Of a stretch of DNA of 64,000 bases, positions 1 to 64,000 are shown piece by piece. Each line of letters opens with the position of its first letter. Position 1 is the first letter of the stretch. The DNA lies in the IMG/VR virus record IMGVR_UViG_3300048930_000242, positions 1 to 64,000 of that record; one strand, written 5' to 3'. The notes under the pieces are model-generated. The model had not been told where the DNA came from. It did no database searches and worked only from the letters and a program-made list of their open reading frames with translations. The DNA comes from a virus. Made by a program: the position numbers and the translations under genes.

Positions 1-630
1 GCGACTCCAGGTCTCCGGAATCTCACAGCCATTTTCATCGGAGCAGGTGGTGATTACCTTCTTCTGAATCTCTCCGGCGATGGCGAAAAGGAAAAAGTTC
101 CGGTAGATTCCCTTGTACCGACTGTCTTTCTCATATGGAGAGTGATAGGCGAAGCCGGTATACTCAAGGTCATCGGTGATCATCAAATCGAGCTGAACAA
201 ATTCGCCGGCCTGAAGACCGTCGGTGTTCACGATTGGGAAGGCAATTGAGACGATTCCAAGGCCCGGCATTGGGTGGACTTGGTCAAACTTCCGCTTCAT
301 GATCTCGCCGATCTCCTTGGTCAACTCGGCGATCGTTGCGGCCGAACTGTCGAAGGTGATTCCCTTGAATGTGCCGGACTCGGCCATTGCGGTCAAGGAG
401 ATCGCCATGTCGATGTCACCGGATGTTCCACCAGGATTCTTCTTGCCGGTCGAGCCAAGGATCTTGACATCTTTCTTGGTCAACCGGAGAGAAGGGAGAA
501 CCTTGGAGAATGCAGAGGCCAAAGTAGCCTCCACATTCTCCTGGTTGATTCTGGTCACTCCGCTAACGGCATTACCGCCTTCCAGTTTGAGATGCTTTGA
601 TTCGGTAAGCCATTGAGCGTAGTCCAGCAT
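1..630 (-). CDS. Pol-beta-superfamily nucleotidyltransferase, truncated by the window edge; probable virion-internal protein
   Basis: Not in the ORF track; manual translation from ATG 630 (TAATG overlap with the gp41 stop): MLDYAQWLTES..LEGGNA...LGSTGKKNPGGTSGDIDMAI...VQLDLM, giving the GS-x-GDxD motif plus a third Asp. Open to position 1. Confidence 0.7.
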   Translation of the reverse strand, partial: MLDYAQWLTESKHLKLEGGNAVSGVTRINQENVEATLASAFSKVLPSLRLTKKDVKILGSTGKKNPGGTSGDIDMAISLTAMAESGTFKGITFDSSAATIAELTKEIGEIMKRKFDQVHPMPGLGIVSIAFPIVNTDGLQAGEFVQLDLMITDDLEYTGFAYHSPYEKDSRYKGIYRNFFLFAIAGEIQKKVITTCSDENGCEIPETWSR

Positions 631-2051
631 TACATACTCCATTCTTCGAAATTGTTCTTTTCGGCTGCCTTGACTGCGATTGCGGCCTCTCCGACGGACA
701 TTTCCGCTGGGCTCATTCGTCTGGCCGATGGAGGAATGAACGGACCAGCTCCAGCAACTCCACTAGAGAGCTGCTTCTTGGAGAATAGTGTCATTCTGTC
801 GGCATTGATTCCGAGCTCGAAAATAGGCAGCAATTGCTTCTTGGCATATCTATTCTTCAACTGCTTGAAACACAGAAGACCTTTTGCTTCCAACTCTTCA
901 TTGGTGATCACGCCAAGCATCAAGTCAACCGTGGCCGCCAGACCGTAGGACTCAGACACGTCGTCTACGTCAATGTCTTCACCCTTAGAGACACCTTGGC
1001 GTCCGGATTGGGTGGCAGACCATCCGACCATATCAAATTCCTGGCAGAGCCCTCGGAGTTCCTCAGCGATGCTCTTCACCCACTTATAGGAGTTGCCGGC
1101 GTCCGATGCCTTGAGTCGCTGCGAGGCGCAGAGGTTCAAGTAGTCGATGAAGATGACATCCGGCTTGAAATTCTTCTTCTGGCGAAGTTCCTTGAGCAAG
1201 AACCGGAAATGACCGGCATGGGCGACCGCCGCTGGGTATTCACGGATCACCAAACGTCCGGGAGTGAGGTCCTTGATCTCCTGGACTTTCTTCTTGTAAA
1301 ATTCAAACTCCAACTTCGGAAGATCGTCGATATTGACCTTCAGCATATTGGCGTCGATTCGCTCTCGAATTCTCTCTTCGGACATCTCCAGAGTGATATA
1401 GAGAACATTCAGACCGGCCTTGGTATAAGCGGCCGCCATATGACACATCGATCCAGTCTTAAAGCCACCGGTCCTTGACGACATCAAAATGTTCAGAGTC
1501 TTTCTGGTGAGACCGTTCTTGGTGATCAGATTCAACTCTTCGATGTCGAACGGAATCTTGGTCTCCGGAGAGGTGTAGAAGAGAAACTGCTTCTCGACAT
1601 CCTCGAAGAAGTCATGACCGACTCTGGTGTCAAATGTAACCGCCAGCGCGTCCGAGAAGAGTTTCGGAAGATCGACATCTGGGAACTCTTTCGGCCGCTC
1701 TGTGACGTCGATGGCCAACGAGATAGCGCAGTTCAGCGCTCGGTCTTGACAGAATTGCTCGGCCTCTTCCAGCGCCCATTCGGTGTCGACATTCCACGGC
1801 TCATCGATTTTCCGAATGATGTCCGCGGCCTCGGAATGAACCGCCTCGGAAATCTTGAGATCTCCGAGGTCGATTAACAAGGACTCGACGGTTGGGCGCC
1901 TATTGTACTTGTCGACGAACTTCGAAATGAGCTTCAAGACCGCCTTTTCACCGGCGGTCTCGAAGTACTCTTCTTTGATGTGAGGGATTACGGCGGATTG
2001 AAAATCATCATTCTTAATCAGGCCCTGTAGGACCATCCTGGATTTGCTCAC
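630..2051 (-). CDS. gp41: Replicative DNA helicase (DnaB family)
   Basis: YITLEMSEERI, IFIDYLNL, SIAEELRGL, SATQ, SESYGL, QLKNRY motifs; lies downstream of uvsX. Confidence 0.95.
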   Translation of the reverse strand: MSKSRMVLQGLIKNDDFQSAVIPHIKEEYFETAGEKAVLKLISKFVDKYNRRPTVESLLIDLGDLKISEAVHSEAADIIRKIDEPWNVDTEWALEEAEQFCQDRALNCAISLAIDVTERPKEFPDVDLPKLFSDALAVTFDTRVGHDFFEDVEKQFLFYTSPETKIPFDIEELNLITKNGLTRKTLNILMSSRTGGFKTGSMCHMAAAYTKAGLNVLYITLEMSEERIRERIDANMLKVNIDDLPKLEFEFYKKKVQEIKDLTPGRLVIREYPAAVAHAGHFRFLLKELRQKKNFKPDVIFIDYLNLCASQRLKASDAGNSYKWVKSIAEELRGLCQEFDMVGWSATQSGRQGVSKGEDIDVDDVSESYGLAATVDLMLGVITNEELEAKGLLCFKQLKNRYAKKQLLPIFELGINADRMTLFSKKQLSSGVAGAGPFIPPSARRMSPAEMSVGEAAIAVKAAEKNNFEEWSM

Positions 2052-2060
2052 TAATTCACC

Positions 2061-2642
2061 TCAGTGGATTGTACCGCGGTGGATGCACTCTCCTTCGGCA
2101 AGATGATTGGCGAATTCAGCGCAGACCTGAGCGGCGAAGATAGGGATAGTCCATTCTATATCATCCAGGTCCGTTTGTACAGTAGTTCCTTCAGCCATCG
2201 GAATGCCCACAACGAAGAAGCCGATCAGGAGTTTCTTGTTGTCCCAGTCATAGACCTCTTGCTGGAGTAGACTACAGACCGACATGGTCTTCGCCACTCT
2301 GAAGGTTCGCCCATCTCGCTCGAAGTCAAAGATCCACATTGGCGCGGACTTCGAGTCGGCCAGTGGATTGATCTTCTTGGTCGGGCGGATGCCCATATAA
2401 TGCTTGCGTGTGAAGTCCGAGATCGTCTCGGAATGAGGGTCGATTTCCTTGACCGTGCTCTTGACATAGACTCCGGAGGTGGAGTGATTGATAAGATCCC
2501 ATTCCACCTCCTCTTCGGTCAAGGATTGAATTTCTTCAATCTTCAGGTCCAGATTCTTCCGTTCCAGGTTCCTCATTTTCGGAAGCGGAATCTTCGGAGA
2601 TTGCTCCACTGACATACTTGAACCGCTTTCCGCACCACTCAT
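2061..2642 (-). CDS. Hypothetical protein (true start probably nearer 2530)
   Basis: ORF fills the uvsX-gp41 gap; no recognisable motif. Confidence 0.55.
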   Translation of the reverse strand: MSGAESGSSMSVEQSPKIPLPKMRNLERKNLDLKIEEIQSLTEEEVEWDLINHSTSGVYVKSTVKEIDPHSETISDFTRKHYMGIRPTKKINPLADSKSAPMWIFDFERDGRTFRVAKTMSVCSLLQQEVYDWDNKKLLIGFFVVGIPMAEGTTVQTDLDDIEWTIPIFAAQVCAEFANHLAEGECIHRGTIH

Positions 2643-3642
2643 CGATTTTCTCCAGAACCGGTTGGGTGAAGAACTTCTCTGGATGTCTCAGAATAGCCTT
2701 TTCGAAAGCCTTTGAGCCATCTGGAAGCTCGTACTTATTGGCCACTTTCTTGAAGATTCCAGCGGCTTCAGCCATTGGCAAAAGACCCCAATATCGGTCA
2801 ATGCCTCCATCGTATCTAAGCAGAGATTCAACTCGCTGCTTTTCTCTGGTAAGACGAGACTTCTCGGTGACGAACTTGATTATCGAGCCGGTTGTGACCT
2901 TGTCGTCCTTGTCGTAGGACTTGGAGCAGAAGAGAAGGGTTGACGCGGCATACTGAGCACCAGTTCCGCCAGACATCGTGTTGGTCGGAATGTAGGCGCC
3001 GATCGCAGCGTAGACGTGACTGGTCAATAGCATCGGAACATTAAGGCGACCACATTCGATGGTCAGAACTCGGAAAGCTCCCTTCATCAACTGCTGCTTG
3101 GTCATGTCACGCTTATCCGATCCGGATGCGATGTCAGTGACTTCCTTCGTTGTGGAGAGGTTACCGATCGAGTCAAGGACGAGCATCAGCTTCGGAGGCG
3201 GCGCCTTGAACTTGTTCTTCTTAAGGTGCGGTCCGATCAGCTCATGGTACTTGTTCAGCACGTTCAGAGCCTTGGTCCTGAACTCCTCGACGGTCGCCAC
3301 TGGCTCAACGGCCACTCTCGAGACATCGATTCCTTGGGCTTCAAGTTGAGCTCTGGTGATTGCCGCCTCGGAGTCAAAAATGAGCACCTCATTCTCCGGG
3401 TCGATGTCCAAGAAACCCTTGATGCCACGGATGATGAAGAAGGTCTTGCCGGTCGACTTCTCACCCGCAAATCCAGTGATCTTGTTTGTAGGGAATCCAC
3501 CGAAAAGTGATCCTGAGATCAAGGCATTCAGTGAATAGCTTCCGGTGTCCATGAAGCCGGTAACGTCTCCATAGGCTCCTACATCGGCGACAGTTCCGAA
3601 TCCATCGGAAAGAGCGCTTGAAACTGCTTTCAATAACGACAT
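2536..3642 (-). CDS. uvsX: RecA-like recombinase
   Basis: DTGSYSLNALISG, Walker A GEKSTGKT, FDSE, VLDSIGNL, DMTK, MSGGTG. Confidence 0.95.
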   Translation of the reverse strand: MSLLKAVSSALSDGFGTVADVGAYGDVTGFMDTGSYSLNALISGSLFGGFPTNKITGFAGEKSTGKTFFIIRGIKGFLDIDPENEVLIFDSEAAITRAQLEAQGIDVSRVAVEPVATVEEFRTKALNVLNKYHELIGPHLKKNKFKAPPPKLMLVLDSIGNLSTTKEVTDIASGSDKRDMTKQQLMKGAFRVLTIECGRLNVPMLLTSHVYAAIGAYIPTNTMSGGTGAQYAASTLLFCSKSYDKDDKVTTGSIIKFVTEKSRLTREKQRVESLLRYDGGIDRYWGLLPMAEAAGIFKKVANKYELPDGSKAFEKAILRHPEKFFTQPVLEKIDEWCGKRFKYVSGAISEDSASENEEPGTEESGPED

Positions 3643-3651
3643 TATGACTCC

Positions 3652-4737
3652 TTAATCGAAGAATGAACTCAAATCATCACATGTTTCTGGAACCGTTGTA
3701 ACCGCTCTGGCCACCTGTCTCTTTGAGATCAAATGAGGATTATCTCGGAGCCTAAAATAGATGCCGCACTGGCATAATCCGACTTCGGTTCCGTAGGTCT
3801 TCAACTCATTTTGATCTTCGGCGAAAATCTTGATTCCATTGGAAACAACATTATAGGTGGCCGGGTGAAACTTGTCTCGGAGACCTGGGAATAGTTCGTC
3901 TTGATTCTCCCTGATCCAGATCACTCGCTCTCCCATTGGGAACTCTTTCTCGGAGACTCCAGGGAAGATTTTGCCGAGTGTAAACTTCGCTCCGGGTCCA
4001 GGGGAGCAGAACGCTTCATCATGATTGAAAGGAAGACCCGGATTTACCGAATTCGAGGTTGCGCAGTGATAGCCATAGTAAGGACCAATGCCTCGAATCG
4101 ACCGAAGGTTGTCATACATATCTTTCAGTGTCTTGGACTCAATCAAGCGGTCCATCATTCCATCGTTCTTCCATGAAGCGATCCATTCCGCTACGGCCAA
4201 TGAACCAGAGGCCTTGGCGTCCGCCTCTGAGTAGGTTCTCTTCACGAACTTGTTGCCGGCATCCATGATTGAGGTGTGGAGTTCGGTGGTTCCCCAGAAC
4301 GGGAGTCCTTTTGCCTTTGACTTCGCGGTCTCTCCACGAAGCCAGGCTGTGTACTCTCCGATCTTGCCAGTCTTGGCGTAATCGAGCTGCTCCTTGGCCA
4401 GTGAATCGAAGTCCACCAGAGCGGTGTCTGGATCTTGATAGCCAGTCAAGACCGAGTGAATGCCGCGAGCTCCGTAGAAGTGTGAGATGATCGTGTTGCC
4501 GAGCTTGTTTTCCATAGAGAGACCAGGAGCGGTCACAATATGGTTCATGATGTAGACCATTCGGTCGTCGAGAGTGATCTGAGACGAGAAGTACTCAACT
4601 CCCTCTCCGAGAGCAGGAGAAGGAGCCTCATAGGCCGGAATGATACCACGAATGAAAAGGTTCCGCTCGTTGATTTTCTCTAGGAAGAAATGGAAATCTT
4701 CCAGAGCGGCCTTATCTAGTTTGCTTCTTGGATTCAT
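3652..4737 (-). CDS. aGPT-PPlase1 / amino-acid:DNA-transferase-like helical (HhH glycosylase fold) DNA-modification protein
   Basis: N-terminal F..I.ER..DDR, HhH-like RGIGPYYGY, PGPGA, C-terminal EVGLCQ.GIY; context in a modification cluster. Confidence 0.65.
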   Translation of the reverse strand: MNPRSKLDKAALEDFHFFLEKINERNLFIRGIIPAYEAPSPALGEGVEYFSSQITLDDRMVYIMNHIVTAPGLSMENKLGNTIISHFYGARGIHSVLTGYQDPDTALVDFDSLAKEQLDYAKTGKIGEYTAWLRGETAKSKAKGLPFWGTTELHTSIMDAGNKFVKRTYSEADAKASGSLAVAEWIASWKNDGMMDRLIESKTLKDMYDNLRSIRGIGPYYGYHCATSNSVNPGLPFNHDEAFCSPGPGAKFTLGKIFPGVSEKEFPMGERVIWIRENQDELFPGLRDKFHPATYNVVSNGIKIFAEDQNELKTYGTEVGLCQCGIYFRLRDNPHLISKRQVARAVTTVPETCDDLSSFFD

Positions 4738-5660
4738 ACCTTCCTGCTCTTGATATAGCTCTCGAGATAATCGGCCGGTTCGCCTTTCAAGAAGTCGGTG
4801 GCCATTTTCAAGACCTCCGGTTCATTCAGGTCGAGAGACCCAAGTTTCTTCTGGAGCTGGCGATCGCATGAGCGGTGTCGATTGAACATGTCTCGCTCTC
4901 GCCAATCCCACGGACGGGAGAATCCCATCTGCATGATATTGAATCCATGGAAAGTGCAGAATCCATGGTGAGTCCATACCGGCTGGAGATTACAGACCCA
5001 CATGTCGCCGGCGAATGTCTTGCCGAAAATCGTGAACCAGAGATGATTCAATCGCTCCGGCTTATTGAAGACATGAATCTCCAGAACGACCTGGCAAACC
5101 GAGTCCGGTAGCTTACGGTCGATCAGCTCAAACTCGGCGCCTTCAACATCACATTTGAGAATCCCAGGTTTCTCTTCCTCGATCATTTTGTGGAAGTCGA
5201 TTGCTGGGACTCTCTTGACGATGCGACCCTTGGTGATCGACTCTGGACGCTTGATCTCTCCAGAGAGTTTGTCGCCGGACTCCAGAACCAGGAAGTCAAC
5301 GAATGGATCGGAGCCGCGAATGGCGGCCGCATTATGGAGCTGGTAGGAGCCTTCGGCGAACTTGTTATTCAGCTTCAAGCAATCGAAATTGTCCTCGTCC
5401 GGCTCGATTCCAATGTAGTAGGACGCTCCTTGTTCTGCGGCCAGTCGGTTGAACGAACCGGCGCATGCTCCAAGGTCCATGACCTTTCGGCCTTCGAAGT
5501 CGAGGTGAGTGTAGGACCCGAGCTCTTTCAAGCTCGGGTGAAGGGCCTTGAGCTGGTTCGAATCATTAAGATGAAAGAAACCAGATGGGTCGATCAAGAT
5601 CTCCTGGCCAGATCTTGTGAAATGGCCAGAAGACTTCGCCTTTGACGAATTATGCTTCAT
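4734..5660 (-). CDS. FkbM-family SAM-dependent methyltransferase
   Basis: VMDLGACAGSF, GIEPDEDNF, HNAA, LKCDVEGAEFE, VLEIH. Confidence 0.85.
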   Translation of the reverse strand: MKHNSSKAKSSGHFTRSGQEILIDPSGFFHLNDSNQLKALHPSLKELGSYTHLDFEGRKVMDLGACAGSFNRLAAEQGASYYIGIEPDEDNFDCLKLNNKFAEGSYQLHNAAAIRGSDPFVDFLVLESGDKLSGEIKRPESITKGRIVKRVPAIDFHKMIEEEKPGILKCDVEGAEFELIDRKLPDSVCQVVLEIHVFNKPERLNHLWFTIFGKTFAGDMWVCNLQPVWTHHGFCTFHGFNIMQMGFSRPWDWRERDMFNRHRSCDRQLQKKLGSLDLNEPEVLKMATDFLKGEPADYLESYIKSRKV

Positions 5661-5675
5661 TATGATGTTTGCCCC

Positions 5676-6923
5676 TCAGTCGTAGTTGCTGATGCCGCAA
5701 TCCTTCAGAGCATTCAGGTTGGCCGCTCGGTACTCGGTGCCTGGAATGTACTCGTAGAACTCCGGAGCGATTCGGCAAGAGAGCAGATCGCATTCCTCAC
5801 GAGCCATCTGAGTAGGAAGGTCGATCGGAGGAGTCTTCTGAGTCCATGCCGACGGACCGATCAGCGGTCCGACCAAGCCGATCTCTCGAGCGACTTGTAC
5901 CAGTCGGATTGCGTCGCAGACCACCGCGGCCGAGTTCGGCGAGTCCTCGACCGAAAGGTCGGCAGTGAACTCGATCGGAGCACCACCCCAAGAAGTCGCC
6001 TTGATCAGGAAGTGAGCACGCTTGTTGTCTTTCAGAGCGGTGAAGTAGGCGGCCGGGCCGGCCTTGATCGTATGAGGCTTCACCTCGGCATGAGCGATCT
6101 TCGACTGGTTGACGATCACGTTCTCTTTGGACTTCTTCTTGGACTTGAGGCGGCCCTGGTCCTGCATGTTCAAGAAGTCGGTGTTACCGCCAACATTGTC
6201 CTGGTAATGCATGGTGACGTCGGCTCCACGAGCGAGGAAAAGCTCCTGAAGGACGGCCGAGATGATGCTCGCTCCGACGCAAGACCGCATGTCGTCTCCG
6301 ATCATCGGGATCCGTGCGTCGATGAACTTCTGAGCCCACTCCTTGTTCGAGCCGATGAAGACCGGAATGCAGTTCACAAACGAGATGCCGGTCTCCAAGC
6401 AGATCTCGGCCCAGAACTCGGTGGCCTTCTGAGAGCCGACCGGAAGGTAGTTCACAACAGCCGTGACGCCAAGTTCAACGAGATGGGCCTTGATCCGCTC
6501 CTTGGAGATCTGCTCTTCAAAATTTCCAAGCTCGTCTTCGTTGATGAATCCCTCGTTATAGGCCCAACGGAAATCACGAAAGGAGTGATCGCAGTCATGG
6601 GCGTACATATGGTTCGAGACTCCATCCATGATCGGAGCCGGTCGGACAATCGGGTCATTGAAATCCTCCGAGAAATTCTTGTGGAACTCCAGAGTACAGT
6701 TCGGCTTCTTGAAGATGGCCCAGGTCAATGGCTGGCCGATCTTCCGGAAGTCGACGTCGAATGCGGCCGCGACCTGGATGTCACGGGTCTCATAGCCGCC
6801 GATGTCCTTATGGATCACGCCGCAAGCGTCCGGAGTGTCTCGGTAGAAGTCCAGGCCTTGGACAAGTGAACTGGCGCAGTTGCCAACGCCGACGATTGCG
6901 ATCTTGATCTTTTTCCTGCTCAT
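5676..6923 (-). CDS. ino1: myo-Inositol-1-phosphate synthase
   Basis: GVGNCASSLVQG Rossmann motif, NYLPVGS, FVNCIPVFI, GDD, GGNTDFLNM, SKK.SK, DNK, EDSPNSA. Confidence 0.95.
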   Translation of the reverse strand: MSRKKIKIAIVGVGNCASSLVQGLDFYRDTPDACGVIHKDIGGYETRDIQVAAAFDVDFRKIGQPLTWAIFKKPNCTLEFHKNFSEDFNDPIVRPAPIMDGVSNHMYAHDCDHSFRDFRWAYNEGFINEDELGNFEEQISKERIKAHLVELGVTAVVNYLPVGSQKATEFWAEICLETGISFVNCIPVFIGSNKEWAQKFIDARIPMIGDDMRSCVGASIISAVLQELFLARGADVTMHYQDNVGGNTDFLNMQDQGRLKSKKKSKENVIVNQSKIAHAEVKPHTIKAGPAAYFTALKDNKRAHFLIKATSWGGAPIEFTADLSVEDSPNSAAVVCDAIRLVQVAREIGLVGPLIGPSAWTQKTPPIDLPTQMAREECDLLSCRIAPEFYEYIPGTEYRAANLNALKDCGISNYD

Positions 6924-6999
6924 GCTCGTTTCTCCTATTTCAGTTTCAAGTCATTGGGCGGCGAGCTGGCCGCAGTAGGACTTTGAGGTTGTAGTGATC

Positions 7000-7028
7000 A
7001 TTATACCACACCAGGTAGCCTTTGTAAA
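7000..7028 (-). promoter_or_regulatory. sigma70-type promoter TTTACA-N17-TATAAT for the ino1 operon
   Basis: Exact 17-nt spacer; -35 sits in the loop of a 13-bp perfect inverted repeat (7008-7020/7030-7042). Confidence 0.8.
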
Positions 7029-7057
7029 CGGCTACCTGGTGTTCTATCTAGTGATTT

Positions 7058-8308
7058 TTATTGGAAATAGCTGCTCATAGAAGAGAACTCGCCGGTGCTC
7101 TTCGTGGATCGGATCAAGTCCTGATGGACGTAGTCCGCACCGGAAAGAGGGAGCTCTCCGTTGACGTACTTGACGGCTTGCCCGACGAAGTACTCTCCGG
7201 TTGTGACCGGAACCGACTGAGGGATGTGAGGAACCGACTTGCGACCTTCCAGAAGTTCGAGGTCGATCGGAAGCCTCATGATGCACATCATCTCACGGAC
7301 ATTCAAGTACCGATTCTCATACGGGTGGGCGATGTTGTCGACACACTTTCCGGCGAAGGTGTTGTGGCGACCATCTGGATTGATGATGTAAGAGCCAGCA
7401 TAGTAATAGCCCATGCCGCGCTTGGTCTTCTCCATTGCGAGATTGACCTTGTAGCTGAAGTTCTTGACGCCATTGAACGGACCATCGCCGGTCCTCTCGA
7501 TGTAGTCCATGCACTCCTGGAACTTTCCGTTCTCGATCACCCACTCGATGGTAGCGATATGTTGATCGACCGGCACTACCTCGGTAGTGAATCGCTGATG
7601 ATCCATTCCGTGAAGGTCCAGAATGAAGCGATAGGCCGGATCGTAATAGGTGATTTCACCATGACGAACCGCGTGCTCTCGATTGAAAGGAGACAGAAGA
7701 GCCTCGTCGATGATCTCTCGGTAGGTCTTCATTTTGACCTTCGGAGCCTGCTCGATGAATGGAGCCGACTTCGAGTCCCAGAAGAAATAGAACGAACGGA
7801 GTCGGTTCTGTGGGAGTCCGTGGACCATCGAGTTGGTCAGTGCGGTTGAGAACGAGTACCCGTGGTCCTTGGCGATCTGCTTCAGAACGTCCAGCGTTCC
7901 CTTTCCTCTTGGCTGGACCAACCCAGGAGCATTCTCTCCGAGCATGACCTTCGGTCGGATTTGCTCGAGGACCAAGTTGGCGCTCTTGTACATCCACTGA
8001 TTCTGCTGAGCGGTCGCGCCGGAGCTGAGTGGATTCCGAGATGTGTTCAGCCTGGAGAGGCCGGCGCACGGGCAAAGAGCGGTAACGATGTCGATGTCGC
8101 CGCCGGCCATTCTGGCCTTCAGATCGTCGGTGAAACCAGACTCGTCGACCAAGTACCGAGGAACTTCCGGTCCGAAATAGTTGGTCAGATGAGATTCATT
8201 GGCATTGAATGCATTCCAAGAGACCATGAAATCCGGCTTGGTTCCGATCACATTCCGGGCGGCGATCGCCATTCCGCCGATAAGAGGTACGATAGCTGCA
8301 TGCTTCAT
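7058..8308 (-). CDS. Divergent C5-cytosine DNA methyltransferase fold protein
   Basis: Motif IV PCAGLS, VI ENAP, VIII HGLPQNRLR, IX RYLNVRE, X PQSVP; motif I is atypical (IVPLIGG). Confidence 0.8.
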   Translation of the reverse strand: MKHAAIVPLIGGMAIAARNVIGTKPDFMVSWNAFNANESHLTNYFGPEVPRYLVDESGFTDDLKARMAGGDIDIVTALCPCAGLSRLNTSRNPLSSGATAQQNQWMYKSANLVLEQIRPKVMLGENAPGLVQPRGKGTLDVLKQIAKDHGYSFSTALTNSMVHGLPQNRLRSFYFFWDSKSAPFIEQAPKVKMKTYREIIDEALLSPFNREHAVRHGEITYYDPAYRFILDLHGMDHQRFTTEVVPVDQHIATIEWVIENGKFQECMDYIERTGDGPFNGVKNFSYKVNLAMEKTKRGMGYYYAGSYIINPDGRHNTFAGKCVDNIAHPYENRYLNVREMMCIMRLPIDLELLEGRKSVPHIPQSVPVTTGEYFVGQAVKYVNGELPLSGADYVHQDLIRSTKSTGEFSSMSSYFQ

Positions 8309-9531
8309 GAAAAGAAATTCTCCACATTATGAGAGGTGAGCGACGAGTAATCATTCTGTCGATTATTGCGGATGTCCCAGAAGTAGAACTCCGGAGAGAG
8401 GTGAATGCCTCGTCCTTTCGTTGCTCCAGGTCGACCGGACTCCATGACCTCTGGATTGAAGCATCCTTTATGGTCTGTAAATCCGTCTGGCCACTTCAGG
8501 TAGTTCCAGCCCCGGAGCCGGCAACGATCTTCTAGTTTGTCCGACATATATCTACGGGCATAATCTCGTTGCGCCCAAGTGCCAGAGAAAGGCTGTAGCG
8601 GCCCATTGACCTGCTTTCCTTTCGCATTGGTGATCTTTGGAGCGAACATCACGGACAGTGAAATCGTTCTCGAATCGTCATTGATCGGGAACGGCTGGGC
8701 AATTGTAACTTCGTTGAGTTCCATTCCGAGAATCTGAGCGATGTAGTTGTTCACCAGATCATCAATGGTCTTTTCGACATCTGGGAACCGGCAAATATGA
8801 TGCCGAAGGTCGATGTTGCCGTAGTTGAAAATGCCACGGTTGAATCTCTTGGCCGCGCCTTTGAATACCGACTCAACGATCGCTTTGAATCCTCGCTTGG
8901 TCGCTCCGTGGAGAGTTTCACCTTTGCGGTAGATCAAAGCATGCCCCGGCCGCCAGCAAGAAAGTCCGTGTGAGTCGCCTAATACGAACCCATCATACCC
9001 TCCTTTGACCACCGAGTCCACCCAGGGGTCATAGAACTCTCTGGCTGCGCTGTCAGCTTCCGAATAGATCGAGTGATCCTCAAGGCGCTTACAGGCCGCC
9101 TCAAACAGTTCCAGAGTCGGAGTACCCTGCCATTCCGGCTTGCGAAGAGTGGTGGATGCTCTGTTCTTGAACTTGTCCGGGAACGGAAACTCAAGAGCGG
9201 TCGGATTCTTGCATTTCGCAATGGATTCCCAGCACTGATTGACTCCGTGAAGCCACCATTTATAGGTCTCCGGATCTTCGGACGCTCGGCCATATTCGTT
9301 CCAGTTCCATCCGCCGATCTCTGGGCCGCCGTAGGAGTCACCAAGGTGAATCAGTGTCTGGTGAATGCTTTGGTCTTGCATCAAATCCCATTGGTTGGCT
9401 GATGTGGTAACTTCGACATCACCAAATCCAAAGTCTCTCATTGCGGCGGCCATAATCTCCATACGACCGCGGAAGTGAGAGTTCCACTTGTTGGCAATAG
9501 GATTCGGCACACAAACGATAATAGATTTCAT
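8305..9531 (-). CDS. SGNH/GDSL-like protein of unknown function in the modification cluster
   Basis: VLGDSH, YGNIDLRHH, late GIHLSP His; ATGA overlaps with gp43 and the MTase. Confidence 0.5.
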   Translation of the reverse strand: MKSIIVCVPNPIANKWNSHFRGRMEIMAAAMRDFGFGDVEVTTSANQWDLMQDQSIHQTLIHLGDSYGGPEIGGWNWNEYGRASEDPETYKWWLHGVNQCWESIAKCKNPTALEFPFPDKFKNRASTTLRKPEWQGTPTLELFEAACKRLEDHSIYSEADSAAREFYDPWVDSVVKGGYDGFVLGDSHGLSCWRPGHALIYRKGETLHGATKRGFKAIVESVFKGAAKRFNRGIFNYGNIDLRHHICRFPDVEKTIDDLVNNYIAQILGMELNEVTIAQPFPINDDSRTISLSVMFAPKITNAKGKQVNGPLQPFSGTWAQRDYARRYMSDKLEDRCRLRGWNYLKWPDGFTDHKGCFNPEVMESGRPGATKGRGIHLSPEFYFWDIRNNRQNDYSSLTSHNVENFFS

Positions 9532-12101
9532 CCGAAGAAATCCTCCAAGCTCCGGTCTGGTTCAGTGAGAAGTCCAACAGCGTCGGTGATTCCTTTCAGA
9601 GGAGTCAAGAACGAGAAGTCGTACATATGCTGCCGGTCGATGAACGGCTCGATATTGAATTCTGTTGGAAGGCGAGTGAAGAAGGCGATGGTGTCGGCCT
9701 TCAATGGGTTCGGCATGTTAAGGTGAAGGTAACGGATCTTGGAACCAGGTTTGATAATCTGGTACTTGTTGTCAAGCCCCATCTTTGTAAGCCAGTGGTT
9801 GTAATAGAGGACGCCACGAATCGGAGGCTGAGCTCCTTTGCCAGGGAGGCCGTCCAATCCTTTCCATTTATCTAGCTCGGAGACTCCGCGAGGGCAAGCG
9901 ATGTCGTAGACATTCAAAGTCTCGTATTCATCACGGATTCGCTTGATCAGTGGCACCAGGCGCTCTTTGTCGTTGATGTCGCCGGTCAAAATGATCTTGA
10001 CCGCTTCGGCCAAAGCGTCTCGGCAGAACTTCGGCGTGGACGTCTGGACAAGCTGAAGACCGACGGCCTTCTGTTCCGGCTCGGCGTAGCGGACGCCTTC
10101 ATTGTCGATCACGTTCAGAGCGTACTTCTTCTTGGCCGTCCAGAAGCCCTTGTCCGAAATGGCTTCTCGCTTCATGCTGATCAGAGTCTCGCGGCACCGC
10201 ATATACTTCGCGAGCTCCTCAATAGCCGGAATGATCGCCGACTCGGTGATTCGCTCCGAGACCTTGTCCAAGAAGTCAGTGATCTCGGTTGTGGTGGCGC
10301 CTGACTTGTTCCGGAAAGACATGTCGACCAAGTCACCGAGCTCAAAGTAGACCGAGTCGGTGTCGATCGCCAAGCACCGATCCTTCGGAGGGAGATGACT
10401 CAGCACTCGGTTAAGGAACTCGTTCACACGACGCTCGATGAACTGGATCACTACCTGAGACGTCAAGGTCACGCCTTCGGCCATTCGGATGTCGAAGAAC
10501 CTGAACCACTCGTTGGCCATCGCTCCGTAGAGAGAATTCAAGAGGACCTTGATCGCGCCTTCCTTGGTCTTGTAGCTCGAGGCTTCTTTCTTCAGAGCGG
10601 CCGCTTCGGAACCGGAGTGCTTCTCGGCATCCTTCAGAAGACTCAAAGCCTTGGACTTGGTCGTCTTTCGCTCATTGAAGAGTTCGGCAACGAGGCCAGG
10701 GATGGTCGAACTCTTCGAGTGACTGAAGAGTACGCCGTTCGCCGCGACCGAGAATCCTTCTGGGCATGCTTCCACTAGAGTATTCGCCGCAGAGGTCTGC
10801 TGAACCAAGTCATTCGAGTAGTCGCGGTGTTCGCAGATCGGATTGTTCGTGACCGTCGAGGCGCACATGTTCCACTGACGGATGATCGTCGGATGCATTG
10901 AGGCTACGTCGAAAGAGACGATCCAGCGGTACATCCCAGGGATGACTTGCTTCACGTAGGCGCCAATGTATGGCTGCTTAAGTGAATGAGTAGACAGTGG
11001 AGCGGCTCGGCCGGAATCAAGGAGCTTGTTACAAATGTAGGCATCCCAGACCTTGACCGGAGAATAGACATCTTCGAGATTCACCTTTGCCGTATAGGCG
11101 ATGAACATGGCGGTCTGAATCATCTGGCGTTTGGCGTTGATCAACCAAACCAACCAGGAGTCCAAGATGTTGTAATCATTAAACTTCTGAGGATTCACAT
11201 CGTACATGTTCTGGATGGTTTCTTCGTCGGTATAGTCGATCTTTGTCGTTCCGAGCTCGACCGTGGCGATTGTGGCCAGTCGGTAATTCTCTCGCGGCTT
11301 CACCTCGAACTTCTTGTAGAGGTCTTGAAGGTCAAGCTGGGCGATTCCGTAAAGATTGACCGTAACGGCGGCATTGCCATACGAGTCTTTATACTCACGC
11401 TTGGTGACCGCTCGGAACGGAGACAGCGTCTTGGCATGAGCTTCGCCAAGCACGAAGACGATCCGATTGTAGAGGTATGGAATGTCGAATCCGCCGGAGT
11501 TCCAACCGGACACGACCATAGGATAGTTGGTTGTCCAGAAGCTCAAGTACTGCCGGAGAAGTTCCTTTTCATCGCGGCAGTGCCGGAAGATGATCTTGCT
11601 CATGAGATCCGGGTAGATCTCATTGATGAACGACTCCTTGGCCGACCACGGTGCCAATGAGAAAAGGTAGAGCTTGTCGTCCAGTGAGTCGTAATGGGAG
11701 ATCGAGAGGATCTTCTTGGCCGCCATGATCGGAGATGGGAAGCCATCGTCGGACTCCACTTCCAGGTCGAACATCGAGACCCGAGTCTTCTCGAACTGTG
11801 GATGAAGCACTTGATTAGCATAGAGCGAAGAGATCGCGTTATGCGCCCACTGGTTCTGACCATAGACCGTGAATCCGCGCTCTTGGTTCTCGTCGATGAA
11901 GTCCTTGGCCGCATTGAAGTCATCCAGCTCGACCGCTCCTAGACGAATGTTCTCGTCGAGCATCGAGGTGAACTCGCCGTTTGGCGCTTCAATGTAAAGG
12001 GTCGGCCGAAAGTCCTTGACGTCTTCTTTGCAGTCGCGGCCATGTTCATCGATGTACCGATGAAGGACCGAGTTGCCCCACTTTTGAACTGAGATGTACA
12101 T
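9528..12101 (-). CDS. gp43: Family B DNA polymerase
   Basis: ExoI FDLE, GWNSGGFDIPY, YNILD; motif A DVASMHP, B KVLLNSLYG, C DTDS, KKKYA. Confidence 0.97.
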   Translation of the reverse strand: MYISVQKWGNSVLHRYIDEHGRDCKEDVKDFRPTLYIEAPNGEFTSMLDENIRLGAVELDDFNAAKDFIDENQERGFTVYGQNQWAHNAISSLYANQVLHPQFEKTRVSMFDLEVESDDGFPSPIMAAKKILSISHYDSLDDKLYLFSLAPWSAKESFINEIYPDLMSKIIFRHCRDEKELLRQYLSFWTTNYPMVVSGWNSGGFDIPYLYNRIVFVLGEAHAKTLSPFRAVTKREYKDSYGNAAVTVNLYGIAQLDLQDLYKKFEVKPRENYRLATIATVELGTTKIDYTDEETIQNMYDVNPQKFNDYNILDSWLVWLINAKRQMIQTAMFIAYTAKVNLEDVYSPVKVWDAYICNKLLDSGRAAPLSTHSLKQPYIGAYVKQVIPGMYRWIVSFDVASMHPTIIRQWNMCASTVTNNPICEHRDYSNDLVQQTSAANTLVEACPEGFSVAANGVLFSHSKSSTIPGLVAELFNERKTTKSKALSLLKDAEKHSGSEAAALKKEASSYKTKEGAIKVLLNSLYGAMANEWFRFFDIRMAEGVTLTSQVVIQFIERRVNEFLNRVLSHLPPKDRCLAIDTDSVYFELGDLVDMSFRNKSGATTTEITDFLDKVSERITESAIIPAIEELAKYMRCRETLISMKREAISDKGFWTAKKKYALNVIDNEGVRYAEPEQKAVGLQLVQTSTPKFCRDALAEAVKIILTGDINDKERLVPLIKRIRDEYETLNVYDIACPRGVSELDKWKGLDGLPGKGAQPPIRGVLYYNHWLTKMGLDNKYQIIKPGSKIRYLHLNMPNPLKADTIAFFTRLPTEFNIEPFIDRQHMYDFSFLTPLKGITDAVGLLTEPDRSLEDFFG

Positions 12102-12129
12102 TCATGCTCCTGGTTCTACATCATAAGCC

Positions 12130-12158
12130 ATTGTATCAGAAACGAAGAAGGATAGCCA
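12130..12158 (-). promoter_or_regulatory. Promoter TGGCTA-N17-TACAAT upstream of gp43
   Basis: 17-nt spacer; shares AGTGCTGG with the promoters at 13863 and 19755. Confidence 0.6.
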
Positions 12159-12161
12159 GCA

Positions 12162-12320
12162 CTATTCGGTGTCTTGGCTATCCTTCTTGCCTTTCGCTCG
12201 TTCGGCCCGGTGAGTTCGTCTCTTTGCGAACCGCCCTGGACCTTGGCCGTGTCGATTGAACGGCCGTTTGGTCCAGTACTCATAGCCAGGAGGCTTTCCT
12301 CCCTTCTTGGTTTTGCTCAT
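12162..12320 (-). CDS. Small basic hypothetical protein
   Basis: MSKTKKGGKPPGYEYW..; start overlaps the upstream stop, GGAG SD. Confidence 0.6.
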   Translation of the reverse strand: MSKTKKGGKPPGYEYWTKRPFNRHGQGPGRFAKRRTHRAERAKGKKDSQDTE

Positions 12321-12574
12321 TAGCTCTCCAGATCTTCGACCATCCAATAGTTTGATGGTGTCTTTTGGCCCCATGGAAGACACAAAAGATTCCAACCTTC
12401 CGGCAAATCTTTCTCGGAGCGGATTGTTGCCATCACCTCAAATCCATCGCGGTGCCGGCGCATGTCTTCACGAACTATCTCTTCACGTTGAGCGAAGGCA
12501 AACTCCAAGGCCTCTTTCTCGTTGTTGGCCTTCACTACTGTTAAGAGACTAAGATGTACTCGGTACAAGGGCAT
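12320..12574 (-). CDS. Hypothetical protein
   Basis: Start trimmed to MPLYRVHL after a GGAG SD. Confidence 0.6.
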   Translation of the reverse strand: MPLYRVHLSLLTVVKANNEKEALEFAFAQREEIVREDMRRHRDGFEVMATIRSEKDLPEGWNLLCLPWGQKTPSNYWMVEDLES

Positions 12575-12578
12575 GCGG

Positions 12579-13097
12579 TTACTCCGAGAAAACGTGAGGC
12601 ACGTGAGGGACCTTAATTTCGTAAAGGTCGGACGCCGTCGAAGCAGCCCAAGCATCCGGCTTGATCTTCGGGTCGATGTTGGTCATGCCGAGCACGTAGC
12701 CACGAGCCTCAGCAAGAACCGTGTTCGACTTGAAAGCCGAGTCTGGGTTCAGGTCGAGGTGGATCTCAGTGTCGCCCATCCAAAGAGGACTGATATGCCG
12801 ATAGAGATCAACAGCCCTGTAGACCTCGTTCATCAGGCGGAGCCGGAGCGAACCAGATCGATCGATTTCGGTCGACACGTCGGCGAAGACCTTACAGCCA
12901 TTGCGACCGCCAAGGTGAAACACGGCGCAAGTGGTGTAGGAGACCTTCCAGGTCTTGTGGCCGATCAAGCGACGGCGCGAGTCTGCGCCGATGTAGAGTC
13001 GAGTGGTCAAGTCGCCGAACTCGGTGAGTTCGTACTCTTGCCGACTCTCGGCGAACTGCTTGATCTGCTCTATGAATTCATCACGGAACCAACTCAT
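12579..13097 (-). CDS. YkuK/DUF458-like RNase H-fold protein
   Basis: LYIGADS, RLMNEV, EIHLDLN, IKPDAWAASTASD. Confidence 0.8.
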   Translation of the reverse strand: MSWFRDEFIEQIKQFAESRQEYELTEFGDLTTRLYIGADSRRRLIGHKTWKVSYTTCAVFHLGGRNGCKVFADVSTEIDRSGSLRLRLMNEVYRAVDLYRHISPLWMGDTEIHLDLNPDSAFKSNTVLAEARGYVLGMTNIDPKIKPDAWAASTASDLYEIKVPHVPHVFSE

Positions 13098-13101
13098 GGT
13101 G

Positions 13102-13377
13102 TCACCTCATTTGCTGGAGGACGGCCTTCGTCTCTCCGGTGATTGTGTTGACCTCGGCAAGAACCTGGTTGCCGCAGGTCAATCGATAGATTCGTTGCGG
13201 CTTACGATGCCAACCCTTCACTGTTGCGATATACAGATTGGCATAGTAGGCCAGAGCCTCTTCGGCCTCTTTCAAGATGTCGAGAGTGGCCATCTTCGTC
13301 CACCAACTATCCATCTCTGGATAGTCTTTGTGATTCACTTGAGTCTGGAACTCGACGGTGTAGATCGGATCAGACAT
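13102..13377 (-). CDS. Hypothetical protein
   Basis: Start trimmed to MSDPIY; tightly packed operon. Confidence 0.55.
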   Translation of the reverse strand: MSDPIYTVEFQTQVNHKDYPEMDSWWTKMATLDILKEAEEALAYYANLYIATVKGWHRKPQRIYRLTCGNQVLAEVNTITGETKAVLQQMR

Positions 13378-13801
13378 CTTCACGCTCCTCGAGCTGAGCA
13401 CGGTAGGCCGAGATCTCTTCGGAGGTTGCTTCACGGAAGGTGCGCATCCCAGTCACCAAGTCGCGGTCGACCACAAAGACCGGCTCGAAATACTTCACTT
13501 CGCCATCGTACTTCAGCTGTGCGGCTTCGGACCAAGGCATCCTGGCCGTCTCCATCAAGGAGACGCCGATGACATACTCATGGCCGAACTCGTTGTTCGG
13601 CAGGAATTCATTCAACGACTCCTCCACGAAATCGAGCGAGGCGCGAAAGCCGGTGGAGTCCCAATCGGTACCTTCGAAAGCGTCTGTCATGAGCACGATG
13701 TAGTCCGAACCGCCCTTGCACTTCCAGTACGGAGCGGCGCCCGGCTCGGCGTAGTTCTCGAGGAACTGGGTGGAGACGAGGATCTTGTAGGTCTTGTTCA
13801 T
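13370..13801 (-). CDS. Hypothetical early phage protein
   Basis: TQFLENY..YWKCKGGSDYIV motif; own promoter. Confidence 0.7.
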   Translation of the reverse strand: MNKTYKILVSTQFLENYAEPGAAPYWKCKGGSDYIVLMTDAFEGTDWDSTGFRASLDFVEESLNEFLPNNEFGHEYVIGVSLMETARMPWSEAAQLKYDGEVKYFEPVFVVDRDLVTGMRTFREATSEEISAYRAQLEEREDV

Positions 13802-13834
13802 CTCGGCGAATCCTAGCTGGTTGACTATGATTGA

Positions 13835-13863
13835 ATTCTACCATAGTGGTTGGGGACTGTCCA
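13835..13863 (-). promoter_or_regulatory. Early promoter TGGACA-N17-TAGAAT
   Basis: 17-nt spacer, extended TG; leader AGTCAACCAGCYAGGA shared with the 16882 promoter. Confidence 0.75.
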
Positions 13864-13899
13864 GCACTATTTCACCGAAGATTGTAAACTATGATGCAC

Positions 13900-14135
13900 T
13901 CATGGACTTTCGACGACAGCGTTGCGGGTCGTCTTCCCAGATCGACTCTGAGTCGAGGTCATCGATTGAGGACAACGAACCACAGTCAATCGATGACCAC
14001 TCGTCGACTTGATCACATAGATCGAGCAGTCGGAGAGTTCTGGAGGAAGCACCGGGTACCTGGCTGAAGCATCCTCATAACTCGGAGTGCATCCGAAGAT
14101 CGAGAGAGCGGCGACAATGGCGAGGATCTTTTCAT
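13900..14135 (-). pseudogene. Small lipoprotein with a one-base frameshift right after the ATG
   Basis: AAGGA SD then ATG AAAA GATC; one extra A restores MKKILAIVAALSIFGC (lipobox). Confidence 0.55.
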
Positions 14136-14144
14136 GATGGTTCC

Positions 14145-14381
14145 TTAGCAAGTGATACGAGTTGGGCAATCCATACGAGGGCATACATAGCCCATGACTT
14201 CTCCATTGGCTCCGATACCACAGACTGGGCAACCTCGAGGAAACGGAGGAACCGCCTGCGGCATGTATGGCGCCGGAAGGTGAGGGATCGGCCACTGATG
14301 AAGAGCCCGATCTAGACGCTCACGCAGCTCGTTGATCTGCCTCTGGAGGTCCTCGTTTGAGCTTGGCGGTTGGTCACTCAT
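14145..14381 (-). CDS. Small coiled-coil protein with a Cys cluster
   Basis: LQRQINELRERL; CPVC...CPRMDC. Confidence 0.6.
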   Translation of the reverse strand: MSDQPPSSNEDLQRQINELRERLDRALHQWPIPHLPAPYMPQAVPPFPRGCPVCGIGANGEVMGYVCPRMDCPTRITC

Positions 14382-14910
14382 AGATCTTCACTCCGACAAT
14401 AGACATATTCGGGATCACCTTGAGACGATCACAAGGCACGAACCGAGCCTTCTGCTTCTCAACCCACTCAGGAGGAACTCCATGGAGGTTCTCGAACTGA
14501 GTGTACATGTCGACCACGCAGACGCCGCAACCTTCCATCGCCGCAGCCATCTTGAAGTACGGAGAAAGCTCGAAGTCGCGAGTGAGAGTGTTCGCGACGA
14601 TACAGATCACTCCACGATACAAAGAACTACGAACATCAAGCTGCAAGCGACTATGAGCATATCCAAGTTGAGCTGGCTCGTACTTGTATACGCCGTCACG
14701 GACGAAGAAGTCGTCGGTCTCGAAGGTCTTCACTGGTCCAGAGTCGATGTTGCACAAGATCTGTTCCTTGATCTTCTGAGCCATGGTGCTCTTGCCGGAA
14801 CCAGAAGCTCCACGGACAAGGATCAGCCCGAACTGGCCGAAGTCGACGCCATACTCAGGATCGAGAGCCCGCTTGGCGGTAGTCGCGAACAACATCTCCA
14901 TAAACGACAA
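14374..14910 (-). CDS. P-loop kinase (AAA_33 / N4BP2-like)
   Basis: VRGASGSGKST, ETDDFF, IVANT, NLHGVP. Confidence 0.85.
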   Translation of the reverse strand: MSFMEMLFATTAKRALDPEYGVDFGQFGLILVRGASGSGKSTMAQKIKEQILCNIDSGPVKTFETDDFFVRDGVYKYEPAQLGYAHSRLQLDVRSSLYRGVICIVANTLTRDFELSPYFKMAAAMEGCGVCVVDMYTQFENLHGVPPEWVEKQKARFVPCDRLKVIPNMSIVGVKIYE

Positions 14911-14930
14911 CTCCCCACTAAGTAGATTTC

Positions 14931-14959
14931 ATTCTACCATAGTAGGGAGCAGTTGTACA
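14931..14959 (-). promoter_or_regulatory. Early promoter TGTACA-N17-TAGAAT
   Basis: Shares CTATGGTAGAAT with the 13835 promoter; upstream GTAACA-GA-TGTTAC palindrome. Confidence 0.7.
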
Positions 14960-14979
14960 GTCAAGAATTGTAACAGATG

Positions 14980-15720
14980 TTACGTCTTCTTGTTCTTGGC
15001 TCCCTTCGGACGACCACCCTTCTTCTTTTCGACCACCGGCGCTTCTTCCTGGACCGCCGCCTTTGCGAGATCGGCCTTGATCTTCGTGATGGCTTCCTTA
15101 ACTACTTCCGGCTGCTTTCCGGTCAAGAGTGTCTCGATCTTCTCATCGAAGGCCTTGACTTCAGAAGCGACCGCCACTGGTGGCAGAACGATCTCTTGAG
15201 CGACGATCTGGACGTCGAACGGAACCGAATTGACTCCGAAGTCATCTCGACGGACGACCTTCAGGTTCGGCCGGTCGATCACGACCTGCTTCCCTTCATG
15301 GAAGAACAGAGCTGTCAGGATGACCGGCTCGTTCACTCGGTCCAACTTGATCTTGAAGCTGGCCGGACCGATCGCTGGATCTCGACTCAGAACTCCTTTC
15401 TTCGAGAAGGTGAAGGTCACAACATCGTCGAAAAGGTCGTGCTCGATCGCCGCTGGCTTATCACCTTCACGATGCGCTTGGCCGTGTTGGAACCAGCCTT
15501 GAATCAGAAGTGGCCTCGAGCCAGACTCGATGGTGCCGTCGAAAGCCGGCAAATCCTTGTCGCGATGAAGCTCGTTCCTGGAGTAGAACTCCTTCAGCGT
15601 TTGACCGGTCCTGGTCGAAGAGACCCGAGCGGCCGTGTCATTGTCCGGCGATTGGAGCATGCCTTGTTCGTCGCGGTAGGTCTCGACTCCCATCGCGTAA
15701 GAACGTGAAATTTTACTCAT
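14980..15720 (-). CDS. Hypothetical protein with LHR-x-D-x-PA repeats and an AT-hook-like tail
   Basis: LQSPDNDTAA, LHRDKDLPA, AHREGDKPA, LSRDPAIGPA; C-terminal KKKGGRPKG. Confidence 0.65.
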   Translation of the reverse strand: MSKISRSYAMGVETYRDEQGMLQSPDNDTAARVSSTRTGQTLKEFYSRNELHRDKDLPAFDGTIESGSRPLLIQGWFQHGQAHREGDKPAAIEHDLFDDVVTFTFSKKGVLSRDPAIGPASFKIKLDRVNEPVILTALFFHEGKQVVIDRPNLKVVRRDDFGVNSVPFDVQIVAQEIVLPPVAVASEVKAFDEKIETLLTGKQPEVVKEAITKIKADLAKAAVQEEAPVVEKKKGGRPKGAKNKKT

Positions 15721-16144
15721 TCCGATGATCTCCTTGCTTTGAATTGGTGTAGCCGTGGTAGGTTTGTTCAGCTATGATTTGCATGCTGTCGTCTGGGATC
15801 GTCTTGAGCCTTGGGTTCGCTCGGACCATCTGGAACAGAATGCTTGGGTGCTCTGGAAGAGCGCCTGATCTATCTAGGCTTGCCATGATCTCCCAAGCGA
15901 TGCCTCTGGCCCGAATCACCAAGTCGCTGAAGAACTCTGAACTCTCTTGGTTGCCTTTCTGAGGAGTTCCCATCTGGTGGTCGATCTTCTCGGAGATCTC
16001 CTTGACCGCGCGTTGAAATTCCTCTGGGTGCCTGGACGCGTAGTTCTTGACCAGAGAAGCCAAAAGGATCTCATGCCTGGATGGCCGGAGCATTGAAGTG
16101 ATCACTTGGATCGCCAGGTTCGATGCCTGCTGCTCTTCACTCAT
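15713..16144 (-). CDS. Hypothetical protein
   Basis: ORF in a packed operon. Confidence 0.6.
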   Translation of the reverse strand: MSEEQQASNLAIQVITSMLRPSRHEILLASLVKNYASRHPEEFQRAVKEISEKIDHQMGTPQKGNQESSEFFSDLVIRARGIAWEIMASLDRSGALPEHPSILFQMVRANPRLKTIPDDSMQIIAEQTYHGYTNSKQGDHRNE

Positions 16145-16317
16145 GAGAAAAAGGCCTGAAACAGAGCGATGAAGAACACCAGAGTAATGTTGAAGACGAA
16201 CGAGAACCAGGCGGCCAATCCTATGAAAAGTACGAAGGCCAAAGCCAAAAGAAACGGAGCCAGGGCGATTGCCCCGACTCCGAGAAAAATGTGTCCAATG
16301 ATCCTAAGAGCACTCAT
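16141..16317 (-). CDS. Small membrane protein (58 aa)
   Basis: Manual translation MSALRIIGHIFLGVGAIALAPFLLALAFVLFIGLAAWFSFVFNITLVFFIALFQAFFS; ATGA overlaps on both sides. Confidence 0.65.
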   Translation of the reverse strand: MSALRIIGHIFLGVGAIALAPFLLALAFVLFIGLAAWFSFVFNITLVFFIALFQAFFS

Positions 16318-16490
16318 TGCGATAGAGCCCTTTGAACTCGCCGGCTAGCGTAGTCATAAATCTTCTGTTCGATCTCCCATGGAGTAACCTTGATCGGATC
16401 ATCAACATATTTCTCGATCAGATTCATGATCTCTTGAAGAGGGTCCGGCTTAACGACAGTCGCCTTGGCGCGGGTGGTAGAAGATTTCAT
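16314..16490 (-). CDS. Small hypothetical protein (58 aa)
   Basis: Manual translation MKSSTTRAKATVVKPDPLQEIMNLIEKY...; stop/start overlaps. Confidence 0.55.
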   Translation of the reverse strand: MKSSTTRAKATVVKPDPLQEIMNLIEKYVDDPIKVTPWEIEQKIYDYASRRVQRALSQ

Positions 16491-16849
16491 CAATCAAGAG
16501 CCGCGAAGTCGGACTTCAACGGAACTCGCATGAGCTTCTCGACGAAGTTGCCGTGGTTGTAGTTCTCGACCATGATGGTCGCACGAGTGGTCAGGTCACG
16601 GACGGTGTGAGCGGCCTTGCCGTTCCAGTCGTGAAGGTCGCCGTTGTCGTCGAAGTAATCGGTGACCAACGTGTCGCCATCGATGTACGACATGCCGCGA
16701 AGGATCTCGCCGTCGTAGAGGTCGAATTCGGCATCGGAGTGAGCGTCCATGCGGAGCTTCGAGGCCGTGTTACCCGAGCTCAAGCAGAAGTCGACAACAT
16801 CGTCGGCCGAGAGTTCGGTGTCCAAGAAGCTGGTGGAGTCGATCATCAT
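16490..16849 (-). CDS. Acidic hypothetical early protein
   Basis: Follows a promoter and AGGA SD; contains DLHDWNGKAA, similar to the 14980 repeats. Confidence 0.65.
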   Translation of the reverse strand: MMIDSTSFLDTELSADDVVDFCLSSGNTASKLRMDAHSDAEFDLYDGEILRGMSYIDGDTLVTDYFDDNGDLHDWNGKAAHTVRDLTTRATIMVENYNHGNFVEKLMRVPLKSDFAALD

Positions 16850-16881
16850 GATGAATTTCCTGGCTGGTTGACTGTAGGTGT

Positions 16882-16910
16882 ATAGTACTACATTCTGAGC
16901 GGAATGTAAA
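16882..16910 (-). promoter_or_regulatory. Early promoter TTTACA-N17-TACTAT
   Basis: GTTTAC...TACTAT resembles the T4 early consensus. Confidence 0.75.
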
Positions 16911-16927
16911 CGACCATAGCACTCATT

Positions 16928-17353
16928 TTACAATTGTTTACGAGGTCTGTGGTGGACACCGATCTTGTACTTCGGAGTCAGGTACCAGTCGTCTTTCTCG
17001 GCCGTCTTGACGATCTTGATCTTGCTCTTGTCGATCCGATCCATCGTAGGAAAGTCCTCGGTCACAACGGTCAGTAGACCCCAGGACTCGAGCATCTCGG
17101 CAATCGTGTTCCTCCGAGCGAAGTCCTCTTCGGTCGCGTTGACCTCGAGGCCGTCCAGAGCCAGAAGCTCCTTGAAGTGTGTGATGTAGTACTTTCCTCG
17201 CTTATGGAGGATATGGCAGGACTGGAAAAGCTCTTTGAACTCGTCGGTTACTTTCGGGATCCCAATCCTGGTCAGAGTTTCAGCGATCATCAAGAACTGA
17301 TGCGGGTGGTCAATGGTCACTTCAATGCGTAGTAGTTCATTCTTATTCTTCAT
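16928..17353 (-). CDS. regA: Translational repressor
   Basis: ETLTRIGI, LFQSCHILHKRGKYYITHFKELLALDG, RRNTIA..L..WGL, PKYKIG. Confidence 0.97.
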   Translation of the reverse strand: MKNKNELLRIEVTIDHPHQFLMIAETLTRIGIPKVTDEFKELFQSCHILHKRGKYYITHFKELLALDGLEVNATEEDFARRNTIAEMLESWGLLTVVTEDFPTMDRIDKSKIKIVKTAEKDDWYLTPKYKIGVHHRPRKQL

Positions 17354-17751
17354 ACTCCACCTTGGTCAAGTCTGGCTAACAATTTCTGCAGTTGTGATTT
17401 ATCTAACAACTTAGAAAGTTCGCTAGCCCTTCGACTCGGCCAACCCAGGAGTTGGGTGGCGATCTTGACCAAGTCCTCTTCTTGCTTCGGCTTCTTTGCC
17501 CACTTCCCGAACCGCCTCTTCGCCGGAAGAGCGTGGAGGTAGAACTGGTAGATGGCCTCCGGAGGCGCGCCGAAGATCCGGTTCGCCTCATTGGCATAGA
17601 AGATCGAGTCGAGGTGTTGGCTGAAAGCTACATTGGTGACCCATGGAGAAAAGGCCTTAATGGCCTCCGGAGTAGTCAGCAAGTCCTGCTTGCTGGAACC
17701 CAGAGCATCAAGGAAGTCGAATAGCGCCGGAACCTTCGTCTCTTCGGTCAT
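17350..17751 (-). CDS. gp62: Clamp loader small subunit
   Basis: LFDFL, SQHLDSIFYANE, KRRFGKWAK; synteny. Confidence 0.9.
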   Translation of the reverse strand: MTEETKVPALFDFLDALGSSKQDLLTTPEAIKAFSPWVTNVAFSQHLDSIFYANEANRIFGAPPEAIYQFYLHALPAKRRFGKWAKKPKQEEDLVKIATQLLGWPSRRASELSKLLDKSQLQKLLARLDQGGV

Positions 17752-17761
17752 AGATCACCTC

Positions 17762-18721
17762 TCAGACGAACCGGCATTCGATCATCAGGGCGACACAGCA
17801 AGCCACCGAATTGATGATCTGATTCGCCACGAAAGCCGACTTGTACTGGTAGTCCGCAATGGTTAGCACGGCGGTTGGGATCGTCGCTGGCTCGACAAAC
17901 TTCTTCAAGCCAGAATAGAGACCTTCGAAGAGTTCGGCAGGTGACATGTCCGAGTTGTCCTCGAAGAACTGGCGGATCGACTTGAAGTCCTTGGCCTTCA
18001 TGTACCCAAACAGCGCCTCGGTCTTAATCGAAGAGACGCAGGACATGATGCCAGAATCGATCGAGCCGTTACGAAGCGAGTAGGCCTGGAGTTCGTTCAG
18101 CGCCCGACGAAAGTCCGGGAAGAACTTCTTGATGACACCGGCGACCGCGGCTCCGTTGAAAGTGATTCTCTCGGCATTGAGAATCTCAGTTGCTCGACCG
18201 TAGAATTCCTTGGCCATCTGGACCGATTCCTCTGGAGTGAACCGGAAAGGAACTGTCGTGAACCTGGATCGAAGCGGCTCGATGATCTTCGATGCGTAGT
18301 TACAGGTGAAGATGAATCGAGCAGTCTTGGCGAATTCCTCGATGACTCCACGGAAAGCCGGCTGGGTGGAGTTGACATTAAGGTAGTCGGCCTCGTCGAT
18401 GATGATCACCTTGTGCTTCGCATCCGAGACCAGTGAGCCAACCGAAGCGAACTGACGAATCTTTGTCCGCAGAGTGTCAATGCCGGACTCGTCGGAGCCG
18501 TTGATCACGATGTAGTCCGATCCGATCTCTTCGCAGAGAGCTTTGGCGATCGTGGTCTTTCCACAACCAGGAGGGCCTTCAATGAGCATGTTCTGGACCG
18601 CTCGGTTGTCGACCATCTTCTGGAATGGCTCTTTGATCCGAGGAGGGAGAACCGTGTCGGCCACCGTCTTCGGACGGTAATCTTCAACGAATGCCTCGGT
18701 GGTGTTCGTGCGAATAACCAT
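17762..18721 (-). CDS. gp44: Clamp loader ATPase
   Basis: YRP, GPPGCGKTT, INGSDE, IIDEAD, FIFTCN, PLRSR, PDFRR. Confidence 0.97.
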   Translation of the reverse strand: MVIRTNTTEAFVEDYRPKTVADTVLPPRIKEPFQKMVDNRAVQNMLIEGPPGCGKTTIAKALCEEIGSDYIVINGSDESGIDTLRTKIRQFASVGSLVSDAKHKVIIIDEADYLNVNSTQPAFRGVIEEFAKTARFIFTCNYASKIIEPLRSRFTTVPFRFTPEESVQMAKEFYGRATEILNAERITFNGAAVAGVIKKFFPDFRRALNELQAYSLRNGSIDSGIMSCVSSIKTEALFGYMKAKDFKSIRQFFEDNSDMSPAELFEGLYSGLKKFVEPATIPTAVLTIADYQYKSAFVANQIINSVACCVALMIECRFV

Positions 18722-18737
18722 AATGAAGTTGTTCCTC

Positions 18738-18995
18738 TCAGGCGAGTTTAAGGCTGAAGAAATTTCCGGCGATGTTGTTGGTGATTCGCACTTCTACTGC
18801 GGTCTTGGCCGGAGGAGTCACGTAGAGCGAATTGCCTCGCTTCTTCACCTCGACCTTGCAATCCCATTCATCCCACCAATACATGCCTGGCTCAGAAGGA
18901 ATGCCGGTCCTTGCGGACCGGCCCCGAAACATCGTCGGCATCTTATTCCTTCTAGGAGGCCAGAGTTTGATCATCTGCTTCCTTGAAAGAGCCAT
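18738..18995 (-). CDS. Basic hypothetical protein
   Basis: ORF between gp45 and gp44. Confidence 0.55.
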   Translation of the reverse strand: MALSRKQMIKLWPPRRNKMPTMFRGRSARTGIPSEPGMYWWDEWDCKVEVKKRGNSLYVTPPAKTAVEVRITNNIAGNFFSLKLA

Positions 18996-18996
18996 T

Positions 18997-19677
18997 TCAG
19001 GACACCACGACCGGAGTCCAGTACTTCAGAACCTTGCCATTACCAAGAACGGTCTTGAACTCGGCGATGCCCCGGAGCGAGATCGAGACGGTATAGGTGG
19101 CCGGCACGAAGCGGAAGTTCTCGACCTTGAAAGAGAACGACTTTCCGTCACCAGGAGACTTCTGAGCCTCGAGCTCGATCTCGAAAGTGTTCGGATTGCC
19201 GTCGTTCTTTGCCGCCTCGGCGCAGAGAAGAACGGCATCGGAACCCTTGGTACGGAAGGCGATGTCGCCGACACCGATAGTCCGCGCAGCATTCAAGATG
19301 CCAGTCATCTGCTCCTTGGTGATCTCGACGACCAAGTCCGGAGGCGGAATGTTGGCGCTCTTCTTCGGAGCCTCGACGAGGTCCTTGGAACAGAAGGCGT
19401 AGTTCGCCTTTCGCTTTCCGGTCAAACTGGTGATCTTGACGGCATTCGAAGAGAAGTCGAAGTCGGCCGAGTCTCCGATCAGGCCAACGGTGGCCAGGAA
19501 CGAGCGAAGGTCGTAGATGTGGAACTCTGGGAGCTGCTCATCGATCTCGCAATGGGCGACAAGATCTTTCAGAGGAGTCTGGGTGCGAAGAACTTGACCT
19601 TCCCCGTCGAACGTGAATATCGGGTTGATGGCCGAGAAGTTCTTGAGGATCTCGATGGTGAGGGCGCTAATCTGCAT
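18997..19677 (-). CDS. gp45: Sliding clamp
   Basis: TIEILKNFSAIN, IYDLRSFL, FKVEN; synteny. Confidence 0.93.
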   Translation of the reverse strand: MQISALTIEILKNFSAINPIFTFDGEGQVLRTQTPLKDLVAHCEIDEQLPEFHIYDLRSFLATVGLIGDSADFDFSSNAVKITSLTGKRKANYAFCSKDLVEAPKKSANIPPPDLVVEITKEQMTGILNAARTIGVGDIAFRTKGSDAVLLCAEAAKNDGNPNTFEIELEAQKSPGDGKSFSFKVENFRFVPATYTVSISLRGIAEFKTVLGNGKVLKYWTPVVVS

Positions 19678-19726
19678 TCTGTTGGATCTCCATGTTGATG
19701 GTGAAGCTTGGACGTTTGTAGGTTAC

Positions 19727-19755
19727 ATCATACCACACTAGAGAGCTGTTGTCCA
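19727..19755 (-). promoter_or_regulatory. Promoter TGGACA-N17-TATGAT for the gp45 operon
   Basis: 17-nt spacer, extended TG. Confidence 0.75.
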
Positions 19756-19762
19756 GCACTTA

Positions 19763-21523
19763 TTACATGATCATCTCTTCCGGCTCCACGACCGTGGTCT
19801 TCGAGATCTTCGAGAAGCCATCCGCCTTACTGATTTCGATGATCTGGTCGACCTGGTTCGAGATGCCATAAGGCTTGTGACTGATCACAACGACCGACTG
19901 GTTCTCTTTGTCCGAGGTCAGAATCTTCATGAAGGCGTCAAAGCCATCGGTGTCCAACGAAGAGTCACCGATCTCGTCAAGGATCAGAAGGTTGCACGAA
20001 GCCGAGTTCGAAAGCCGCGTAATCTCTCGCCAGGTGAACAGGAGAGCCAGGTCGATTCTCATCTTCTCGCCGTTCGAAAGGTTGCCGTAGGAGAATTCCT
20101 CGTTGAACCTGGATCGGATCACCTCAGAGAAGTCGTCGTTGAAGGTCATCTGGACCGGGAAGTCCAAGATTTCAAGGTACTTCTTCACCAGCAGGTTGAT
20201 AATCGGAATGTGCTCGGCGATAATCTTGGACTTCACACCTGAATCTCGGAGAAGAGCATCCAATTCCGACATGTCATTGATCTGCTCGATAATCTTCTCC
20301 ATGGAATTCATGAAGGATTCGATTTTGGCAGAGCATTCGGCAGCATCGGCTCGGATTTCATCTAGTTTCGACTGATTCGCATTGGCGATTTCATCGATCT
20401 TCTTCTGGAGATGAGCATTTTCATTATCGAGTGATTTGATCCTCGAATTCAGGTCTCGGATCTTGGTTTGATTCTGGTTGAAAATGTCCATGGTCTTTCT
20501 CAGTGCCGAAATCTGGGAAGAGAATCCATCGCGGTGTTCAATCAATGAACTGATGGCCTTGGACTTCTCTTCTTTCTCAAGACGGATCTTCTCCATGATC
20601 TCTTGCTTGAAGTCCGAGTGAATGTCCTGGCTGCATGTAGGGCAGGTGTCATTGTCATGGAAGAAGGCGAAATCTCGGTCGGCCTTAGTGACCGTGGCCT
20701 CCAAAGTGGTCAAGATCTTGTCGGTCCGGCTGAGGAGATTATTGAACTTCTCGATCTCAGCGGCGGTCTTTGCCGCGCCGTCTTCCTGGAGATCTTCAAA
20801 AACGCCTTGCCGCTCGGCTTCGGCTTCCGTCTTGAGCTGATTGTTATGGTCGATCTTCTCCTGATAGCCGGATGCCGATGTGGTGATCACCGAATCAAGG
20901 TCCTTCAGAGATCGCTTCAACGAAGTCAATTGGACCCGCTTGTTCTCGATGGCTCTGGACGTATCTTCTCTGGTCTGATTGGCCTCGCCGGTTTTTTTCT
21001 TCACGACGTTCAGCATCTGCGAGTATACGCCAAGGCTCAGGATGTCCTCGATGACTGATCGACGCTCCCATGTCTTGAGGCTCATGAACGGCACGAATGA
21101 AGTCGACCCAAGGATCACGAGCTGTCGGAAAGTACGCTCGTCCATTCGGAGCACGGTCGACTCGAGCCATCCCTGGTAGTCCCAGACCGAAGCATCTTGG
21201 TTCTTGAGGACTCCATTGAGGTAGATCTCGAAGGTGTTCGGTCGAATGCCGCGAACGATCTTCACCGGCTTACCGTCGGCCAGAAGCTCGACCTCGACGA
21301 CCGTGTTCTTGCCATTGGTCGTGTTGATCAATCCGTCCTTGTTGATCTTCCGGAATGGCTTGCCGTATAGGCCGAAGTAAAGCGCCTCATAGAATGCCGA
21401 CTTACCATCTCCATTCTTGCCGATGATCAGCGAAATTTGACCGTCTTTGAACTCCATCTCCGTCCAGGCATTGCCGAAAGACAGAAGATTCTTGAATCTG
21501 ATTCTTAGGATCTTGAGTCTCAT
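19763..21523 (-). CDS. gp46: Rad50/SbcC-like recombination ATPase
   Basis: KNLLSFGN, GKNGDGKS, CPTC hook, LSNGE, LILDE, VISH. Confidence 0.97.
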   Translation of the reverse strand: MRLKILRIRFKNLLSFGNAWTEMEFKDGQISLIIGKNGDGKSAFYEALYFGLYGKPFRKINKDGLINTTNGKNTVVEVELLADGKPVKIVRGIRPNTFEIYLNGVLKNQDASVWDYQGWLESTVLRMDERTFRQLVILGSTSFVPFMSLKTWERRSVIEDILSLGVYSQMLNVVKKKTGEANQTREDTSRAIENKRVQLTSLKRSLKDLDSVITTSASGYQEKIDHNNQLKTEAEAERQGVFEDLQEDGAAKTAAEIEKFNNLLSRTDKILTTLEATVTKADRDFAFFHDNDTCPTCSQDIHSDFKQEIMEKIRLEKEEKSKAISSLIEHRDGFSSQISALRKTMDIFNQNQTKIRDLNSRIKSLDNENAHLQKKIDEIANANQSKLDEIRADAAECSAKIESFMNSMEKIIEQINDMSELDALLRDSGVKSKIIAEHIPIINLLVKKYLEILDFPVQMTFNDDFSEVIRSRFNEEFSYGNLSNGEKMRIDLALLFTWREITRLSNSASCNLLILDEIGDSSLDTDGFDAFMKILTSDKENQSVVVISHKPYGISNQVDQIIEISKADGFSKISKTTVVEPEEMIM

Positions 21524-22605
21524 TCAAACGCTCCGGAAAGGGCTTCTGTGTAGATCTCGTTGGCGTAACTCTTTAGTCGGTTTGCCTTGTTCTGGTCCAT
21601 GCTAAACTTCGAGTCGATCTCGTCGAGAAGAGCGGTGAGAGGGTCCTTATGAGAGATCTTCTCGAGCGCCTGAACTTCGTCTGTCGAGTTCAGCGAGGTC
21701 GAGTCGACGATAGTGAAGCTGTTCGGCTCGACAGCCCGGATTGCCTTCGAGATCGCCTCGATGACGTCCGGACGATCGCCGTTCATGATGATCAGCTTGA
21801 CGAACTTGTCTTTCAGATAGAAGAAGTTCATATCGGCCAGCTGGGACCGATTCACCTTGCTCGAGTCCAGAAGGATCTTATGATGAAGCTTACTCTCGTT
21901 TTCGAACCAAGTCTCTCTGGCCTCCCCTACAGCCTCGGTGTCGAGGAGCATGACGAACTTCGGATCGGAAGCATCCGACCAGATGATGTCATACGGCGTG
22001 CCGACATAGCAAATGTTACGCTTTCTGGAATGAGTATGGAAGTGGCCGGAATAGACTTGCTCGAACCGACCAAGGAAGTCTGGGTTCGCTCCGTGTTCGC
22101 ACGGCATTCCTCGGTACATGTCATAGCCAGAGAGCTCAAAATGGCCGAAGCAGAATCGAGAGGCCGACTTTTCAACCGCCGAATAGACCTCGTCATGGTT
22201 GTCGGCGCAGACCCATGGGATGATCAGGCCGGCCTCGGTCTCTTCAGGTCGATCGAAGAGCCGCATCTTGCCGGATTGGATCAGATCACTGAACGACTGA
22301 GCGATGCCGTTCACCTCCAAGGTGTTCCGATAGTAGGTGTCGTGATTGCCAACCAAGACCCAAAACGGAATCCCGAAGTCGTGAACGATTGGGTTGATGA
22401 AGTCTTTCCGAGCACGGTCAAGCGTAGAGAAGTTAGCGAACTTCCGACGATCAAGAAGGTCGCCGAGTTGAAGCACTACGTCGGGCTTGTGTTTCTCTAG
22501 CAACGGAAAGAATCGGTCTTTATAGAATCGCATGAAATGGTCAAGAACGACCGCATTGTCGCCCCTCGCACCAATATGCGTGTCTCCAAGCAGCATTATC
22601 TTCAT
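21520..22605 (-). CDS. gp47: Mre11/SbcD-like nuclease
   Basis: GDTHIG, GDLLDRR, GNHD, GHFE, SGHFH. Confidence 0.97.
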   Translation of the reverse strand: MKIMLLGDTHIGARGDNAVVLDHFMRFYKDRFFPLLEKHKPDVVLQLGDLLDRRKFANFSTLDRARKDFINPIVHDFGIPFWVLVGNHDTYYRNTLEVNGIAQSFSDLIQSGKMRLFDRPEETEAGLIIPWVCADNHDEVYSAVEKSASRFCFGHFELSGYDMYRGMPCEHGANPDFLGRFEQVYSGHFHTHSRKRNICYVGTPYDIIWSDASDPKFVMLLDTEAVGEARETWFENESKLHHKILLDSSKVNRSQLADMNFFYLKDKFVKLIIMNGDRPDVIEAISKAIRAVEPNSFTIVDSTSLNSTDEVQALEKISHKDPLTALLDEIDSKFSMDQNKANRLKSYANEIYTEALSGAFE

Positions 22606-23213
22606 TCTGAATCAACTACCTCTGGTTCAATATCAAAGGAGATAATGGCTTCTCCGAGTTCGATTTCAACCGGCTTTTCTTTCTTCTTCCGGCGCATCTG
22701 ACGAACCGGCTCTTCTGGCCACTCTTCCTTCACTCCGAAAGTCATCTCTCGTTCGCTCATTCGACCGGCAAACGCAGTATACATGCCTTCTTCGACAGCC
22801 TCAAGGTTGTCACCACCATTCTTCAAGGCCTCTTCAAACAGAGTCTCTATTCCATGGCGTCTGGCCACTTCATGTCGCTTCAGGTACTCGAATTTCTCTT
22901 CGCCGATGACCTTCATACAGGCGTAGAAGGCGATCGTACTGAAGTAGCCGAATGGCTTTCCGTACTGAGGGTCCCAGTTGTTGATGTACCGAATGCAGTT
23001 CTCAACAGCTTGCGACGTCATGTCATCACGGATTGGCTTGAACTTCATGAACTTTGGGTGCTTGACCACGTTCTTGCCGATCAGCAGGATGGCGGCCGCA
23101 ATGGAGTTCGGGATTTTGTGATTCGGGTCGGTCTGACGCTTCTCGCGGAACAGAAGCATGTCGTTATAGAAGGCCTCGGCGTCTACATAATGAATAGGTG
23201 TTTTTTCTTCCAT
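22602..23213 (-). CDS. gp55: Late-transcription sigma factor
   Basis: HYVD..F, DDM...AVENCIRYINNWDP, PFGYFS.I; start trimmed to MEEKTP. Confidence 0.9.
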   Translation of the reverse strand: MEEKTPIHYVDAEAFYNDMLLFREKRQTDPNHKIPNSIAAAILLIGKNVVKHPKFMKFKPIRDDMTSQAVENCIRYINNWDPQYGKPFGYFSTIAFYACMKVIGEEKFEYLKRHEVARRHGIETLFEEALKNGGDNLEAVEEGMYTAFAGRMSEREMTFGVKEEWPEEPVRQMRRKKKEKPVEIELGEAIISFDIEPEVVDSE

Positions 23214-23242
23214 GGTACCTCGGCTGGAGTTGCTGACGATAC

Positions 23243-23271
23243 ATTGTAACACATCTCTCGACGAAAGTAAA
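23243..23271 (-). promoter_or_regulatory. Promoter TTTACT-N17-TACAAT for gp55-47-46
   Basis: 17-nt spacer, extended TG. Confidence 0.7.
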
Positions 23272-23308
23272 CAGTCGAAGGCTGTTACAATCTGTTACAC
23301 AAAAAGAC

Positions 23309-23337
23309 TGGACAAGGAGCACTTCCTAGGGTACAAT
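23309..23337 (+). promoter_or_regulatory. Divergent promoter TGGACA-N17-TACAAT with no downstream ORF
   Basis: Same class as the 13835 and 19727 promoters, opposite orientation. Confidence 0.65.
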
Positions 23338-23427
23338 AAAGAAGTACCATACAGACGGAGGAATATCTAGAGGAAGCTAAAGCTCCGTCAGAACGAGACC
23401 AGCGAAGCTGGGGAGCGAAGCGACCAA

Positions 23428-23802
23428 CTATTCCTCTTCCAGGATGTCCTTGGACAAAGGACCATGAGGCGACCAGAGCGACTCCGAACTATGCTGGTCC
23501 GGAGCGACTCTCATTGTGCCATCGCTCATGATGAAGACGTCGATGAACTTGATGTAGTTTAGGTTAAGATTCGACAGCGCATCGTTTAGATCATCGGCGT
23601 CTTTTGGTGTGTGGCCGTCATAATAGGCCTCCAGAGCGTAGACCGCATCTCGGAGCTGTCGATCGTCGATTCTGATTCCGCAAGGAACATTCAGTCTCTT
23701 GAGAATTTGAGGCTCTTTCTCCACCAGTGGTCTCTTAGTGTCTCTTCTTGAAAGGAGTGACCGATCCGGAGGTCTTCTCTTTCTTGGCCGAGTCTTTTGC
23801 AT
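23428..23802 (-). CDS. Hypothetical protein (start uncertain)
   Basis: ORF; overlaps the upstream gene. Confidence 0.5.
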   Translation of the reverse strand: MQKTRPRKRRPPDRSLLSRRDTKRPLVEKEPQILKRLNVPCGIRIDDRQLRDAVYALEAYYDGHTPKDADDLNDALSNLNLNYIKFIDVFIMSDGTMRVAPDQHSSESLWSPHGPLSKDILEEE

Positions 23803-24109
23803 GCTGCTCTTCCTTTTGTTCCTTCACGCTCTTCGACTCTTCTCGGTAGATGTCGATCAAGTGATTAGACGGAGCCATGACGCAGATCACGTGTTGCTTT
23901 GGAATAGAGACTGTCGTGGTCACCGAATATGCCGTGAAACTAATCAAGGCCAGCTGTGACAGAATCTTGTTTGAATCTTCATCATCGATGAAATTCTCTT
24001 GAAGAGTGAATGGATCTTCAACCTCCCAAAACATTCCATTGTCTTTCGTCATTCCGACGATTCTCTCGCCGGATACAAGACAAAGAATCATTGCGGTTTG
24101 TTCAGTCAT
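23735..24109 (-). CDS. Conserved T4-like hypothetical protein downstream of uvsW (Sm-like)
   Basis: LVSGERIVG..EDP..IPKQHVI; synteny. Confidence 0.7.
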   Translation of the reverse strand: MTEQTAMILCLVSGERIVGMTKDNGMFWEVEDPFTLQENFIDDEDSNKILSQLALISFTAYSVTTTVSIPKQHVICVMAPSNHLIDIYREESKSVKEQKEEQHAKDSAKKEKTSGSVTPFKKRH

Positions 24110-25639
24110 TCACTGTTCCTCCAGGTTGATTTCAAGAATCTTGGAATCGAATTTCTCTGCATCATATATCTTTGCACGCTCAAAGAAGTGTTTCATCGCG
24201 TGGTTCATCTTCATGGTCTTCGGCGTGGTCTTTGAGAAGTTGTCAATGATGTCCCAGAGGGTGACTTCCTTCTTCGTCTTCGAGACACGAAGACCTCGGC
24301 CGATCGACTGGAGCAGCCGGATCTTAGACTTCACCGGTGCGGCCAGCACGACATGGTCAATCTGCTTGATCGAGACGCCAGTCGAAAGGATTCCGTAGGT
24401 CGCAACGAAGACACCGTCATCGATCGTCTCGAGTAGATTCGAGACCTCGATTCGGGTTTCCAGAGCGTCGTCACCGGTCTTCTTGTAGATGTGGGTCTTG
24501 CCAGCGGATCGGCATTCGGCCTCGATAACCGGGAAGATCTCGTCTCCGTGCTTCTTGTTGAGGAACAGAACCAGCACATTGCCTTTAAGGCGAGACACTA
24601 ACCTGGCAATTCTGTCATTCCGCTGCTTCAATTTCCAGATGAACTTCAATTCGGAATGATAGTCGCCTTTAGAGACCGACCAGAATCTCTCGGTCTCTTC
24701 TTCTCCGTAGTTGAAGACCGTGTTCTTGATATGGAGCTGAGCGACGATTCCTTTCTCCATCAGCTCATTGGTTGATGTGAACCTCTTGACCGGTCCAAAT
24801 GCCGACTCGATCATGAACTGATGAGCCTCGGCGCCGTCCAAGGTTCCGGTCAGAGCGTATCGGTGACCAACTGCCGAACATGCGTCCATCACTTGCTGGA
24901 TCGACTTCGCTTTCGCTCCATGGCCTTCATCCAGAAAGAGAGTTCCGAACTGCTTGAACCATGAAGCTGGCATTCTGAAAATGCTCTGCCATGTTGACAC
25001 GACGATTCTGGAGTCGGTGTCTTTTCCGTGGCCGGCATAGATCTTGTGAACACCGCCTGGGATCGGATCGGCATCCGAATAGGCGAGCATGTCTCGACTC
25101 ATCTGTTCGACAAGCTGAGTGGTCGGCACAATCACTAGGACTTTCCGATCGTCATGAAGAAGCCTCCATCGACTCACCAGATAGATGATCAAGGACTTTC
25201 CAGAGGACGTTGGAGAGAGCAATGTGACCCGCTTATGCTTCACCAGCAAATGAACCGCAATTCGCTGATGATCATACGGGTCTATAGGGTCACCTAGTTC
25301 ATCTCTAAGGTCTTGAGCGTCAATCCAGTCTGCCAGTTCATCCTCGGAGTAAGAGTGATCTAGAAATGATTCTATGACCTCTGAGGTCATTCTAACCTCA
25401 TACCCTTGCTTGGCGAAAAACGAAGCGGCTCTTGGGACTAATCCGGTAGAGAGATTTGGAGACCATTCTGAATAGAGACGGATTTTGCCATCCCAAAGTT
25501 TCGCTTTGAACTTCGGCATGAACTTGTAACCAGGGACCAAGAAAGACAGATGTTCCTCGAGTTCCTTGGCCGCTCCTTGCGAGCAGTCCACGAAACAAGT
25601 CGACTCTGATACTTTCTTGATGAACACCGTCTCGGACAC
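24110..25639 (-). CDS. uvsW: SF2 DNA helicase
   Basis: PGYKFMP..WDGKIRL, SPTSSGKSLI, DEGH, TGTL, STGVSI, QSIGRGLR; GTG start 25639. Confidence 0.96.
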   Translation of the reverse strand: MSETVFIKKVSESTCFVDCSQGAAKELEEHLSFLVPGYKFMPKFKAKLWDGKIRLYSEWSPNLSTGLVPRAASFFAKQGYEVRMTSEVIESFLDHSYSEDELADWIDAQDLRDELGDPIDPYDHQRIAVHLLVKHKRVTLLSPTSSGKSLIIYLVSRWRLLHDDRKVLVIVPTTQLVEQMSRDMLAYSDADPIPGGVHKIYAGHGKDTDSRIVVSTWQSIFRMPASWFKQFGTLFLDEGHGAKAKSIQQVMDACSAVGHRYALTGTLDGAEAHQFMIESAFGPVKRFTSTNELMEKGIVAQLHIKNTVFNYGEEETERFWSVSKGDYHSELKFIWKLKQRNDRIARLVSRLKGNVLVLFLNKKHGDEIFPVIEAECRSAGKTHIYKKTGDDALETRIEVSNLLETIDDGVFVATYGILSTGVSIKQIDHVVLAAPVKSKIRLLQSIGRGLRVSKTKKEVTLWDIIDNFSKTTPKTMKMNHAMKHFFERAKIYDAEKFDSKILEINLEEQ

Positions 25640-26052
25640 TAGTTGCTCCCGGCCTTGAACATCGCCCATTTGATCGCATTGCCCAGATTGAATGAAGCTC
25701 GATTGATGCCGTCCAAGATGCCCTCGATGTACTTCGCCGAGGCCTTCCAATAGGCCAGATTGTCCTCGGCCGCTACTAGCTCCTCGTCGGAGTTCACGTA
25801 GGCCTCGAGTTCCTTCCGGTCAAGGCGAACATCGTATTCACGGATGTACCAGTCATGCTTCTCTTTTCGGATCTTGGCGACACTCTTCTCGGCCGCTCGG
25901 ATCTTCAAGGCAGCGGTGGTGAGGTGGCGGCAGAATTTCTCGTGGAGAGCGATGAAACGAAGAGCCGAAGAATCGGAATCCTTCAGCTCGAAATTGAAAG
26001 CATCCTTGGCCTCTTCTTGGATTGAAGAGAGGAATTTTGGTTCGGTCGACAT
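25639..26052 (-). CDS. uvsY: Recombination mediator
   Basis: Helical 137 aa, YVNSDEE, R.F...NAI.W.MF.AG; synteny. Confidence 0.85.
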   Translation of the reverse strand: MSTEPKFLSSIQEEAKDAFNFELKDSDSSALRFIALHEKFCRHLTTAALKIRAAEKSVAKIRKEKHDWYIREYDVRLDRKELEAYVNSDEELVAAEDNLAYWKASAKYIEGILDGINRASFNLGNAIKWAMFKAGSN

Positions 26053-26095
26053 TGTGACCTCATGATAAGCATTTCACTGTAGTATCTATGCCACT

Positions 26096-26651
26096 TAGTA
26101 CATCACAACCGTGAGTGAAATGTCGTCAGCGGTGTTGTAATAGGCGATCGACTTAGCACCTGGCTTCTTGAAAGTTACAGTGTCTCCGTCTCTGGTCGGA
26201 GTGTAACCATTTCGCTTAAGGAAATCACGAAGCGGATCGGCTGTTCTAACGCTTGACGCGACGCCACTAGTGTGTCTCGATTAATGACTCGAAGACCTTT
26301 CACTAGATTGGCGAGATCGGTCGGATTCTGAACTGTGATCTCTTCAGCGACGAAGTTCTCATATGCCTCTATTTTCATGCTTTCCTCCACGCTGAAGACT
26401 TTCAAGTAGTCATAGAGTTCGTTCCATGACATGATTCGACCGGCTCTGGTGATCCATTCACCGTGACTTCTGTACTCGCCTTTCTCCATCTCGGCCGAAG
26501 AGCGGCTTGGTCCTTGCTTTGGAAAGAACCAGACTTCCAGGAAATTCTCATTCATCCAGATCTCTTTGATCGGATAATTGATGCGGTCGTCGAAGTCATT
26601 ATCCGTAGAAGAGAATCTGAGATTCTTTACAGCTTGTCCGGAGATTCTCAC
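26096..26651 (-). CDS. Hypothetical protein(s), with an internal MKIEAYENFVAE start and a probable frameshift near 26270
   Basis: ORF 26175-26651; the -1 frame continues as RTADPLRDFLKRNGY...VVMY to about 26096. Confidence 0.5.
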
Positions 26652-27184
26652 TGTGGTTCGCCTTTAGGTGGAAGTTCGAGTTCTTCTGGTCGAATAGCGA
26701 TGAACGAAGATGTTTGGAGTTCAGCCGTGAATGTGATAATCTCATCTCGATCGGCCGTGGTCTTGAAATTGAATGAGCCAAGTCGAGTCGGCCAGCAGTG
26801 CCGGAACACGATGTGAGAGATTCTCTGCTGGTTATTGCCACGAACCACAACTGTGAGGTCACTGTAAAGAGCTGGATTCTCGGCCAGCATATGCTGCTTG
26901 ATGTCGTCCTGGTGACGGATTGCGGTCATCCAGTCGTAGAAGTCGAACCAGCACTTCATGTCCTCATCGAGCTTCATCGTGAGGAGCAGCTTGTCACCAG
27001 ATCGGACTCCGTCCCCGGGAATATAGAATGGAGTCGTGGCGTCGAGCGTAGGCACATTCACAGGCTCGATCGACAGCTCCGGAATCTGGAAATCCTGGAG
27101 GAAGAAGGTCGAGTTAGGGAGCCGCTCGCAGACAACCGAAAAGTTGAATGGACGCAGCTCGGATGTGTTACGCGACTTCGCCAT
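26648..27184 (-). CDS. gp3: Tail tube terminator / tail completion protein
   Basis: F....ERLPN..FF.Q...IP, IPGD, LDEDM..W...YDW, SD.T, F..CWPT.LG; synteny. Confidence 0.85.
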   Translation of the reverse strand: MAKSRNTSELRPFNFSVVCERLPNSTFFLQDFQIPELSIEPVNVPTLDATTPFYIPGDGVRSGDKLLLTMKLDEDMKCWFDFYDWMTAIRHQDDIKQHMLAENPALYSDLTVVVRGNNQQRISHIVFRHCWPTRLGSFNFKTTADRDEIITFTAELQTSSFIAIRPEELELPPKGEPQ

Positions 27185-27522
27185 CAGTTATAGAAATCAG
27201 CCGCGACTCGACCATCATCATCAATATACACGATGATGAATGTATCACCTTCTTCAATGTTCCAATCGTCGCCGCCAAATTCAACCTTGTAGATGAAATT
27301 GAGTCCTCGACGACCAACAATCGCCTTCAAGAATTTGCCGCTCTTCAAAATGTTGTCGGACATATCTTCATTGTTGTCGAGTGCCTGCTCTAGCTGACGG
27401 ACAGATAGACTCTTAAGACTGAACGCACGGAGATTCTCGTTCGCCTCTTTCTTCAATTCGCGCTTTGGCTTTTCACCAATAGCCTCATTCAACAGACTCT
27501 CAGCTTCTGAAATCTTCTTCAT
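27184..27522 (-). CDS. Putative internal head protein, paralog of 27533-27877
   Basis: MKKISEAESLLNEAIG...ELKKEANENLRAF. Confidence 0.65.
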   Translation of the reverse strand: MKKISEAESLLNEAIGEKPKRELKKEANENLRAFSLKSLSVRQLEQALDNNEDMSDNILKSGKFLKAIVGRRGLNFIYKVEFGGDDWNIEEGDTFIIVYIDDDGRVAADFYN

Positions 27523-27532
27523 TCTGGTTCCT

Positions 27533-27877
27533 TTAGTAATATGTCTTCTGATACCATTCGGCCGCGATTTTGCCACCGACGTCCACGAAAATCAAAGCCT
27601 GGCCAACTCCGGCGTCCTCTTCATCATCGGTCTCGTATTCGATGTCGTAAATGAATTGGACATTGGTGGACGATCCGGCCATTTTCTTGAATCTGGCTTT
27701 CTGAATGCGATTGTCCGAGTAGCCACCGTTCTCTAGAGCCTGATCAACCTGAGCGGCCGTCAACTTTCTGAGGTCGAAAGAGCGCAAATTCTCGTTGCTT
27801 TCTTTCTTCAATTCGGCTTTTGGATAGAAGCCAATGGCCTCATTCAATAGCTGCTCGGCCTCTAGAAACTTCTTCAT
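27533..27877 (-). CDS. Putative internal head protein
   Basis: MKKFLEAEQLLNEAIG...ELKKESNENLRSF; late promoter at 27905. Confidence 0.65.
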   Translation of the reverse strand: MKKFLEAEQLLNEAIGFYPKAELKKESNENLRSFDLRKLTAAQVDQALENGGYSDNRIQKARFKKMAGSSTNVQFIYDIEYETDDEEDAGVGQALIFVDVGGKIAAEWYQKTYY

Positions 27878-27904
27878 TAGGTGATGGCTCCTCTATGTAT
27901 GCTT

Positions 27905-27912
27905 TATCTATT
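27905..27912 (-). promoter_or_regulatory. Late promoter AATAGATA (representative copy)
   Basis: Same motif at 847, 26083, 29223, 30027, 31224, 38095, 47462, 58664, 63899 (minus) and 33593 (plus). Confidence 0.75.
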
Positions 27913-27927
27913 GCGGCTTCTGAAATA

Positions 27928-27955
27928 AGAAAGGCCTCGAAAGAGGCCTTTCTTT
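27928..27955 (-). terminator. Rho-independent terminator after gp23
   Basis: AAGAAAGGCCTC-GAAA-GAGGCCTTTCTT hairpin. Confidence 0.85.
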
Positions 27956-27975
27956 GAAACGCTCTAGTCGTGAGA

Positions 27976-29199
27976 TTAGAGGTTGGTGATCGAAACCTTA
28001 CGGAAGTAAGGGTTCTGACCGGAGACGCCAGAAGCGTATGGGTTAGCGACCAAGCCGTAGCGGGTCTTGAAGCCGATACGTGGCTGGAAGGTGTCTTCAC
28101 CCTGACCGCGGTAGAACTCAAGCGGAGTGTATGGAGCGTAGTAAGCGCCGGCGTCATACTCGTTCGAGCCCTTGTAGCCAAGGATTGCCCAGTCGGTTCC
28201 GGAGGTGGCATATGGGTCGATGTAGACGTCCCACTTACCAGCCAACTTACCAGCATAGGTCAAACCAGTCACATTGACTTCCGAGATTCCGAAGTCGCGG
28301 TCAGCAAACATGTTGAGCTTGCCTGCGAGTTCAAGAGCACCAGCAACGTCTGGAGTGGTTACGATCCAGGTAGCGCGACCTCGGCGAGTTTCCTGACCGA
28401 TGATGTTGCTCTGGCGGTCGAGAAGACGGACGAGACCCTGGTAGCGTTCAACCGACCAACGGCCGTCGGTGTCTGCAGTGACGTCGATCGTTCCACCGGA
28501 CTTAGCCTGTGAATCGATGAAGGCAAGGATTTCGTAGTCGAGTTCGGCGATGATTTCACCCTGGAGGATGGTTGCCAATTCGGACTCTGCGTCAAGGCCG
28601 TGGATAGCCTTAAGGTCCTGTGCGAGTTCGTGCGTGAAGTGAGCCTTCAGAGCACGAGCCTTTGCAGTGACCGAGATCGACGCAATGCTCATGGACATCT
28701 CACCCCATGGATTTGCGACGAAGACCGGATCTTGAGCGGCACCAGCGTCGGCGGTGTTCACCACGCGGTTCTGGCCAAGAGATTCAAGGTTTGCGGTGGT
28801 CATACCAGCGCCTGCGCCGTCACCAGAACGGTTCACGTCTGGACGGTTAGCATTCCAGGTCTCGGTTCCAGTTCCTGGGTTACCGTACCAAACCTTCTGA
28901 GCGAAGATCAGGCCGGTAGGACCGGACATTGGCTGGTTACCAACAAGGTTGGTAGCAACAAGGTTAGGCTGCGTACGACGAAGCAGCGAGATCAGGACCG
29001 GGTCAAACTTCGCAATGTCGCCAGTGCGGGTATCTTCAGTCTTGAGGCCAGCGCCGATTCCGAGTTCGCGAGCGGTGTTTTCAAGAACGCGAATCAGATT
29101 CTTCTTTTTGGTAAGATTCTTGATTGGCGAAACGTTCTTGCTTTCAACGACTGCTTCCCATCGCTTGATGGTTGCTTCGGTAAGAATTGTCTTGGACAT
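27976..29199 (-). CDS. gp23: Major capsid protein
   Basis: PVLISLLRR, QPMSGPTGLIFA, ARALKA..ELAQDLKAIHGLDAESEL, FQPRIGFKTRYG. Confidence 0.98.
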   Translation of the reverse strand: MSKTILTEATIKRWEAVVESKNVSPIKNLTKKKNLIRVLENTARELGIGAGLKTEDTRTGDIAKFDPVLISLLRRTQPNLVATNLVGNQPMSGPTGLIFAQKVWYGNPGTGTETWNANRPDVNRSGDGAGAGMTTANLESLGQNRVVNTADAGAAQDPVFVANPWGEMSMSIASISVTAKARALKAHFTHELAQDLKAIHGLDAESELATILQGEIIAELDYEILAFIDSQAKSGGTIDVTADTDGRWSVERYQGLVRLLDRQSNIIGQETRRGRATWIVTTPDVAGALELAGKLNMFADRDFGISEVNVTGLTYAGKLAGKWDVYIDPYATSGTDWAILGYKGSNEYDAGAYYAPYTPLEFYRGQGEDTFQPRIGFKTRYGLVANPYASGVSGQNPYFRKVSITNL

Positions 29200-29256
29200 T
29201 TAGGTCAAACTCCTTTGTGCTTAATCTATTTTTCTAAAAAATTCGCGAGAGTGATT

Positions 29257-29988
29257 TTAGACTCTAGCAGCTCTTGCAATCACACTCTCAGTGGTCAAAT
29301 CCTGAGACTTCTTGTTTGGCTTGGGATCGGTCTTCGCTGGCTGACCAATTACGGATTCGCGAACGATTTTGGCCGATTCAACAAACTTCTTCAGATCAGA
29401 AACTCTGGACTCCATTGCCACCTTAACGAACTTCTCTCGCTGAGAAGCGGTAAGATCACGAGCGAGTCTTTCGAGAACGACCATTTTCTTCAGACGAAGC
29501 ACAGCTGACTCGTTGGTCTTTACTGCGCTAGTTGCAGCTACAAGCTGCTTGCTGAGATCTTCCACCTTGGTGGAAAGCTTCCCAACAATCTTCTCAGCCG
29601 ATGTGCCAGGGACCTTGACGTGGACCTTCTTCATCGACTCGACAATCGCATCAACGATCGCCTTGTTACGCTTTGCTTCGATCACATCCTTGATTTCTGG
29701 CTTGTTCTTCTTGAGCCATTCAGCAACGACATAATTGACATACTTGGCTACCTTTGCATCCTGGCGCTTCGAGTAAATCTTCACAGATTCCTTGGCGACC
29801 TTGACGTAATGAGCCTTGAAATTCTTGGAGAGACCAAGAGCGATTTCCTTGACCTTTGCATTCATCAAAGATTCAAGGGTGGTTGCGATCGTTCCTACTG
29901 CTTCCGCAGTAAGGGCTCCATCACTTGCCTGCAAAAGTGCCGCCTTGTGGCTTTCAGTAAGGGAGATTTTCTTAAGCTTGATTGTCAT
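29257..29988 (-). CDS. gp22: Prohead core scaffold
   Basis: Coiled coil, YVNYVVAEW, LTASQREKF; between gp21 and gp23. Confidence 0.85.
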   Translation of the reverse strand: MTIKLKKISLTESHKAALLQASDGALTAEAVGTIATTLESLMNAKVKEIALGLSKNFKAHYVKVAKESVKIYSKRQDAKVAKYVNYVVAEWLKKNKPEIKDVIEAKRNKAIVDAIVESMKKVHVKVPGTSAEKIVGKLSTKVEDLSKQLVAATSAVKTNESAVLRLKKMVVLERLARDLTASQREKFVKVAMESRVSDLKKFVESAKIVRESVIGQPAKTDPKPNKKSQDLTTESVIARAARV

Positions 29989-30056
29989 TTACTTTGACTC
30001 CGCATTTGTGTGTTGGAGAATTTTCTTATCTATTGCTGGTTCTGAATACTGATCTG

Positions 30057-30701
30057 TTAGACCTGAATAGAATCAAAAATGCTCTTCACCGCTTCCCTCA
30101 TGACGACATCGAGATTCTTCGCTGGAGCCTTTTTGATTTTCTTCTTGGCTTCTTCTAGAGCCTGCGGCCTGAAGAAGCCATTTTCGTAGATCCATTGACG
30201 ACCTTCCATAACACCTTGCACGAATGCATCTGGAGCTGATGGATTAGAAACCACGTCGGCAGCTGCGCAGATATAGAAGTCATTTTCAATGACCTCCACA
30301 TCGCCTTCCATTCGGACTGACGCCAATCCTCTGGAGGACACCGCGATCTGATACTCGTCTTCAATCAAGTTTCTTACTAGTTGACCGAGCGGAGTACTAA
30401 GGACCAGTGCCTTTCCGATGTAGTTGTTTCCTTCCTTTTCGAGGGAAACGGTTCTGATGCAAAGTCGTTCTGGATTGATCTCCGGAGACTCTGGGTGATT
30501 AAGCTCTCCACCAGCCCTATTGGTCTTGATGAATTCTTCGTTGTATCTGGACACGGCCTCATCAAGCACTCCGATTGGGTACTTGCGACCATTTCCATTC
30601 ACAATCTCACCTTGGAGAAAGATCCCCTCGATATACATCTTCTTCCCGTCCTCTTCAGGACGGGCCGAGAAGTTCTCAATTTTCTCGCGGATTAAGAACA
30701 C
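30057..30701 (-). CDS. gp21: Prohead protease
   Basis: YIEGIFLQ, NGRKYP, GELNHP, VSSRG, DVVSNPSAPDAFV. Confidence 0.97.
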   Translation of the reverse strand: MFLIREKIENFSARPEEDGKKMYIEGIFLQGEIVNGNGRKYPIGVLDEAVSRYNEEFIKTNRAGGELNHPESPEINPERLCIRTVSLEKEGNNYIGKALVLSTPLGQLVRNLIEDEYQIAVSSRGLASVRMEGDVEVIENDFYICAAADVVSNPSAPDAFVQGVMEGRQWIYENGFFRPQALEEAKKKIKKAPAKNLDVVMREAVKSIFDSIQV

Positions 30702-30707
30702 GGCAGA

Positions 30708-31184
30708 TTAGACTCCGAGATTGCCTTCTTCGTCGTCTTCCATGTCGGCGCCGGAAATTTCTTCCTCGTCACCTTCTTCGTCGACAACTTCCTGGCCTGG
30801 CTCGACATCAATCTCGAGATCGTCGGACTCTTCAACATCTGCGCAAGCTTCATCGAGCTCGTCGAAATTGAAACCGGCTTCAAGGACTTCTTCCTCGTCT
30901 TCACCATCGATCATCTCGATAGAGAATTCGGTGTCGTCTTCCTCGCCTTCTTCTTCGTTCAGCTGGGCTGGATCAGCGTCGGCATCGACAGCCGGCTGTG
31001 AGTTATCGCCGGCGACATCTCCATCCTGCTCAGAAACGGTCTCTTCATCTTCCGGCTCTGGAGTCAAAACTTCGACATCATCTTCCTCGCCCTCTGACTC
31101 AGACTTGATCTGCTCAGCAAGAAGCTTCTTTGCGCTTTCATCAAGCAACTTCTCAAGGGCGTTAATGAATTTTGATACGCTCAT
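30708..31184 (-). CDS. Highly acidic prohead core-like protein (gp67/68 position)
   Basis: E/D-rich; between portal and protease; late promoter at 31224. Confidence 0.6.
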   Translation of the reverse strand: MSVSKFINALEKLLDESAKKLLAEQIKSESEGEEDDVEVLTPEPEDEETVSEQDGDVAGDNSQPAVDADADPAQLNEEEGEEDDTEFSIEMIDGEDEEEVLEAGFNFDELDEACADVEESDDLEIDVEPGQEVVDEEGDEEEISGADMEDDEEGNLGV

Positions 31185-31242
31185 TGTTCTGGTTTCCTCT
31201 TACTAAGGTTACAATTCTAGGAATATCTATTAGTTGAAGCAA

Positions 31243-33060
31243 TCATTCTTGATCTTGATTATCTTCATCTTCATCGTCTTTCTTCTTCTCTTCATCATCA
31301 ACTGGTTTCTCATCCTTGCTCTTTGCATCTTTTTCATCATCAGTTGATTTCTTCTTCTGGAACGGATTATCACCGCCAGAATCTTCTTCACCATCTCCTT
31401 CAAGACCGTCTAGTTCTCGAGACGGAACGTCTTCAATAGGAGTAGGTGTAACTTCTTGTCCGTCGGTCGCTCCGCCCTCATAATCGGGATCCATGAAAGC
31501 GTTGCCGATCGCTCCGGTAGCTGCTGGAACCAACTCACCGGCCTTCTTGTCTTGTTCGATCTTCTTCTTCTGCTCTTCGGCTTCGGCCGGAGTCATACGA
31601 AGGACATTCTCGTAGACGAAGTCCTTACAGACATATGTGCCGACAAGGTTATTCATGCGGTCAAGCATGTTCAGACGAGCGTCCCAGAGTTCCAAGGACT
31701 TCATTTCGCGGAAGTAAGAAACTCCATGCCACTTGACCTCGGCGTACTTCTTGACCTCGTCCCATTCCTTTTCGGTGACGACCTTCCGAAGAATGAGCTG
31801 CTTCTTCAGGATGTCGATCAAGGCCTCAGAGAACTTCCGGCGGTAGACGTTCACCATCTTGGCGAACCTGACCTCATCTCTAGTGATTTCTGCGGACCGG
31901 CCGAACTGGTATGTTGCCTCGGTGCTCAAACGGCTCTCAGGGATACCGAAGGCCTTGTAGAGCTTCTTCTTGAACCAGTCAACGGTCTCCATCTTGTCCT
32001 GAAGAGCCTTGCCGGACTCGAGAGTCGAGACCTCGGTGTTCTTCGACTCCTGGTGACCACGAGGAATCCAGATGTCTTCAAGGACATTCTTGATCTGATA
32101 CTGGTTCTGGACGAGGCCTGTCTCGGAGTTATAGATCTCCGACGAGTTATACTGCCTCATCAGGTCTTGGATGTATGTCTTGGCCTGCTGCGGACTCAGA
32201 TCGCCGACGCCGATGTACCAGATTCTCCTTTCTGGAGCTCTGGCGATCGCGTAAATGATCGTTGAATCTTCCATCATCGAAAGCTGATTGAACGGCTTGA
32301 TCGCATGATGGAGGGCCGAGATCACTTGGTTATAGATCGAGACCTCGCCGGAGTCCGAATAGGCGATGGCATCTTGAGAAATCTCAAAGAGTGAATCGTC
32401 GGAGGTCTTGATATGAGAAGACAAGAACGAGACATTGATGCTGTTGTTTCTGGACAGCTCTTCGTCGGTCGGTCTGGAATACAGATAGACGATCTTGCTC
32501 TTCGGATTGAAGAGATTTTCTTGGTGAGTTCTGGTCGGATCATGCTCGAGCTTCATCACCCGCTTGATATAGCAGGCGTCGATCTTTCTGATCTCTTTGA
32601 ACCCGAGTCTGGTATTCGCATGCGGAATCAGATAGAAGAAATGGCGCCCGTCGATGAACCATTCCTTGAAGTACTCTTCGGCATTATTGTTGAACTCCAT
32701 CAAGTTCAACACAGTCTCAAACTCGTCTTCAATCAGTTTCTTGATATTGTCCGAGAGATCCTTGGCCTGACGAAGGTCCAAAGAGATTGTCTTGCCGGAT
32801 GTTTCGTCTTGGTCGACGGCCTCGTTCACAATGTCCGAGATACAATCCTTGACATAGGCGTCGGTTGCCATGGTCCGGTAAAGCTCAATCTGTTTCTTGT
32901 CTTCTTCAAAAATAAGGCCAACAGCCGCCGAGTGATGAATGTTGCCACCTGCTGCGGTGAGCACCATATCAACTGGCTGCTGTTGGCCCTTAATTACATC
33001 ATTCGGAGAGACCGGAACTTCTTTCTTCCGGAATCCGAAATTCCAACCAAAAATCTTCAT
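31243..33060 (-). CDS. gp20: Portal protein
   Basis: IVNEA, WFIDGR, MMEDS.IIY.I.RAPERRIWYI.VG, LED.W.PR, EITRDE.RF. Confidence 0.97.
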   Translation of the reverse strand: MKIFGWNFGFRKKEVPVSPNDVIKGQQQPVDMVLTAAGGNIHHSAAVGLIFEEDKKQIELYRTMATDAYVKDCISDIVNEAVDQDETSGKTISLDLRQAKDLSDNIKKLIEDEFETVLNLMEFNNNAEEYFKEWFIDGRHFFYLIPHANTRLGFKEIRKIDACYIKRVMKLEHDPTRTHQENLFNPKSKIVYLYSRPTDEELSRNNSINVSFLSSHIKTSDDSLFEISQDAIAYSDSGEVSIYNQVISALHHAIKPFNQLSMMEDSTIIYAIARAPERRIWYIGVGDLSPQQAKTYIQDLMRQYNSSEIYNSETGLVQNQYQIKNVLEDIWIPRGHQESKNTEVSTLESGKALQDKMETVDWFKKKLYKAFGIPESRLSTEATYQFGRSAEITRDEVRFAKMVNVYRRKFSEALIDILKKQLILRKVVTEKEWDEVKKYAEVKWHGVSYFREMKSLELWDARLNMLDRMNNLVGTYVCKDFVYENVLRMTPAEAEEQKKKIEQDKKAGELVPAATGAIGNAFMDPDYEGGATDGQEVTPTPIEDVPSRELDGLEGDGEEDSGGDNPFQKKKSTDDEKDAKSKDEKPVDDEEKKKDDEDEDNQDQE

Positions 33061-33083
33061 ATTGAATTATCTCTCAGTGGAGA

Positions 33084-33572
33084 TTACAGTTCGAAGTAGT
33101 CGTAGGCAAACGTTGCCTGTACTTCGGAGATCGCGTTGGTCGAGTCACGGTTGAGGTCGACACCAGCCACATTGGTCAGAAGCATGCCGACCAAACGGAA
33201 GGTGATGCCGGTCGAACCGTCCTTCATGATGGCTTTGACCGAACCGTCGGACTTGACTGCCGAGACGGCACCAGGACCAACGTTGCCGACCGAGCTGTTG
33301 CACTCTTCGTGCCAGTTGTAAAGGTCACGACGGATGGTCATGTCCTTGTCCAACATGACGGTCACCGACCAATCTTCGTATTCACGGTCGCCTGGGATTG
33401 GAATGGTTCGGCCCATATAAGGGACCTTCACCGCCTGGATGATAGAACCAGGAAGCGAAGCGGCCTTACAATGGAACTTCATCTTGTTTCCATTCAGACG
33501 GGTGACATTCACTTCGAATAGGTTAGGGCGGCTGAAATCAGCGAAAGACCCTTTGAAAGCGTTGACGTTCGT
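33084..33572 (-). CDS. gp19: Tail tube protein (apparent ACG start)
   Basis: In-frame NVNAFKGSFADFSRPNLFEV upstream of the ORF-track start; CKAASLPG, PYMGR..IPGDR...W, FAYDY; 162 aa. Confidence 0.92.
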   Translation of the reverse strand, partial: TNVNAFKGSFADFSRPNLFEVNVTRLNGNKMKFHCKAASLPGSIIQAVKVPYMGRTIPIPGDREYEDWSVTVMLDKDMTIRRDLYNWHEECNSSVGNVGPGAVSAVKSDGSVKAIMKDGSTGITFRLVGMLLTNVAGVDLNRDSTNAISEVQATFAYDYFEL

Positions 33573-33627
33573 GACACATTCTCCTTATTTAGTATAGATA
33601 AATTGATTCAAAGGACACGAGGCCACC

Positions 33628-34293
33628 ATGAATTACAAAAGTATCTATAACAAGTTAATCACTAAATTTGCACATCACAGCAAAGAATCTGCTAGAAGCG
33701 CGTATGGCTATTCTGAAGCGCATCATGTCATTCCGAAGTGTGTTGGTGGAACAGATGACGAATCAAACATAGTTCATCTGCCGGCGAAAGCTCATTTCAT
33801 CGCTCATTATCTTCTTGTAAAACTATACCCAGATTCTCAAGGACTATGGGGAGCCTTTAATCTGATGTCCGGCCAAAGTTCAAAGCAGCATCAAAGAGAC
33901 TATTATGTGAGTGCCAGAGTCTATGAACTTTGCAAGAAAAATCTCAGTAGACTAGGACTATCTGAAGATGCTAAAAAGAAAATTTCTGCGACTCTAACTG
34001 GCAGGAAAATCTCAGAAGAACACAAGCGAAATATGATAGCTGCTCGTATTGGAACAAAGCGATCAGAAGAAACTAAACAACGTATGAGAGAAGCTCATAA
34101 AAGAAGAGCTGAACATTATGTTGTTTCTGAAGAGACTAGATCTAAAATGAGAGCTAAAAAAGTTGGAAAGAATCTTACTGAAGAGCAAAGAGCAAAAATC
34201 GGAGTTGGAAACAAAGGAAAAACCGTAACTGAAGAGACTAAACAAAAAATGAGAGAAGCTTGGAAAAGAAGAAAGGTTCACTCATATAAGTGA
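33628..34293 (+). CDS. Free-standing HNH homing endonuclease with NUMOD3 repeats
   Basis: EAHHVIPKCVGGTDDESNIV.L...HFIAH; repeated SEETK..M..A; AT-rich; only clear plus-strand gene. Confidence 0.92.
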   Translation: MNYKSIYNKLITKFAHHSKESARSAYGYSEAHHVIPKCVGGTDDESNIVHLPAKAHFIAHYLLVKLYPDSQGLWGAFNLMSGQSSKQHQRDYYVSARVYELCKKNLSRLGLSEDAKKKISATLTGRKISEEHKRNMIAARIGTKRSEETKQRMREAHKRRAEHYVVSEETRSKMRAKKVGKNLTEEQRAKIGVGNKGKTVTEETKQKMREAWKRRKVHSYK

Positions 34294-34300
34294 ACCTTTC
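34271..34300. terminator. Hairpin between convergent genes
   Basis: GAAAGGTTCAC-N8-GTGAACCTTTC. Confidence 0.7.
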
Positions 34301-34305
34301 CAGTA

Positions 34306-34899
34306 TCAAAGATCCATCCGAATAGAAACTTCGGCGGTTGGCTTACTCTTTCTGATGGCTGCTGCATAGGCGGTCGCTCTGTTACCAGGAAGACCGCTCT
34401 TTACTGCCTTCTTTCCAATGTACACCGAGTAGGTTGCGGTGCGGAAATCAATCGGCTTCGGATCTTCTTCACCTTCATCTGACGCTCCGCCCATTCGGTT
34501 TCCAAATCCGTCGTAGTACTTCTGGTCGCTGTAGCTGCCAGCTTCTTTCTTCGAGAAAGTAGGCTTCAGGACAATGTGAACCTTGCCACCATTGCTATCG
34601 CCTTCATCGCTTCTGCTCGAGATCAGATCAAAGGTGATTCCGTAGTTCTCTCTGAAGTACTTGGCATAATGACCAGTGGTCCATGCCTTCTCCAGAGTGT
34701 CGATGGCCCTTTGGCTTCCGTAGAAGTAGGAGTCAGAAATCTCGAGATTCTGGCCTACAGCCTTTGCGCCACCGTTTCCGCCGGACTTGCTAAAGCCCAT
34801 GTCTGGGCTTTGGAGAAACCGAATGAGCTCCCTGAGATTAGAAATAGAAGCTGGTTCCGCTTCGACGGCGAGTGAGAATGCTTCTTCAATTAGTTTCAT
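34306..34899 (-). CDS. Putative internal head protein (MKLIEEAF family)
   Basis: N-terminus MKLIEEAFSLAVE-A. Confidence 0.65.
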   Translation of the reverse strand: MKLIEEAFSLAVEAEPASISNLRELIRFLQSPDMGFSKSGGNGGAKAVGQNLEISDSYFYGSQRAIDTLEKAWTTGHYAKYFRENYGITFDLISSRSDEGDSNGGKVHIVLKPTFSKKEAGSYSDQKYYDGFGNRMGGASDEGEEDPKPIDFRTATYSVYIGKKAVKSGLPGNRATAYAAAIRKSKPTAEVSIRMDL

Positions 34900-35168
34900 T
34901 TTGCGCCCTTCTTATCCAAACTTCCGTCGTTAAACACTCGAAGATCGAATTCATTACAGAGTTCGTTAATGTGTTCGATTAACTCGTCTTTGTCATTGGT
35001 CTTTGGAGCTGACCAAGACGAATCAATTCCGTGTTGCTTAACAGCGGCCGCAATGATAGATTTCAATTTAGCAACAGAAAATTTCTCAAGTGTGTCTACC
35101 GGGTCAGATGATTGTTGTTTCTCTGATACCAAACTCAATAGAGTGAATGCTTCTTCGATTAGTTTCAT
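34896..35168 (-). CDS. Putative internal head protein (MKLIEEAF family)
   Basis: MKLIEEAFTLLSLVSE; SVAKLKSI...KDELIEHI resembles a helix-extended-helix module. Confidence 0.65.
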   Translation of the reverse strand: MKLIEEAFTLLSLVSEKQQSSDPVDTLEKFSVAKLKSIIAAAVKQHGIDSSWSAPKTNDKDELIEHINELCNEFDLRVFNDGSLDKKGAK

Positions 35169-35190
35169 TTTGGGCCTTCTTAATAGATCG

Positions 35191-35436
35191 TTAAAGCGGA
35201 GATTTGATTCCGTGCTTCTTTATGAAGTCGTTGGCGAAATTTGTCGCTTTTTCACTAGAATCAAATCTACCAAGCTCAAAGCTTTTCTTTGCTCCGCCTT
35301 TAATGTTCGTCGGATTTTTGTATACCACGACATACTTATCAGGAGCGAGAGCGGCAAAAACTGAAACCGAAACACTTCCATCCGGCGAGATTTTCGCTTC
35401 TTCAACCAGTTTGAATGCTTCTTCGATCAGTCTCAT
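35191..35436 (-). CDS. Putative internal head protein (MRLIEEAF family)
   Basis: MRLIEEAFKLVEE-A. Confidence 0.65.
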   Translation of the reverse strand: MRLIEEAFKLVEEAKISPDGSVSVSVFAALAPDKYVVVYKNPTNIKGGAKKSFELGRFDSSEKATNFANDFIKKHGIKSPL

Positions 35437-35451
35437 ATTACCCCCATAGTT

Positions 35452-35478
35452 GAAGGGGAGGATTTCTCCTCCCCTTCA
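35452..35478 (-). terminator. Hairpin after gp18
   Basis: TGAAGGGGAGGA-TTTC-TCCTCCCCTTCA. Confidence 0.7.
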
Positions 35479-35488
35479 TTTTCTTCTT

Positions 35489-38056
35489 TTAGATTTCTGA
35501 GACCGCCTTTGGAACCAACTCTTCGAAGATCGCTCCGGTCTTTGTTGCGGCGAAGACCAGTTCGATGAAGTTGATCGAGCGGTTTGGACGGATCAAGATC
35601 AGAGCCTTGAATTCCTGGCGATCGATAACCTCTGGAGTGTTGACTCTCTCGTCGGCGACAACCAAGAAGCCTGGGCGGCCTGGCTTGTCGGTCTGGATAC
35701 CACGGCGACCCTGAACATCTCGGAGGAACGGAGTTACCATCGAGACGAACTGAGCCTGTGTGGTCTCATCGTTGAATTCGAAGAGCAAGTACTTGGAAGC
35801 AGTAGCAATTGCCTTTTCGATGACGATGAACAGACGACGAACGTTCACTGCGCGGAAAGCCGATGGACGAAGGAGTGTGGTGCGGTCACCAAAGAGGAGA
35901 GCGCCTTCACCCTTGGTCATGACGACCGGGTTGATCGAGTAGGTGTAGAGTTCGTCACGCTGAGCCTTACCTGGGTTGAAGGCAAGACGAGTAACGTTCT
36001 TCACCGCACCGCGATTGTAACCAGCGAACGACCACCATGGATCGGCGATGTTGTCGGTAGCAGCAGCAAGACCAGCCATGTCACCGTTAAGTGGAAGCCA
36101 GCGGTACTTGTCATTGAACTGGTCGAACTGATACTTGTAGTTACCATCGAAGAATCCGTACGAGCTGTTCACATTGATATTGTCGGTGCCGTTTCCGGTG
36201 CGACGAGTGACCAGGTTCGAGACCGGATTGATTGCGTTCACGACGTCAGCCTGGTGAGGCGAGACGAAGGCGACGCAGTCCATACGGGTAGTTGCGATGT
36301 TCTCGATGACGAACTTCGAGACGGTTCCAGAAGCGCCTGCAAGCATCAACAGGTTGATGTCGAGCTCTTCTGCATCCTGGAAGACGTTGGTCCAGACCTG
36401 GATGTAGTCGTCGGCCGTTGGAGCATCACCGTCAAGACCACCAGCAAGATCAAATGGAGTGTCGCCAAAGTTCTGCGAGTAGAGCTCGGTGACTCCGGAG
36501 GTGAATCCTTCCAGGACCTTCTCATCGTTGAAATAGACGTACTTCGAGAAACTTGCAATGGAGGTTCCAATGTAGTTTGGCTGGTTGTTGGAGTCTACTC
36601 GACCGCGAACAGCGTCGACCACGAAGGTCTCAACGATGATGTCATCAAGGAAGACAACGACAGCAACCTCGTCGCGCTGACCGGCAGTGGACTCAGGACG
36701 GAACTGGAAGAGATTCTTGTAGTTCCAGTTTTCCCAAGTGGATTCCCAAGGACCGCGGTTGGTCCAGGTCACCGTTCCGTCAGTGATGGTGTCACCAACT
36801 TCTGGTGCCAAAGACCAATCTGGTTCTGCTCCAAGGCCGGATGCTCCGTCAAGGACAAGGACAACTGGTCCGACATCATGGGTGATTGGAGTGGTTCCAG
36901 AAGTAGGCCAGACCGGCTCGGTGGCACCGGCAAGAGTTCCACCAGTGACAACGCGGTAGCGGTAGCCGTTGGAAACTGACGGAGTAACGAAGTCGCCAGC
37001 TACGAGAGCGGTAAGACCTGTGCTCCATGGATCAGTCTGAGCGGTGGTTCCACCGGTGGTTGCTTCGAAGCGGTATGGATTTGCGACTTCGTCGGTTGGC
37101 TTGCGGTACACGCCAGTTGCCACAGCGGCATTTGCAGCCCAATCGGTTGGAGTGTAGGTACGACCGTCGCGGTATGCAACAGAGATTCTGTTACCAAACG
37201 CGCCAGGGTACTTGCCAATCCAGTCAGCGGACATCTGAGTCTCTCGAGTTCCCTCAAGATTCTCCCAGTCAAGCGCATTCTTCACAACCTTCGAAGACTC
37301 ATTGTCGGTTTCGTTACCGGAGCCATCAGCGATGTAGTAGGCGTTAGTTGGGCGACCGTTGATTGGACCGACGTTCTCCCAAGTGATGTCTCCGTCGGTG
37401 ATCACCGAACCAAGAGCAGTAGCATTACCCCAGTTTGGACCAGCTCCGAGCTCTTCGATTCCATCAAGAACCAAAGTAGCTGCGCCGGAAGTGATTGGAG
37501 TGGTTCCAGAAGTTGGCCAGGTTGGCTCAGGACCAACTGTCAAACCACCGACGGTAACCTTATAGCGGTAGCCATTTGGAACGGTTGGGATGACATAGTC
37601 ACCGGCGACCAAAGTGGTAACCGACCAGACGTTAACCGAGGCGTTCGCTGTCTGATAAGGAGCCGAGCCGCTGAGCGCATATGCCTTGTAACGGAATGGG
37701 AAAGCGGCCTGAGCGTCAGCAACCGGAAGAATGATGTCCCCGACGGCCTTGGTAGAAGCTGGAATCCAAGTAGTGGTATAGACACCAGGGCCGGAAGTGT
37801 TCGCTACACGAGCGACACGGATCGAAGTGGTGTACTGCAAGAAGTTCCAAACAGTGAACCAGTCTTTCGCGTTACGATCGTCTGGCAGACCATACTGGAG
37901 TTGGAAATCATCAACTCGGCCGATCAGAACAGCTTCGCCGATAGGACCCCACTGTGTATCAATTACGGTTGCGCCGATTGAAGTAGCAACAGCCGGAATG
38001 AACAGGCTGAAGTCTTTTTCAATCACATTTACGACAGGCGACAAATAAAATGGCAT
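35489..38056 (-). CDS. gp18: Tail sheath protein with inserted repeat domains
   Basis: SP.V.V.EKD, WGP, R.DC.AFVSP, PLNGDMAGL, AGYNRG, RDELY...INPV, NVRRLF, PNRSINFI. Confidence 0.97.
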   Translation of the reverse strand: MPFYLSPVVNVIEKDFSLFIPAVATSIGATVIDTQWGPIGEAVLIGRVDDFQLQYGLPDDRNAKDWFTVWNFLQYTTSIRVARVANTSGPGVYTTTWIPASTKAVGDIILPVADAQAAFPFRYKAYALSGSAPYQTANASVNVWSVTTLVAGDYVIPTVPNGYRYKVTVGGLTVGPEPTWPTSGTTPITSGAATLVLDGIEELGAGPNWGNATALGSVITDGDITWENVGPINGRPTNAYYIADGSGNETDNESSKVVKNALDWENLEGTRETQMSADWIGKYPGAFGNRISVAYRDGRTYTPTDWAANAAVATGVYRKPTDEVANPYRFEATTGGTTAQTDPWSTGLTALVAGDFVTPSVSNGYRYRVVTGGTLAGATEPVWPTSGTTPITHDVGPVVLVLDGASGLGAEPDWSLAPEVGDTITDGTVTWTNRGPWESTWENWNYKNLFQFRPESTAGQRDEVAVVVFLDDIIVETFVVDAVRGRVDSNNQPNYIGTSIASFSKYVYFNDEKVLEGFTSGVTELYSQNFGDTPFDLAGGLDGDAPTADDYIQVWTNVFQDAEELDINLLMLAGASGTVSKFVIENIATTRMDCVAFVSPHQADVVNAINPVSNLVTRRTGNGTDNINVNSSYGFFDGNYKYQFDQFNDKYRWLPLNGDMAGLAAATDNIADPWWSFAGYNRGAVKNVTRLAFNPGKAQRDELYTYSINPVVMTKGEGALLFGDRTTLLRPSAFRAVNVRRLFIVIEKAIATASKYLLFEFNDETTQAQFVSMVTPFLRDVQGRRGIQTDKPGRPGFLVVADERVNTPEVIDRQEFKALILIRPNRSINFIELVFAATKTGAIFEELVPKAVSEI

Positions 38057-38133
38057 GGATTTCTTCCTCGTTCTTGTATGGCAAATCTATGAGTTATCTA
38101 TTCACTCAACCAAAGAAAGACTGATTTGAAAGT

Positions 38134-39837
38134 CTATCCTTTGGCAAACCATTCTCTTTCGTGTCTTTCGAGATATTCGACGCCTCTTGGTCTGACGGAG
38201 AAAGTCTCTGAGATCGAAATCATTCCGCCGGTACTTGGTCTTGTTGAGATGATAGGGACGTGGATTTCTGATAGTGCTTTCGCAATGTCCGACCTATCGG
38301 ACACCGACTCTTTGAACATCTCAAGGAGGCTCTTGGTCTCAAAGGCATTTTCAAAGTGCTTTGTTCCGAAAATGAATGAGAGATTGACGAGCGGCATCAC
38401 CAGGTCATCATGGTAACCATCTTCGGCCTTGAAAGTACCTTCTTTCTCGGCGACTTCCGGCGGCCGTACAAAATGCTTCAGTTCCTCAATAGTTCTGGCG
38501 CATTTCAACTTAAACTTGCCCTTCTCGAGGAACAGTTTGAAGTTGATGCACCCGATTCTCTTTGTTCTCTTATTGACTCGAAGTCCGTAATCTCTGGACT
38601 TGTCGGCCGATGGTCTGGCCGGATCGATCTCTTGGCGAGTTCGAATCACCTTCTCGTATTCAAGATCGATTTTGAGGTATCTAACGACTTGTCGGCCAAC
38701 ATCGTTTGCCTCAACAAGGATTGGAGCGGTGTTGTAGTATGTGCCGATTCGGTAAAGAGTAGAGGCGAAGGTGATTGGGTCCATTCGGTTATCTTGGAAT
38801 GAAGCGACCTCTTCGAGCATTCCGTTCTTCATGTCAGTCAATTTGAACACATGGAACGTGGAATGGTCTTGAGCCAGGCCTTCGGAGACGTCGGCCGTGA
38901 TGCAGTAGTTCTGGTCCTTGATCGGAGCCTCGAAGACCCAGAGGCCCTCAGCAATCTCGATCGGATCTTCGGCCTTCAAAGTGGTCAGTGTGCCTGGGTT
39001 GATCAACGAGTAAGATGACCCGATGAACGAGCATTCCATTTCCTGAGCGAATTGCTCAACGGTCATCTTGCCAAGGGTGATCTTCTTCCATTCCTCATCT
39101 CGGTTTGGATGGAGTTCCCATGTCGCATCCGAGATCACGAAGCCATTGGCCGGAGAACCGACATAGAACTCGTAGAAGTGATTCAAGCCCTTCGGAGTCG
39201 AGACGAAGATCATCTGGGTCGTGTCACCGGACGTCAAAGTCGGATAGGACGAGAGGTAGAACTGGTCCCAGAGCTTCTTCGGAATGTGCGCGACTTCGTC
39301 GATGAATAGAATGTTGACCGACTTACCACGAATAGCTGATGGAGTGGTAGCCGAGGCCAGGATTCTCGAGCCATTCTCGAGACCGATCGACTTGACATTC
39401 CATCTCTTAACACCTTGCTGGAGCCAGATCGGAACCGACTCGTACATTTCCTTCACACGGTAAAGGATTTCGAAGGCGATTTCGGCCTTGTTGGCCATAA
39501 TCGAGATGAACTTCTTCTTGTTGAAGATCATGTACCAGACGAAATAGGCGGCGCATGTGGTCGACTTACCCATCTGTCGAGCCCACCGCGCGAGCACGAA
39601 TCGATTTTGGTGGATGGTTTCGATGAAGCCTTTCTGATACTCGTAGAGTTCGAATGGAACTTCACCGTGGTCGAGCGAGATGACCTTCAGATACTTCGTG
39701 ATGAAGTAGATCGGATCATTGGCGCAGAGCACGTATTCAACGGCTTGGTCCACAGTCATCTGAATCTTAACCCCAACCTGCTTAAGGTTAGGGTTATTCA
39801 TGAAGCTGTCGGATTCGTTAATTTCCCTGGATGACAT
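38134..39837 (-). CDS. gp17: Terminase large subunit
   Basis: DPIYF, RQMGKST, LENGS, IRG.S, IDEVA, STPKGLNHFY, ADVSEG, HDDLVM. Confidence 0.98.
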   Translation of the reverse strand: MSSREINESDSFMNNPNLKQVGVKIQMTVDQAVEYVLCANDPIYFITKYLKVISLDHGEVPFELYEYQKGFIETIHQNRFVLARWARQMGKSTTCAAYFVWYMIFNKKKFISIMANKAEIAFEILYRVKEMYESVPIWLQQGVKRWNVKSIGLENGSRILASATTPSAIRGKSVNILFIDEVAHIPKKLWDQFYLSSYPTLTSGDTTQMIFVSTPKGLNHFYEFYVGSPANGFVISDATWELHPNRDEEWKKITLGKMTVEQFAQEMECSFIGSSYSLINPGTLTTLKAEDPIEIAEGLWVFEAPIKDQNYCITADVSEGLAQDHSTFHVFKLTDMKNGMLEEVASFQDNRMDPITFASTLYRIGTYYNTAPILVEANDVGRQVVRYLKIDLEYEKVIRTRQEIDPARPSADKSRDYGLRVNKRTKRIGCINFKLFLEKGKFKLKCARTIEELKHFVRPPEVAEKEGTFKAEDGYHDDLVMPLVNLSFIFGTKHFENAFETKSLLEMFKESVSDRSDIAKALSEIHVPIISTRPSTGGMISISETFSVRPRGVEYLERHEREWFAKG

Positions 39838-40360
39838 CGGACTTAATCTTGCCCATCTTTCGGAGCACTTCGATCATGTCTTCGGTAGTGCCGGTCATGA
39901 AGATATTGTCACCGCTCTTCTGTTCCACAACGGTCGGCTCTTCGTTCTTCTTCTCAGGATTTGGTCTCTCTTTCGAGGCCCTGGCCGCAGCACGGTGAAT
40001 CTCAATGAGACTCTTATTGCCGGCCGTGAGCTGGGCCATCAAAGAGGCGACGGCCGAGAATCCTTCTGGATTGCCGCTCGCAATAGCCGCCGAGATCGCT
40101 TCTTGGAGCGCTTGCCCGGCCGATTCGATGATCATCTGTTGGCTCTTTCTGGCGAATGTGAAGTCGTCTAGGAGGTCTTGCTCCTCGATTGGCTTCGCTT
40201 TCTCAAGAGCGGCCGCGACCGGAACGGCCTTCGGGTCATAGGTAGAAACAGAAAGACTTGTTGATTCACCGTCTTCGGTATCGATCGGAGCTGCGTCCTT
40301 CGATGATGGTGAACCAATTGCCGAGCTGATCTGATCAAACACGACTCTTGGATTTGACAT
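39818..40360 (-). CDS. gp16: Terminase small subunit
   Basis: DDF..AR, helical core, IFMTGTTEDM; immediately upstream of gp17. Confidence 0.8.
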   Translation of the reverse strand: MSNPRVVFDQISSAIGSPSSKDAAPIDTEDGESTSLSVSTYDPKAVPVAAALEKAKPIEEQDLLDDFTFARKSQQMIIESAGQALQEAISAAIASGNPEGFSAVASLMAQLTAGNKSLIEIHRAAARASKERPNPEKKNEEPTVVEQKSGDNIFMTGTTEDMIEVLRKMGKIKSDVIQGN

Positions 40361-40361
40361 G

Positions 40362-41126
40362 TTATACGTCGATCTCTATTTGAACGTAGGAGTTGTTCTT
40401 GTCGCTCAATTCACCCGGATTTGCCCCGACGGTGATTGTCTCAAGGTCATAACGATAGTCGGTCAGAGGATTATCGATGTCGGCAATCACCTTGGTGATG
40501 ACCTTCTGCTTCTTGACCGGTGGGTAAAGCCAACCGGAGACTTCAAATGAGAAGTCCATTGTGATGGTTCGGCGCTTCGAGAATCCTTCCTCGAACGAGT
40601 CGGCCATTGTCGGAGACGAAGCCAGCGCGATTTCGATGTCGCTCCAGTGATCCAGCTCTGGAATCTCCAAGACCTTGAGATTCACGGTCGGAGAGAAGAA
40701 TGGCAGAAACTGCTCAGTGATCTGAAGGATGTCGTCCATATTCTTGGAGTAGATCGTCAGATCAAAGTTGAACTTCCATGGAACCTGCATCAGAGCGACC
40801 GATCTGACCTTTCCACCGGCTTCGTCTTCCACCACTTCATCGTATCGAAGCTGGTTAAGGCGGTTCAACGCTCTGGAAGCATCGTATGAGCCGGAATTAA
40901 ACACGAATCCCATTCTCGGAACTGGCAGAGAGGATTGATTCTCCGGGCCATCTTCAAGGCGATAATACCAATGGCTCTTGGCTCCATAACCGACAGGCAC
41001 TGAATAGATCTTACCGGAAGGACCATCATCCTTCCGGAAGATCTTCAATCCATTGAACACAGTCCCAAAGGCAACCACCAGTTTCCTGATGGTGCCATGG
41101 GAATAGTGCTGCCGCTCAAAGTTCAT
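40362..41126 (-). CDS. gp15: Tail sheath stabiliser / tail terminator
   Basis: TIRKLVVAFGTVFN, VPVGYG, PRMGF, YD..R, QITEQFLPFF.P, LYPPV. Confidence 0.93.
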   Translation of the reverse strand: MNFERQHYSHGTIRKLVVAFGTVFNGLKIFRKDDGPSGKIYSVPVGYGAKSHWYYRLEDGPENQSSLPVPRMGFVFNSGSYDASRALNRLNQLRYDEVVEDEAGGKVRSVALMQVPWKFNFDLTIYSKNMDDILQITEQFLPFFSPTVNLKVLEIPELDHWSDIEIALASSPTMADSFEEGFSKRRTITMDFSFEVSGWLYPPVKKQKVITKVIADIDNPLTDYRYDLETITVGANPGELSDKNNSYVQIEIDV

Positions 41127-41663
41127 TTAGAGATGGCATCCAAGCGGAGTTGGGTAATACAGATGGACTGCTCTGGCTAACACGATAGTGCCATTGAAGC
41201 CGAAGGTGTTCTGACTGAATGTAACCGTCAGCTGGTTCGCCACTGGGTCAAATGAATCGATTCGGACATATGAGGCAATTCCAGGGCGGCCAGGGATTCG
41301 AATCAAGAATTCGGTTCCGAAATTGACCGGATTGGTCGGGTCGAGAATGTCTCTTTCACCAGCGATCGCGGTATTTGGGTTCGACTTTGGGAACGACCCA
41401 CGGATTCCAAGGTAATTGCCGCATGTATCGACGGTGCCAGGCCACTGCGCCGGAATGAAGTACTTGCCGGAAATGACGGTCAGCGACAGGCCGATCGTCT
41501 GAGGATGAAGAGTCGGATTGACCGGAATCCAGACACCGGACACTTCATTGGTGATTGCTTGGGTAGTGACTGGAGGCAGAGTTTGGTACACCGGCTTTGC
41601 AACAGCTCCAAATGCCACAGCCAGTCCAAGTACAGCTCCGAAAATCCAATTGCGAATGCTCAT
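41127..41663 (-). CDS. Hypothetical protein with a predicted signal peptide
   Basis: MSIRNWIFGAVLGLAVAFGAVA-K. Confidence 0.6.
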   Translation of the reverse strand: MSIRNWIFGAVLGLAVAFGAVAKPVYQTLPPVTTQAITNEVSGVWIPVNPTLHPQTIGLSLTVISGKYFIPAQWPGTVDTCGNYLGIRGSFPKSNPNTAIAGERDILDPTNPVNFGTEFLIRIPGRPGIASYVRIDSFDPVANQLTVTFSQNTFGFNGTIVLARAVHLYYPTPLGCHL

Positions 41664-41675
41664 TTGTTTCTCCTG

Positions 41676-42308
41676 TTAATAGTCTCCGAATGGAGACTTC
41701 TCACTAAAATCAATGATTGGAGCGGCTTCTTCTTGTAGTAGCACGTTGTCCGCATGGTTAGGCATATGTTCTTCCGGAGTCTCCTGAAGGTCATTAAGAC
41801 CAATGGCGTCCGTAATCTCCGGAATATCTATCTTCTCTCTGGATGGCTCAATGGTTTCGCAACGGAGGACGTAGGACATTCTGGTTCCAAGAGGATAGAA
41901 CTGGCTTTCGTGTTCGACGAACTTGATCTCAAACACTTCCTTGTTCATCGGATTGTAAATGATGTCCCCATCTCGCGGGACTCTCATTCCAGTGTTCTCG
42001 GTGAAAGCCTTCGCCGAGATCTTGATTCTCATCTCATCATGAGCTCGGATGCCGAGGCGCGAGATGATGTCGCCATCTCCTTCAAAGCCATCGAATGTCT
42101 CGATCCAACCTTCAATCTCCTTGGCTTCCGAAAAGGCCGAAGAGAGGTCTTCACCGAAGAGGCGGTCCATATTGGTCAGCTCTCTCTTGGCATAGAGAAA
42201 CAAGCAGCCATGAATCTGGATCACTTCCTGGTGCATTCCACGGTACAGCTCCGGCTCCGGTGAAGGACCGTTCTGTGAGTGGAAGTTGAAGTACGGATTA
42301 AGAGGCAT
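41676..42308 (-). CDS. gp14: Neck protein
   Basis: MPLNPYF, LFGED..S.F, GFEG, PRDGDIIY.P, FEIKFVEHE..FY.LG. Confidence 0.95.
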   Translation of the reverse strand: MPLNPYFNFHSQNGPSPEPELYRGMHQEVIQIHGCLFLYAKRELTNMDRLFGEDLSSAFSEAKEIEGWIETFDGFEGDGDIISRLGIRAHDEMRIKISAKAFTENTGMRVPRDGDIIYNPMNKEVFEIKFVEHESQFYPLGTRMSYVLRCETIEPSREKIDIPEITDAIGLNDLQETPEEHMPNHADNVLLQEEAAPIIDFSEKSPFGDY

Positions 42309-42679
42309 TATGACTTCTTGAAAGATCCGGTCGTTTCGCTGAAGGTGATTGATCCGTTATTGACTCTGACGGTCAAGACGCCGCCCCACTTGAATCGAAT
42401 CTGAACTCCGCCGCCATCTCCATTGAAGAATTTCTTCCCAGAAATCGCCCAATCCGGATCATTCGCGAGTTCTTCAGCGGTATGGCCTTTCGAAACCAGC
42501 CAATCGGTAAGCGCGGTGCTGAATGATTTAGCGACATCAGCGTTGTGAATAGCCTTATTCACCGACTTCTTAACTTCTTCAACCCACTGAGCATAATCTT
42601 TCGCGATAGATCGCTCGGCATTTTTCCATGTTGGCTGAATCTCCGCAGATTCAAACAATAGACCGATTAGTCCTTCCAT
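42308..42679 (-). CDS. Hypothetical protein, possible internal protein
   Basis: MEGLIGLLFE-S. Confidence 0.6.
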   Translation of the reverse strand: MEGLIGLLFESAEIQPTWKNAERSIAKDYAQWVEEVKKSVNKAIHNADVAKSFSTALTDWLVSKGHTAEELANDPDWAISGKKFFNGDGGGVQIRFKWGGVLTVRVNNGSITFSETTGSFKKS

Positions 42680-42693
42680 CTTTGATTCTCCGT

Positions 42694-43494
42694 TTATTCG
42701 CCAGTTGCTACAATTCTGCAGAACCTAAGGAAATCCTTATAGGCCTGCGAGTTAAGTGGGATTGACATTCCAACTCTTTCCTTGTTTCTTCCGACCATAT
42801 AGACGTCGATAGACTCAGGATAGTACTCAAGAGTCAAAGCTCCGCCATCGGCTTTCACTACAGCTCTGGCCTTCCCCTCAGTCTTCAGCTTCTTAGGACT
42901 TGGTGCTTTCATCAATTCTTCAACTAGGCTTTCCATTTTCGATTCTCCGATTTGAATTGGTGGTTCATAAGGTGCTTGAGTATCTCCATGTGTCAGCCAG
43001 TTTCGGAGACCCTTGATTGTGGTTTCGTCGATGGTTCCAAGTCCTTTCCATCCAGGAGTGAAGTTGATCAGATAGCCGGCTCTGGCCGAGTTGAGATCAC
43101 AATAGCCGATCATGACCTTATGCTCATCGAACTCGCCGAATCGCTCACCATCGACTCTGATCTGATTCACAATGAAGACAGGGCATTTTGGATTCTCGCA
43201 GTCTGGACCAAGGAAGCAATCGACATGACCGCCGTCGGCACCGACTGTGCCTTTGAAGTAACCATAATGAGCGGACATTGTGACAGCCCAACTCTTTCCG
43301 GTTGGATCTACTCCACGACGAACTGAGCCAAGCGGATTCTCAATTGAGATCGACATTCCATGAAGGCGGATAGAACCCTTCTTGTAGTTGCCGGCTCTCT
43401 TCTGAGCGGCCGTCGGTTGTGGAGTGTCATTCAGCGGAGAAGTGGCCGCCGAATGCGCCAGATCTCGAAGACACATTTCTTGGAAAAGTTTCAC
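42694..43494 (-). CDS. InPase (inorganic pyrophosphatase-like) domain protein
   Basis: PT.AQK.AGNYKKG, ISIENP.GS.R.G.D..GK.W, HYGY..GT.GADG.HVD, FDEHKVM.G. Confidence 0.85.
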   Translation of the reverse strand: MKLFQEMCLRDLAHSAATSPLNDTPQPTAAQKRAGNYKKGSIRLHGMSISIENPLGSVRRGVDPTGKSWAVTMSAHYGYFKGTVGADGGHVDCFLGPDCENPKCPVFIVNQIRVDGERFGEFDEHKVMIGYCDLNSARAGYLINFTPGWKGLGTIDETTIKGLRNWLTHGDTQAPYEPPIQIGESKMESLVEELMKAPSPKKLKTEGKARAVVKADGGALTLEYYPESIDVYMVGRNKERVGMSIPLNSQAYKDFLRFCRIVATGE

Positions 43495-43495
43495 G

Positions 43496-43825
43496 TTATT
43501 GAGTGATCATCACTGTCGATTTTCCGTCATCCCGACGATCACCGATCTCATATTGAAAATCCACTTCAAGGAGTTCATCGCCGATCATTTTAGCACCCAT
43601 ATCGTAGACGCTAAGATAAGTTGCTTTGTTTATCCCCATAGCATTTCTGAACCAAGTTACTAACGAACTCACGTCGTCCTTTTCGCTGTTAACGGATGAG
43701 GCAATATCACGAAGAGAATCAAATGGAAGCTTCACTCCTTCTTGCCATTTAGCAACTCTCTTAAGGCGCATAGCAAATTCAGAGCCCTTGGCTTCGTTAA
43801 CTTGAAACTGTTCAAATGTTTTCAT
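43496..43825 (-). CDS. Putative internal head protein
   Basis: MKTFEQFQVNE-A, close to the T4 IP capsid-targeting sequence. Confidence 0.7.
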   Translation of the reverse strand: MKTFEQFQVNEAKGSEFAMRLKRVAKWQEGVKLPFDSLRDIASSVNSEKDDVSSLVTWFRNAMGINKATYLSVYDMGAKMIGDELLEVDFQYEIGDRRDDGKSTVMITQ

Positions 43826-43828
43826 CAG

Positions 43829-44581
43829 TTATCCCCGGAAAATTCCGTACGGTAGTTGGTACTTGAGAGTGAATGACTCTTCGAGCTTGTCGATTTCGGC
43901 CTGAGCCTCTTCCCAGATCTTCTGACCCTGGACCGTCACACCGCCGGCCATCTGGACGCCTTCGTACTTCTTGAGATTCTCGCCCCACTGGCGTTTGACA
44001 AGTTGAGTGGCGTAGTCCTTAATCCATTTCTCATTGAAAAGATTCGGTGAATTCTCTGGAGTCCTGGAGACCAAGCATGTCATGATAATGAAGTTGGTCG
44101 CCAGAATTTGGTGAGACGGCACCTTGACCAATCCATTGATCTTGTCAACTTGGTAATTGATTGGGCGATTGAAGTACCGCTGAAGGAGTGAAAGGTACTC
44201 CATCGTGACATGATAATTCTTCAGGTCATGGCTTTGGCCATTGTTCGTAGAGATTCTGAAGAATTCGGACTGAGAGATCAGATAATTGAGGCGCTCGAAT
44301 TCCTCGGAAGATGAAGTCTCACCTTCCGAGAGGTTGAAAATCTTGTTGATGTGAACTACGTCTTGAGGAAGCGGAAACGACTGAGTCGCCTCGTCGGCAT
44401 CTGTGAAGTCCACTCTGAAGATTTTCTCGGTGACACCGTCATGGTGCCTCTCCACAAAGTAGAGAATGGCATCATCGATTCGGTCACGCAGCTGCTGGTC
44501 CTCCACTTCGTTCTTGATGACCGGGGAGCCAAGGCGCCGTAGAATATAACCGGCCAGATCTTCGTAAGAGGAGAGAGCCAT
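43829..44581 (-). CDS. gp13: Neck protein
   Basis: YILRRLGSPVI..EV, IDDA..YF.E.H.DG, WIKDYAT..VKRQWGENLKKY.G....GGVT. Confidence 0.96.
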   Translation of the reverse strand: MALSSYEDLAGYILRRLGSPVIKNEVEDQQLRDRIDDAILYFVERHHDGVTEKIFRVDFTDADEATQSFPLPQDVVHINKIFNLSEGETSSSEEFERLNYLISQSEFFRISTNNGQSHDLKNYHVTMEYLSLLQRYFNRPINYQVDKINGLVKVPSHQILATNFIIMTCLVSRTPENSPNLFNEKWIKDYATQLVKRQWGENLKKYEGVQMAGGVTVQGQKIWEEAQAEIDKLEESFTLKYQLPYGIFRG

Positions 44582-44877
44582 TACTTGGTTTCTTCCTTTG
44601 GTTTAGCGATGAATGGAGCCAGAGCGGCGCGGAGCATGTCGGCATGGCTCTTCAGAATCTGTAGGCTTTGCGCGTAGGCCTTGGCTACTTCTTCGTCGGA
44701 AGAGTCCTTGCTCAAGGCCGACACCGGCAGATAAGGCTCTTCGATGTCTTCAGCTTTTGGCGGGTCTTGGTGGACCGGAACGGCCACAGAAATCACTTGA
44801 GGGTCTGGTCTGGTTGCCTTATCACCGCAACCAACAAGTGCCAAGGAGAGGGCTAGAGCGGCTAGTAGGCGGTTCAC
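44581..44877 (-). CDS. o-spanin lipoprotein (Rz1-like)
   Basis: GTG start overlapping the i-spanin stop; lipobox LVGC; Pro-rich. Confidence 0.8.
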   Translation of the reverse strand: MNRLLAALALSLALVGCGDKATRPDPQVISVAVPVHQDPPKAEDIEEPYLPVSALSKDSSDEEVAKAYAQSLQILKSHADMLRAALAPFIAKPKEETK

Positions 44878-45278
44878 TTGGTGATCTCCTGTGCTCGGTC
44901 GATCATCCAATCGAACTTGGCCTCGCAGGAGGCCGGGACCGGAACTCTTCCAAGGTGGTCCAGTGCCTTGTCACGCTCCTGACGGATCTTCCGGATCTTG
45001 GCCTTGGATTCTTCGACTTCAGCAGCGAGCTCTTCATTCTTGGACTTGAGTTCCTCAATGCCGAGATTCTGCTGATCGATTCCATACTCTAGATTCATTG
45101 TAAGATTTTCACATGCCGTCACCTTAGCAGTCAATGCTGTAATGGTCTCAGATTGCTCTTTGATTGTGCCGACCATCGATGTATACTTGAAGTAACCAAC
45201 GGTGCCAAGAGTAAGGCCAATGGCCGCTATAACGGACAGAATGATGAGCTTTGGAGAGAAAGTGAATGGAATGAACAT
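44874..45278 (-). CDS. i-spanin (Rz-like)
   Basis: N-terminal TM, coiled coil, C-terminal Cys. Confidence 0.8.
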   Translation of the reverse strand: MFIPFTFSPKLIILSVIAAIGLTLGTVGYFKYTSMVGTIKEQSETITALTAKVTACENLTMNLEYGIDQQNLGIEELKSKNEELAAEVEESKAKIRKIRQERDKALDHLGRVPVPASCEAKFDWMIDRAQEITK

Positions 45279-45544
45279 TATCTTTTTCCGGTTGTGTTCT
45301 TTTCGAATCCATCAAAATCCTGACCGGGCTTCAATCCTTGCTTTGTTAGCATATCGAATGCCAAATTAACAGCATGGTTATATGAAGTGGCCTTTACCTT
45401 GACGGTGTATTTCTTAGTTTTGCCGGTTGGCGGATTAGAAGTGACCGCGTAATCAGACAGTGTGTGCCCAGCCGCCTTACTCAAAGGAATAGTTCTACCT
45501 GGCATATGATCAACGTCTGGAATGAATGCTTCAAACAGTTTCAT
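45278..45544 (-). CDS. Small basic protein, possible internal protein
   Basis: MKLFE-AF; inserted in the lysis cassette. Confidence 0.55.
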   Translation of the reverse strand: MKLFEAFIPDVDHMPGRTIPLSKAAGHTLSDYAVTSNPPTGKTKKYTVKVKATSYNHAVNLAFDMLTKQGLKPGQDFDGFEKNTTGKR

Positions 45545-45549
45545 TTCGG

Positions 45550-46116
45550 TTATCCTAGTTTCTTAAGGCGGTCGAAGAAGACCCAAATGCGAGACACATA
45601 TGTCTGAGTCTCCTTGGCGTGCTTCCCAGTGATTTTCGGCAGACATTCGTGAAGTATTGGCTTCCAGTCCGAATTGGCTGGGCAAGATCTCTTGGCCTTC
45701 AGAATGTGCCCCGCTCCGGCGTTATAAGAAGCGATCGCCAGGGACTCCCGGTTCTCAATGAAAGCCTCGGAGCGGAAGAACCAGCGCATCCGGTTCATGT
45801 AATGAGCGGCGAACATGATGCTAAGTTCAGAGTCATAGGCCGATCCCTTCTGCTTGATCAGATTCTCGGTCTCTTTCCAAGTGGCCGGCATGAACTGACA
45901 GAGTCCAGCCGCTCCGACATAGGACTTCGCATTCGGATCGAAGAGAGACTCCTGGTAGCACTGAGCTTTCAGAAGCCTCCAATCACGGCCGGGCATATAC
46001 ATCGAGGAGTACTCTTTGAAATGCTCGTCGTACTTCGAATTTTCAAGCGGCAAACGCTGAGCCTCAGCAGTGAAGCTGAAAAAGAGCAGAGTGAGTGCCG
46101 CAAGAAATCGATGCAT
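45550..46116 (-). CDS. Endolysin, SLT/MltF-like lytic transglycosylase with signal peptide
   Basis: DWRLL.AQCYQES.FDPNA.S..GA.GL.QFMP.T, ASYNAG.GH, ETQTYV. Confidence 0.9.
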   Translation of the reverse strand: MHRFLAALTLLFFSFTAEAQRLPLENSKYDEHFKEYSSMYMPGRDWRLLKAQCYQESLFDPNAKSYVGAAGLCQFMPATWKETENLIKQKGSAYDSELSIMFAAHYMNRMRWFFRSEAFIENRESLAIASYNAGAGHILKAKRSCPANSDWKPILHECLPKITGKHAKETQTYVSRIWVFFDRLKKLG

Positions 46117-46118
46117 GC

Positions 46119-46355
46119 TTAAAACACCGATCCGAACAGAATGCAGACGCCGACCAGGCGAAGACCGTAATAGATCGCCTTGGCCTGATAATCGGCCGAC
46201 TCAATCCAGTCCTTGACCTCGTCTACGCCAAGTGCTCGGTCCATCTGATTCAAAGCGAACCGGACACCGATAAAGGCGATTGAAGCCAAGAAGATCTTGA
46301 ACATCGCCGAGACCAGCATGATTCCAAGATCGGTAAAGTTTACAATCTCATCCAT
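46119..46355 (-). CDS. Putative holin
   Basis: 78 aa, two hydrophobic segments, directly upstream of the endolysin. Confidence 0.65.
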   Translation of the reverse strand: MDEIVNFTDLGIMLVSAMFKIFLASIAFIGVRFALNQMDRALGVDEVKDWIESADYQAKAIYYGLRLVGVCILFGSVF

Positions 46356-46366
46356 TATGTTTCTCC

Positions 46367-46738
46367 TCAGGTGATTGTGTAGGTAACAGGGAAGGTTGGA
46401 GCGTTAAGAGTGATGGTGACCGGTGTAGTGATATCGCCGACATTGCCGTTCGCGTCAACCGGAGCCACGCCAATATAGAGAGTTCTGGAAGGAGCTCCAG
46501 CGGTGATCTCGATCAGTGGAAGCAAGAATGGAAGCTTGACCTTGATCCGATGAAGGGTCGTGTTATCTTCCACAATACCCGGCTGGTCGTAATAGCCAAT
46601 CGGAATCGACGGCTCGGCATGCGAAAGCGTGGTTCCAGAAGTAGCCGGACGGTAATATAGACGGAATCCACCAGCCGGCTTTGAGATCTGATTGGTGTAG
46701 TTGATGTAGATCGTGTTTGTTGGCTTAACGAGAGACAT
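46367..46738 (-). CDS. Beta-rich (FN3/Ig-like) structural protein
   Basis: GFRLYY...YIGVAPVDANGNVGD. Confidence 0.55.
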   Translation of the reverse strand: MSLVKPTNTIYINYTNQISKPAGGFRLYYRPATSGTTLSHAEPSIPIGYYDQPGIVEDNTTLHRIKVKLPFLLPLIEITAGAPSRTLYIGVAPVDANGNVGDITTPVTITLNAPTFPVTYTIT

Positions 46739-46741
46739 GCT

Positions 46742-46987
46742 TTAGTCCTTTATGATTTCTACTAGTTCTACTGGAGTGAATGTCTCATCTCCACGATTGA
46801 ATGTTTGCGAGTTCCATGCTGGATTCCATTCTGATGAAACGACGAATTGAATCACGTCTACATCAACTCCAGAAGTTTCTTCTTCGAGCTCGGCTGGAGA
46901 AGCGTCAAAACAGATGACAGAAGCATTCACTTCTCTCCGTTTATCTAACCCAACATATCGCTGCTCGTCGAAGGCGTCTATACTCAT
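46742..46987 (-). CDS. Hypothetical protein
   Basis: Packed late operon. Confidence 0.5.
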   Translation of the reverse strand: MSIDAFDEQRYVGLDKRREVNASVICFDASPAELEEETSGVDVDVIQFVVSSEWNPAWNSQTFNRGDETFTPVELVEIIKD

Positions 46988-47427
46988 GGGAGGAGAGTTC
47001 CAATTGGACGAACCGCATAGGTAAGAGTCGCGTCGGCCGCAACGGTGGCCTGACCTTGAGCGTAGGTGAAAGCGTCATGACCAACCACGGCGGTTCCATC
47101 ATCAACCTCGACAACTCTCTGGAGGTCCCATGAGTACTTTCGACCATTCTGGAAGATGCTGGTCTTCTCCGGTCCAAGGCGAAGAGTCACATCGCCGTTG
47201 ACGGCGTCGCGATTGGCGAAAAGGAGAGATTGAGCGTCTGTCGCCGCAAGGTCGTAGACCTGCTGAATGGCCGAAGACGAAGTGTCCGGGAGGGCCAGAT
47301 CGGGCTTGAATGTCAAGTAAAGCTGCCAACCAGTGATGTCGATTGGCAGCTTAGTGACGGTGTTGCGGAATCGAAAGCGAAGAAGGAGAGTATCTCCGCG
47401 TGTGACAGTCAGATTGATATTGGCCAC
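46984..47427 (-). CDS. BppU-N-like structural adaptor
   Basis: NLTVTRGDT, PIDITGW, G.VTL.L, YSWDLQ, QG.ATV. Confidence 0.65.
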   Translation of the reverse strand: MANINLTVTRGDTLLLRFRFRNTVTKLPIDITGWQLYLTFKPDLALPDTSSSAIQQVYDLAATDAQSLLFANRDAVNGDVTLRLGPEKTSIFQNGRKYSWDLQRVVEVDDGTAVVGHDAFTYAQGQATVAADATLTYAVRPIGTLLP

Positions 47428-47490
47428 GAGAGCTGGAGTCCTAGGTAAGAGTTTCTACTCCTATCTATTACTCCAGCTCTCTATTATAGG

Positions 47491-48063
47491 CTAAGACCAG
47501 ACTGCCTCTTTGAAGATTTCAAGAGGATCACGGAAGCTGCCATTGGCGTCTTGAGTGTAAACCATGGCCTTGTTCTTGATAATGCTTCGATTGAAGCCAT
47601 CGATGAACATCGCTTGCTCATTGTTGGCCTTCGAGACGTCAAATGACTTGCCGTCGTCTGGCAGCTTTCCTGGATTCGATGCGACCAGAAGAACCAGACG
47701 GATCTTGGTCTGGTTAAGAACACCGATTCCGCGGAAGAAAAGTTTCTCCATTTCGAAGACGTAGTCCCCGGAATAGCCACGGTAAAGCGGAGAGTAGACG
47801 AGTTCACCGAGATGGAATCTGTCAAAGATCAGCTTCGGGGTCTTGCTTTGCGGTAGCAGAACATTCTGAATCAGGCCAAAAGAGTTCTTGAACGACTCTC
47901 GCTGGTAGGTCTGAAGGTTTCCATTATAGCACTGGAGTCGCTTCGGTTTGTCGAATTTGATGGTCTGGTGGAAGCCGAGGCGGTCATTGATCGTCTCAAT
48001 GAGAGTGCCCTTTCCGACATTGTCGATGCCTTCGATAATGAAAATAGACGGTTCGCCGTTCAT
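47491..48063 (-). CDS. Thymidylate-kinase-like NMP kinase (candidate modified-dCMP kinase)
   Basis: IIEGIDNVGKGT, IFDRFHLGELVYSPLYRGY. Confidence 0.85.
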   Translation of the reverse strand: MNGEPSIFIIEGIDNVGKGTLIETINDRLGFHQTIKFDKPKRLQCYNGNLQTYQRESFKNSFGLIQNVLLPQSKTPKLIFDRFHLGELVYSPLYRGYSGDYVFEMEKLFFRGIGVLNQTKIRLVLLVASNPGKLPDDGKSFDVSKANNEQAMFIDGFNRSIIKNKAMVYTQDANGSFRDPLEIFKEAVWS

Positions 48064-48065
48064 GA

Positions 48066-49025
48066 TCAGAAGCCCTCATCAAGCGGGATTTGGAGTAGAT
48101 TCTCGTCCTTTTCTTCGGCCGCTTCGGATGCCTTGTACCACTGGCCGATGCTAGGCGCGAAGAATCTGACAAGCCATTCATAGTTGGTCAATTCGGTGGC
48201 ACGACTTGGTGGCACTATGTTATACCTAGTGAGACCGGAAACGAACACGAACAAGTGATTCTTGAACGAAAAAGCATCTCGACTCTCTTCTTGGAAAACA
48301 GAATTAGCGTGCGGATTGAACTCGTCTTTGTTCCAATGCTTTTCGTAGATGTGAAGAGAGCCGGCATTGTGGTAGTAATCGCCTAGCTTCAGATTGTTCA
48401 TTCCGCGGCGGAACTTCAAGACTGCGTACATCATCCAGGCGATGAACTGGAACTGAAGGATGTCATTGCACCAGCCGACCACCAAATCGTTTGACCGCAT
48501 GTTCACGATCATATGGAGTTCATCGTTGCGGATCAAGAACTGGAGAGAAAGCGTACATGGGGTGTCTTTTGGATTGAGACCGGAATTGTCGACTCCGTGG
48601 ATGTTGATGATCGCCTTTCTGGACTGAGGATCGGCAGCCAGAAGGTTCACGCAGTTGTCGAAGCGAGAGATCAATTCGGAGCTTGAACCGTTAGAGAGCC
48701 CTTCATGCTCAGCGAAAATCCAGTACCCGTAATTCGAGATCACATTTCCGCTGCCATCCTTAAGCGTATCCCAGAAAGGAGCGGACTTGGAGATTCCGGC
48801 CGCTTTCAAGCTCTTCGACATGTACCAATTGAACTCGTCGATAACATACGACGGCTTCAGTTTCCTGGAGCCAAGAGTGACCACCAATGGATCGTTGAGA
48901 TCGAAAAACATTCGTGAGGCGATCACTTCTTTCGATCTGGTGCCGCGAGTCTCAACCAGAAAGCCGTCTTCCAAGATATTTTGGCCGGCTTTCTGGTACA
49001 TTTCGTTCACAATACTCATACTCAC
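48066..49025 (-). CDS. gp42: dCMP hydroxymethylase-like (TS fold, dCMP-specific)
   Basis: EFNWY, SNYG, PCT catalytic Cys, MRSNDLVVGWCND (Asp at the TS Asn177 position, as in T4 gp42), SLHIYEKH. Confidence 0.8.
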   Translation of the reverse strand: MSMSIVNEMYQKAGQNILEDGFLVETRGTRSKEVIASRMFFDLNDPLVVTLGSRKLKPSYVIDEFNWYMSKSLKAAGISKSAPFWDTLKDGSGNVISNYGYWIFAEHEGLSNGSSSELISRFDNCVNLLAADPQSRKAIINIHGVDNSGLNPKDTPCTLSLQFLIRNDELHMIVNMRSNDLVVGWCNDILQFQFIAWMMYAVLKFRRGMNNLKLGDYYHNAGSLHIYEKHWNKDEFNPHANSVFQEESRDAFSFKNHLFVFVSGLTRYNIVPPSRATELTNYEWLVRFFAPSIGQWYKASEAAEEKDENLLQIPLDEGF

Positions 49026-49059
49026 TCCTTCTCATGTTCACAGTTCAGCACTTCGGACT

Positions 49060-49088
49060 ATTGTATCATAGTCCGAAGTGCTTGTAAA
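49060..49088 (-). promoter_or_regulatory. Promoter TTTACA-N17-TACAAT within a 15-bp palindrome
   Basis: Arms 49047-49061 and 49068-49082; -10 overlaps the loop. Confidence 0.8.
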
Positions 49089-49096
49089 TGGGCTTC

Positions 49097-50341
49097 TTAG
49101 ACGGCGCGAACGATCAGGGAGAGATCAGTGACCGTGATGTTGGTCGCCGATGTATTGTTCGCAACGAAGACTTCGATGTACTCGTTTGGCGCGAGTTCAA
49201 CGGCAGTTTGCGCTCCGGCGTTTTCGGCCTTGCCGGTACCAGATGTCGTGATCAAGATCTTGGAGTCCGGCAGTGTGGACCCGCCTTTGGCAATATAGAC
49301 CGCAATGATATGGTTGTTGCCAGACTCGGCCGAAAGCGTTGCGGAGACCAAGAAAGTTCTGGTCTTCGATCCTGTGTATGTTAACCTACCGCTTGTAAAG
49401 TCAAACTTGCCCATCACTCCACCGGTAGTTGTGGCGTCGGCTTTCACCGGTGTAGATGGCGCGGCAATAACCGTTGCTGTGGCGTTTGCATGCCAATAGA
49501 TTTGACCAAGCACTCCGGAATTAGGCACTCCAGAGCAGTCGATGAACATCGACTCTGCGGCCGCAGCGGTGATACCGACAAGAGGAGTTCCGGCGCCTGT
49601 GAATGTGACAGAATCAAGAACAAAATTCTCGTCAGGAATGGATGCCCCGGCAATCACTTCAATGCCGGTTTTGCTTGCCGCGTCAAGAGTGAAACCAGAG
49701 TAAAGGATCTTAAATCTTGAAGAGATCACGGCGGTGGCGGCAAGCGTCAAGAAGGTGGAAGAAGCCTGCGGCTGGAACATACATCTGAAGAAAGTTGCAA
49801 CTCTCGTGGTGCCATCGATTACCAATTCAGCCGAATCGGCGAAGACGCAGTTATCGGCGACAATCATTCCGTAATTGAGAACGGTTCCAATCTCCGCCAC
49901 GGTGTCGAAATGCATTCCGTAAAGGGTCAATGAAGCGGCCGGGTTGAGGGTTGCGTCAAGAGCCAGAGCTGGCGCGCCAGCTGCAAGGTCGGCAATCTCA
50001 AAGTTTTGAAGTGTGAGATCTTGCTGGGCGGAGATCAACGGAGCGCCTGCGAGGCCGGTGCTCTTCAGAATCGAATTAGAGGCTGCATTGCCGGCGATCA
50101 CATTGCCTAGCCCACAAACCAATCTATTGCCGGCAAGATCCACTGTGCCGACTATGAAGTACGTTGTGTCGTTTGCCAGAGTGATTACATCTATGACCGG
50201 GTCTGGAAAATCCGCCAGTGCTTCTACATAGACGAGTTTGCTAGGTAGGGAAAGACCAGCACCAATAGCGTCGAATTCAGCACGAAGCGCGTTTACTTCT
50301 GCTCTATATGCTGAAAATCCATCAGATGCTCTAAGTGCCAT
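49097..50341 (-). CDS. Virion structural / fibre-like protein (beta-helix plus C-terminal jelly-roll)
   Basis: DFP......ITL....TY, beta-rich; C-terminal VELAPNEYIEVFVAN. Confidence 0.6.
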   Translation of the reverse strand: MALRASDGFSAYRAEVNALRAEFDAIGAGLSLPSKLVYVEALADFPDPVIDVITLANDTTYFIVGTVDLAGNRLVCGLGNVIAGNAASNSILKSTGLAGAPLISAQQDLTLQNFEIADLAAGAPALALDATLNPAASLTLYGMHFDTVAEIGTVLNYGMIVADNCVFADSAELVIDGTTRVATFFRCMFQPQASSTFLTLAATAVISSRFKILYSGFTLDAASKTGIEVIAGASIPDENFVLDSVTFTGAGTPLVGITAAAAESMFIDCSGVPNSGVLGQIYWHANATATVIAAPSTPVKADATTTGGVMGKFDFTSGRLTYTGSKTRTFLVSATLSAESGNNHIIAVYIAKGGSTLPDSKILITTSGTGKAENAGAQTAVELAPNEYIEVFVANNTSATNITVTDLSLIVRAV

Positions 50342-50361
50342 AAATTTCTTTTCCTAGTCTA

Positions 50362-51282
50362 TTATTGCTTGATGGTGTACGAAATGTAATCAATCCAAAG
50401 TCTCATATCACCACCAAGTGGAACCAGCGCATCGCCAGTAGACTTGAATCGGAGGAAATTGTTCAAGTCGGATGTCGCCGCCGCGAAATTGGTTGTGACA
50501 AACGAAGTAGCCAGAGTTCCATTGACATAGAAATTAACAACCGCGTTGGTGATTTCGATCTTTAGAGAAACTGCCTGCCAATTGGTGACATTTCCAAAGA
50601 CGCCTGGAGAAATGATTTGATCGAAGATCACCGCGCCGGTTGGCCAATTGTCATTTACGACAACGGCGCGAAGGACAGGAACAGCTAGCAGATCAGCAGT
50701 TGCCGGAGACTGAATCTCAAAGAATGCGCCACCTTCTAGTCTTGGGTCAGGCTGCGCGGCTGTGTCGGTTAAGTAGAATCTCCTGCTGAAGCCAAAATTC
50801 ACAGTCATCGGAATGGATTCGGCGACGCTGACATTTTGTAGAGCCAGTTTTGTTTCTCCAATCAGCGCTCGATTGTCGTTGCTTCCTGGAGGAGCAAATC
50901 CTTGCGACATTAGGCTCGACCAAACCTGCGAAGTGTCGTCATACACTCCGTGAGTTATAGCAAGAGCGCTCTGGTTAACACTTCTGGCTTTTGAAGTTGA
51001 TCCGCTCTGACCAGCCACGAATCTATAATCAGCCGATGGCTGATATTGAAATGGAGTCAATGAAGGATCGTACGGCTGATTCATTCTGGTAAAATGCTCA
51101 AGAACATATGTGTCCCCGATGATCGCTTCATTAACTTCAGGATCGATCAAATCAACGGCCGCGCCAAGCGCGTTAATCTTCTGGCGTTGGATTTCAAATG
51201 TGTCGGTTCTTTCAACCTGAGTGAATGCCATTGTGCTAAGTCCTAATCCTAGAATGAAAACGAGTTTGGAAATGAAGCTCAT
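50362..51282 (-). CDS. Baseplate/fibre-associated protein
   Basis: TDTFEIQRQKIN motif typical of T4-like fibre N-termini; lectin-like C-terminus. Confidence 0.6.
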   Translation of the reverse strand: MSFISKLVFILGLGLSTMAFTQVERTDTFEIQRQKINALGAAVDLIDPEVNEAIIGDTYVLEHFTRMNQPYDPSLTPFQYQPSADYRFVAGQSGSTSKARSVNQSALAITHGVYDDTSQVWSSLMSQGFAPPGSNDNRALIGETKLALQNVSVAESIPMTVNFGFSRRFYLTDTAAQPDPRLEGGAFFEIQSPATADLLAVPVLRAVVVNDNWPTGAVIFDQIISPGVFGNVTNWQAVSLKIEITNAVVNFYVNGTLATSFVTTNFAAATSDLNNFLRFKSTGDALVPLGGDMRLWIDYISYTIKQ

Positions 51283-51300
51283 GATAATGTTGACTCCTGG

Positions 51301-51537
51301 TTATGCTTCTGGTGGAGTGATTATGTCAATCACCTCGTTCAGCGCAATCACTTGACCCTGCAAATCTTGAACGATCTTAACAAGGTCTCGAATGGTCTCT
51401 TGTTCTTTCTGCCGCTCTTCTACCAGCTTTCTCCGGACCTGAGCTTGCTTGAAGCCTCTGGAGCCGGTGAATACAACGGCCCCAGAGTTCGGATCGCGGA
51501 ATGCTTCATAGGAGGATAGTTTGTTGAAGTCAGTCAT
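51301..51537 (-). CDS. Small coiled-coil protein downstream of VrlC
   Basis: RDPNSGAVV motif plus coiled coil. Confidence 0.65.
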   Translation of the reverse strand: MTDFNKLSSYEAFRDPNSGAVVFTGSRGFKQAQVRRKLVEERQKEQETIRDLVKIVQDLQGQVIALNEVIDIITPPEA

Positions 51538-51539
51538 GG

Positions 51540-54500
51540 TCAGATCACCGCAATTGCACGAAGGTTCTTCACGATTGGCACGTCGATGGTGTTCTTGGAG
51601 TACATTTCGATCTTGATTGCGAAGGAAGTGAACTCTTCTGGAACGTCCGACGGCTTGTATTTGTACTCAACGAATCTGGTTCCGACCGAGATATTTGGGT
51701 TGACGTCTTCGTCAAGGACCATTTCTCTCCATTCAACTTCTTCACCAGCGGTGACCGGTGTTCCGATCTCTGCGTACGGAATATCTATCCAGGCCGATCC
51801 ACCGATAGCTGGCTCCATACCAGGAGCGTATTCGGTGAATGACGCGTTACGCTTCCAGAGGCGAGAAGCATGGAAGACATACTGAGGGAAGACGAATGTT
51901 CCACCAAGGCCGGAGGCATCGGCGTAATTGTCGATGGCATTCCAATCGTCTACTTTCTGAACACTCTGCGCCTCCATGTCCACGGCGGTTGCTTCATCGA
52001 CAAGGAAACTTCGATCGATATTAGACAAAGAAGGATCGCCTTCCATTTTGAACTTCGAGATGTCATTGATCGACTTGATATAGACTCTTGGAGTCTGCAC
52101 GTCGGTAACCAAGCAACGTGCTCTTGGGTTAGAGGAGCTGGTGAACGAAGGGACCAAGTTAGGATTCGTTCCGTTCGGGTTACCGACGATCTCAGAGGCG
52201 ATCTCACGGTAGATCAAACGGCAGGTCTTTCCAATCAGAGCCGTCGAAGTCACGGTAGAAGCGCCAATATCGAAATACGACGGAGTGATTACCGAAGTAC
52301 GATAATAGATCTTCAAGAGACTGTCATTAGGCAACTTGGCATCGACAAGGACCTTGAGGTCATCCGAAGGATTCACCAGATTGATCGCCTTGGTCACATA
52401 GGTTCCGGCGTCCCAAGCTGGTCCGAAATCGAATGCAGGCGCATCAATCAACGGAAGAGCTGGATCAGACAAATCGTAAGGCGAGGTCAAGTACCGACCG
52501 GTGATCAGTCTCATCTGCTGCTTGTCGATAACTGGGGTCAGAAGTGGATCGGTGGTTCCGAGAGCGATCTGGGCCGAGTAGTTACGACGGAGAGCGGTGT
52601 TTACATTGTTGTCTAGGCACTTCTCTTCGGTGAGGTAGACGAATTCCTTGTTGGTGATTGTCTGGAATCCAGAGCCAGATTCTCCATTATGGAAAGCCTG
52701 AGAATACTGAGCCGAAGTTCCAGGGAGAACCATTTCACCGACATTCAAGACCGACATAGAGACCTTAAGGGCTCCTGGGTTGTTCAATTGGTCTCCGTAG
52801 ACCTGATCTGGGAACGGATAGATTGAAGTGCCGGTCTGATTGATCGAACCATAACCCTCAGAAGAAGCTCCACCGACGTCAGTGACCTGATTCGAAGGAA
52901 GAGTCTTCTTGTCGCGAAGCACGACGGTAGAAGGAGCGGTCGCGAATCTGTGGCGGTAGATTCTGAACGTGATGTCGGACATCTGGTCCGGAGTCCAAGT
53001 CGTGGAGTTCTGCGACTTGAACAACGATCCAAGGTATGGCTGTTCGGCAATACCACGGCCGCCAGAGTTGGTTCCACGGAATGCGATCGTTGGGTCGATT
53101 CTTGGAAGGAAGCCGCCGTTGGTTTCGTTCTGAATGGTTGGCTGGTCCGACGGAATCTCAGTTGGGCGAATGTCGGTTTCACCGCCGGTTGAACGGAAAC
53201 GTTCCTGATTGAAAGCGGCCAAAGTGGCTTCGTTTTCAATTCCGAGGCTTCGATTTTCTTCCGGCGGAAGCGGAGTGATGATCTCACCGGTTCTTGCGTA
53301 GTAATCAAAGATGTCCTGTTCGCCGAGCGTGGAAATCCATGCTTCATACTTACGGCTGTTGGTGAACAGGACGAAAGCGTACTCGGTGTTGCCTTCCAAG
53401 TAAACTGGATCTCTGAAAGTGAATCTGGTTGCACCATCAGAAGGAATGGTTGCGCTGACATTACATTGCGCCGGCGACTTATAGGCCATCGAGAATGGAA
53501 CAATTCTGTTTGTAGGAGTTCCGTTCTCCATTTCGACAATGTAGATCGAGACGGCCTGATAATCGACACCATCAGAGAGTACTGGAATCTTCTTGAAGAA
53601 GACTTCAATCGACTCCAAGAAGCATCCATTTGGCTCTTCAATCAAGAACGACTGAGCGATCGGATCGCGCCACTGACGAGGACGAGACGGAACGGTCGCA
53701 CGGATCTCTGGGATGGTTGGAAGCCCACGGATGATGCTTGTGTTTCGAACCGAGGTAATGGTGCGCTGACGGGTCTGGATAGAACCATTGGCCGTGAACG
53801 TGGTCGAAGCCGAAGAAGCGTCCTCATCGTCGATGATCAAGAACTGCTTGGTTCCGGTTGGAATGACGCCAGGCGGCACTGTGAAAGTTCCAATGAACTC
53901 CCCGTCGTCAGAGACTCTTGGTCGACCTGCGCCGGCCGGATCTCCAGTAGGAGTCACGAACTCCGAAGACGAAGGGTAAAGGATAACCTCGTGATTGTCC
54001 AAGTAGCCTTTGACCGGAGCGCCTTGTCTCATTCCGCGTGCATGGACAGCAACCGGAATCGACCGCATGAATGGAGCGATGCTGGTCGCGATTACACGGT
54101 CATCGCCGACAGATGTAGTAGTAGTGGTGGTCGTGGAAGAAAGTCCGAGTTGGCTGGCGATCTGAGCCTGACGAACCGACCAAGCGGCCAACTCTTCTTC
54201 GAATCGAGCGTTAGCGGCATCCCATGCGGCGCCCCATCGACGTTCGACCTCATTGATCCATGCGACGCCGTTACCGAATCCGACAACCGGAGCGATAGAA
54301 GTTGGCATCGAGAATGTAGGAGCCGGCTCGAATGTGCCAGGAGGCGGCTGAATCAACACGGTGGTAGTTGTGGTGGTGCCTTCTTCTTGGTTGATGATGT
54401 CCGGAGCCCGATTGGTGTCAATCCAAGTGTCGACCGAAGGATCAAGCTCGACCGTGCCGTTCCATGTGTAGAACAGATATGGATTCAGGTTGACACCACC

Positions 54501-57500
54501 GGAGGCGTATTCATTCTTGATGAATACTTCCTGGGCTACCGAAGGAAGAGTGATCGTGTTGTCCCAAGTGGTTGGCTGAGACACGATGTCCATGTCCAAC
54601 GCATAGGTCGAGTTCGGGCAGATGATGCCTCCACCGAAGATCATCTCCACAGCAGCTCGGTATCCTAGATCGGTAGTGTCGCCGAACTGGTGGTTTCTGA
54701 ATGGATCGGCAAAGATACCGTTCTTGAACTTGTTGAATCCAGTGTTGGCGTCGATAATCTCCATGTCGTTGGCTCGAAGCTCGAGGAGAGACATCGACAC
54801 ATATTCTTCGAGGTTCGAGAGTCTCTTGTCCAGCGCTCCGATGTCCTTCATCGTGTAACGCTTGTTACAAATCTTGGTGACCTTCAGGTCTTTCTCGTTG
54901 AATGTGTACGGATTCAAAGAGACTGTGTAAAGGGTGACAGCATTCGAAGGCTCGTTCGGAAGGATTGGATTCCTTGCTCCGATACCCTTGACGACATTGA
55001 ACACGCCGGTTGAGGTCAAGACCACTCGGTCCTTGCGGCCAAGGTATGTCTCGATGTCTGTGCGGAATCGGGTGTTCGGCTGAAGCATGGTGCGGCCAGC
55101 GATCTCGCTCCTCTTCGAGCGGAAATCGATGCAGTTCACCATCTTATAGGTCTTTCCATTCGAAGCCTTGAAATTCGGAACCAGATCAAGGTCATTGGCC
55201 GAGAATGGGTAGGAATTGACGCAGAAGAATCCATGAGCGCCGGCCGAGTGATTGAAGTACTCGTAGGTAATCTCAAACTGTGTAGCTACACCAGTATTAG
55301 CGTAGGTGTCAAGGCGGTTCCAAGCGGTGATAGAACCGTTATCATAGAAGAAATCACGCTGGCCATTATCGAACTTAAGCTTCGCAATGTCGGCTTCGGT
55401 TAGGTTATATGGCGAAGTGTAATCGCTTCGGACATTGGTCATCTGACGAATGCCAACGATTCGTACGCAGTCTTCCTTGGCCAAAGTCAAAACCGCTCCG
55501 GAGTTCGGAATGAAGGCCGCTGGAGTCTCAACAAAGTTGTCCAGCGTCTTGGTGCGAACCGATCCTTCGGATTCGAGGACCTTCAGATAGGCGATGACAG
55601 GCCGTCCTGCATGAGACGCGTCGGTGGTGAGGACGATCGTAGCTGGATCGGACGCATTGTTGATAGTGACGGTTGGGTTTGTAACATGAACCCAGTTTCC
55701 ACCGTTATTCTCAATCAAAAGAGCGATGCCATCTTCAGCAGCGGTGAAGAATTCCTGATAGATGTTATCGGCCGTGAATGAGACTGCTCCGGCGCCGTTG
55801 AACACACCTTCCTTCTTCACCATATGGAGGTAGGAAGTTTCACCGGAGATCACATTCTTGAGAATGGTCGCTCCGTCAACTCCATAGACCAATGGGTCTC
55901 TGAAAGAACCACCAACCTTCGCGGTGCCTGCGATGTCCGATCCTCTGGACTCTTCGAAAGTCTTGACCACAATGACCGGTTCTGACGCGCCGGGTGCCGA
56001 AGAGGTCAGACGAAGGCTCTTCACCGAGCCTGCGTTATTCGCCAAAGAAGAAGAGGCGTCGGTGATGTAGATTCGCCATTCGTTTCCGTACTTCACCAGA
56101 GAGTGAACACGGCAAGTGCCGATGACTCTGGCCGTTGGGTCGGCTCTGGAAATAGAAGCACCGGTTGATCGGTCGACCGCGACATTATAGGCGGTCAATT
56201 CAATTCCAGCTTCAAGATTCATGTTCCTGAAAATCATTGGAGATCCAACAGGAACACCACCAGCGGCGGCCGAAGCGTTATCGACAATGAAGTAGGCGTG
56301 TTCGGAACCCTGGGCGTAGGTGTTATTCACCCCAATGTATTCTCTGGCCTTCTCTACGGTGACCGGAGTCGTGGTGAGCTTCTCGATCTCGTACCCAAGC
56401 ACGTAAGCCTTACCAGGGCCGAGATTATAGACCAAGTTGGCTCCGTCAAGAGCGCTTTCCGAAACTCCAAGAGAGAATTCTCTTACCGTGTAGTTGCCAG
56501 ATTCATCGTAGGTTCGACGAGCCAAAAGGTCGAGCAGTTTGGCATACTGGGTGTCTCTCTGGTCAAGAGTGATCTTACCATCTCTGGTTTCTACCAAAGA
56601 AGAGAACTTGGACAGCCACTGGTTGAATTCAGTCGTTGGGAATAGATTATCGCCCGGACTGTCCGGATCAGGAACATAGTTCAGATCGTAGAAATCAAGG
56701 ACCGGCATCACCTGATAGCGGTGAGCGCCAGGCGCTGCCTGATTATAGAATCCCTGAGCATTATCAAGGAGAGTCGCACCGAAATAAGGATCAGCTTCGG
56801 TGATCAGACGCTCGTCGAAACGGAACCCAATAGCGAATGCATTGGTGGCATGATCCTTACCTGGTCCAACGATGATTTCTTGAGACATCACCGAGACAAA
56901 ATTGCCGTCACGGTATACCACACCAGGCTCGCAAGAAGCCGACAAACCAAAGAAGAGATCGCCCTTGGCCTTAAGCACGGTTCCGCCGGAGCCTACAGCA
57001 TCGAAGTAAAGATTGTCGGTCTGGACTGGAGAGCCACCGAAAGTGAAGTAGAGAATCAAGTCCTCTTCATTAGGACCGGAAATCACAGCATGGGTGATAG
57101 TGAATGTCTTGGTGGCGACTCCGGATGCGCTGGTGTTCTGGCCAAGAGGGTCGACGTTATTGAACTTACGACCAATGAAGTCGCTAAGCGAATACATCGC
57201 ACCAGGATTCGATCCAACCAGTGGCGGCCCCAAGAAAGTTCCAGTCACACGGTCAACAAGGCGGTTATGGAAGACAGCGCCAGGCTTGCTTGTGTTCAGA
57301 TTGATCTTGGCTCCAAGCACAGGAGTTCCATTGCGGAACAAGTGATTGGACACCTGAGCGATCTGATTCTGGAGAATTGTCTGAGCCTGGGTCAATTCAC
57401 GTGCTTGAATTGGTCGTCCAGGAACCGAGAGGATTCTCAGAAAGTTCAACTCTGGGTTGAAATCATCGTTATATGGAGCACCTCTGGTTAGATCTTTATA

Positions 57501-57506
57501 GCTCAT
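51540..57506 (-). CDS. VrlC/DUF4815-like large baseplate structural protein
   Basis: PYNDDF, PGRPIQARELTQAQTILQNQI, APGAHRY, LARRTYDESGNY, NGQRD.FYD, RYTMKDIG.L..R..NLE, DPIAQSF. Confidence 0.92.
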   Translation of the reverse strand: MSYKDLTRGAPYNDDFNPELNFLRILSVPGRPIQARELTQAQTILQNQIAQVSNHLFRNGTPVLGAKINLNTSKPGAVFHNRLVDRVTGTFLGPPLVGSNPGAMYSLSDFIGRKFNNVDPLGQNTSASGVATKTFTITHAVISGPNEEDLILYFTFGGSPVQTDNLYFDAVGSGGTVLKAKGDLFFGLSASCEPGVVYRDGNFVSVMSQEIIVGPGKDHATNAFAIGFRFDERLITEADPYFGATLLDNAQGFYNQAAPGAHRYQVMPVLDFYDLNYVPDPDSPGDNLFPTTEFNQWLSKFSSLVETRDGKITLDQRDTQYAKLLDLLARRTYDESGNYTVREFSLGVSESALDGANLVYNLGPGKAYVLGYEIEKLTTTPVTVEKAREYIGVNNTYAQGSEHAYFIVDNASAAAGGVPVGSPMIFRNMNLEAGIELTAYNVAVDRSTGASISRADPTARVIGTCRVHSLVKYGNEWRIYITDASSSLANNAGSVKSLRLTSSAPGASEPVIVVKTFEESRGSDIAGTAKVGGSFRDPLVYGVDGATILKNVISGETSYLHMVKKEGVFNGAGAVSFTADNIYQEFFTAAEDGIALLIENNGGNWVHVTNPTVTINNASDPATIVLTTDASHAGRPVIAYLKVLESEGSVRTKTLDNFVETPAAFIPNSGAVLTLAKEDCVRIVGIRQMTNVRSDYTSPYNLTEADIAKLKFDNGQRDFFYDNGSITAWNRLDTYANTGVATQFEITYEYFNHSAGAHGFFCVNSYPFSANDLDLVPNFKASNGKTYKMVNCIDFRSKRSEIAGRTMLQPNTRFRTDIETYLGRKDRVVLTSTGVFNVVKGIGARNPILPNEPSNAVTLYTVSLNPYTFNEKDLKVTKICNKRYTMKDIGALDKRLSNLEEYVSMSLLELRANDMEIIDANTGFNKFKNGIFADPFRNHQFGDTTDLGYRAAVEMIFGGGIICPNSTYALDMDIVSQPTTWDNTITLPSVAQEVFIKNEYASGGVNLNPYLFYTWNGTVELDPSVDTWIDTNRAPDIINQEEGTTTTTTVLIQPPPGTFEPAPTFSMPTSIAPVVGFGNGVAWINEVERRWGAAWDAANARFEEELAAWSVRQAQIASQLGLSSTTTTTTTSVGDDRVIATSIAPFMRSIPVAVHARGMRQGAPVKGYLDNHEVILYPSSSEFVTPTGDPAGAGRPRVSDDGEFIGTFTVPPGVIPTGTKQFLIIDDEDASSASTTFTANGSIQTRQRTITSVRNTSIIRGLPTIPEIRATVPSRPRQWRDPIAQSFLIEEPNGCFLESIEVFFKKIPVLSDGVDYQAVSIYIVEMENGTPTNRIVPFSMAYKSPAQCNVSATIPSDGATRFTFRDPVYLEGNTEYAFVLFTNSRKYEAWISTLGEQDIFDYYARTGEIITPLPPEENRSLGIENEATLAAFNQERFRSTGGETDIRPTEIPSDQPTIQNETNGGFLPRIDPTIAFRGTNSGGRGIAEQPYLGSLFKSQNSTTWTPDQMSDITFRIYRHRFATAPSTVVLRDKKTLPSNQVTDVGGASSEGYGSINQTGTSIYPFPDQVYGDQLNNPGALKVSMSVLNVGEMVLPGTSAQYSQAFHNGESGSGFQTITNKEFVYLTEEKCLDNNVNTALRRNYSAQIALGTTDPLLTPVIDKQQMRLITGRYLTSPYDLSDPALPLIDAPAFDFGPAWDAGTYVTKAINLVNPSDDLKVLVDAKLPNDSLLKIYYRTSVITPSYFDIGASTVTSTALIGKTCRLIYREIASEIVGNPNGTNPNLVPSFTSSSNPRARCLVTDVQTPRVYIKSINDISKFKMEGDPSLSNIDRSFLVDEATAVDMEAQSVQKVDDWNAIDNYADASGLGGTFVFPQYVFHASRLWKRNASFTEYAPGMEPAIGGSAWIDIPYAEIGTPVTAGEEVEWREMVLDEDVNPNISVGTRFVEYKYKPSDVPEEFTSFAIKIEMYSKNTIDVPIVKNLRAIAVI

Positions 57507-57518
57507 TTTGATTCCTGT

Positions 57519-58637
57519 TTAGAATACAAAGATTGTCTTGAACTCTTCAGTCTGATTCTCTTCTCGAGTAATCGGGCTTCTGTTTTCAAGATAGATGATG
57601 TCACCAATGAATGGTTCGAGCTGGTTTGCTACCAGATTGATCGAATTGGCCTGATAATAGATCGGTGCGGCGGCTCTTGTGAATGTACCAGCAAGGCAAG
57701 GATTTTTGACCAGAGCTACCTGTCTGTATCTAAGGCCTGCTGGAAGCAGCCCAGACACAGCATCGCCGGCGGTCAACTCAGAGCGGATAATGACATGGCG
57801 TGCTCCGAGTAGCGAATACGCGTCATCACGGCCACGATCTCTTTCCAGGAGAGCGGTCTGAGAGCCAGTCGGCCAGAGTGAATCGTTGGTGCATGGAACT
57901 GGAATCCAATCATCAAGAAGGAGAGTGTTAATCAAAGTTGCTGTGAGCTTGAACATGTACTTCCATACATATCCATCTCCGGTGGTTGGAGAGCCGAAAA
58001 TCGAGGTCTTTCCGTCACGGAAATAAGACGTGTCGGCTGTCAAACCGCCGGCGGCCAAAGAAGGCTGAATTGTGGACGTTGTCGCCACGATTTCCGGAGG
58101 TCCAAGACCTGGATCGGCTCCCTTCGCCACACAGAGCCAAACTTCTTCGTCAGAGTTCAAGATATAGAAGTCGTTGTCCGGTGGATTGACATCGTACCAA
58201 GTGTTTCCAACCACTCCATCGGCTGGACGAACATTATAGACGGTGCCGGTGACCCAATTGATTCTCGGAATCATCAGGTGAATATCAGACGGGGTCACCT
58301 TCTTTGCCGCAATAGCGGTCGCCCAGAAGCGATTGGCCATCTGAATAGACTTGGTGGCGGTTGGTGGCTCGTCATCGCTATTGCCATCGTCGGTCAAATA
58401 CAGACCACTTCCCCAGATTCCATCTCCAGCGGCGTATGCTCCGGAGAGAGTCCATTTTCCGTTGGTGAGTTCATTCAACTTCAAACCAGTTGGGTCGTCT
58501 TCACGGCCAATCATGGTGTAAAGGTGATTGTCCTTGCTCGTGTCTCCGAGGCCGGAATTGTTGGCCCGGAACTGATTCACGAAGGCGTAGGCTCTCTCGG
58601 AGCGAAGCTCGTGGCGGGCGATAGCATTAGATGGCAT
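57519..58637 (-). CDS. gp8: Baseplate wedge subunit
   Basis: IPRINW..G..Y, FYILN, DGYVWKYMF, RQVALVKNP, GDIIYLENRSPITR..NQTE..K. Confidence 0.92.
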   Translation of the reverse strand: MPSNAIARHELRSERAYAFVNQFRANNSGLGDTSKDNHLYTMIGREDDPTGLKLNELTNGKWTLSGAYAAGDGIWGSGLYLTDDGNSDDEPPTATKSIQMANRFWATAIAAKKVTPSDIHLMIPRINWVTGTVYNVRPADGVVGNTWYDVNPPDNDFYILNSDEEVWLCVAKGADPGLGPPEIVATTSTIQPSLAAGGLTADTSYFRDGKTSIFGSPTTGDGYVWKYMFKLTATLINTLLLDDWIPVPCTNDSLWPTGSQTALLERDRGRDDAYSLLGARHVIIRSELTAGDAVSGLLPAGLRYRQVALVKNPCLAGTFTRAAAPIYYQANSINLVANQLEPFIGDIIYLENRSPITREENQTEEFKTIFVF

Positions 58638-58669
58638 TGTTTAGACTCTCCGAATGTATGAAATATCTA

Positions 58670-61657
58670 TTAGATGAAATAGACCGGCTTATCAAGTCCA
58701 GACCCGTTATTGAACAGCGCGTCTAGCTCATGATCACGAAGGCTTAGGTTCCAAAGCGCGAAATGAGCCATGGAGCCATGGAATTTCAAATCTGGATCAA
58801 GGCCATCTTCTCCGATGTTACAATTGCCGGACGTGATATTCAGCACGGTCGCCATAGGAGTTGAAACCGAGACTTTGCCGAGGGCGGTGGATCTCACATC
58901 GAGCTTAAGATCAGTTTGATCGTAGCGAACGGTTACCATAAACCACTGGTCTTCGTAAACAGAACCGAGAGCTGTCTCTAGATTTGTTGTGGTCGTTCCA
59001 TTTCCGCATCGAGCCCGTAGTTTGAAATCCAGTCCGACTTTTTCTACCATAAGGTGAAGCGTTGAATCTTCAAGAGTTGGATTCGAACTCAAACTTTCTC
59101 CAAACCAACAGATCACGTGATCGCCGGCAAGCTGCTTGAATTTCATCCAAACATTCACAGTAAACGGATCGCCGGCAACTGGAATGAAAGTCGCTGGGTC
59201 AAAATACGTCGACATGTACATTTCTTCGTCGTACGCGCCAAAATTAGGAGTCTTCAGATTATCAAACGGTGCGGTGTCTTGATAATCTACTTCTAGGAAG
59301 TAACCTTCTAGATCGGCAGTTCCCCATACCGGAGACCATATTCCGTTGTACATGTCATAAGTGTCTCTTTCAAGAGTCCACCAAACCAAGCATTCCGAAA
59401 TGGATGTGGCGAGCTTAGACGGAATTACTTCAAGCGGAGCGTCCACCGGCCGAAGCAACTTATAAGTCTCGTCTGGGCCGACCATTGGCTTCAAGATCAT
59501 TCCAGTCGATCTGTCGGCTCGAAGAACAAACAGGTCCAAGACATCTCCAGCCGCCGGGCTGAAGTTAAGGAGCAGAGTTCTAGTTCCAAGCGAATTCTGT
59601 ATGTTATAGTCTTGGCCAGGAATCAAATTCCAGCCCTTATGGAATGCCAATAGAGATTCGTCTTTTTCTGGCAACGAAGTCCATGACACGCTGGTTTGAC
59701 CGGCAGTCAATGTGATCGCTGTTCTATTCTCTTCAACGTCTCCCATATCTCTTTCTGAGAGGTAGACAATTTCGAAGAGTGGCTTTGACACGATCCAAGG
59801 CCTTGGGAAGATTCCAAGAGAATTATAGTCGAGTTTGATCACTCGTTGACCTTCCACCACCTCGGTAGAAATTGTGGCCAACGGCTGCTTGATCAGTTTG
59901 CCGTCATGGAAAACCAAGGCGACTTTTCCGGAAGTTCCACCATTGGTCCAATCAGCATCTACTGGCTGCGATCCGTATCCAGTATGATTTCCAACAATTG
60001 TAGTCTCGAAATCGGCATCGATCGTCAAGACCTCGGATCGGACTTCTCTTCTGGCTAGATTACGGCAATACGCTTGATCAGATTCAGCGATAGTGAAATT
60101 CTCCATAGTTTCAATAGAGAATCCACCAAAACCAATGGAAGCGACTTGATCAGCGTAACCAAAGACTCTGGCTCCATTATCGACATGCCCGTAAACTTGT
60201 TCATTTCCGCACGGCATTTTGTATCCACCAAACGAGACAAAGAGATTGAACTGCGGTTCATCTCTCTCGATTGTGGTCATCGTAATCGAATCCATCAAAA
60301 ATGCATCAGAATAGACTCGTGCGAATGCTGGACTATCTAGATCCAAGAAGAGCTCTCCAACGTCCACATAGGACTGGACAAATGAAGAGAATCCGTATTT
60401 TCTTGGAAGCTGAATCATCACGATCTCTTCAGCATCATCATCCATCGTTCTATCAATATGGATGGTGAGAGTTCGAATCAAATCGATCTCTTCGTCTCCA
60501 TCAGGATCAATCACACCTGGATCTTCTTCGGTGACTCGAGCGAAGATCTTGAAGCCGGCCGGGTGAACGTTCATCACCAGCGGATTCACAATGTCGGAGA
60601 TCTCATTAGGTGAGATCACGTCATAAGAAAACTCTTGCCAGTAGTAAGAGTCTTGAAGTCGCTTGGTCGAAGACGGCATTCCATCATCGGTCAAGAACGA
60701 CCCTTCTTGGAACTCAATGCCTCCGAGCGGAATCCAGAGATCCACAGTGGTGCCGTCGGTCTTGGTGATTGTAACAGTCTCGCCGGGAGTGAACTCTCCG
60801 GAATGCGCCAAGATTTCGATGACCGGACCTGACCGAACGGTTCCTAGCCATGCCGTCTGCTTGGAAGTCTGACCGTACATGGATGCGTCGAACAGCCCCT
60901 CAAGGCCCTCGGTGTCCAAGAGAGCCCCTCCGAGCGCCTGCAGCTGGGTTACATAAGGAACATACCAAGTGTTATAGGAGGCCCGTACAAGGTCAACCTT
61001 AGGGAGGTAGATTCTGGAGAACGTGTTGAAGACCGAACGGAAGAAGAACTGGATCGAGTTCTCGGTTCCCTTCGAAAGGTAGAAGTCCTTGATGTTCTTC
61101 AGGAAGGTCCGGAGGTCATAGGCCGTTGTGGCTGGAAGGTCTCGACCGAGCTTGATCTTCAGAAGTTCGACGAATTCTTGCTCGGTCTGATCGATGTCCG
61201 CCGTCTCAAGAAGATTCTTGAGGATGTGGTATGGGCCAGGCTGCGGCACTCCTTCTGGAGTGTACCGCTTCTCGATGAAGTCCAAGAAGGTCTCGGCGAA
61301 TTCCACGAAGGTCGGATACGCATCGAAGACGAACTGCGGGATCATCTGGTAAGAGAGCGCGCGAAGAGTCTTCTTCTCGGCCACAAACGAGCGACCTACC
61401 AGATTCACTCTGATAAGGTCAGAAAGATTTACAATCGCACCGGTTGGATTGTAGGAAGGTCCCTGCTCCAGAAGTAGTTCGAAACTTGGCTGGAACTGGA
61501 TTGAGACCGGAACAGTTAGCTGGTTTGAACCGGGTCCAAAGGCGAAAATTGGACCGGTGATTCCAAGATCAACAGACACACTAAGTTCACCATCGACTGA
61601 TTCGATAGGAAAACCGAGAGTGCCTAACCCAAGCGAGCCAGTTCCAAGAGTGCTCAT
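58670..61657 (-). CDS. gp7: Baseplate wedge initiator with a C-terminal LamG-like domain
   Basis: IKDFYLSKGTENS..FFFR, LQDSYYWQEFSY, VHPAGFKIF. Confidence 0.85.
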   Translation of the reverse strand: MSTLGTGSLGLGTLGFPIESVDGELSVSVDLGITGPIFAFGPGSNQLTVPVSIQFQPSFELLLEQGPSYNPTGAIVNLSDLIRVNLVGRSFVAEKKTLRALSYQMIPQFVFDAYPTFVEFAETFLDFIEKRYTPEGVPQPGPYHILKNLLETADIDQTEQEFVELLKIKLGRDLPATTAYDLRTFLKNIKDFYLSKGTENSIQFFFRSVFNTFSRIYLPKVDLVRASYNTWYVPYVTQLQALGGALLDTEGLEGLFDASMYGQTSKQTAWLGTVRSGPVIEILAHSGEFTPGETVTITKTDGTTVDLWIPLGGIEFQEGSFLTDDGMPSSTKRLQDSYYWQEFSYDVISPNEISDIVNPLVMNVHPAGFKIFARVTEEDPGVIDPDGDEEIDLIRTLTIHIDRTMDDDAEEIVMIQLPRKYGFSSFVQSYVDVGELFLDLDSPAFARVYSDAFLMDSITMTTIERDEPQFNLFVSFGGYKMPCGNEQVYGHVDNGARVFGYADQVASIGFGGFSIETMENFTIAESDQAYCRNLARREVRSEVLTIDADFETTIVGNHTGYGSQPVDADWTNGGTSGKVALVFHDGKLIKQPLATISTEVVEGQRVIKLDYNSLGIFPRPWIVSKPLFEIVYLSERDMGDVEENRTAITLTAGQTSVSWTSLPEKDESLLAFHKGWNLIPGQDYNIQNSLGTRTLLLNFSPAAGDVLDLFVLRADRSTGMILKPMVGPDETYKLLRPVDAPLEVIPSKLATSISECLVWWTLERDTYDMYNGIWSPVWGTADLEGYFLEVDYQDTAPFDNLKTPNFGAYDEEMYMSTYFDPATFIPVAGDPFTVNVWMKFKQLAGDHVICWFGESLSSNPTLEDSTLHLMVEKVGLDFKLRARCGNGTTTTNLETALGSVYEDQWFMVTVRYDQTDLKLDVRSTALGKVSVSTPMATVLNITSGNCNIGEDGLDPDLKFHGSMAHFALWNLSLRDHELDALFNNGSGLDKPVYFI

Positions 61658-61681
61658 TTACGAGTTGTCCGATTTGTTAAT

Positions 61682-61765
61682 TCAAAGATGATTGTCAAGC
61701 ATCACCGTCGCGTTAGTGTTCGCGGTTGGAAGCGTGTCCAGTGTAATAGGATAAGTGCTTGGCAT
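61682..61765 (-). pseudogene. Truncated duplicate of the 63341-63874 N-terminus
   Basis: MPSTYPITLDTLPTANTNATVMLDNHL* versus MPSTYPTSLDSLSTTSANATPSENTHP; RBS region also duplicated. Confidence 0.7.
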
Positions 61766-61802
61766 TGTGATTCCTTGAAAATGTTATGCGGCTTGATTAA
61801 GA

Positions 61803-63350
61803 CTACTGTGGCAACAGAAGAGAACGAATAGTTGCTCTGCTTGCCTGGTGCGAAGAATAGATCACAGACCCTGCTATCAGACCATCAAAATGAGCGTCAC
61901 CGTGGTGGCCTGAACCAATTCTTGGGTCGGACACGAGGGTAAGGGTGTTAAGCCCTAAGTAGTTTTCGAGTCCGTTGATCCACACATACCAATCGTTAGT
62001 GGCCGCCCTCGCATTGTACATGTGAGGATTCGTCAAAGAGTTAGCAGGATTGCCGACTGTCACTCGGACTGCGCTACCAAATCGATCATATATCAAACCA
62101 TCCGTGAATGGATAATGAGAAGACGAAGACCCGACTGCGTCTGAATAGCAAAACGGGTGGCCGGACCGAGCCGAAGAGCTTGGAGGATCCAAAGTGGTTT
62201 TTACCCCACCGAATAATTCAATCGCAGTCAAACCGCTGACGCTAACATCATTAAAGTAGGCCGGGGTTCCTCCGATATAGAATCTAGGAGCGAACGTGTT
62301 TCCGACGACTCCAGACATCACACCGGCGTCGCAGATCACTGGTTGGCTGGCCGCTGTGGTTTGCGTTAGGTGTCTTCCATTTCCAGACTGATCGTAAATC
62401 GTAGTCACATAACCAGTGGACATTCCGCAATGAGCGAGAATCGCAGTTTCGTTCACCCGTCCATTTGGCTTATAGCCAATATCTACCTCTGCGTTATCCG
62501 AGGAACGACGAACTCGAATCAAGTTCCCGGTGTATGAAGTCAGAAGCCTTCGAGTCCAACGTGCAGCCCATAGGCCGGAAGTGTAAGAATCAAGCGCCGG
62601 AACAAATGAAGTGGAAAGAGCGGCATCATGAAGAGCTAGCATGCCATCTGCTCTGATGTCAGAATTGAACACGGCGACTTCATCGATGCGGCCATCTACT
62701 TTATATTGACCGGAGGCCCACATACCAATGAAGATTTTCTCGGTGGTTCCTGATAGATTAAGCGACCCGGCTACCGTGCCAGTGACTCCAGATTGCATTC
62801 CATTGACAAAAACGGTCACGACCCCAGTAGAAGACCGGGTGAATCCAATAGAGTATGTGACTCCTGTGGTTATCGCTCCTGACGCGCCATAAACTGGAGT
62901 GCCACCAAAGTATGCGTAGACTTGACCGGCCGAGGAAACCCAAATCGAGAGACCTTCTCTTCCAGCGGAGCCATCTCCTAATAGAAAGATGCATCGGCCA
63001 TCGCCGGTCAGAGAATCAAGATTTATGAGGGCGAACATACTACAAGGTTGATTGTTTCCGCCAAACGCGGAATCCATTGCGGCGGCGTATGACGCGGTTG
63101 TTTGCCCAATGTAATGGCTAGTCCCATTGAAGTCCCAGCATTTGCCAACGCTGTCGAGTCCGGCGATGTTTTGTGTCGCTCCTCCGAAATCGATATGACG
63201 GGCGTTTCCTGAAGAGTCCAGCGCACCGGAGCCGCCAGACGTTTCTTCTAGTCTATAATAGGCCCACGGAGAACGTGCGGTGATTTCATTATAGACCGTT
63301 GGATTGGATTCAACCAACGCCATAATGAATGGATTTACGATCATCCCCAT
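61803..63350 (-). CDS. Two-lectin-domain virion protein (LamG plus arabinofuranosidase-B-like LamG), candidate receptor-binding protein
   Basis: PWAYYRLEETSG..A.DSSGN, GRIDEVAVF; RRL...YTG.LIRVRRSSDNAE.DIG, GYVTTIYDQSGNG. Confidence 0.75.
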   Translation of the reverse strand: MGMIVNPFIMALVESNPTVYNEITARSPWAYYRLEETSGGSGALDSSGNARHIDFGGATQNIAGLDSVGKCWDFNGTSHYIGQTTASYAAAMDSAFGGNNQPCSMFALINLDSLTGDGRCIFLLGDGSAGREGLSIWVSSAGQVYAYFGGTPVYGASGAITTGVTYSIGFTRSSTGVVTVFVNGMQSGVTGTVAGSLNLSGTTEKIFIGMWASGQYKVDGRIDEVAVFNSDIRADGMLALHDAALSTSFVPALDSYTSGLWAARWTRRLLTSYTGNLIRVRRSSDNAEVDIGYKPNGRVNETAILAHCGMSTGYVTTIYDQSGNGRHLTQTTAASQPVICDAGVMSGVVGNTFAPRFYIGGTPAYFNDVSVSGLTAIELFGGVKTTLDPPSSSARSGHPFCYSDAVGSSSSHYPFTDGLIYDRFGSAVRVTVGNPANSLTNPHMYNARAATNDWYVWINGLENYLGLNTLTLVSDPRIGSGHHGDAHFDGLIAGSVIYSSHQASRATIRSLLLPQ

Positions 63351-63874
63351 AGGAGAGAAACCTTCAAGCCCTTGGCTGTGCCGTCTCCGAGGCCGTCGAT
63401 GTCAATTGTAACTTCGTCATCGTCGGCGAAAGCCGGAACAGAGATCACGGCCGGAGTGGTTGCCGTCAATGAGGTCTTATGGGTGTTGTCGATAGTCAAC
63501 TTGGTGCTCAAGACCGTCGTGCCGTTCTTGTTGACGTCGACGGTCAGAATAGAACCGGAAGTCTGGGCGGTCGACAATGAGCCTCGGACACCGACAAGAT
63601 TCTTGGCTCCAATGATTCGGAACGTGACCTTTGCGGTGCCGGCGGTAAGAGCGGTGGATTCATCGGAGCAAGCGACTGTGGTGACGTCTACATCCTCCAG
63701 TCGCTCCTTGACGGTCGTTCTGGAGCCGGATGGAATGGTGCCAAGTTCGGCCTCAATCTTGTTGATCGCATCGTTGGCGTCATTATGAAGAGCCGGATGG
63801 GTGTTCTCGGACGGAGTCGCATTCGCACTGGTGGTCGAAAGTGAGTCCAGAGAAGTTGGATATGTGCTTGGCAT
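63341..63874 (-). CDS. Short fibre/adaptor structural protein
   Basis: MPSTYPTSLD..HNDANDAI..IEAELG; C-terminal TVDVNKNGT..LSTKLTID. Confidence 0.65.
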   Translation of the reverse strand: MPSTYPTSLDSLSTTSANATPSENTHPALHNDANDAINKIEAELGTIPSGSRTTVKERLEDVDVTTVACSDESTALTAGTAKVTFRIIGAKNLVGVRGSLSTAQTSGSILTVDVNKNGTTVLSTKLTIDNTHKTSLTATTPAVISVPAFADDDEVTIDIDGLGDGTAKGLKVSLLWG

Positions 63875-63915
63875 TGCGATTCCTTGATTAAGCTCTATTA
63901 TCTATGAAACTGAAA

Positions 63916-64000
63916 TCAGCCAGGATGGACCCTTGGGATGATTATGTCTCTCTCAGTTGAGATGCCCATGATCTGTACATCATACCCTTGTGTGCGAGCT
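63916..64000 (-). CDS. 3' end of an upstream gene (possibly gp6)
   Basis: Open frame ARTQGYDVQ...VHPG* entering from the window edge; identity from synteny only. Confidence 0.3.
   Translation of the reverse strand, partial: ARTQGYDVQIMGISTERDIIIPRVHPG

Follow-up and report, generated by a model that had tools for sequence, protein, structure and literature searches.

What is encoded between the DNA polymerase (gp43) and UvsX recombinase genes of an uncultured T4-like phage known from its complete 153-kb genome (IMGVR_UViG_3300048930_000242)? In T4, the same interval (gene order 43-imm-42-b-gt-segA-uvsX) holds genes for the synthesis and glucosylation of 5-hydroxymethylcytosine (hmC), as a preliminary description of the locus correctly pointed out. 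In the present phage, the interval contains five ORFs, all on the minus strand, which, according to that description, may attach an inositol or inositol-phosphate to hmC. The window considered here is a stretch of 64,000 nucleotides, corresponding to positions 1 to 64,000 of the record, and the features relevant to the question are as follows.

2536-3642, minus strand: UvsX recombinase, the downstream border of the cassette (phrog_97, 2.6e-69)
3652-4737, minus strand: g5, 361 aa, candidate aGPT-Pplase/AADT superfamily protein (HMUDK_hel, 3.3e-13; PF18723, 50.1 bits)
4734-5660, minus strand: g4, 308 aa, FkbM SAM-dependent methyltransferase (Methyltransf_21/FkbM, 2e-9; PF05050, 38.2 bits)
5676-6923, minus strand: g3 (Ino1), 415 aa (Inos-1-P_synth, 1.1e-22; PF01658, 80.6 bits against a cut-off of 27; phrog_33138, 9.5e-147)
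7000-7042, minus strand: predicted sigma70-like promoter and hairpin, in the gap before Ino1
7058-8308, minus strand: g2, 416 aa, C5-cytosine DNA methyltransferase (DNA_methylase, 2.7e-17; PF00145, 63.6 bits)
8305-9531, minus strand: g1, 408 aa, two-domain protein with an SGNH/GDSL fold
9528-12101, minus strand: gp43 DNA polymerase, flanking gene (PF00136/PF03104; phrog_262, 1e-242)
47491-48063, minus strand: Tmk-like P-loop kinase adjoining the thymidylate synthase (TS) homolog (phrog_761, 1.7e-11)
48066-49025, minus strand: TS homolog of the T4 gp42 type (best solved relative 1b5e, 4.8e-22)
111964-112386, outside the window: small HAD phosphatase of this phage

The five contiguous genes and their flanks were recovered exactly where they had been placed earlier, as were the reported ATGA overlaps (gp43/g1, g1/g2 and g4/g5), while the gene families first proposed were borne out by Pfam in the case of the C5-methyltransferase, Ino1 and FkbM, and by a model of g1 in the case of the SGNH fold. 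The single operon originally envisaged stands insofar as the five genes are adjacent and similarly oriented, but a 134-nt gap with a promoter-like site, predicted from the sequence, divides them into two units. This site comprises a 13-bp hairpin (7042-7008), the loop of which contains TTTACA, and then TATAAT, and presents 11/12 consensus matches as well as a TG extension. The 5.9-kb region found no nucleotide match among 50,697 phage records, no phage carrying the module was present in the phage isolate collection searched, and a search of sequencing runs returned a single DNA run (0.06 share of words), with no RNA run being listed.

The distribution of these genes was considered in IMG/VR. 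Scans with single proteins returned no match for g5 and two loci for Ino1, such that an alignment-based scan was required; this yielded 280 contigs containing g5, a protein for which 375 relatives were found. The gene set is thus widespread in uncultured phages. Among 80 loci chosen for the presence of a g5-like gene, Ino1 was found in 77/80, the HAD phosphatase in 76/80, g1 in 73/80, FkbM in 39/80 and the C5-methyltransferase in 4/80, with the core order on one strand being g1-Ino1-HAD-(FkbM)-g5 and the FkbM gene, when present, lying between HAD and g5. Order and strand were kept in 73-77 of the 80 loci, spanning 42-52% protein identity, and the same gene order was seen in L007-L010. Nearly all absences of core genes, including the three of Ino1, occurred in loci cut off upstream, with L037 being the one uncut locus lacking a detectable HAD gene. 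Linkage of ino1 to the transferase across genomes, set beforehand as a test of the first proposal, was accordingly observed. The core of the module is g1, Ino1 and g5, together with the small HAD phosphatase. The idea that a small HAD protein is concealed within the 308-aa FkbM ORF of the present phage was considered and rejected. Counting the C5-methyltransferase on a par with the other genes, as had been done, could not be upheld; g2 is absent from L007, a relative with 64% identity, and is an accessory gene that joins the module only now and then, its own origin being a separate and large clade of phage enzymes (1706 relatives).

Natural fusions join the same activities. Protein P0138 (981 aa) combines FkbM, g5-like and SGNH domains and is encoded in a contig with the order Ino1-HAD-fusion-kinase-TS, while in L094, a kinase-TS pair homologous to 47491-49025 adjoins the fused module. 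In Aeromonas phage 44RR2.8t, SGNH-like and g5-like parts are fused in ORF233c, next to which, where Ino1/HAD would be, lies a gene for a phage sodium:solute symporter (a sugar/inositol-family importer). Such synteny shows that a pathway is shared, not that a cyclitol is placed on DNA. The Ino1-HAD pair is also seen elsewhere, namely in the 7-deazaguanine cluster of Stenotrophomonas phages and beside an AADT in Cr30 (PF18724, 1.3e-52), and given these other contexts, could be general purpose. The two Cr30 genes upstream of Ino1 were considered as homologs of g1 and g4 on account of their equal lengths and rejected, as they are not homologous.

The structure of g5 was predicted (pLDDT 92). Among 48,161 chains, the best structural match was 8z2m_A, i.e., PaMx11 gp46, a 5-PmdU glycinyltransferase (Z 9.7, a moderate value for a helical protein; rmsd 4.2; 225 residues aligned), followed by DUF2419 and helix-hairpin-helix (HhH) DNA glycosylases (Z 7-8). 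Foldseek returned no significant match for the model, ranking gp46 at position 44, nor was alignment of the g5 profile to gp46 by hhalign significant. The protein contains no P-loop, with all of its 361 residues aligning to the gp46-like helices, such that only the helical domain is present. It matches PF18723, a family named after a 5-hmdU kinase domain, and not the AADT family PF18724, for which the genome search likewise gave no match, yet control genomes gave none either. As such, the earlier description of g5 as AADT-like holds at the level of the superfamily but not of the family, and g5 is best viewed as a stand-alone member of the aGPT-Pplase/AADT superfamily, helical and putatively base-flipping. 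Residues E318 and C322 are shared without exception by 43 relatives, and their E-x-x-x-C spacing, compared at the sequence level, matches EVETILC of gp46. In M6 gp51 and ViI gp247, a conserved Cys and a neighboring Glu are essential, with ViI gp247 using the hydroxyl of serine to form an ether (PMC8989533). Because no kinase accompanies g5, the cassette being devoid of any P-loop DNA kinase, the known AADT route is not simply transferable.

The AlphaFold model of g1 (pLDDT 91) assigns its C-terminal domain (residues 178-394) to the SGNH/GDSL esterase/acyltransferase fold, the top 50 structural matches all being SGNH enzymes (Z 9.3-13.1). No Pfam match was found for g1, and sequence searches of g1 and g5 against solved structures returned nothing. 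There are 250 g1 relatives among cluster representatives, and in 47 relatives, G185-D-S-H188, G238-N-I-D241, R243, H245, E364 and H377 are invariant. These include the block I Ser (GDSH, 185-188), the block III Asn (GNID, 238-241) and the block V His (H377). The Asp three residues before the block V His (DxxH) is missing, the sequence there being RGIH, and the invariant E364 might stand in for it. The N-terminal alpha/beta domain aligned weakly to residues 1-97 of T4 b-gt (hhalign E 3.3e-4, probability 38%), PF09198 was touched by 2/47 relatives at 0.02, and a feature search of the ESM Atlas with this domain gave no usable match. Prediction of a g1-g5 complex scored 0.00, which bears neither way.

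Both proteins share a C-terminal feature with the polymerase. Among 326 ORFs of at least 80 aa, only gp43 (SLEDFFG), g1 (NVENFFS), g2 (MSSYFQ) and g5 (DLSSFFD) end in the pattern [LVIM]xx[FY]F plus one residue; g4 has no such clamp-type tail. Because g1 and g5 both carry the C-terminal tail of the polymerase, they probably ride the sliding clamp.

Judging by its sequence, g3 is an NAD-dependent inositol-phosphate (cyclitol-phosphate) synthase of the Ino1/MIPS family. Among solved structures, M. tuberculosis Ino1 (1gr0, 1.5e-76) comes closest, and g3 aligns to it co-linearly, sharing the NAD-binding GxGxxA (GVGNCASS), SKKxSK and DSPNSA motifs. The phage enzymes differ from 1gr0 in two respects: Arg takes the place of the Lys of GDDIKS in the present protein and in no fewer than 70 of the 85 phage homologs, and some of the homologs contain a 15-residue insert. 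The position in question corresponds to the catalytic Lys of GDD-x-K-S in the enzymes of yeast and archaea; 1gr0 and 7nwr (another inositol-3-phosphate synthase of solved structure) both have Lys there, and 6k96, a synthase of a five-membered cyclitol, has Ala. Because Arg replaces Lys, the product may not be myo-inositol phosphate. The FkbM assignment of g4 exceeds the Methyltransf_21 cut-off (38.2 bits against 22.7), with MDLGACAGSF as SAM motif I. In g2, C5-methyltransferase motifs IV, VI, VIII, IX and X are present (CPCAGLS, GENAPG, PQNRLR, RYLNVRE and PQSVP), as is a glycine-rich motif I (PLIGG) without the usual Phe; across 26 relatives, no variation is seen in IPLIGG, CPCAGLS, GENAPG, PQxRxRxFYFFW, RYLNVRE and QNVP.

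The base to be modified was addressed through the TS homolog, using criteria for TS specificity and for 5-hydroxycytosine (5hoC) synthases taken from PMC13326640. Alignment to T4 dCMP hydroxymethylase (1b5e), its best match, revealed the motifs PCT, with the catalytic Cys kept, MRSND, in which Asp169 is retained where 5hoC synthases have Asn, and GWCND, in which Asp, denoting cytosine specificity, occupies the position of E. coli N177. The T4 gp42 signature was found in 23/23 TS homologs near the module. The enzyme is thus a predicted dCMP hydroxymethylase and source of hmC, as was first thought of the gene at 48066. The adjoining Tmk-like kinase is probably a modified-dCMP kinase; it has nothing but the P-loop in common with the PaMx11 5-hmdU DNA kinase and was, therefore, not considered to be a DNA kinase. 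A search with PF03819 revealed no MazG-type dCTPase. The initial remark that the window contains no glycosyltransferase can be extended, since PF09198, PF11440, PF00534, PF00535 and PF20691 have no match in the complete 153-kb genome. In the case of PF09198 (T4-Gluco-transf), control genomes gave no match either, and the C-terminal domain of g1 is of the SGNH and not of a nucleotide-sugar type.

Given the linkage of these genes, the cytosine-type TS homolog and the lack of any recognizable glycosyltransferase in the genome, the best available reading is that hmC receives a cyclitol, which may be O-methylated, after replication. Here, gene identities, folds, catalytic residues, synteny, fusions and tails were computed, and from these we infer all of the chemical steps and the identity of the adduct. 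The earlier proposal of inositol on hmC is thereby retained with respect to linkage and cytosine specificity but changed in composition, the C5-methyltransferase being outside the core and the HAD phosphatase being added. The pathway, for which Ino1/HAD, g1 and g5 would be central and for and against which we find the balance to be even, would comprise six steps. The gp42-type TS homolog and adjoining kinase would provide hmdCTP for incorporation by gp43. Ino1 would convert a hexose phosphate into a cyclitol phosphate, from which the small HAD phosphatase would release the free cyclitol, most likely myo-inositol, with FkbM probably catalyzing its O-methylation. On the clamp, g1 and g5 would act on hmC in newly made DNA. 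In place of activation by a DNA kinase, which the phage module lacks, g1 would most likely esterify the hydroxyl of hmC; of the six steps, this one is the weakest, and the role of g1 is a guess because neither an activating kinase nor a known acyl donor was identified. In an AADT-like manner, g5 would rely on Cys322 and Glu318, with thiol attack at C6 and loss of the 5-substituent giving an exocyclic methylene, which would then capture a hydroxyl nucleophile to yield an ether-linked cyclitol-methylcytosine. As an add-on, g2 would probably methylate those cytosines that escaped replacement.

An adduct other than a cyclitol, which we consider rather unlikely, would have g1 and g5 hypermodify hmC with an amino acid, a polyamine or water-derived chemistry, Ino1/HAD then providing a cofactor, a carrier, a transient leaving group (e.g., an inositol ester or phosphate donor) or an indirect metabolite. 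The Aeromonas phages hold the g1-g5 pair without Ino1, but the importer beside their fusion fits the supply of substrate. Similarly, the Ino1-HAD pair is portable, being found beside unrelated modification systems, yet in essentially all evaluable loci, the pair is flanked by g1 on one side and g5 on the other. The AADTs known so far use amino acids or putrescine, but ViI gp247 provides precedent for a hydroxyl nucleophile (PMC8989533) and the cassette contains no amino-acid-tailoring enzyme (PLP, radical SAM or FAD). That the SGNH fold implies an ester intermediate speaks for the non-cyclitol adduct.

Already disfavoured, and in our view improbable, is the idea of five independent auxiliary genes in a plastic T4-like replication region, with Ino1/HAD serving host metabolism (an osmolyte or cell-envelope inositol), the methyltransferases anti-restriction, g5 repair as a glycosylase and g1 as an esterase. 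The gp43-uvsX interval does vary among T4-like phages, g5 does resemble HhH DNA glycosylases and the C5-methyltransferase is separable, yet the conserved order and strand of the remainder, two independent domain fusions, the tails common to three proteins and linkage to gp42-type TS genes all argue otherwise. Finally, a decorated base other than hmC, be it 5hoC, as in RB69/DLP3, or a thymine derivative, as in ViI/M6, is very improbable, since despite the name of PF18723 and the fact that T4-like TS homologs can be 5hodCMP synthases (PMC13326640), the Asp replaced by Asn in all tested 5hoC synthases is kept, which led us to reject the 5hoC reading, Asp and not Asn occupies the dUMP/dCMP position, and the same residues recur in all 23 linked TS homologs.

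The cyclitol pathway envisaged here resembles known systems in part. As in ViI, M6, PaMx11 and PhiW-14, which employ 5-HMUDK and AADT (PMC8989533, PMC11472151), a TS-family enzyme would generate a 5-hydroxymethylpyrimidine nucleotide that enters the DNA and undergoes modification at the polymer level, with g5 presenting a glycosylase-like helical fold and the conserved Glu and Cys, and the gp247 ether serving as precedent. The present system differs in its cytosine base, in an obligate SGNH-fold partner, in the polymerase-like tails and in supply genes leading to a cyclitol instead of an amino acid. Whereas 5-HMUDK combines an N-terminal P-loop kinase with the PF18723 helical domain, g5 corresponds to the latter only and belongs to PF18723 and not PF18724; likewise, the 5-phosphomethyl-dU route involves a 5-hmdU DNA kinase, unlike the kinase-free, cytosine-type system considered here. 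With T4 hmC glucosylation (gp42 and alpha-/beta-glucosyltransferase), the module shares the 43-uvsX slot, gp42-type hmC synthesis and the target hydroxyl, and the N-terminal domain of g1 weakly resembles the N-terminal part of beta-gt; it differs in that neither a UDP-sugar-dependent transferase domain nor any of the five glycosyltransferase families searched was detected in the genome, and the molecule to be linked would be a non-activated cyclitol, suited to substitution chemistry and not to glycosyl transfer. Phages RB69 and DLP3, which contain arabinosyl-5-hydroxycytosine, are also T4-like, with a small HAD phosphatase, a TS homolog and a Tmk-like kinase as well as their own cluster for the decoration precursor, but rely on a D169N 5hoC synthase, NDP-arabinose and GT-B glycosyltransferases (PMC13326640); in the present phage, Asp169 is retained and no such glycosyltransferase was detected.

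The fullest form of the proposal, advanced only tentatively, is that hundreds of uncultured aquatic T4-like phages contain hmC bearing, through an ether bond, a cyclitol (myo-inositol, either plain or as its O-methyl ether), made with neither a nucleotide-activated donor nor a DNA kinase, in that a clamp-riding, esterase-fold enzyme would acylate the hydroxyl and a Cys-dependent, glycosylase-fold transferase would exchange the ester for the cyclitol, yielding both a new base and a new activation chemistry. No published description of such a modification was found, and to our knowledge, phage pyrimidine hypermodifications comprise sugars, which are carried by hmC or 5hoC, and amino acids or polyamines, which are carried by hmU. 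If true, a polyol joined to hmC by substitution chemistry would represent a new DNA base, would broaden the AADT-type mechanism to include cytosine besides thymine and would introduce kinase-free activation of a nucleobase hydroxyl. That three of the enzymes end in a polymerase-like tail hints at coupling between modification and the replication fork. Because the module is common, it would influence the behavior of such DNA in restriction, in CRISPR targeting, in sequencing and in the preparation of metagenomic libraries.

The window comprises the initial 64 kb of a complete genome of 153,340 bp with direct terminal repeats (IMG/VR), whose DNA polymerase, gp43, shares only 37% identity with the nearest isolate polymerases, namely those of cyanophages. 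The replication module is arranged in T4-like order, i.e., gp44, gp62, RegA, an RNaseH-like protein and gp43, then the cassette comprising g1-g5, followed by UvsX and a gp41-type helicase. In T4, the equivalent gp43-uvsX interval reads 43-imm-42-b-gt-segA-uvsX. Re-examination of the region exactly confirmed the positions assigned to the five minus-strand ORFs in the preliminary description. The features considered here are as follows:

8305-9531, minus strand: g1, with an SGNH/GDSL C-terminal domain in the structural model (pLDDT 91)
7058-8308, minus strand: g2, C5-cytosine methyltransferase, catalytic motifs complete
7000-7042, minus strand: predicted promoter/hairpin, a 13-bp perfect hairpin whose loop contains TTTACA as the -35 hexamer, then TG-n-TATAAT
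5676-6923, minus strand: g3, Ino1-family synthase
4734-5660, minus strand: g4, FkbM-family methyltransferase
3652-4737, minus strand: g5, PF18723 match (model pLDDT 92)
111964-112386 of the genome, outside the window: small HAD phosphatase homolog, with intact DxDG, TGR, K and EDD motifs

The reported ATGA coupling was likewise found, with overlaps at the gp43/g1, g1/g2 and g4/g5 junctions. The proposal of a single five-gene operon, however, did not hold. Since a 134-nt gap containing a strong predicted sigma70-like promoter, lying inside the hairpin and 60 nt upstream of the start of Ino1, precedes that gene, the cassette is instead divided into two transcription units. Situated between the two cassette halves, the hairpin may serve as a regulated promoter or as a site of RNA processing.

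The cross-genome linkage of ino1 with the transferase-like gene, on which the preliminary description had staked its proposal, was borne out when the best 80 of 280 IMG/VR loci with g5 relatives were considered. Of the 80 loci, 77 contained Ino1, 76 a small capless HAD phosphatase, 73 g1 and 39 the FkbM gene; the module genes share one strand and are arranged g1-Ino1-HAD-(FkbM)-g5. Those loci without Ino1 or g1 were all cut off just upstream, while one uncut locus (L037) contained no detectable HAD gene. A homolog of thymidylate synthase (TS) was found within 8 kb of the module in 23 of the 80 loci, with the gp42 signature being present in all 23. An 87%-identical relative carries the same five genes as does the window, while a 64%-identical relative is without the C5-methyltransferase and has the HAD gene inside the cassette. 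In the former (L006, 11116-13301), g5 is followed by a NUMOD3-type homing endonuclease gene and then, at the place of uvsX, by a gene encoding a 494-residue protein with an intein-splicing match; the uvsX of the window, unlike this locus, presents neither match.

Gene fusions were also detected. A 981-residue metagenomic protein combines FkbM, g5-like and SGNH domains, on a contig ordered Ino1-HAD-fusion-kinase-TS, and in the 44RR2.8t/31 group of Aeromonas phages, an SGNH-like and a g5-like part are fused in a protein of 795 residues. No Ino1 was found in this Aeromonas phage group. In 44RR2.8t (L092:3091-7071; ORF234c, ORF233c), a sodium:solute symporter gene, assigned by its annotation to the sugar/inositol transporter family (SGLT/SMIT), lies directly upstream of the fusion gene. 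Because the symporter adjoins the fusion and Ino1 is absent, this suggests that in this group substrate import replaces synthesis.

The closest solved relative of g3 is Mycobacterium tuberculosis Ino1 (1.5e-76). The Lys of the GDDIKS segment is replaced by Arg in g3 and in most phage Ino1 homologs, the compared sequences including those of L008 and L003. In one subgroup of the homologs, 15 residues (AAGTTQGQE..RTGRTA) are inserted ahead of the NTDFLN motif. The HAD homolog of this genome is not found in the cassette but rather between topoisomerase II subunit genes. The Ino1-HAD pair also occurs in cultured phages (L001:4729-9254, L002:6213-11627 and L003:6995-8971). In Caulobacter phage Cr30, the pair adjoins a PF18724 amino-acid:DNA transferase (AADT) and a protein weakly resembling TAGT; Stenotrophomonas phage Moby and relatives carry it within a FolE-QueC-DpdA-QueE 7-deazaguanine cluster; and it is likewise present in Ralstonia phage RP13. 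Elsewhere in the window, a 266-residue protein (42694-43494, minus strand) contains a strong stand-alone PF18823 'InPase' domain (1.7e-48), a domain that in PHROGs forms part of giant virion, DarB-like anti-restriction and endolysin-annotated polyproteins.

As for the supply of 5-hydroxymethylcytosine (hmC), the TS homolog at 48066-49025 (minus strand), a predicted dCMP hydroxymethylase, aligned best with T4 dCMP hydroxymethylase (4.8e-22) and retains the catalytic Cys. By published criteria (PMC13326640), it presents Asp at the cytosine-specificity position and keeps Asp where every tested 5-hydroxycytosine synthase has Asn. A Tmk-like kinase gene (47491-48063) adjoins it. GT1, GT2 and TAGT models found no match in the whole genome. 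The genome was also blank for the alpha- and beta-glucosyltransferase models and for PF18724, weak negatives in that both T4-specific models and PF18724 were silent in control genomes as well.

When the 326 genome ORFs of at least 80 residues were searched for [LVIM]xx[FY]F plus one residue at the C-terminus, only gp43 (SLEDFFG), g1 (NVENFFS), g2 (MSSYFQ) and g5 (DLSSFFD) were retrieved, these four genes being adjacent. The sole near miss was a baseplate hub protein ending in GLTNFF, encoded outside the window (genome 77305-78045, plus strand). In T4-type phages, the C-terminal tail of the polymerase is the sliding-clamp contact. Ino1 and FkbM are missing such a tail, which fits with their predicted action on a small molecule.

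The clade of g2 includes about 1700 proteins, and g2 homologs appeared in only 4 of the 80 module loci. Relatives of 35-39% identity (L098:790-7224 and L100:1-7251) have starts coupled to the gene before them in other T4-like clusters beside DNA polymerase, containing either a gp42-type TS, dUTPase/DCD, small HAD and sugar nucleotidyltransferase or aminosugar genes and GT2. The methyltransferase g2 is separable from the module, and its clade, also found in further hmC/sugar clusters next to the polymerase, seems to be tied to cytosine-hypermodifying phages in general. Because a search with PF03819 detected no dCTPase, residual cytosine is a plausible target of g2.

PF18723, matched by g5, represents the helical domain found in 5-hmdU DNA kinases; g5 itself contains no P-loop. 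The g5 model most resembles the PaMx11 gp46 5-PmdU glycinyltransferase (Z 9.7), followed by HhH glycosylases, and Glu318 and Cys322 are invariant among 43 relatives. In a large protein collection, the g5 family numbers 375 relatives. In AADTs, a conserved Cys and a neighbouring Glu form the essential pair, with the reaction proceeding via a thiol adduct at C6 and an exocyclic methylene, a route by which ViI gp247 forms an ether from a serine hydroxyl (PMC8989533; PMC11472151). For M6 gp51, this methylene has been trapped with borohydride. The chemistry of g5 would, by analogy, follow this precedent, the absent kinase being the main gap in the proposed route.

No Pfam match was obtained for g1, yet the best 50 structural matches of its modeled C-terminal domain were all SGNH enzymes (Z up to 13.1), and GDSH, GNID and His377 are unchanged across 47 relatives. 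The N-terminal domain aligned weakly with residues 1-97 of T4 beta-glucosyltransferase, the two starts coinciding (E 3.3e-4, probability 38%), and 2 of the 47 relatives gave a weak PF09198 match. In the ESM Atlas, the two-domain fold is common only to virus-only clusters. This N-terminal domain is possibly beta-glucosyltransferase-like, gripping hmC. As the obligate SGNH partner, g1 is the natural candidate for the role of the missing kinase and may activate the hmC hydroxyl by esterification; direct dehydration by covalent catalysis would be an alternative to such esterification.

Full-text literature searches found no paper in which cytosine modification is connected with inositol synthesis, SGNH proteins or PF18723-only proteins; the two mentions of 'inositol' in phage hypermodification literature referred to structural neighbours of glycosyltransferases. 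The evidence supports the cassette being a module for the post-replicative hypermodification of hmC, with a cyclitol from Ino1 and the HAD phosphatase as its predicted small-molecule input. In roughly half of the phages, among them the present one, an FkbM enzyme probably methylates this cyclitol.

What the first reader, a model, noticed from the sequence alone, without database searches (positions are those of the whole stretch)
47491..49025. Displaced dCMP-modifying enzyme plus kinase: the cytosine half of the pathway
Seen: RSNDLVVGWCND places Asp at the position that separates dCMP enzymes (T4 gp42) from dUMP enzymes (TS Asn177). The pair sits in the late structural region with its own early-type promoter, about 38 kb from the cluster above. 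Inference: the AADT-like protein, whose characterised relatives act on hmU, would here act on a cytosine derivative. The product could be hm-dCMP, m-dCMP or hydroxy-dCMP, and the kinase could act on the nucleotide or on DNA.
Basis: partly seen in the sequence, partly recalled or inferred. Interest (0 to 1): 0.7.

Follow-up and report, generated by a model that had tools for sequence, protein, structure and literature searches.

The report
Phage hydroxymethyl-dCMP synthase plus nucleotide kinase
Two adjacent genes in an uncultured T4-like phage most likely make 5-hydroxymethyl-dCMP and phosphorylate it, as T4 does with gp42 and gp1; this is ordinary chemistry, but it shows that the phage's unusual DNA-decoration genes must work on cytosine and not on thymine.

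Summary
On the minus strand, 48066-49019 encodes a thymidylate-synthase-fold enzyme and 47491-48063 a 190-aa P-loop kinase, two bases apart, between tail-fibre/baseplate and lysis genes. A sigma-70/T4-early-type promoter (TTTACA-17-TGaTACAAT) overlaps a 15-bp-stem hairpin just upstream.

The enzyme carries every published marker of a T4-type dCMP hydroxymethylase. In E. coli ThyA numbering these are D177 (cytosine), D143 and the S-x-Y motif (hydroxymethyl, not methyl), D169 (not the flavin 5-hydroxy-dCMP type) and S167/R126' (deoxyribose).

The kinase has a thymidylate-kinase/YorR fold. In 77 of 80 viral loci found through the kinase, a D143/D169/D177 synthase lies within 10 kb. The neighbours are usually guanylate-kinase-like, beta-glucosyltransferase and NTP-pyrophosphatase genes, never aGPT-Pplase genes. 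It is most likely an hm-dCMP kinase, not a DNA kinase.

The rest of the genome holds a canonical ThyA, a gp1-type dNMP kinase and a PRA-PH pyrophosphatase. It has no dUMP hydroxymethylase, TET or dCMP deaminase.

"Displaced" needs one correction: the enzyme belongs to a jumbo-phage lineage, not to the gp42 clade that sits beside polB in related phages. I could not confirm that the 408-aa protein is AADT-like. This scan had already noted similar gp42-like plus kinase modules in other genomes.

The parts
48066..49019 (-). Thymidylate-synthase-fold enzyme (317 aa from the ATG at 49019; the ORF listing gives 319 aa from the GTG at 49025). Predicted dCMP 5-hydroxymethylase.
   Evidence: PF00303 at 8.9e-25. 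Best PDB sequence hit is T4 gp42. Diagnostic residues D143/C146/T147/D169/D177 match T4 gp42. The model has pLDDT 91.5; its best fold match is MilA, Z 24.8.
47491..48063 (-). 190-aa P-loop kinase with a thymidylate-kinase/YorR fold. Predicted 5-hydroxymethyl-dCMP (dNMP) kinase. It starts 2 bases after the synthase stop codon.
   Evidence: Weak PF02223 and phrog_761 hits. The model has pLDDT 95; fold matches are YorR at Z 15.1 and thymidylate kinases at Z 13-14.3. 77 of 80 kinase-centred viral loci have a D143/D169/D177 synthase within 10 kb.
49060..49088 (-). Sigma-70 / T4-early-type promoter-like site: TTTACA, 17 bases, TACAAT, preceded by TGa.
   Evidence: It fits the PeSL promoter consensus TTTACW-N17-TAYWAT of the PST/T4 phage pair.
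49047..49082 (.). Perfect 15-bp-stem hairpin with a 6-base loop. It overlaps the promoter spacer and -10 box, and lies directly after the stop codon of the upstream tail-fibre-like gene.
   Evidence: one of 22 perfect hairpins with stems of at least 10 bp in 153 kb.: -29.1 kcal/mol, z -8.9.
49025..49030 (-). Shine-Dalgarno sequence AAGGAG, 5 bases before the ATG at 49019.
   Evidence: Read directly from the sequence.
47428..47481 (.). Long hairpin (12-bp outer stem plus an inner stem) between the kinase stop codon and the next gene's GTG. It closes the two-gene cassette.
   Evidence: -37.7 kcal/mol, z -7.2.
3652..9531 (-). Context, not part of the pair: the cluster between uvsX and polB. It holds an aGPT-Pplase clade-1-like protein (Pfam HMUDK_hel, no P-loop), an FkbM methyltransferase, an inositol-3-phosphate synthase, a C5-cytosine-methylase-like protein and a 408-aa protein of unknown family. 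This is the presumed consumer of hmC in DNA.
   Evidence: A promoter of the same type lies at 7028.

Best explanation
The two genes form a pre-replicative cassette that supplies hydroxymethyl-dC nucleotides.

The first protein is a folate-dependent dCMP 5-hydroxymethylase of the T4 gp42 kind. Its Cys155 attacks C6 of dCMP, methylene-tetrahydrofolate donates the carbon, and water activated by Asp152 adds to the exocyclic methylene to give 5-hm-dCMP.

The second protein is a thymidylate-kinase-fold NMP kinase that converts 5-hm-dCMP to the diphosphate. A host NDP kinase and the phage B-family polymerase would then place hmC in DNA. A PRA-PH pyrophosphatase elsewhere in the genome may deplete dCTP.

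The pair is expressed from its own sigma-70/T4-early-type promoter, although it sits among late structural genes.

Shown: the sequence and fold features, the gene associations and the genome inventory. Inferred: the substrates, the product, the timing of expression and how far C is replaced in the DNA.
For: Enzyme:
- T4 gp42 is the best solved relative and hits this gene much better than it hits the phage's ThyA (7.5e-25 against 2.3e-8).
- The enzyme has D177, T147, D143 and D169, as T4 gp42 does. RB69 gp48, a 5-hydroxy-dCMP synthase, has N169. M6 gp58, a dUMP hydroxymethylase, has N177. The phage's own ThyA has L143/H147/N177.
- The meaning of these positions comes from PMC13326640, PMC8670742, PMC6400193 and PMC5175136.
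- The T4 hydroxymethylation signature E60/S94-x-Y96/D145 and the deoxyribose determinants S167/R126' are kept.

Kinase:
- It has a P-loop with the TMPK-type Asp and a DRF motif, and a TMPK/YorR fold.
- The association is obligate-like: 77 of 80 kinase loci have such a synthase nearby, in three different gene arrangements.
- The neighbours are nucleotide-pool and glucosylation genes: guanylate-kinase-like in 58 loci, beta-GT in 19, PRA-PH in 13 and gp56-like in 3. None has an aGPT-Pplase or 5-HMUDK gene.
- In L077 the kinase and synthase are adjacent inside a glycosyltransferase cluster.

Genome and promoter:
- The genome holds ThyA, a gp1-type DNMK and PRA-PH.
- The promoter class is described.
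Against: - No biochemistry exists for this clade. The nearest characterised enzyme is about 30% identical.
- The phage also has a gp1-type dNMP kinase (C1:101464-102156), which in T4 and RB69 is sufficient to phosphorylate the modified dCMP. A second kinase is therefore not obviously needed.
- The analogous 'nucleotide kinases' of RB69, DLP3 and RL38J1 are untested.
- The kinase lacks an Arg-rich LID and scores below the Pfam cut-off for PF02223 (18.4 against 27).
- The genome has no recognisable 5-HMUDK, which leaves room for a DNA-level role.
- Many of the 80 loci are close relatives of one another, so the count overstates the number of independent observations.
Confidence: 0.7

Rival explanations
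1. The kinase is simply a dTMP or broad dNMP kinase that boosts the nucleotide supply. It has no special link to hydroxymethyl-dCMP, and the gp1-type kinase handles hm-dCMP as in T4.
For: The fold and motifs are those of thymidylate kinases. The genome has a gp1-type DNMK and a ThyA that produces dTMP. RB69 gp159, a gp1 homologue, alone phosphorylates the modified dCMP.
Against: The family travels with D177-type synthases in 77 of 80 loci and through three gene orders, not with ThyA. None of those loci has a gp1-type kinase within 10 kb, and many have a separate guanylate-kinase-like gene. This looks like a division of gp1's jobs between two enzymes.
Confidence: 0.13
2. The kinase works on DNA. 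It would phosphorylate the hydroxymethyl group of hmC after replication, playing the part of 5-HMUDK, so that the aGPT-Pplase-like proteins of the polB-side cluster can displace the phosphate with a cyclitol or another nucleophile.
For: The genome has no PF18748 5-HMUDK domain. The 'HMUDK_hel' protein has no Walker A motif. M6 gp54, the true DNA kinase, is also a small P-loop protein with weak thymidylate-kinase and dNK hits.
Against: There is no PF18748 hit at E<=1 and no significant match to M6 gp54. None of the 80 kinase-centred loci carries an aGPT-Pplase, AADT or HMUDK gene; they carry beta-GT and nucleotide-pool genes instead. A second phage with the inositol synthase plus Pplase1-like pair has a gp42-type enzyme but not this kinase, although it is only 88% complete. 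Another small P-loop ORF at 14374-14910 is an alternative candidate.
Confidence: 0.1
3. The enzyme acts on dCMP but makes a different product: 5-hydroxy-dCMP (the flavin/O2 type, as in RB69) or 5-methyl-dCMP (as in Xp12).
For: D177 alone does not fix the product. The fold's best match, MilA, was also the best match for the RB69 and DLP3 5-hydroxy enzymes.
Against: All tested 5-hydroxy-dCMP synthases have Asn at position 169. This enzyme and all 120 homologues have Asp. Methyl-forming enzymes are reported to have a bulky hydrophobic residue at position 143; this one has Asp, plus the S-x-Y water-holding motif.
Confidence: 0.05
4. The enzyme is a dUMP hydroxymethylase, and the phage hypermodifies thymine as M6 and ViI do.
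For: aGPT-Pplase-type genes have so far been characterised only on hmU.
Against: Asp stands at position 177 in the query and in all homologues. The M6 dUMP hydroxymethylase keeps Asn, and so do the SPO1 dUH and TS. N177D and D179N swaps are reported to switch the base preference.
Confidence: 0.02

Closest known systems
Phage T4 gp42 dCMP hydroxymethylase with gp1 dNMP kinase (and gp56 dCTPase)
   Same: Same fold and the same catalytic and specificity residues (E60, S94/Y96, D145, C148, D171, D179). The pathway logic is the same: hm-dCMP is made and then phosphorylated. In T4 too, the kinase gene (gene 1) sits among late tail genes.
   Different: Identity is only about 30%, and the enzyme falls in a separate clade, sister to jumbo-phage enzymes. 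It has a roughly 85-residue C-terminal helical extension like MilA's. The partner kinase has a TMPK fold and is unrelated to gp1, although a gp1 homologue exists elsewhere in the genome. No gp56 or beta-GT homologue was found.
RB69 gp48 / DLP3 gp80 5-hydroxy-dCMP synthases with the cluster 'nucleotide kinases' RB69 gp45, DLP3 gp78 and RL38J1 gp214 (Lee et al., NAR 2026, PMC13326640)
   Same: A D177 thymidylate-synthase homologue lies next to a small TMPK/YorR-fold kinase, in phages that also have a gp1-type kinase. The kinases give the same structural hits (3kb2, 4s35). The window's kinase shows weak similarity to RB69 gp45 (27% over 106 aa, pairwise E 1e-5).
   Different: Those enzymes have N169 and use a flavin with O2. 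This one has D169, so hydroxymethylation is predicted. The role of their kinases is also untested.
MilA, the CMP 5-hydroxymethylase of mildiomycin biosynthesis (PDB 5jnh, 5b6d)
   Same: Best structural match: Z 24.8, rmsd 2.6 A over 253 residues, including the C-terminal helices. It also has D177 and D143.
   Different: MilA has Ala176 and Lys133', which favour ribose. The phage enzyme has the Ser and Arg of deoxyribose-specific enzymes.
PeSLs, the composite promoter/stem-loop motifs of T4-like phages (Arbiol 2010; Comeau 2014, PMC4122927)
   Same: The promoter fits TTTACW-N17-TAYWAT and is joined to a strong stem-loop at the border of a non-core gene module inside a conserved block.
   Different: Here the stem-loop overlaps the spacer and the -10 box and does not precede the promoter. 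Only three strict copies exist in this genome, and no recombination role is shown.

Membership tests
T4 gp42-type dCMP hydroxymethylase (thymidylate synthase superfamily) | Thymidylate-synthase fold with the catalytic Cys (EcTS C146 / T4 C148) | tested here: met
   PF00303 scores 87.8 bits against a cut-off of 24.3. Cys155 is aligned and invariant. The fold matches at Z 22-25.
T4 gp42-type dCMP hydroxymethylase (thymidylate synthase superfamily) | Asp at the EcTS Asn177 / T4 Asp179 position (cytosine recognition) | tested here: met
   Asp186 in the 317-aa numbering. It is Asp in 120 of 120 homologues. The M6 dUMP hydroxymethylase and ThyA have Asn.
T4 gp42-type dCMP hydroxymethylase (thymidylate synthase superfamily) | Hydroxymethylation signature: Asp three residues before the Cys (EcTS L143 / T4 D145) plus Ser-x-Tyr (T4 S94/Y96) and the conserved Glu (T4 E60) | tested here: met
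   D152, S95-N-Y97 and E62 are all invariant in alignments A1 and A3. The signature is defined in PMC6400193.
T4 gp42-type dCMP hydroxymethylase (thymidylate synthase superfamily) | Deoxyribose determinants: Ser at EcTS 167 and Arg at EcTS 126' (MilA has Ala and Lys) | tested here: met
   The S of RSND and R134 of SRK.
T4 gp42-type dCMP hydroxymethylase (thymidylate synthase superfamily) | Orthology with the gp42 clade of T4-like phages, which sits in the polB-side slot | tested here: not met
   In the tree, T4 gp42 groups (100/100) with the enzymes in the slot beside polB. The query lies in another starred clade, next to jumbo-phage enzymes. This is the same kind of enzyme from a different lineage.
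T4 gp42-type dCMP hydroxymethylase (thymidylate synthase superfamily) | Formation of 5hm-dCMP from dCMP and CH2-THF | not testable with these tools
   Needs an enzyme assay or LC-MS.
5-hydroxy-dCMP synthase (RB69 gp48 type) | Asn at the EcTS Asp169 position | tested here: not met
   The query and 120 of 120 homologues have Asp; RB69 gp48 has Asn. The criterion comes from PMC13326640.
Canonical thymidylate synthase (ThyA) | N177, L143 and H147, with a score at the NCBIfam equivalog level | tested here: not met
   The query has D, D and T at these positions. NCBIfam scores are 62 bits or less against cut-offs of 108-427. A true ThyA lies at C1:137853-138638.
Thymidylate kinase (PF02223 / TMPK fold) | Family score above the curated cut-off | tested here: not met
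   18.4 bits against 27, N-terminal 33 residues only. TIGR00041 scores 16 against 83.
Thymidylate kinase (PF02223 / TMPK fold) | Fold, a P-loop with an acidic residue (E-G-x-D-x-x-G-K) and a DR(Y/F) motif | tested here: met
   Z 13-14.3 to thymidylate kinases and 15.1 to YorR. G12, D14, G17, K18 and R82 are invariant.
T4 gp1 dNMP kinase (PF21448) | Sequence membership | tested here: not met
   No Pfam hit and no BLASTP similarity to T4 gp1. The genome's gp1 homologue is a different gene.
5-hmdU DNA kinase (PF18748, M6 gp54 type) | Sequence membership | tested here: not met
   No hit at E<=1. The family is absent from the genome. BLASTP against M6 gp54 is not significant.
PeSL promoter/stem-loop cassette border | Early promoter consensus joined to a stem-loop at the edge of a variable gene module | tested here: inconclusive
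   The consensus and the stem-loop are present. The layout differs, and neither recurrence nor a recombination role is shown.

The most novel reading that the evidence does not exclude
The hmC supplied by this cassette is the substrate of the polB-side cluster (aGPT-Pplase-like proteins, inositol-3-phosphate synthase, FkbM methyltransferase, C5-methylase-like protein). That would be the first case of Pplase/AADT-type group transfer to cytosine rather than thymine, possibly giving a cyclitol-linked hmC. Asp-type synthases next to relatives of the 408-aa protein, a PLP enzyme and MazG in other viral contigs (L032, L045, L050, L065, L067, L072) suggest that such cytosine pathways are widespread.
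Probability: 0.35. Interest if true: 0.8.

Novelty: new member of a known kind. Interest (0 to 1): 0.4.

Why it matters
On its own the pair repeats the T4 pattern of making hm-dCMP and then phosphorylating it.

Its main value lies in what it rules out. The genome's only hydroxymethylase is of the cytosine type, so the unusual cluster beside polB cannot be a thymine hypermodification pathway of the kind described so far.

The work also defines a virus-specific family of thymidylate-kinase-fold kinases. This family is almost always linked to dCMP hydroxymethylase genes, and in many large phages it seems to take over gp1's role. The published RB69, DLP3 and RL38J1 clusters list the same kind of kinase without a tested function, so one assay would annotate a large family.

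Tried and rejected
- DNA search of the phage collection (blastn) found nothing.
- A single-sequence scan of viral contigs found nothing; an alignment was needed.
The contigs of the closest homologues (55-60% identical, from Logan/ENA) could therefore not be fetched. Their linkage of synthase and kinase rests only on matching contig lengths.
- The kinase has no sequence match to any solved structure.
- MazG PF03819, dUTPase PF00692, dUTPase_2 PF08761, dCMP deaminase PF00383, TET/JBP PF12851 and HMUDK PF18748 are all absent from the genome.
- T4 gp56 and beta-GT give no tblastn hit.
- Base composition gives no sign of recent acquisition: GC 0.49 against 0.51 for the genome.
- TATAAATA late promoters do not occur anywhere in the genome, so T4-style late promoters could not be mapped.
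- AADT-likeness of the 408-aa protein was not confirmed. It has no Pfam hit even at E<=10, BLASTP against M6 gp51 is not significant, there is no PDB sequence hit, and the Atlas scores of 0.86 are leads only.
- I first took Pfam 'HMUDK_hel' to mean a kinase. I rejected that after finding no P-loop and after reading that M6 gp55 is the dispensable clade-1 Pplase paralogue.
Full report
**What is there.** The window is the first 64 kb of a complete 153,340-bp uncultured T4-like phage genome with direct terminal repeats. It encodes gp41, UvsX, gp43, gp61, gp2, gp3 and gp4 homologues. On the minus strand, 48066-49025 is an open frame with a thymidylate-synthase domain, and 47491-48063 is a 190-aa P-loop protein. 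The synthase most likely starts at the ATG at 49019, five bases after AAGGAG. The GTG at 49025 lies inside that Shine-Dalgarno sequence, and the collection's own gene call is 317 aa. The kinase ATG follows the synthase stop codon after two bases.

**Surroundings.** The genes upstream are a tail-fibre-like 414-aa protein, a 1988-aa virion protein and baseplate wedge proteins. The genes downstream are small ORFs, an SLT transglycosylase and head-tail adaptors. The statement that the pair sits in the late structural region, 38 kb from the polB-side cluster, is correct.

**The enzyme's substrate and product.**
- The best solved relative by sequence is T4 dCMP hydroxymethylase (E 4.8e-22), ahead of MilA and all thymidylate synthases.
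- T4 gp42 hits this gene at 7.5e-25 but the phage's ThyA only at 2.3e-8.
- Published work gives residue tests in E. coli ThyA numbering:
  - N177D marks cytosine substrates.
  - An acidic residue at 143, with the Ser-x-Tyr pair, holds and activates the water that makes hydroxymethyl and not methyl.
  - D169N marks the flavin/O2-dependent 5-hydroxy-dCMP synthases of RB69, DLP3 and others.
  - Ser167 and Arg126' mark deoxyribose as opposed to ribose.
- In my alignments the query reads D143, C146, T147, D169, D177, exactly as T4 gp42. RB69 gp48 reads E143, N169, D177. The M6 dUMP hydroxymethylase reads D143, N147, D169, N177. The phage's own ThyA reads L143, H147, D169, N177.
- E62, S95-N-Y97, S176 and R134 are also kept.
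- All 120 closest homologues share the D/T/D/D pattern.
- The AlphaFold model (pLDDT 91.5) matches MilA best (Z 24.8, rmsd 2.6 A, 253 residues), including the two C-terminal helices that T4 gp42 lacks. Thymidylate synthases follow at Z 22-23.6.
- I conclude that the product is 5-hydroxymethyl-dCMP. This is inference from residues; no enzyme of this clade has been assayed.

**Genome inventory.**
- A canonical ThyA (414 bits) lies at C1:137853-138638.
- A 150-aa PRA-PH all-alpha NTP pyrophosphohydrolase lies about 0.8 kb away at C1:139407-139859. Its homologues sit in the hmC modules of large phages. It is a candidate dCTPase, untested.
- A gp1-type dNMP kinase (PF21448, 55.6 bits) lies at C1:101464-102156.
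- There is no dCMP deaminase, dUTPase, MazG, TET/JBP, T4 gp56 or beta-glucosyltransferase homologue.
- The D177 enzyme is therefore the only route to a 5-hydroxymethyl pyrimidine in this phage.

**The kinase.**
- Sequence searches give only weak thymidylate-kinase hits and no solved relative.
- The family alignment shows an invariant P-loop with the acidic residue typical of thymidylate kinases (E-G-x-D-x-x-G-K), then D-R-F-H-L-G-E, Y-R-G-Y and D-D-G-K-S-F.
- The model (pLDDT 95) matches B. subtilis YorR (Z 15.1, rmsd 2.6-2.8 A) and thymidylate kinases (Z 13-14.3). Lee et al. report the same hits for the cluster 'nucleotide kinases' DLP3 gp78 and RB69 gp45.
- The window's kinase weakly resembles RB69 gp45 (pairwise E 1e-5). 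It does not resemble T4 gp1 or the M6 5-hmdU DNA kinase gp54.
- The Atlas places it among virus-dominated clusters of thymidylate-kinase-like proteins.

**Association evidence.**
- Starting from the synthase, at least 18 large-phage contigs carry a kinase homologue 3.5-5.5 kb downstream. Two T4-like contigs (L077, L082) have kinase and synthase adjacent inside a glycosyltransferase cluster.
- Starting from the kinase, 77 of 80 viral loci have a synthase with the D/T(C)/D/D pattern within 10 kb. The three exceptions are loci cut short on one side.
- Three gene orders occur: kinase then synthase adjacent, synthase then kinase adjacent, and the two separated by a ClpX-like gene and a helicase. 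The link has therefore survived rearrangement.
- Around the kinase lie guanylate-kinase-like genes (58 loci), T4 beta-glucosyltransferase homologues (19), PRA-PH (13) and gp56-like genes (3). None has an aGPT-Pplase, AADT, 5-HMUDK or gp1-type gene.
- This pattern fits a nucleotide-level role. In those phages the TMPK-like and guanylate-kinase-like enzymes seem to share the jobs that gp1 does alone in T4.
- Many loci are close relatives, so the counts are not independent events.

**The DNA-kinase rival.** It deserves attention in this genome.
- Pfam calls the protein at 3652-4737 'HMUDK_hel', but it has no Walker A motif.
- In M6 that domain is gp55, the clade-1 aGPT-Pplase paralogue, which was dispensable in reconstitution. 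The real DNA kinase is the P-loop protein gp54 (PF18748).
- PF18748 is absent from this genome. If the cluster needs a phosphorylated hydroxymethyl group, some other kinase must supply it.
- Against the TMPK-like kinase filling that role are the association data above. In addition, a second phage (G001, 159 kb, 88% complete) has the inositol synthase plus Pplase1-like pair and a gp42-type Asp enzyme 45 kb away, but no homologue of this kinase. There is also another small P-loop ORF at 14374-14910 with weak AAA_33 similarity.
- I give this rival about 0.1.

**'Displaced'.**
- Related T4-like contigs keep the order polB, synthase, C5-methylase-like gene, uvsX (L060, L066, L079 and others), as T4 keeps 43, 42, beta-gt, uvsX.
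- In the maximum-likelihood tree those slot enzymes group with T4 gp42 (100/100).
- The query sits in a separate starred clade with P0002-P0011, next to the jumbo-phage enzymes.
- The phage therefore did not move its gp42. It carries a different lineage of the same kind of enzyme, together with its kinase, as a two-gene cassette.
- Composition gives no sign of recent arrival.
- T4 itself keeps gene 1 among tail genes, so a nucleotide kinase in a late region has a precedent.

**Promoter and borders.**
- The 77-base gap upstream (49020-49096, between the upstream stop codon and the ATG) holds TTTACA-17-TGaTACAAT, the best sigma-70-like site in 6.6 kb.
- Only three strict matches exist in the genome. 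All are intergenic, on the coding strand and preceded by TGn. One of them stands before the inositol synthase gene of the polB-side cluster.
- With a relaxed -35 there are 8 sites against 0.5 expected. The others stand before replication and nucleotide genes, including the PRA-PH/ThyA region.
- The sites fit the T4-type PeSL promoter consensus TTTACW-N17-TAYWAT.
- A perfect 15-bp-stem hairpin overlaps the spacer and the -10 box. A second strong hairpin follows the kinase stop codon.
- The cassette thus has its own early-type signal and structured borders. Timing and any role in recombination are inferred, not shown.

**What I could not confirm.** The 408-aa protein at 8305-9531 matches only PHROGs of unknown function. 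It gives no Pfam ADDT hit even at E<=10, whereas M6 gp51 scores 1.4e-46. BLASTP to M6 gp51 is not significant. Relatives of this 408-aa protein do lie 2.5-3.5 kb from Asp-type synthases in six viral contigs. In L065 a PLP-type enzyme and a MazG gene lie between them. This hints at cytosine pathways of the Pplase kind, but the family assignment remains open.

**Verdict.** The pair is a new member of a known kind. Its importance is as the anchor for the claim that this phage's unusual modification cluster acts on cytosine. Earlier notes of this scan describe the same stretch and similar gp42-plus-kinase modules in giant phages.

Noticed in passing
window 14374-14910 (-): A 178-aa P-loop ORF (Walker A GASGSGKST) in the early region between regA and polB. 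It has only weak AAA_33-type hits and a borderline local match to the M6 5-hmdU DNA kinase P-loop. It is an alternative candidate for a DNA-base or polynucleotide kinase.
   Followed up: partly
window 7058-8308 (-); also L043, L052, L060-L068, L077-L080, L122, L144: A roughly 400-aa C5-cytosine-methylase-like protein is conserved next to uvsX and near gp42-type enzymes in many T4-like viral contigs (32-35% identical). In phages that put hmC into DNA, an ordinary C5 methylase would have little substrate, so it may do other chemistry at C5.
   Followed up: no
window 7008-7042 and 7000-7028 (-): A second promoter/hairpin composite lies before the inositol-3-phosphate synthase gene. TTTACA sits in the loop of a 13-bp-stem hairpin and TGgTATAAT follows 17 bases later. 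This is the same promoter type as before the synthase-kinase pair.
   Followed up: partly
window 3652-4737 (-): The protein that Pfam labels 'HMUDK_hel' has no P-loop. It corresponds to M6 gp55, the clade-1 aGPT-Pplase paralogue, so the Pfam name is misleading for annotation. The genome has no PF18748 kinase domain.
   Followed up: yes
P0034, P0042 (homologues): Some Asp-type synthase homologues are fused to a dCMP/cytidine deaminase domain (467-485 aa). This suggests a route from hm-dCMP to hm-dUMP, or a way of balancing pools, in other viruses.
   Followed up: no
window 48066-48100 (-); alignment A1: The closest clade of the synthase ends in a conserved acidic tail (I/F-P-L/F-D-E-G-F/V). In this genome its codons (GAT GAG GGC TTC) also provide the GAGG that could serve as the kinase's ribosome-binding site.
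   Followed up: no
whole genome (G000): The T4 late-promoter motif TATAAATA does not occur once on either strand in 153 kb, so late promoters of this phage must have a different sequence.
   Followed up: no
L065 6493-10540 and L032, L045, L050, L067, L072: Small viral contigs carry relatives of the window's 408-aa protein, a PLP-type enzyme and a MazG gene beside an Asp-type (D143/D169/D177) synthase. The layout recalls the M6/PaMx11 thymine clusters but has a cytosine-type hydroxymethylase.
   Followed up: partly
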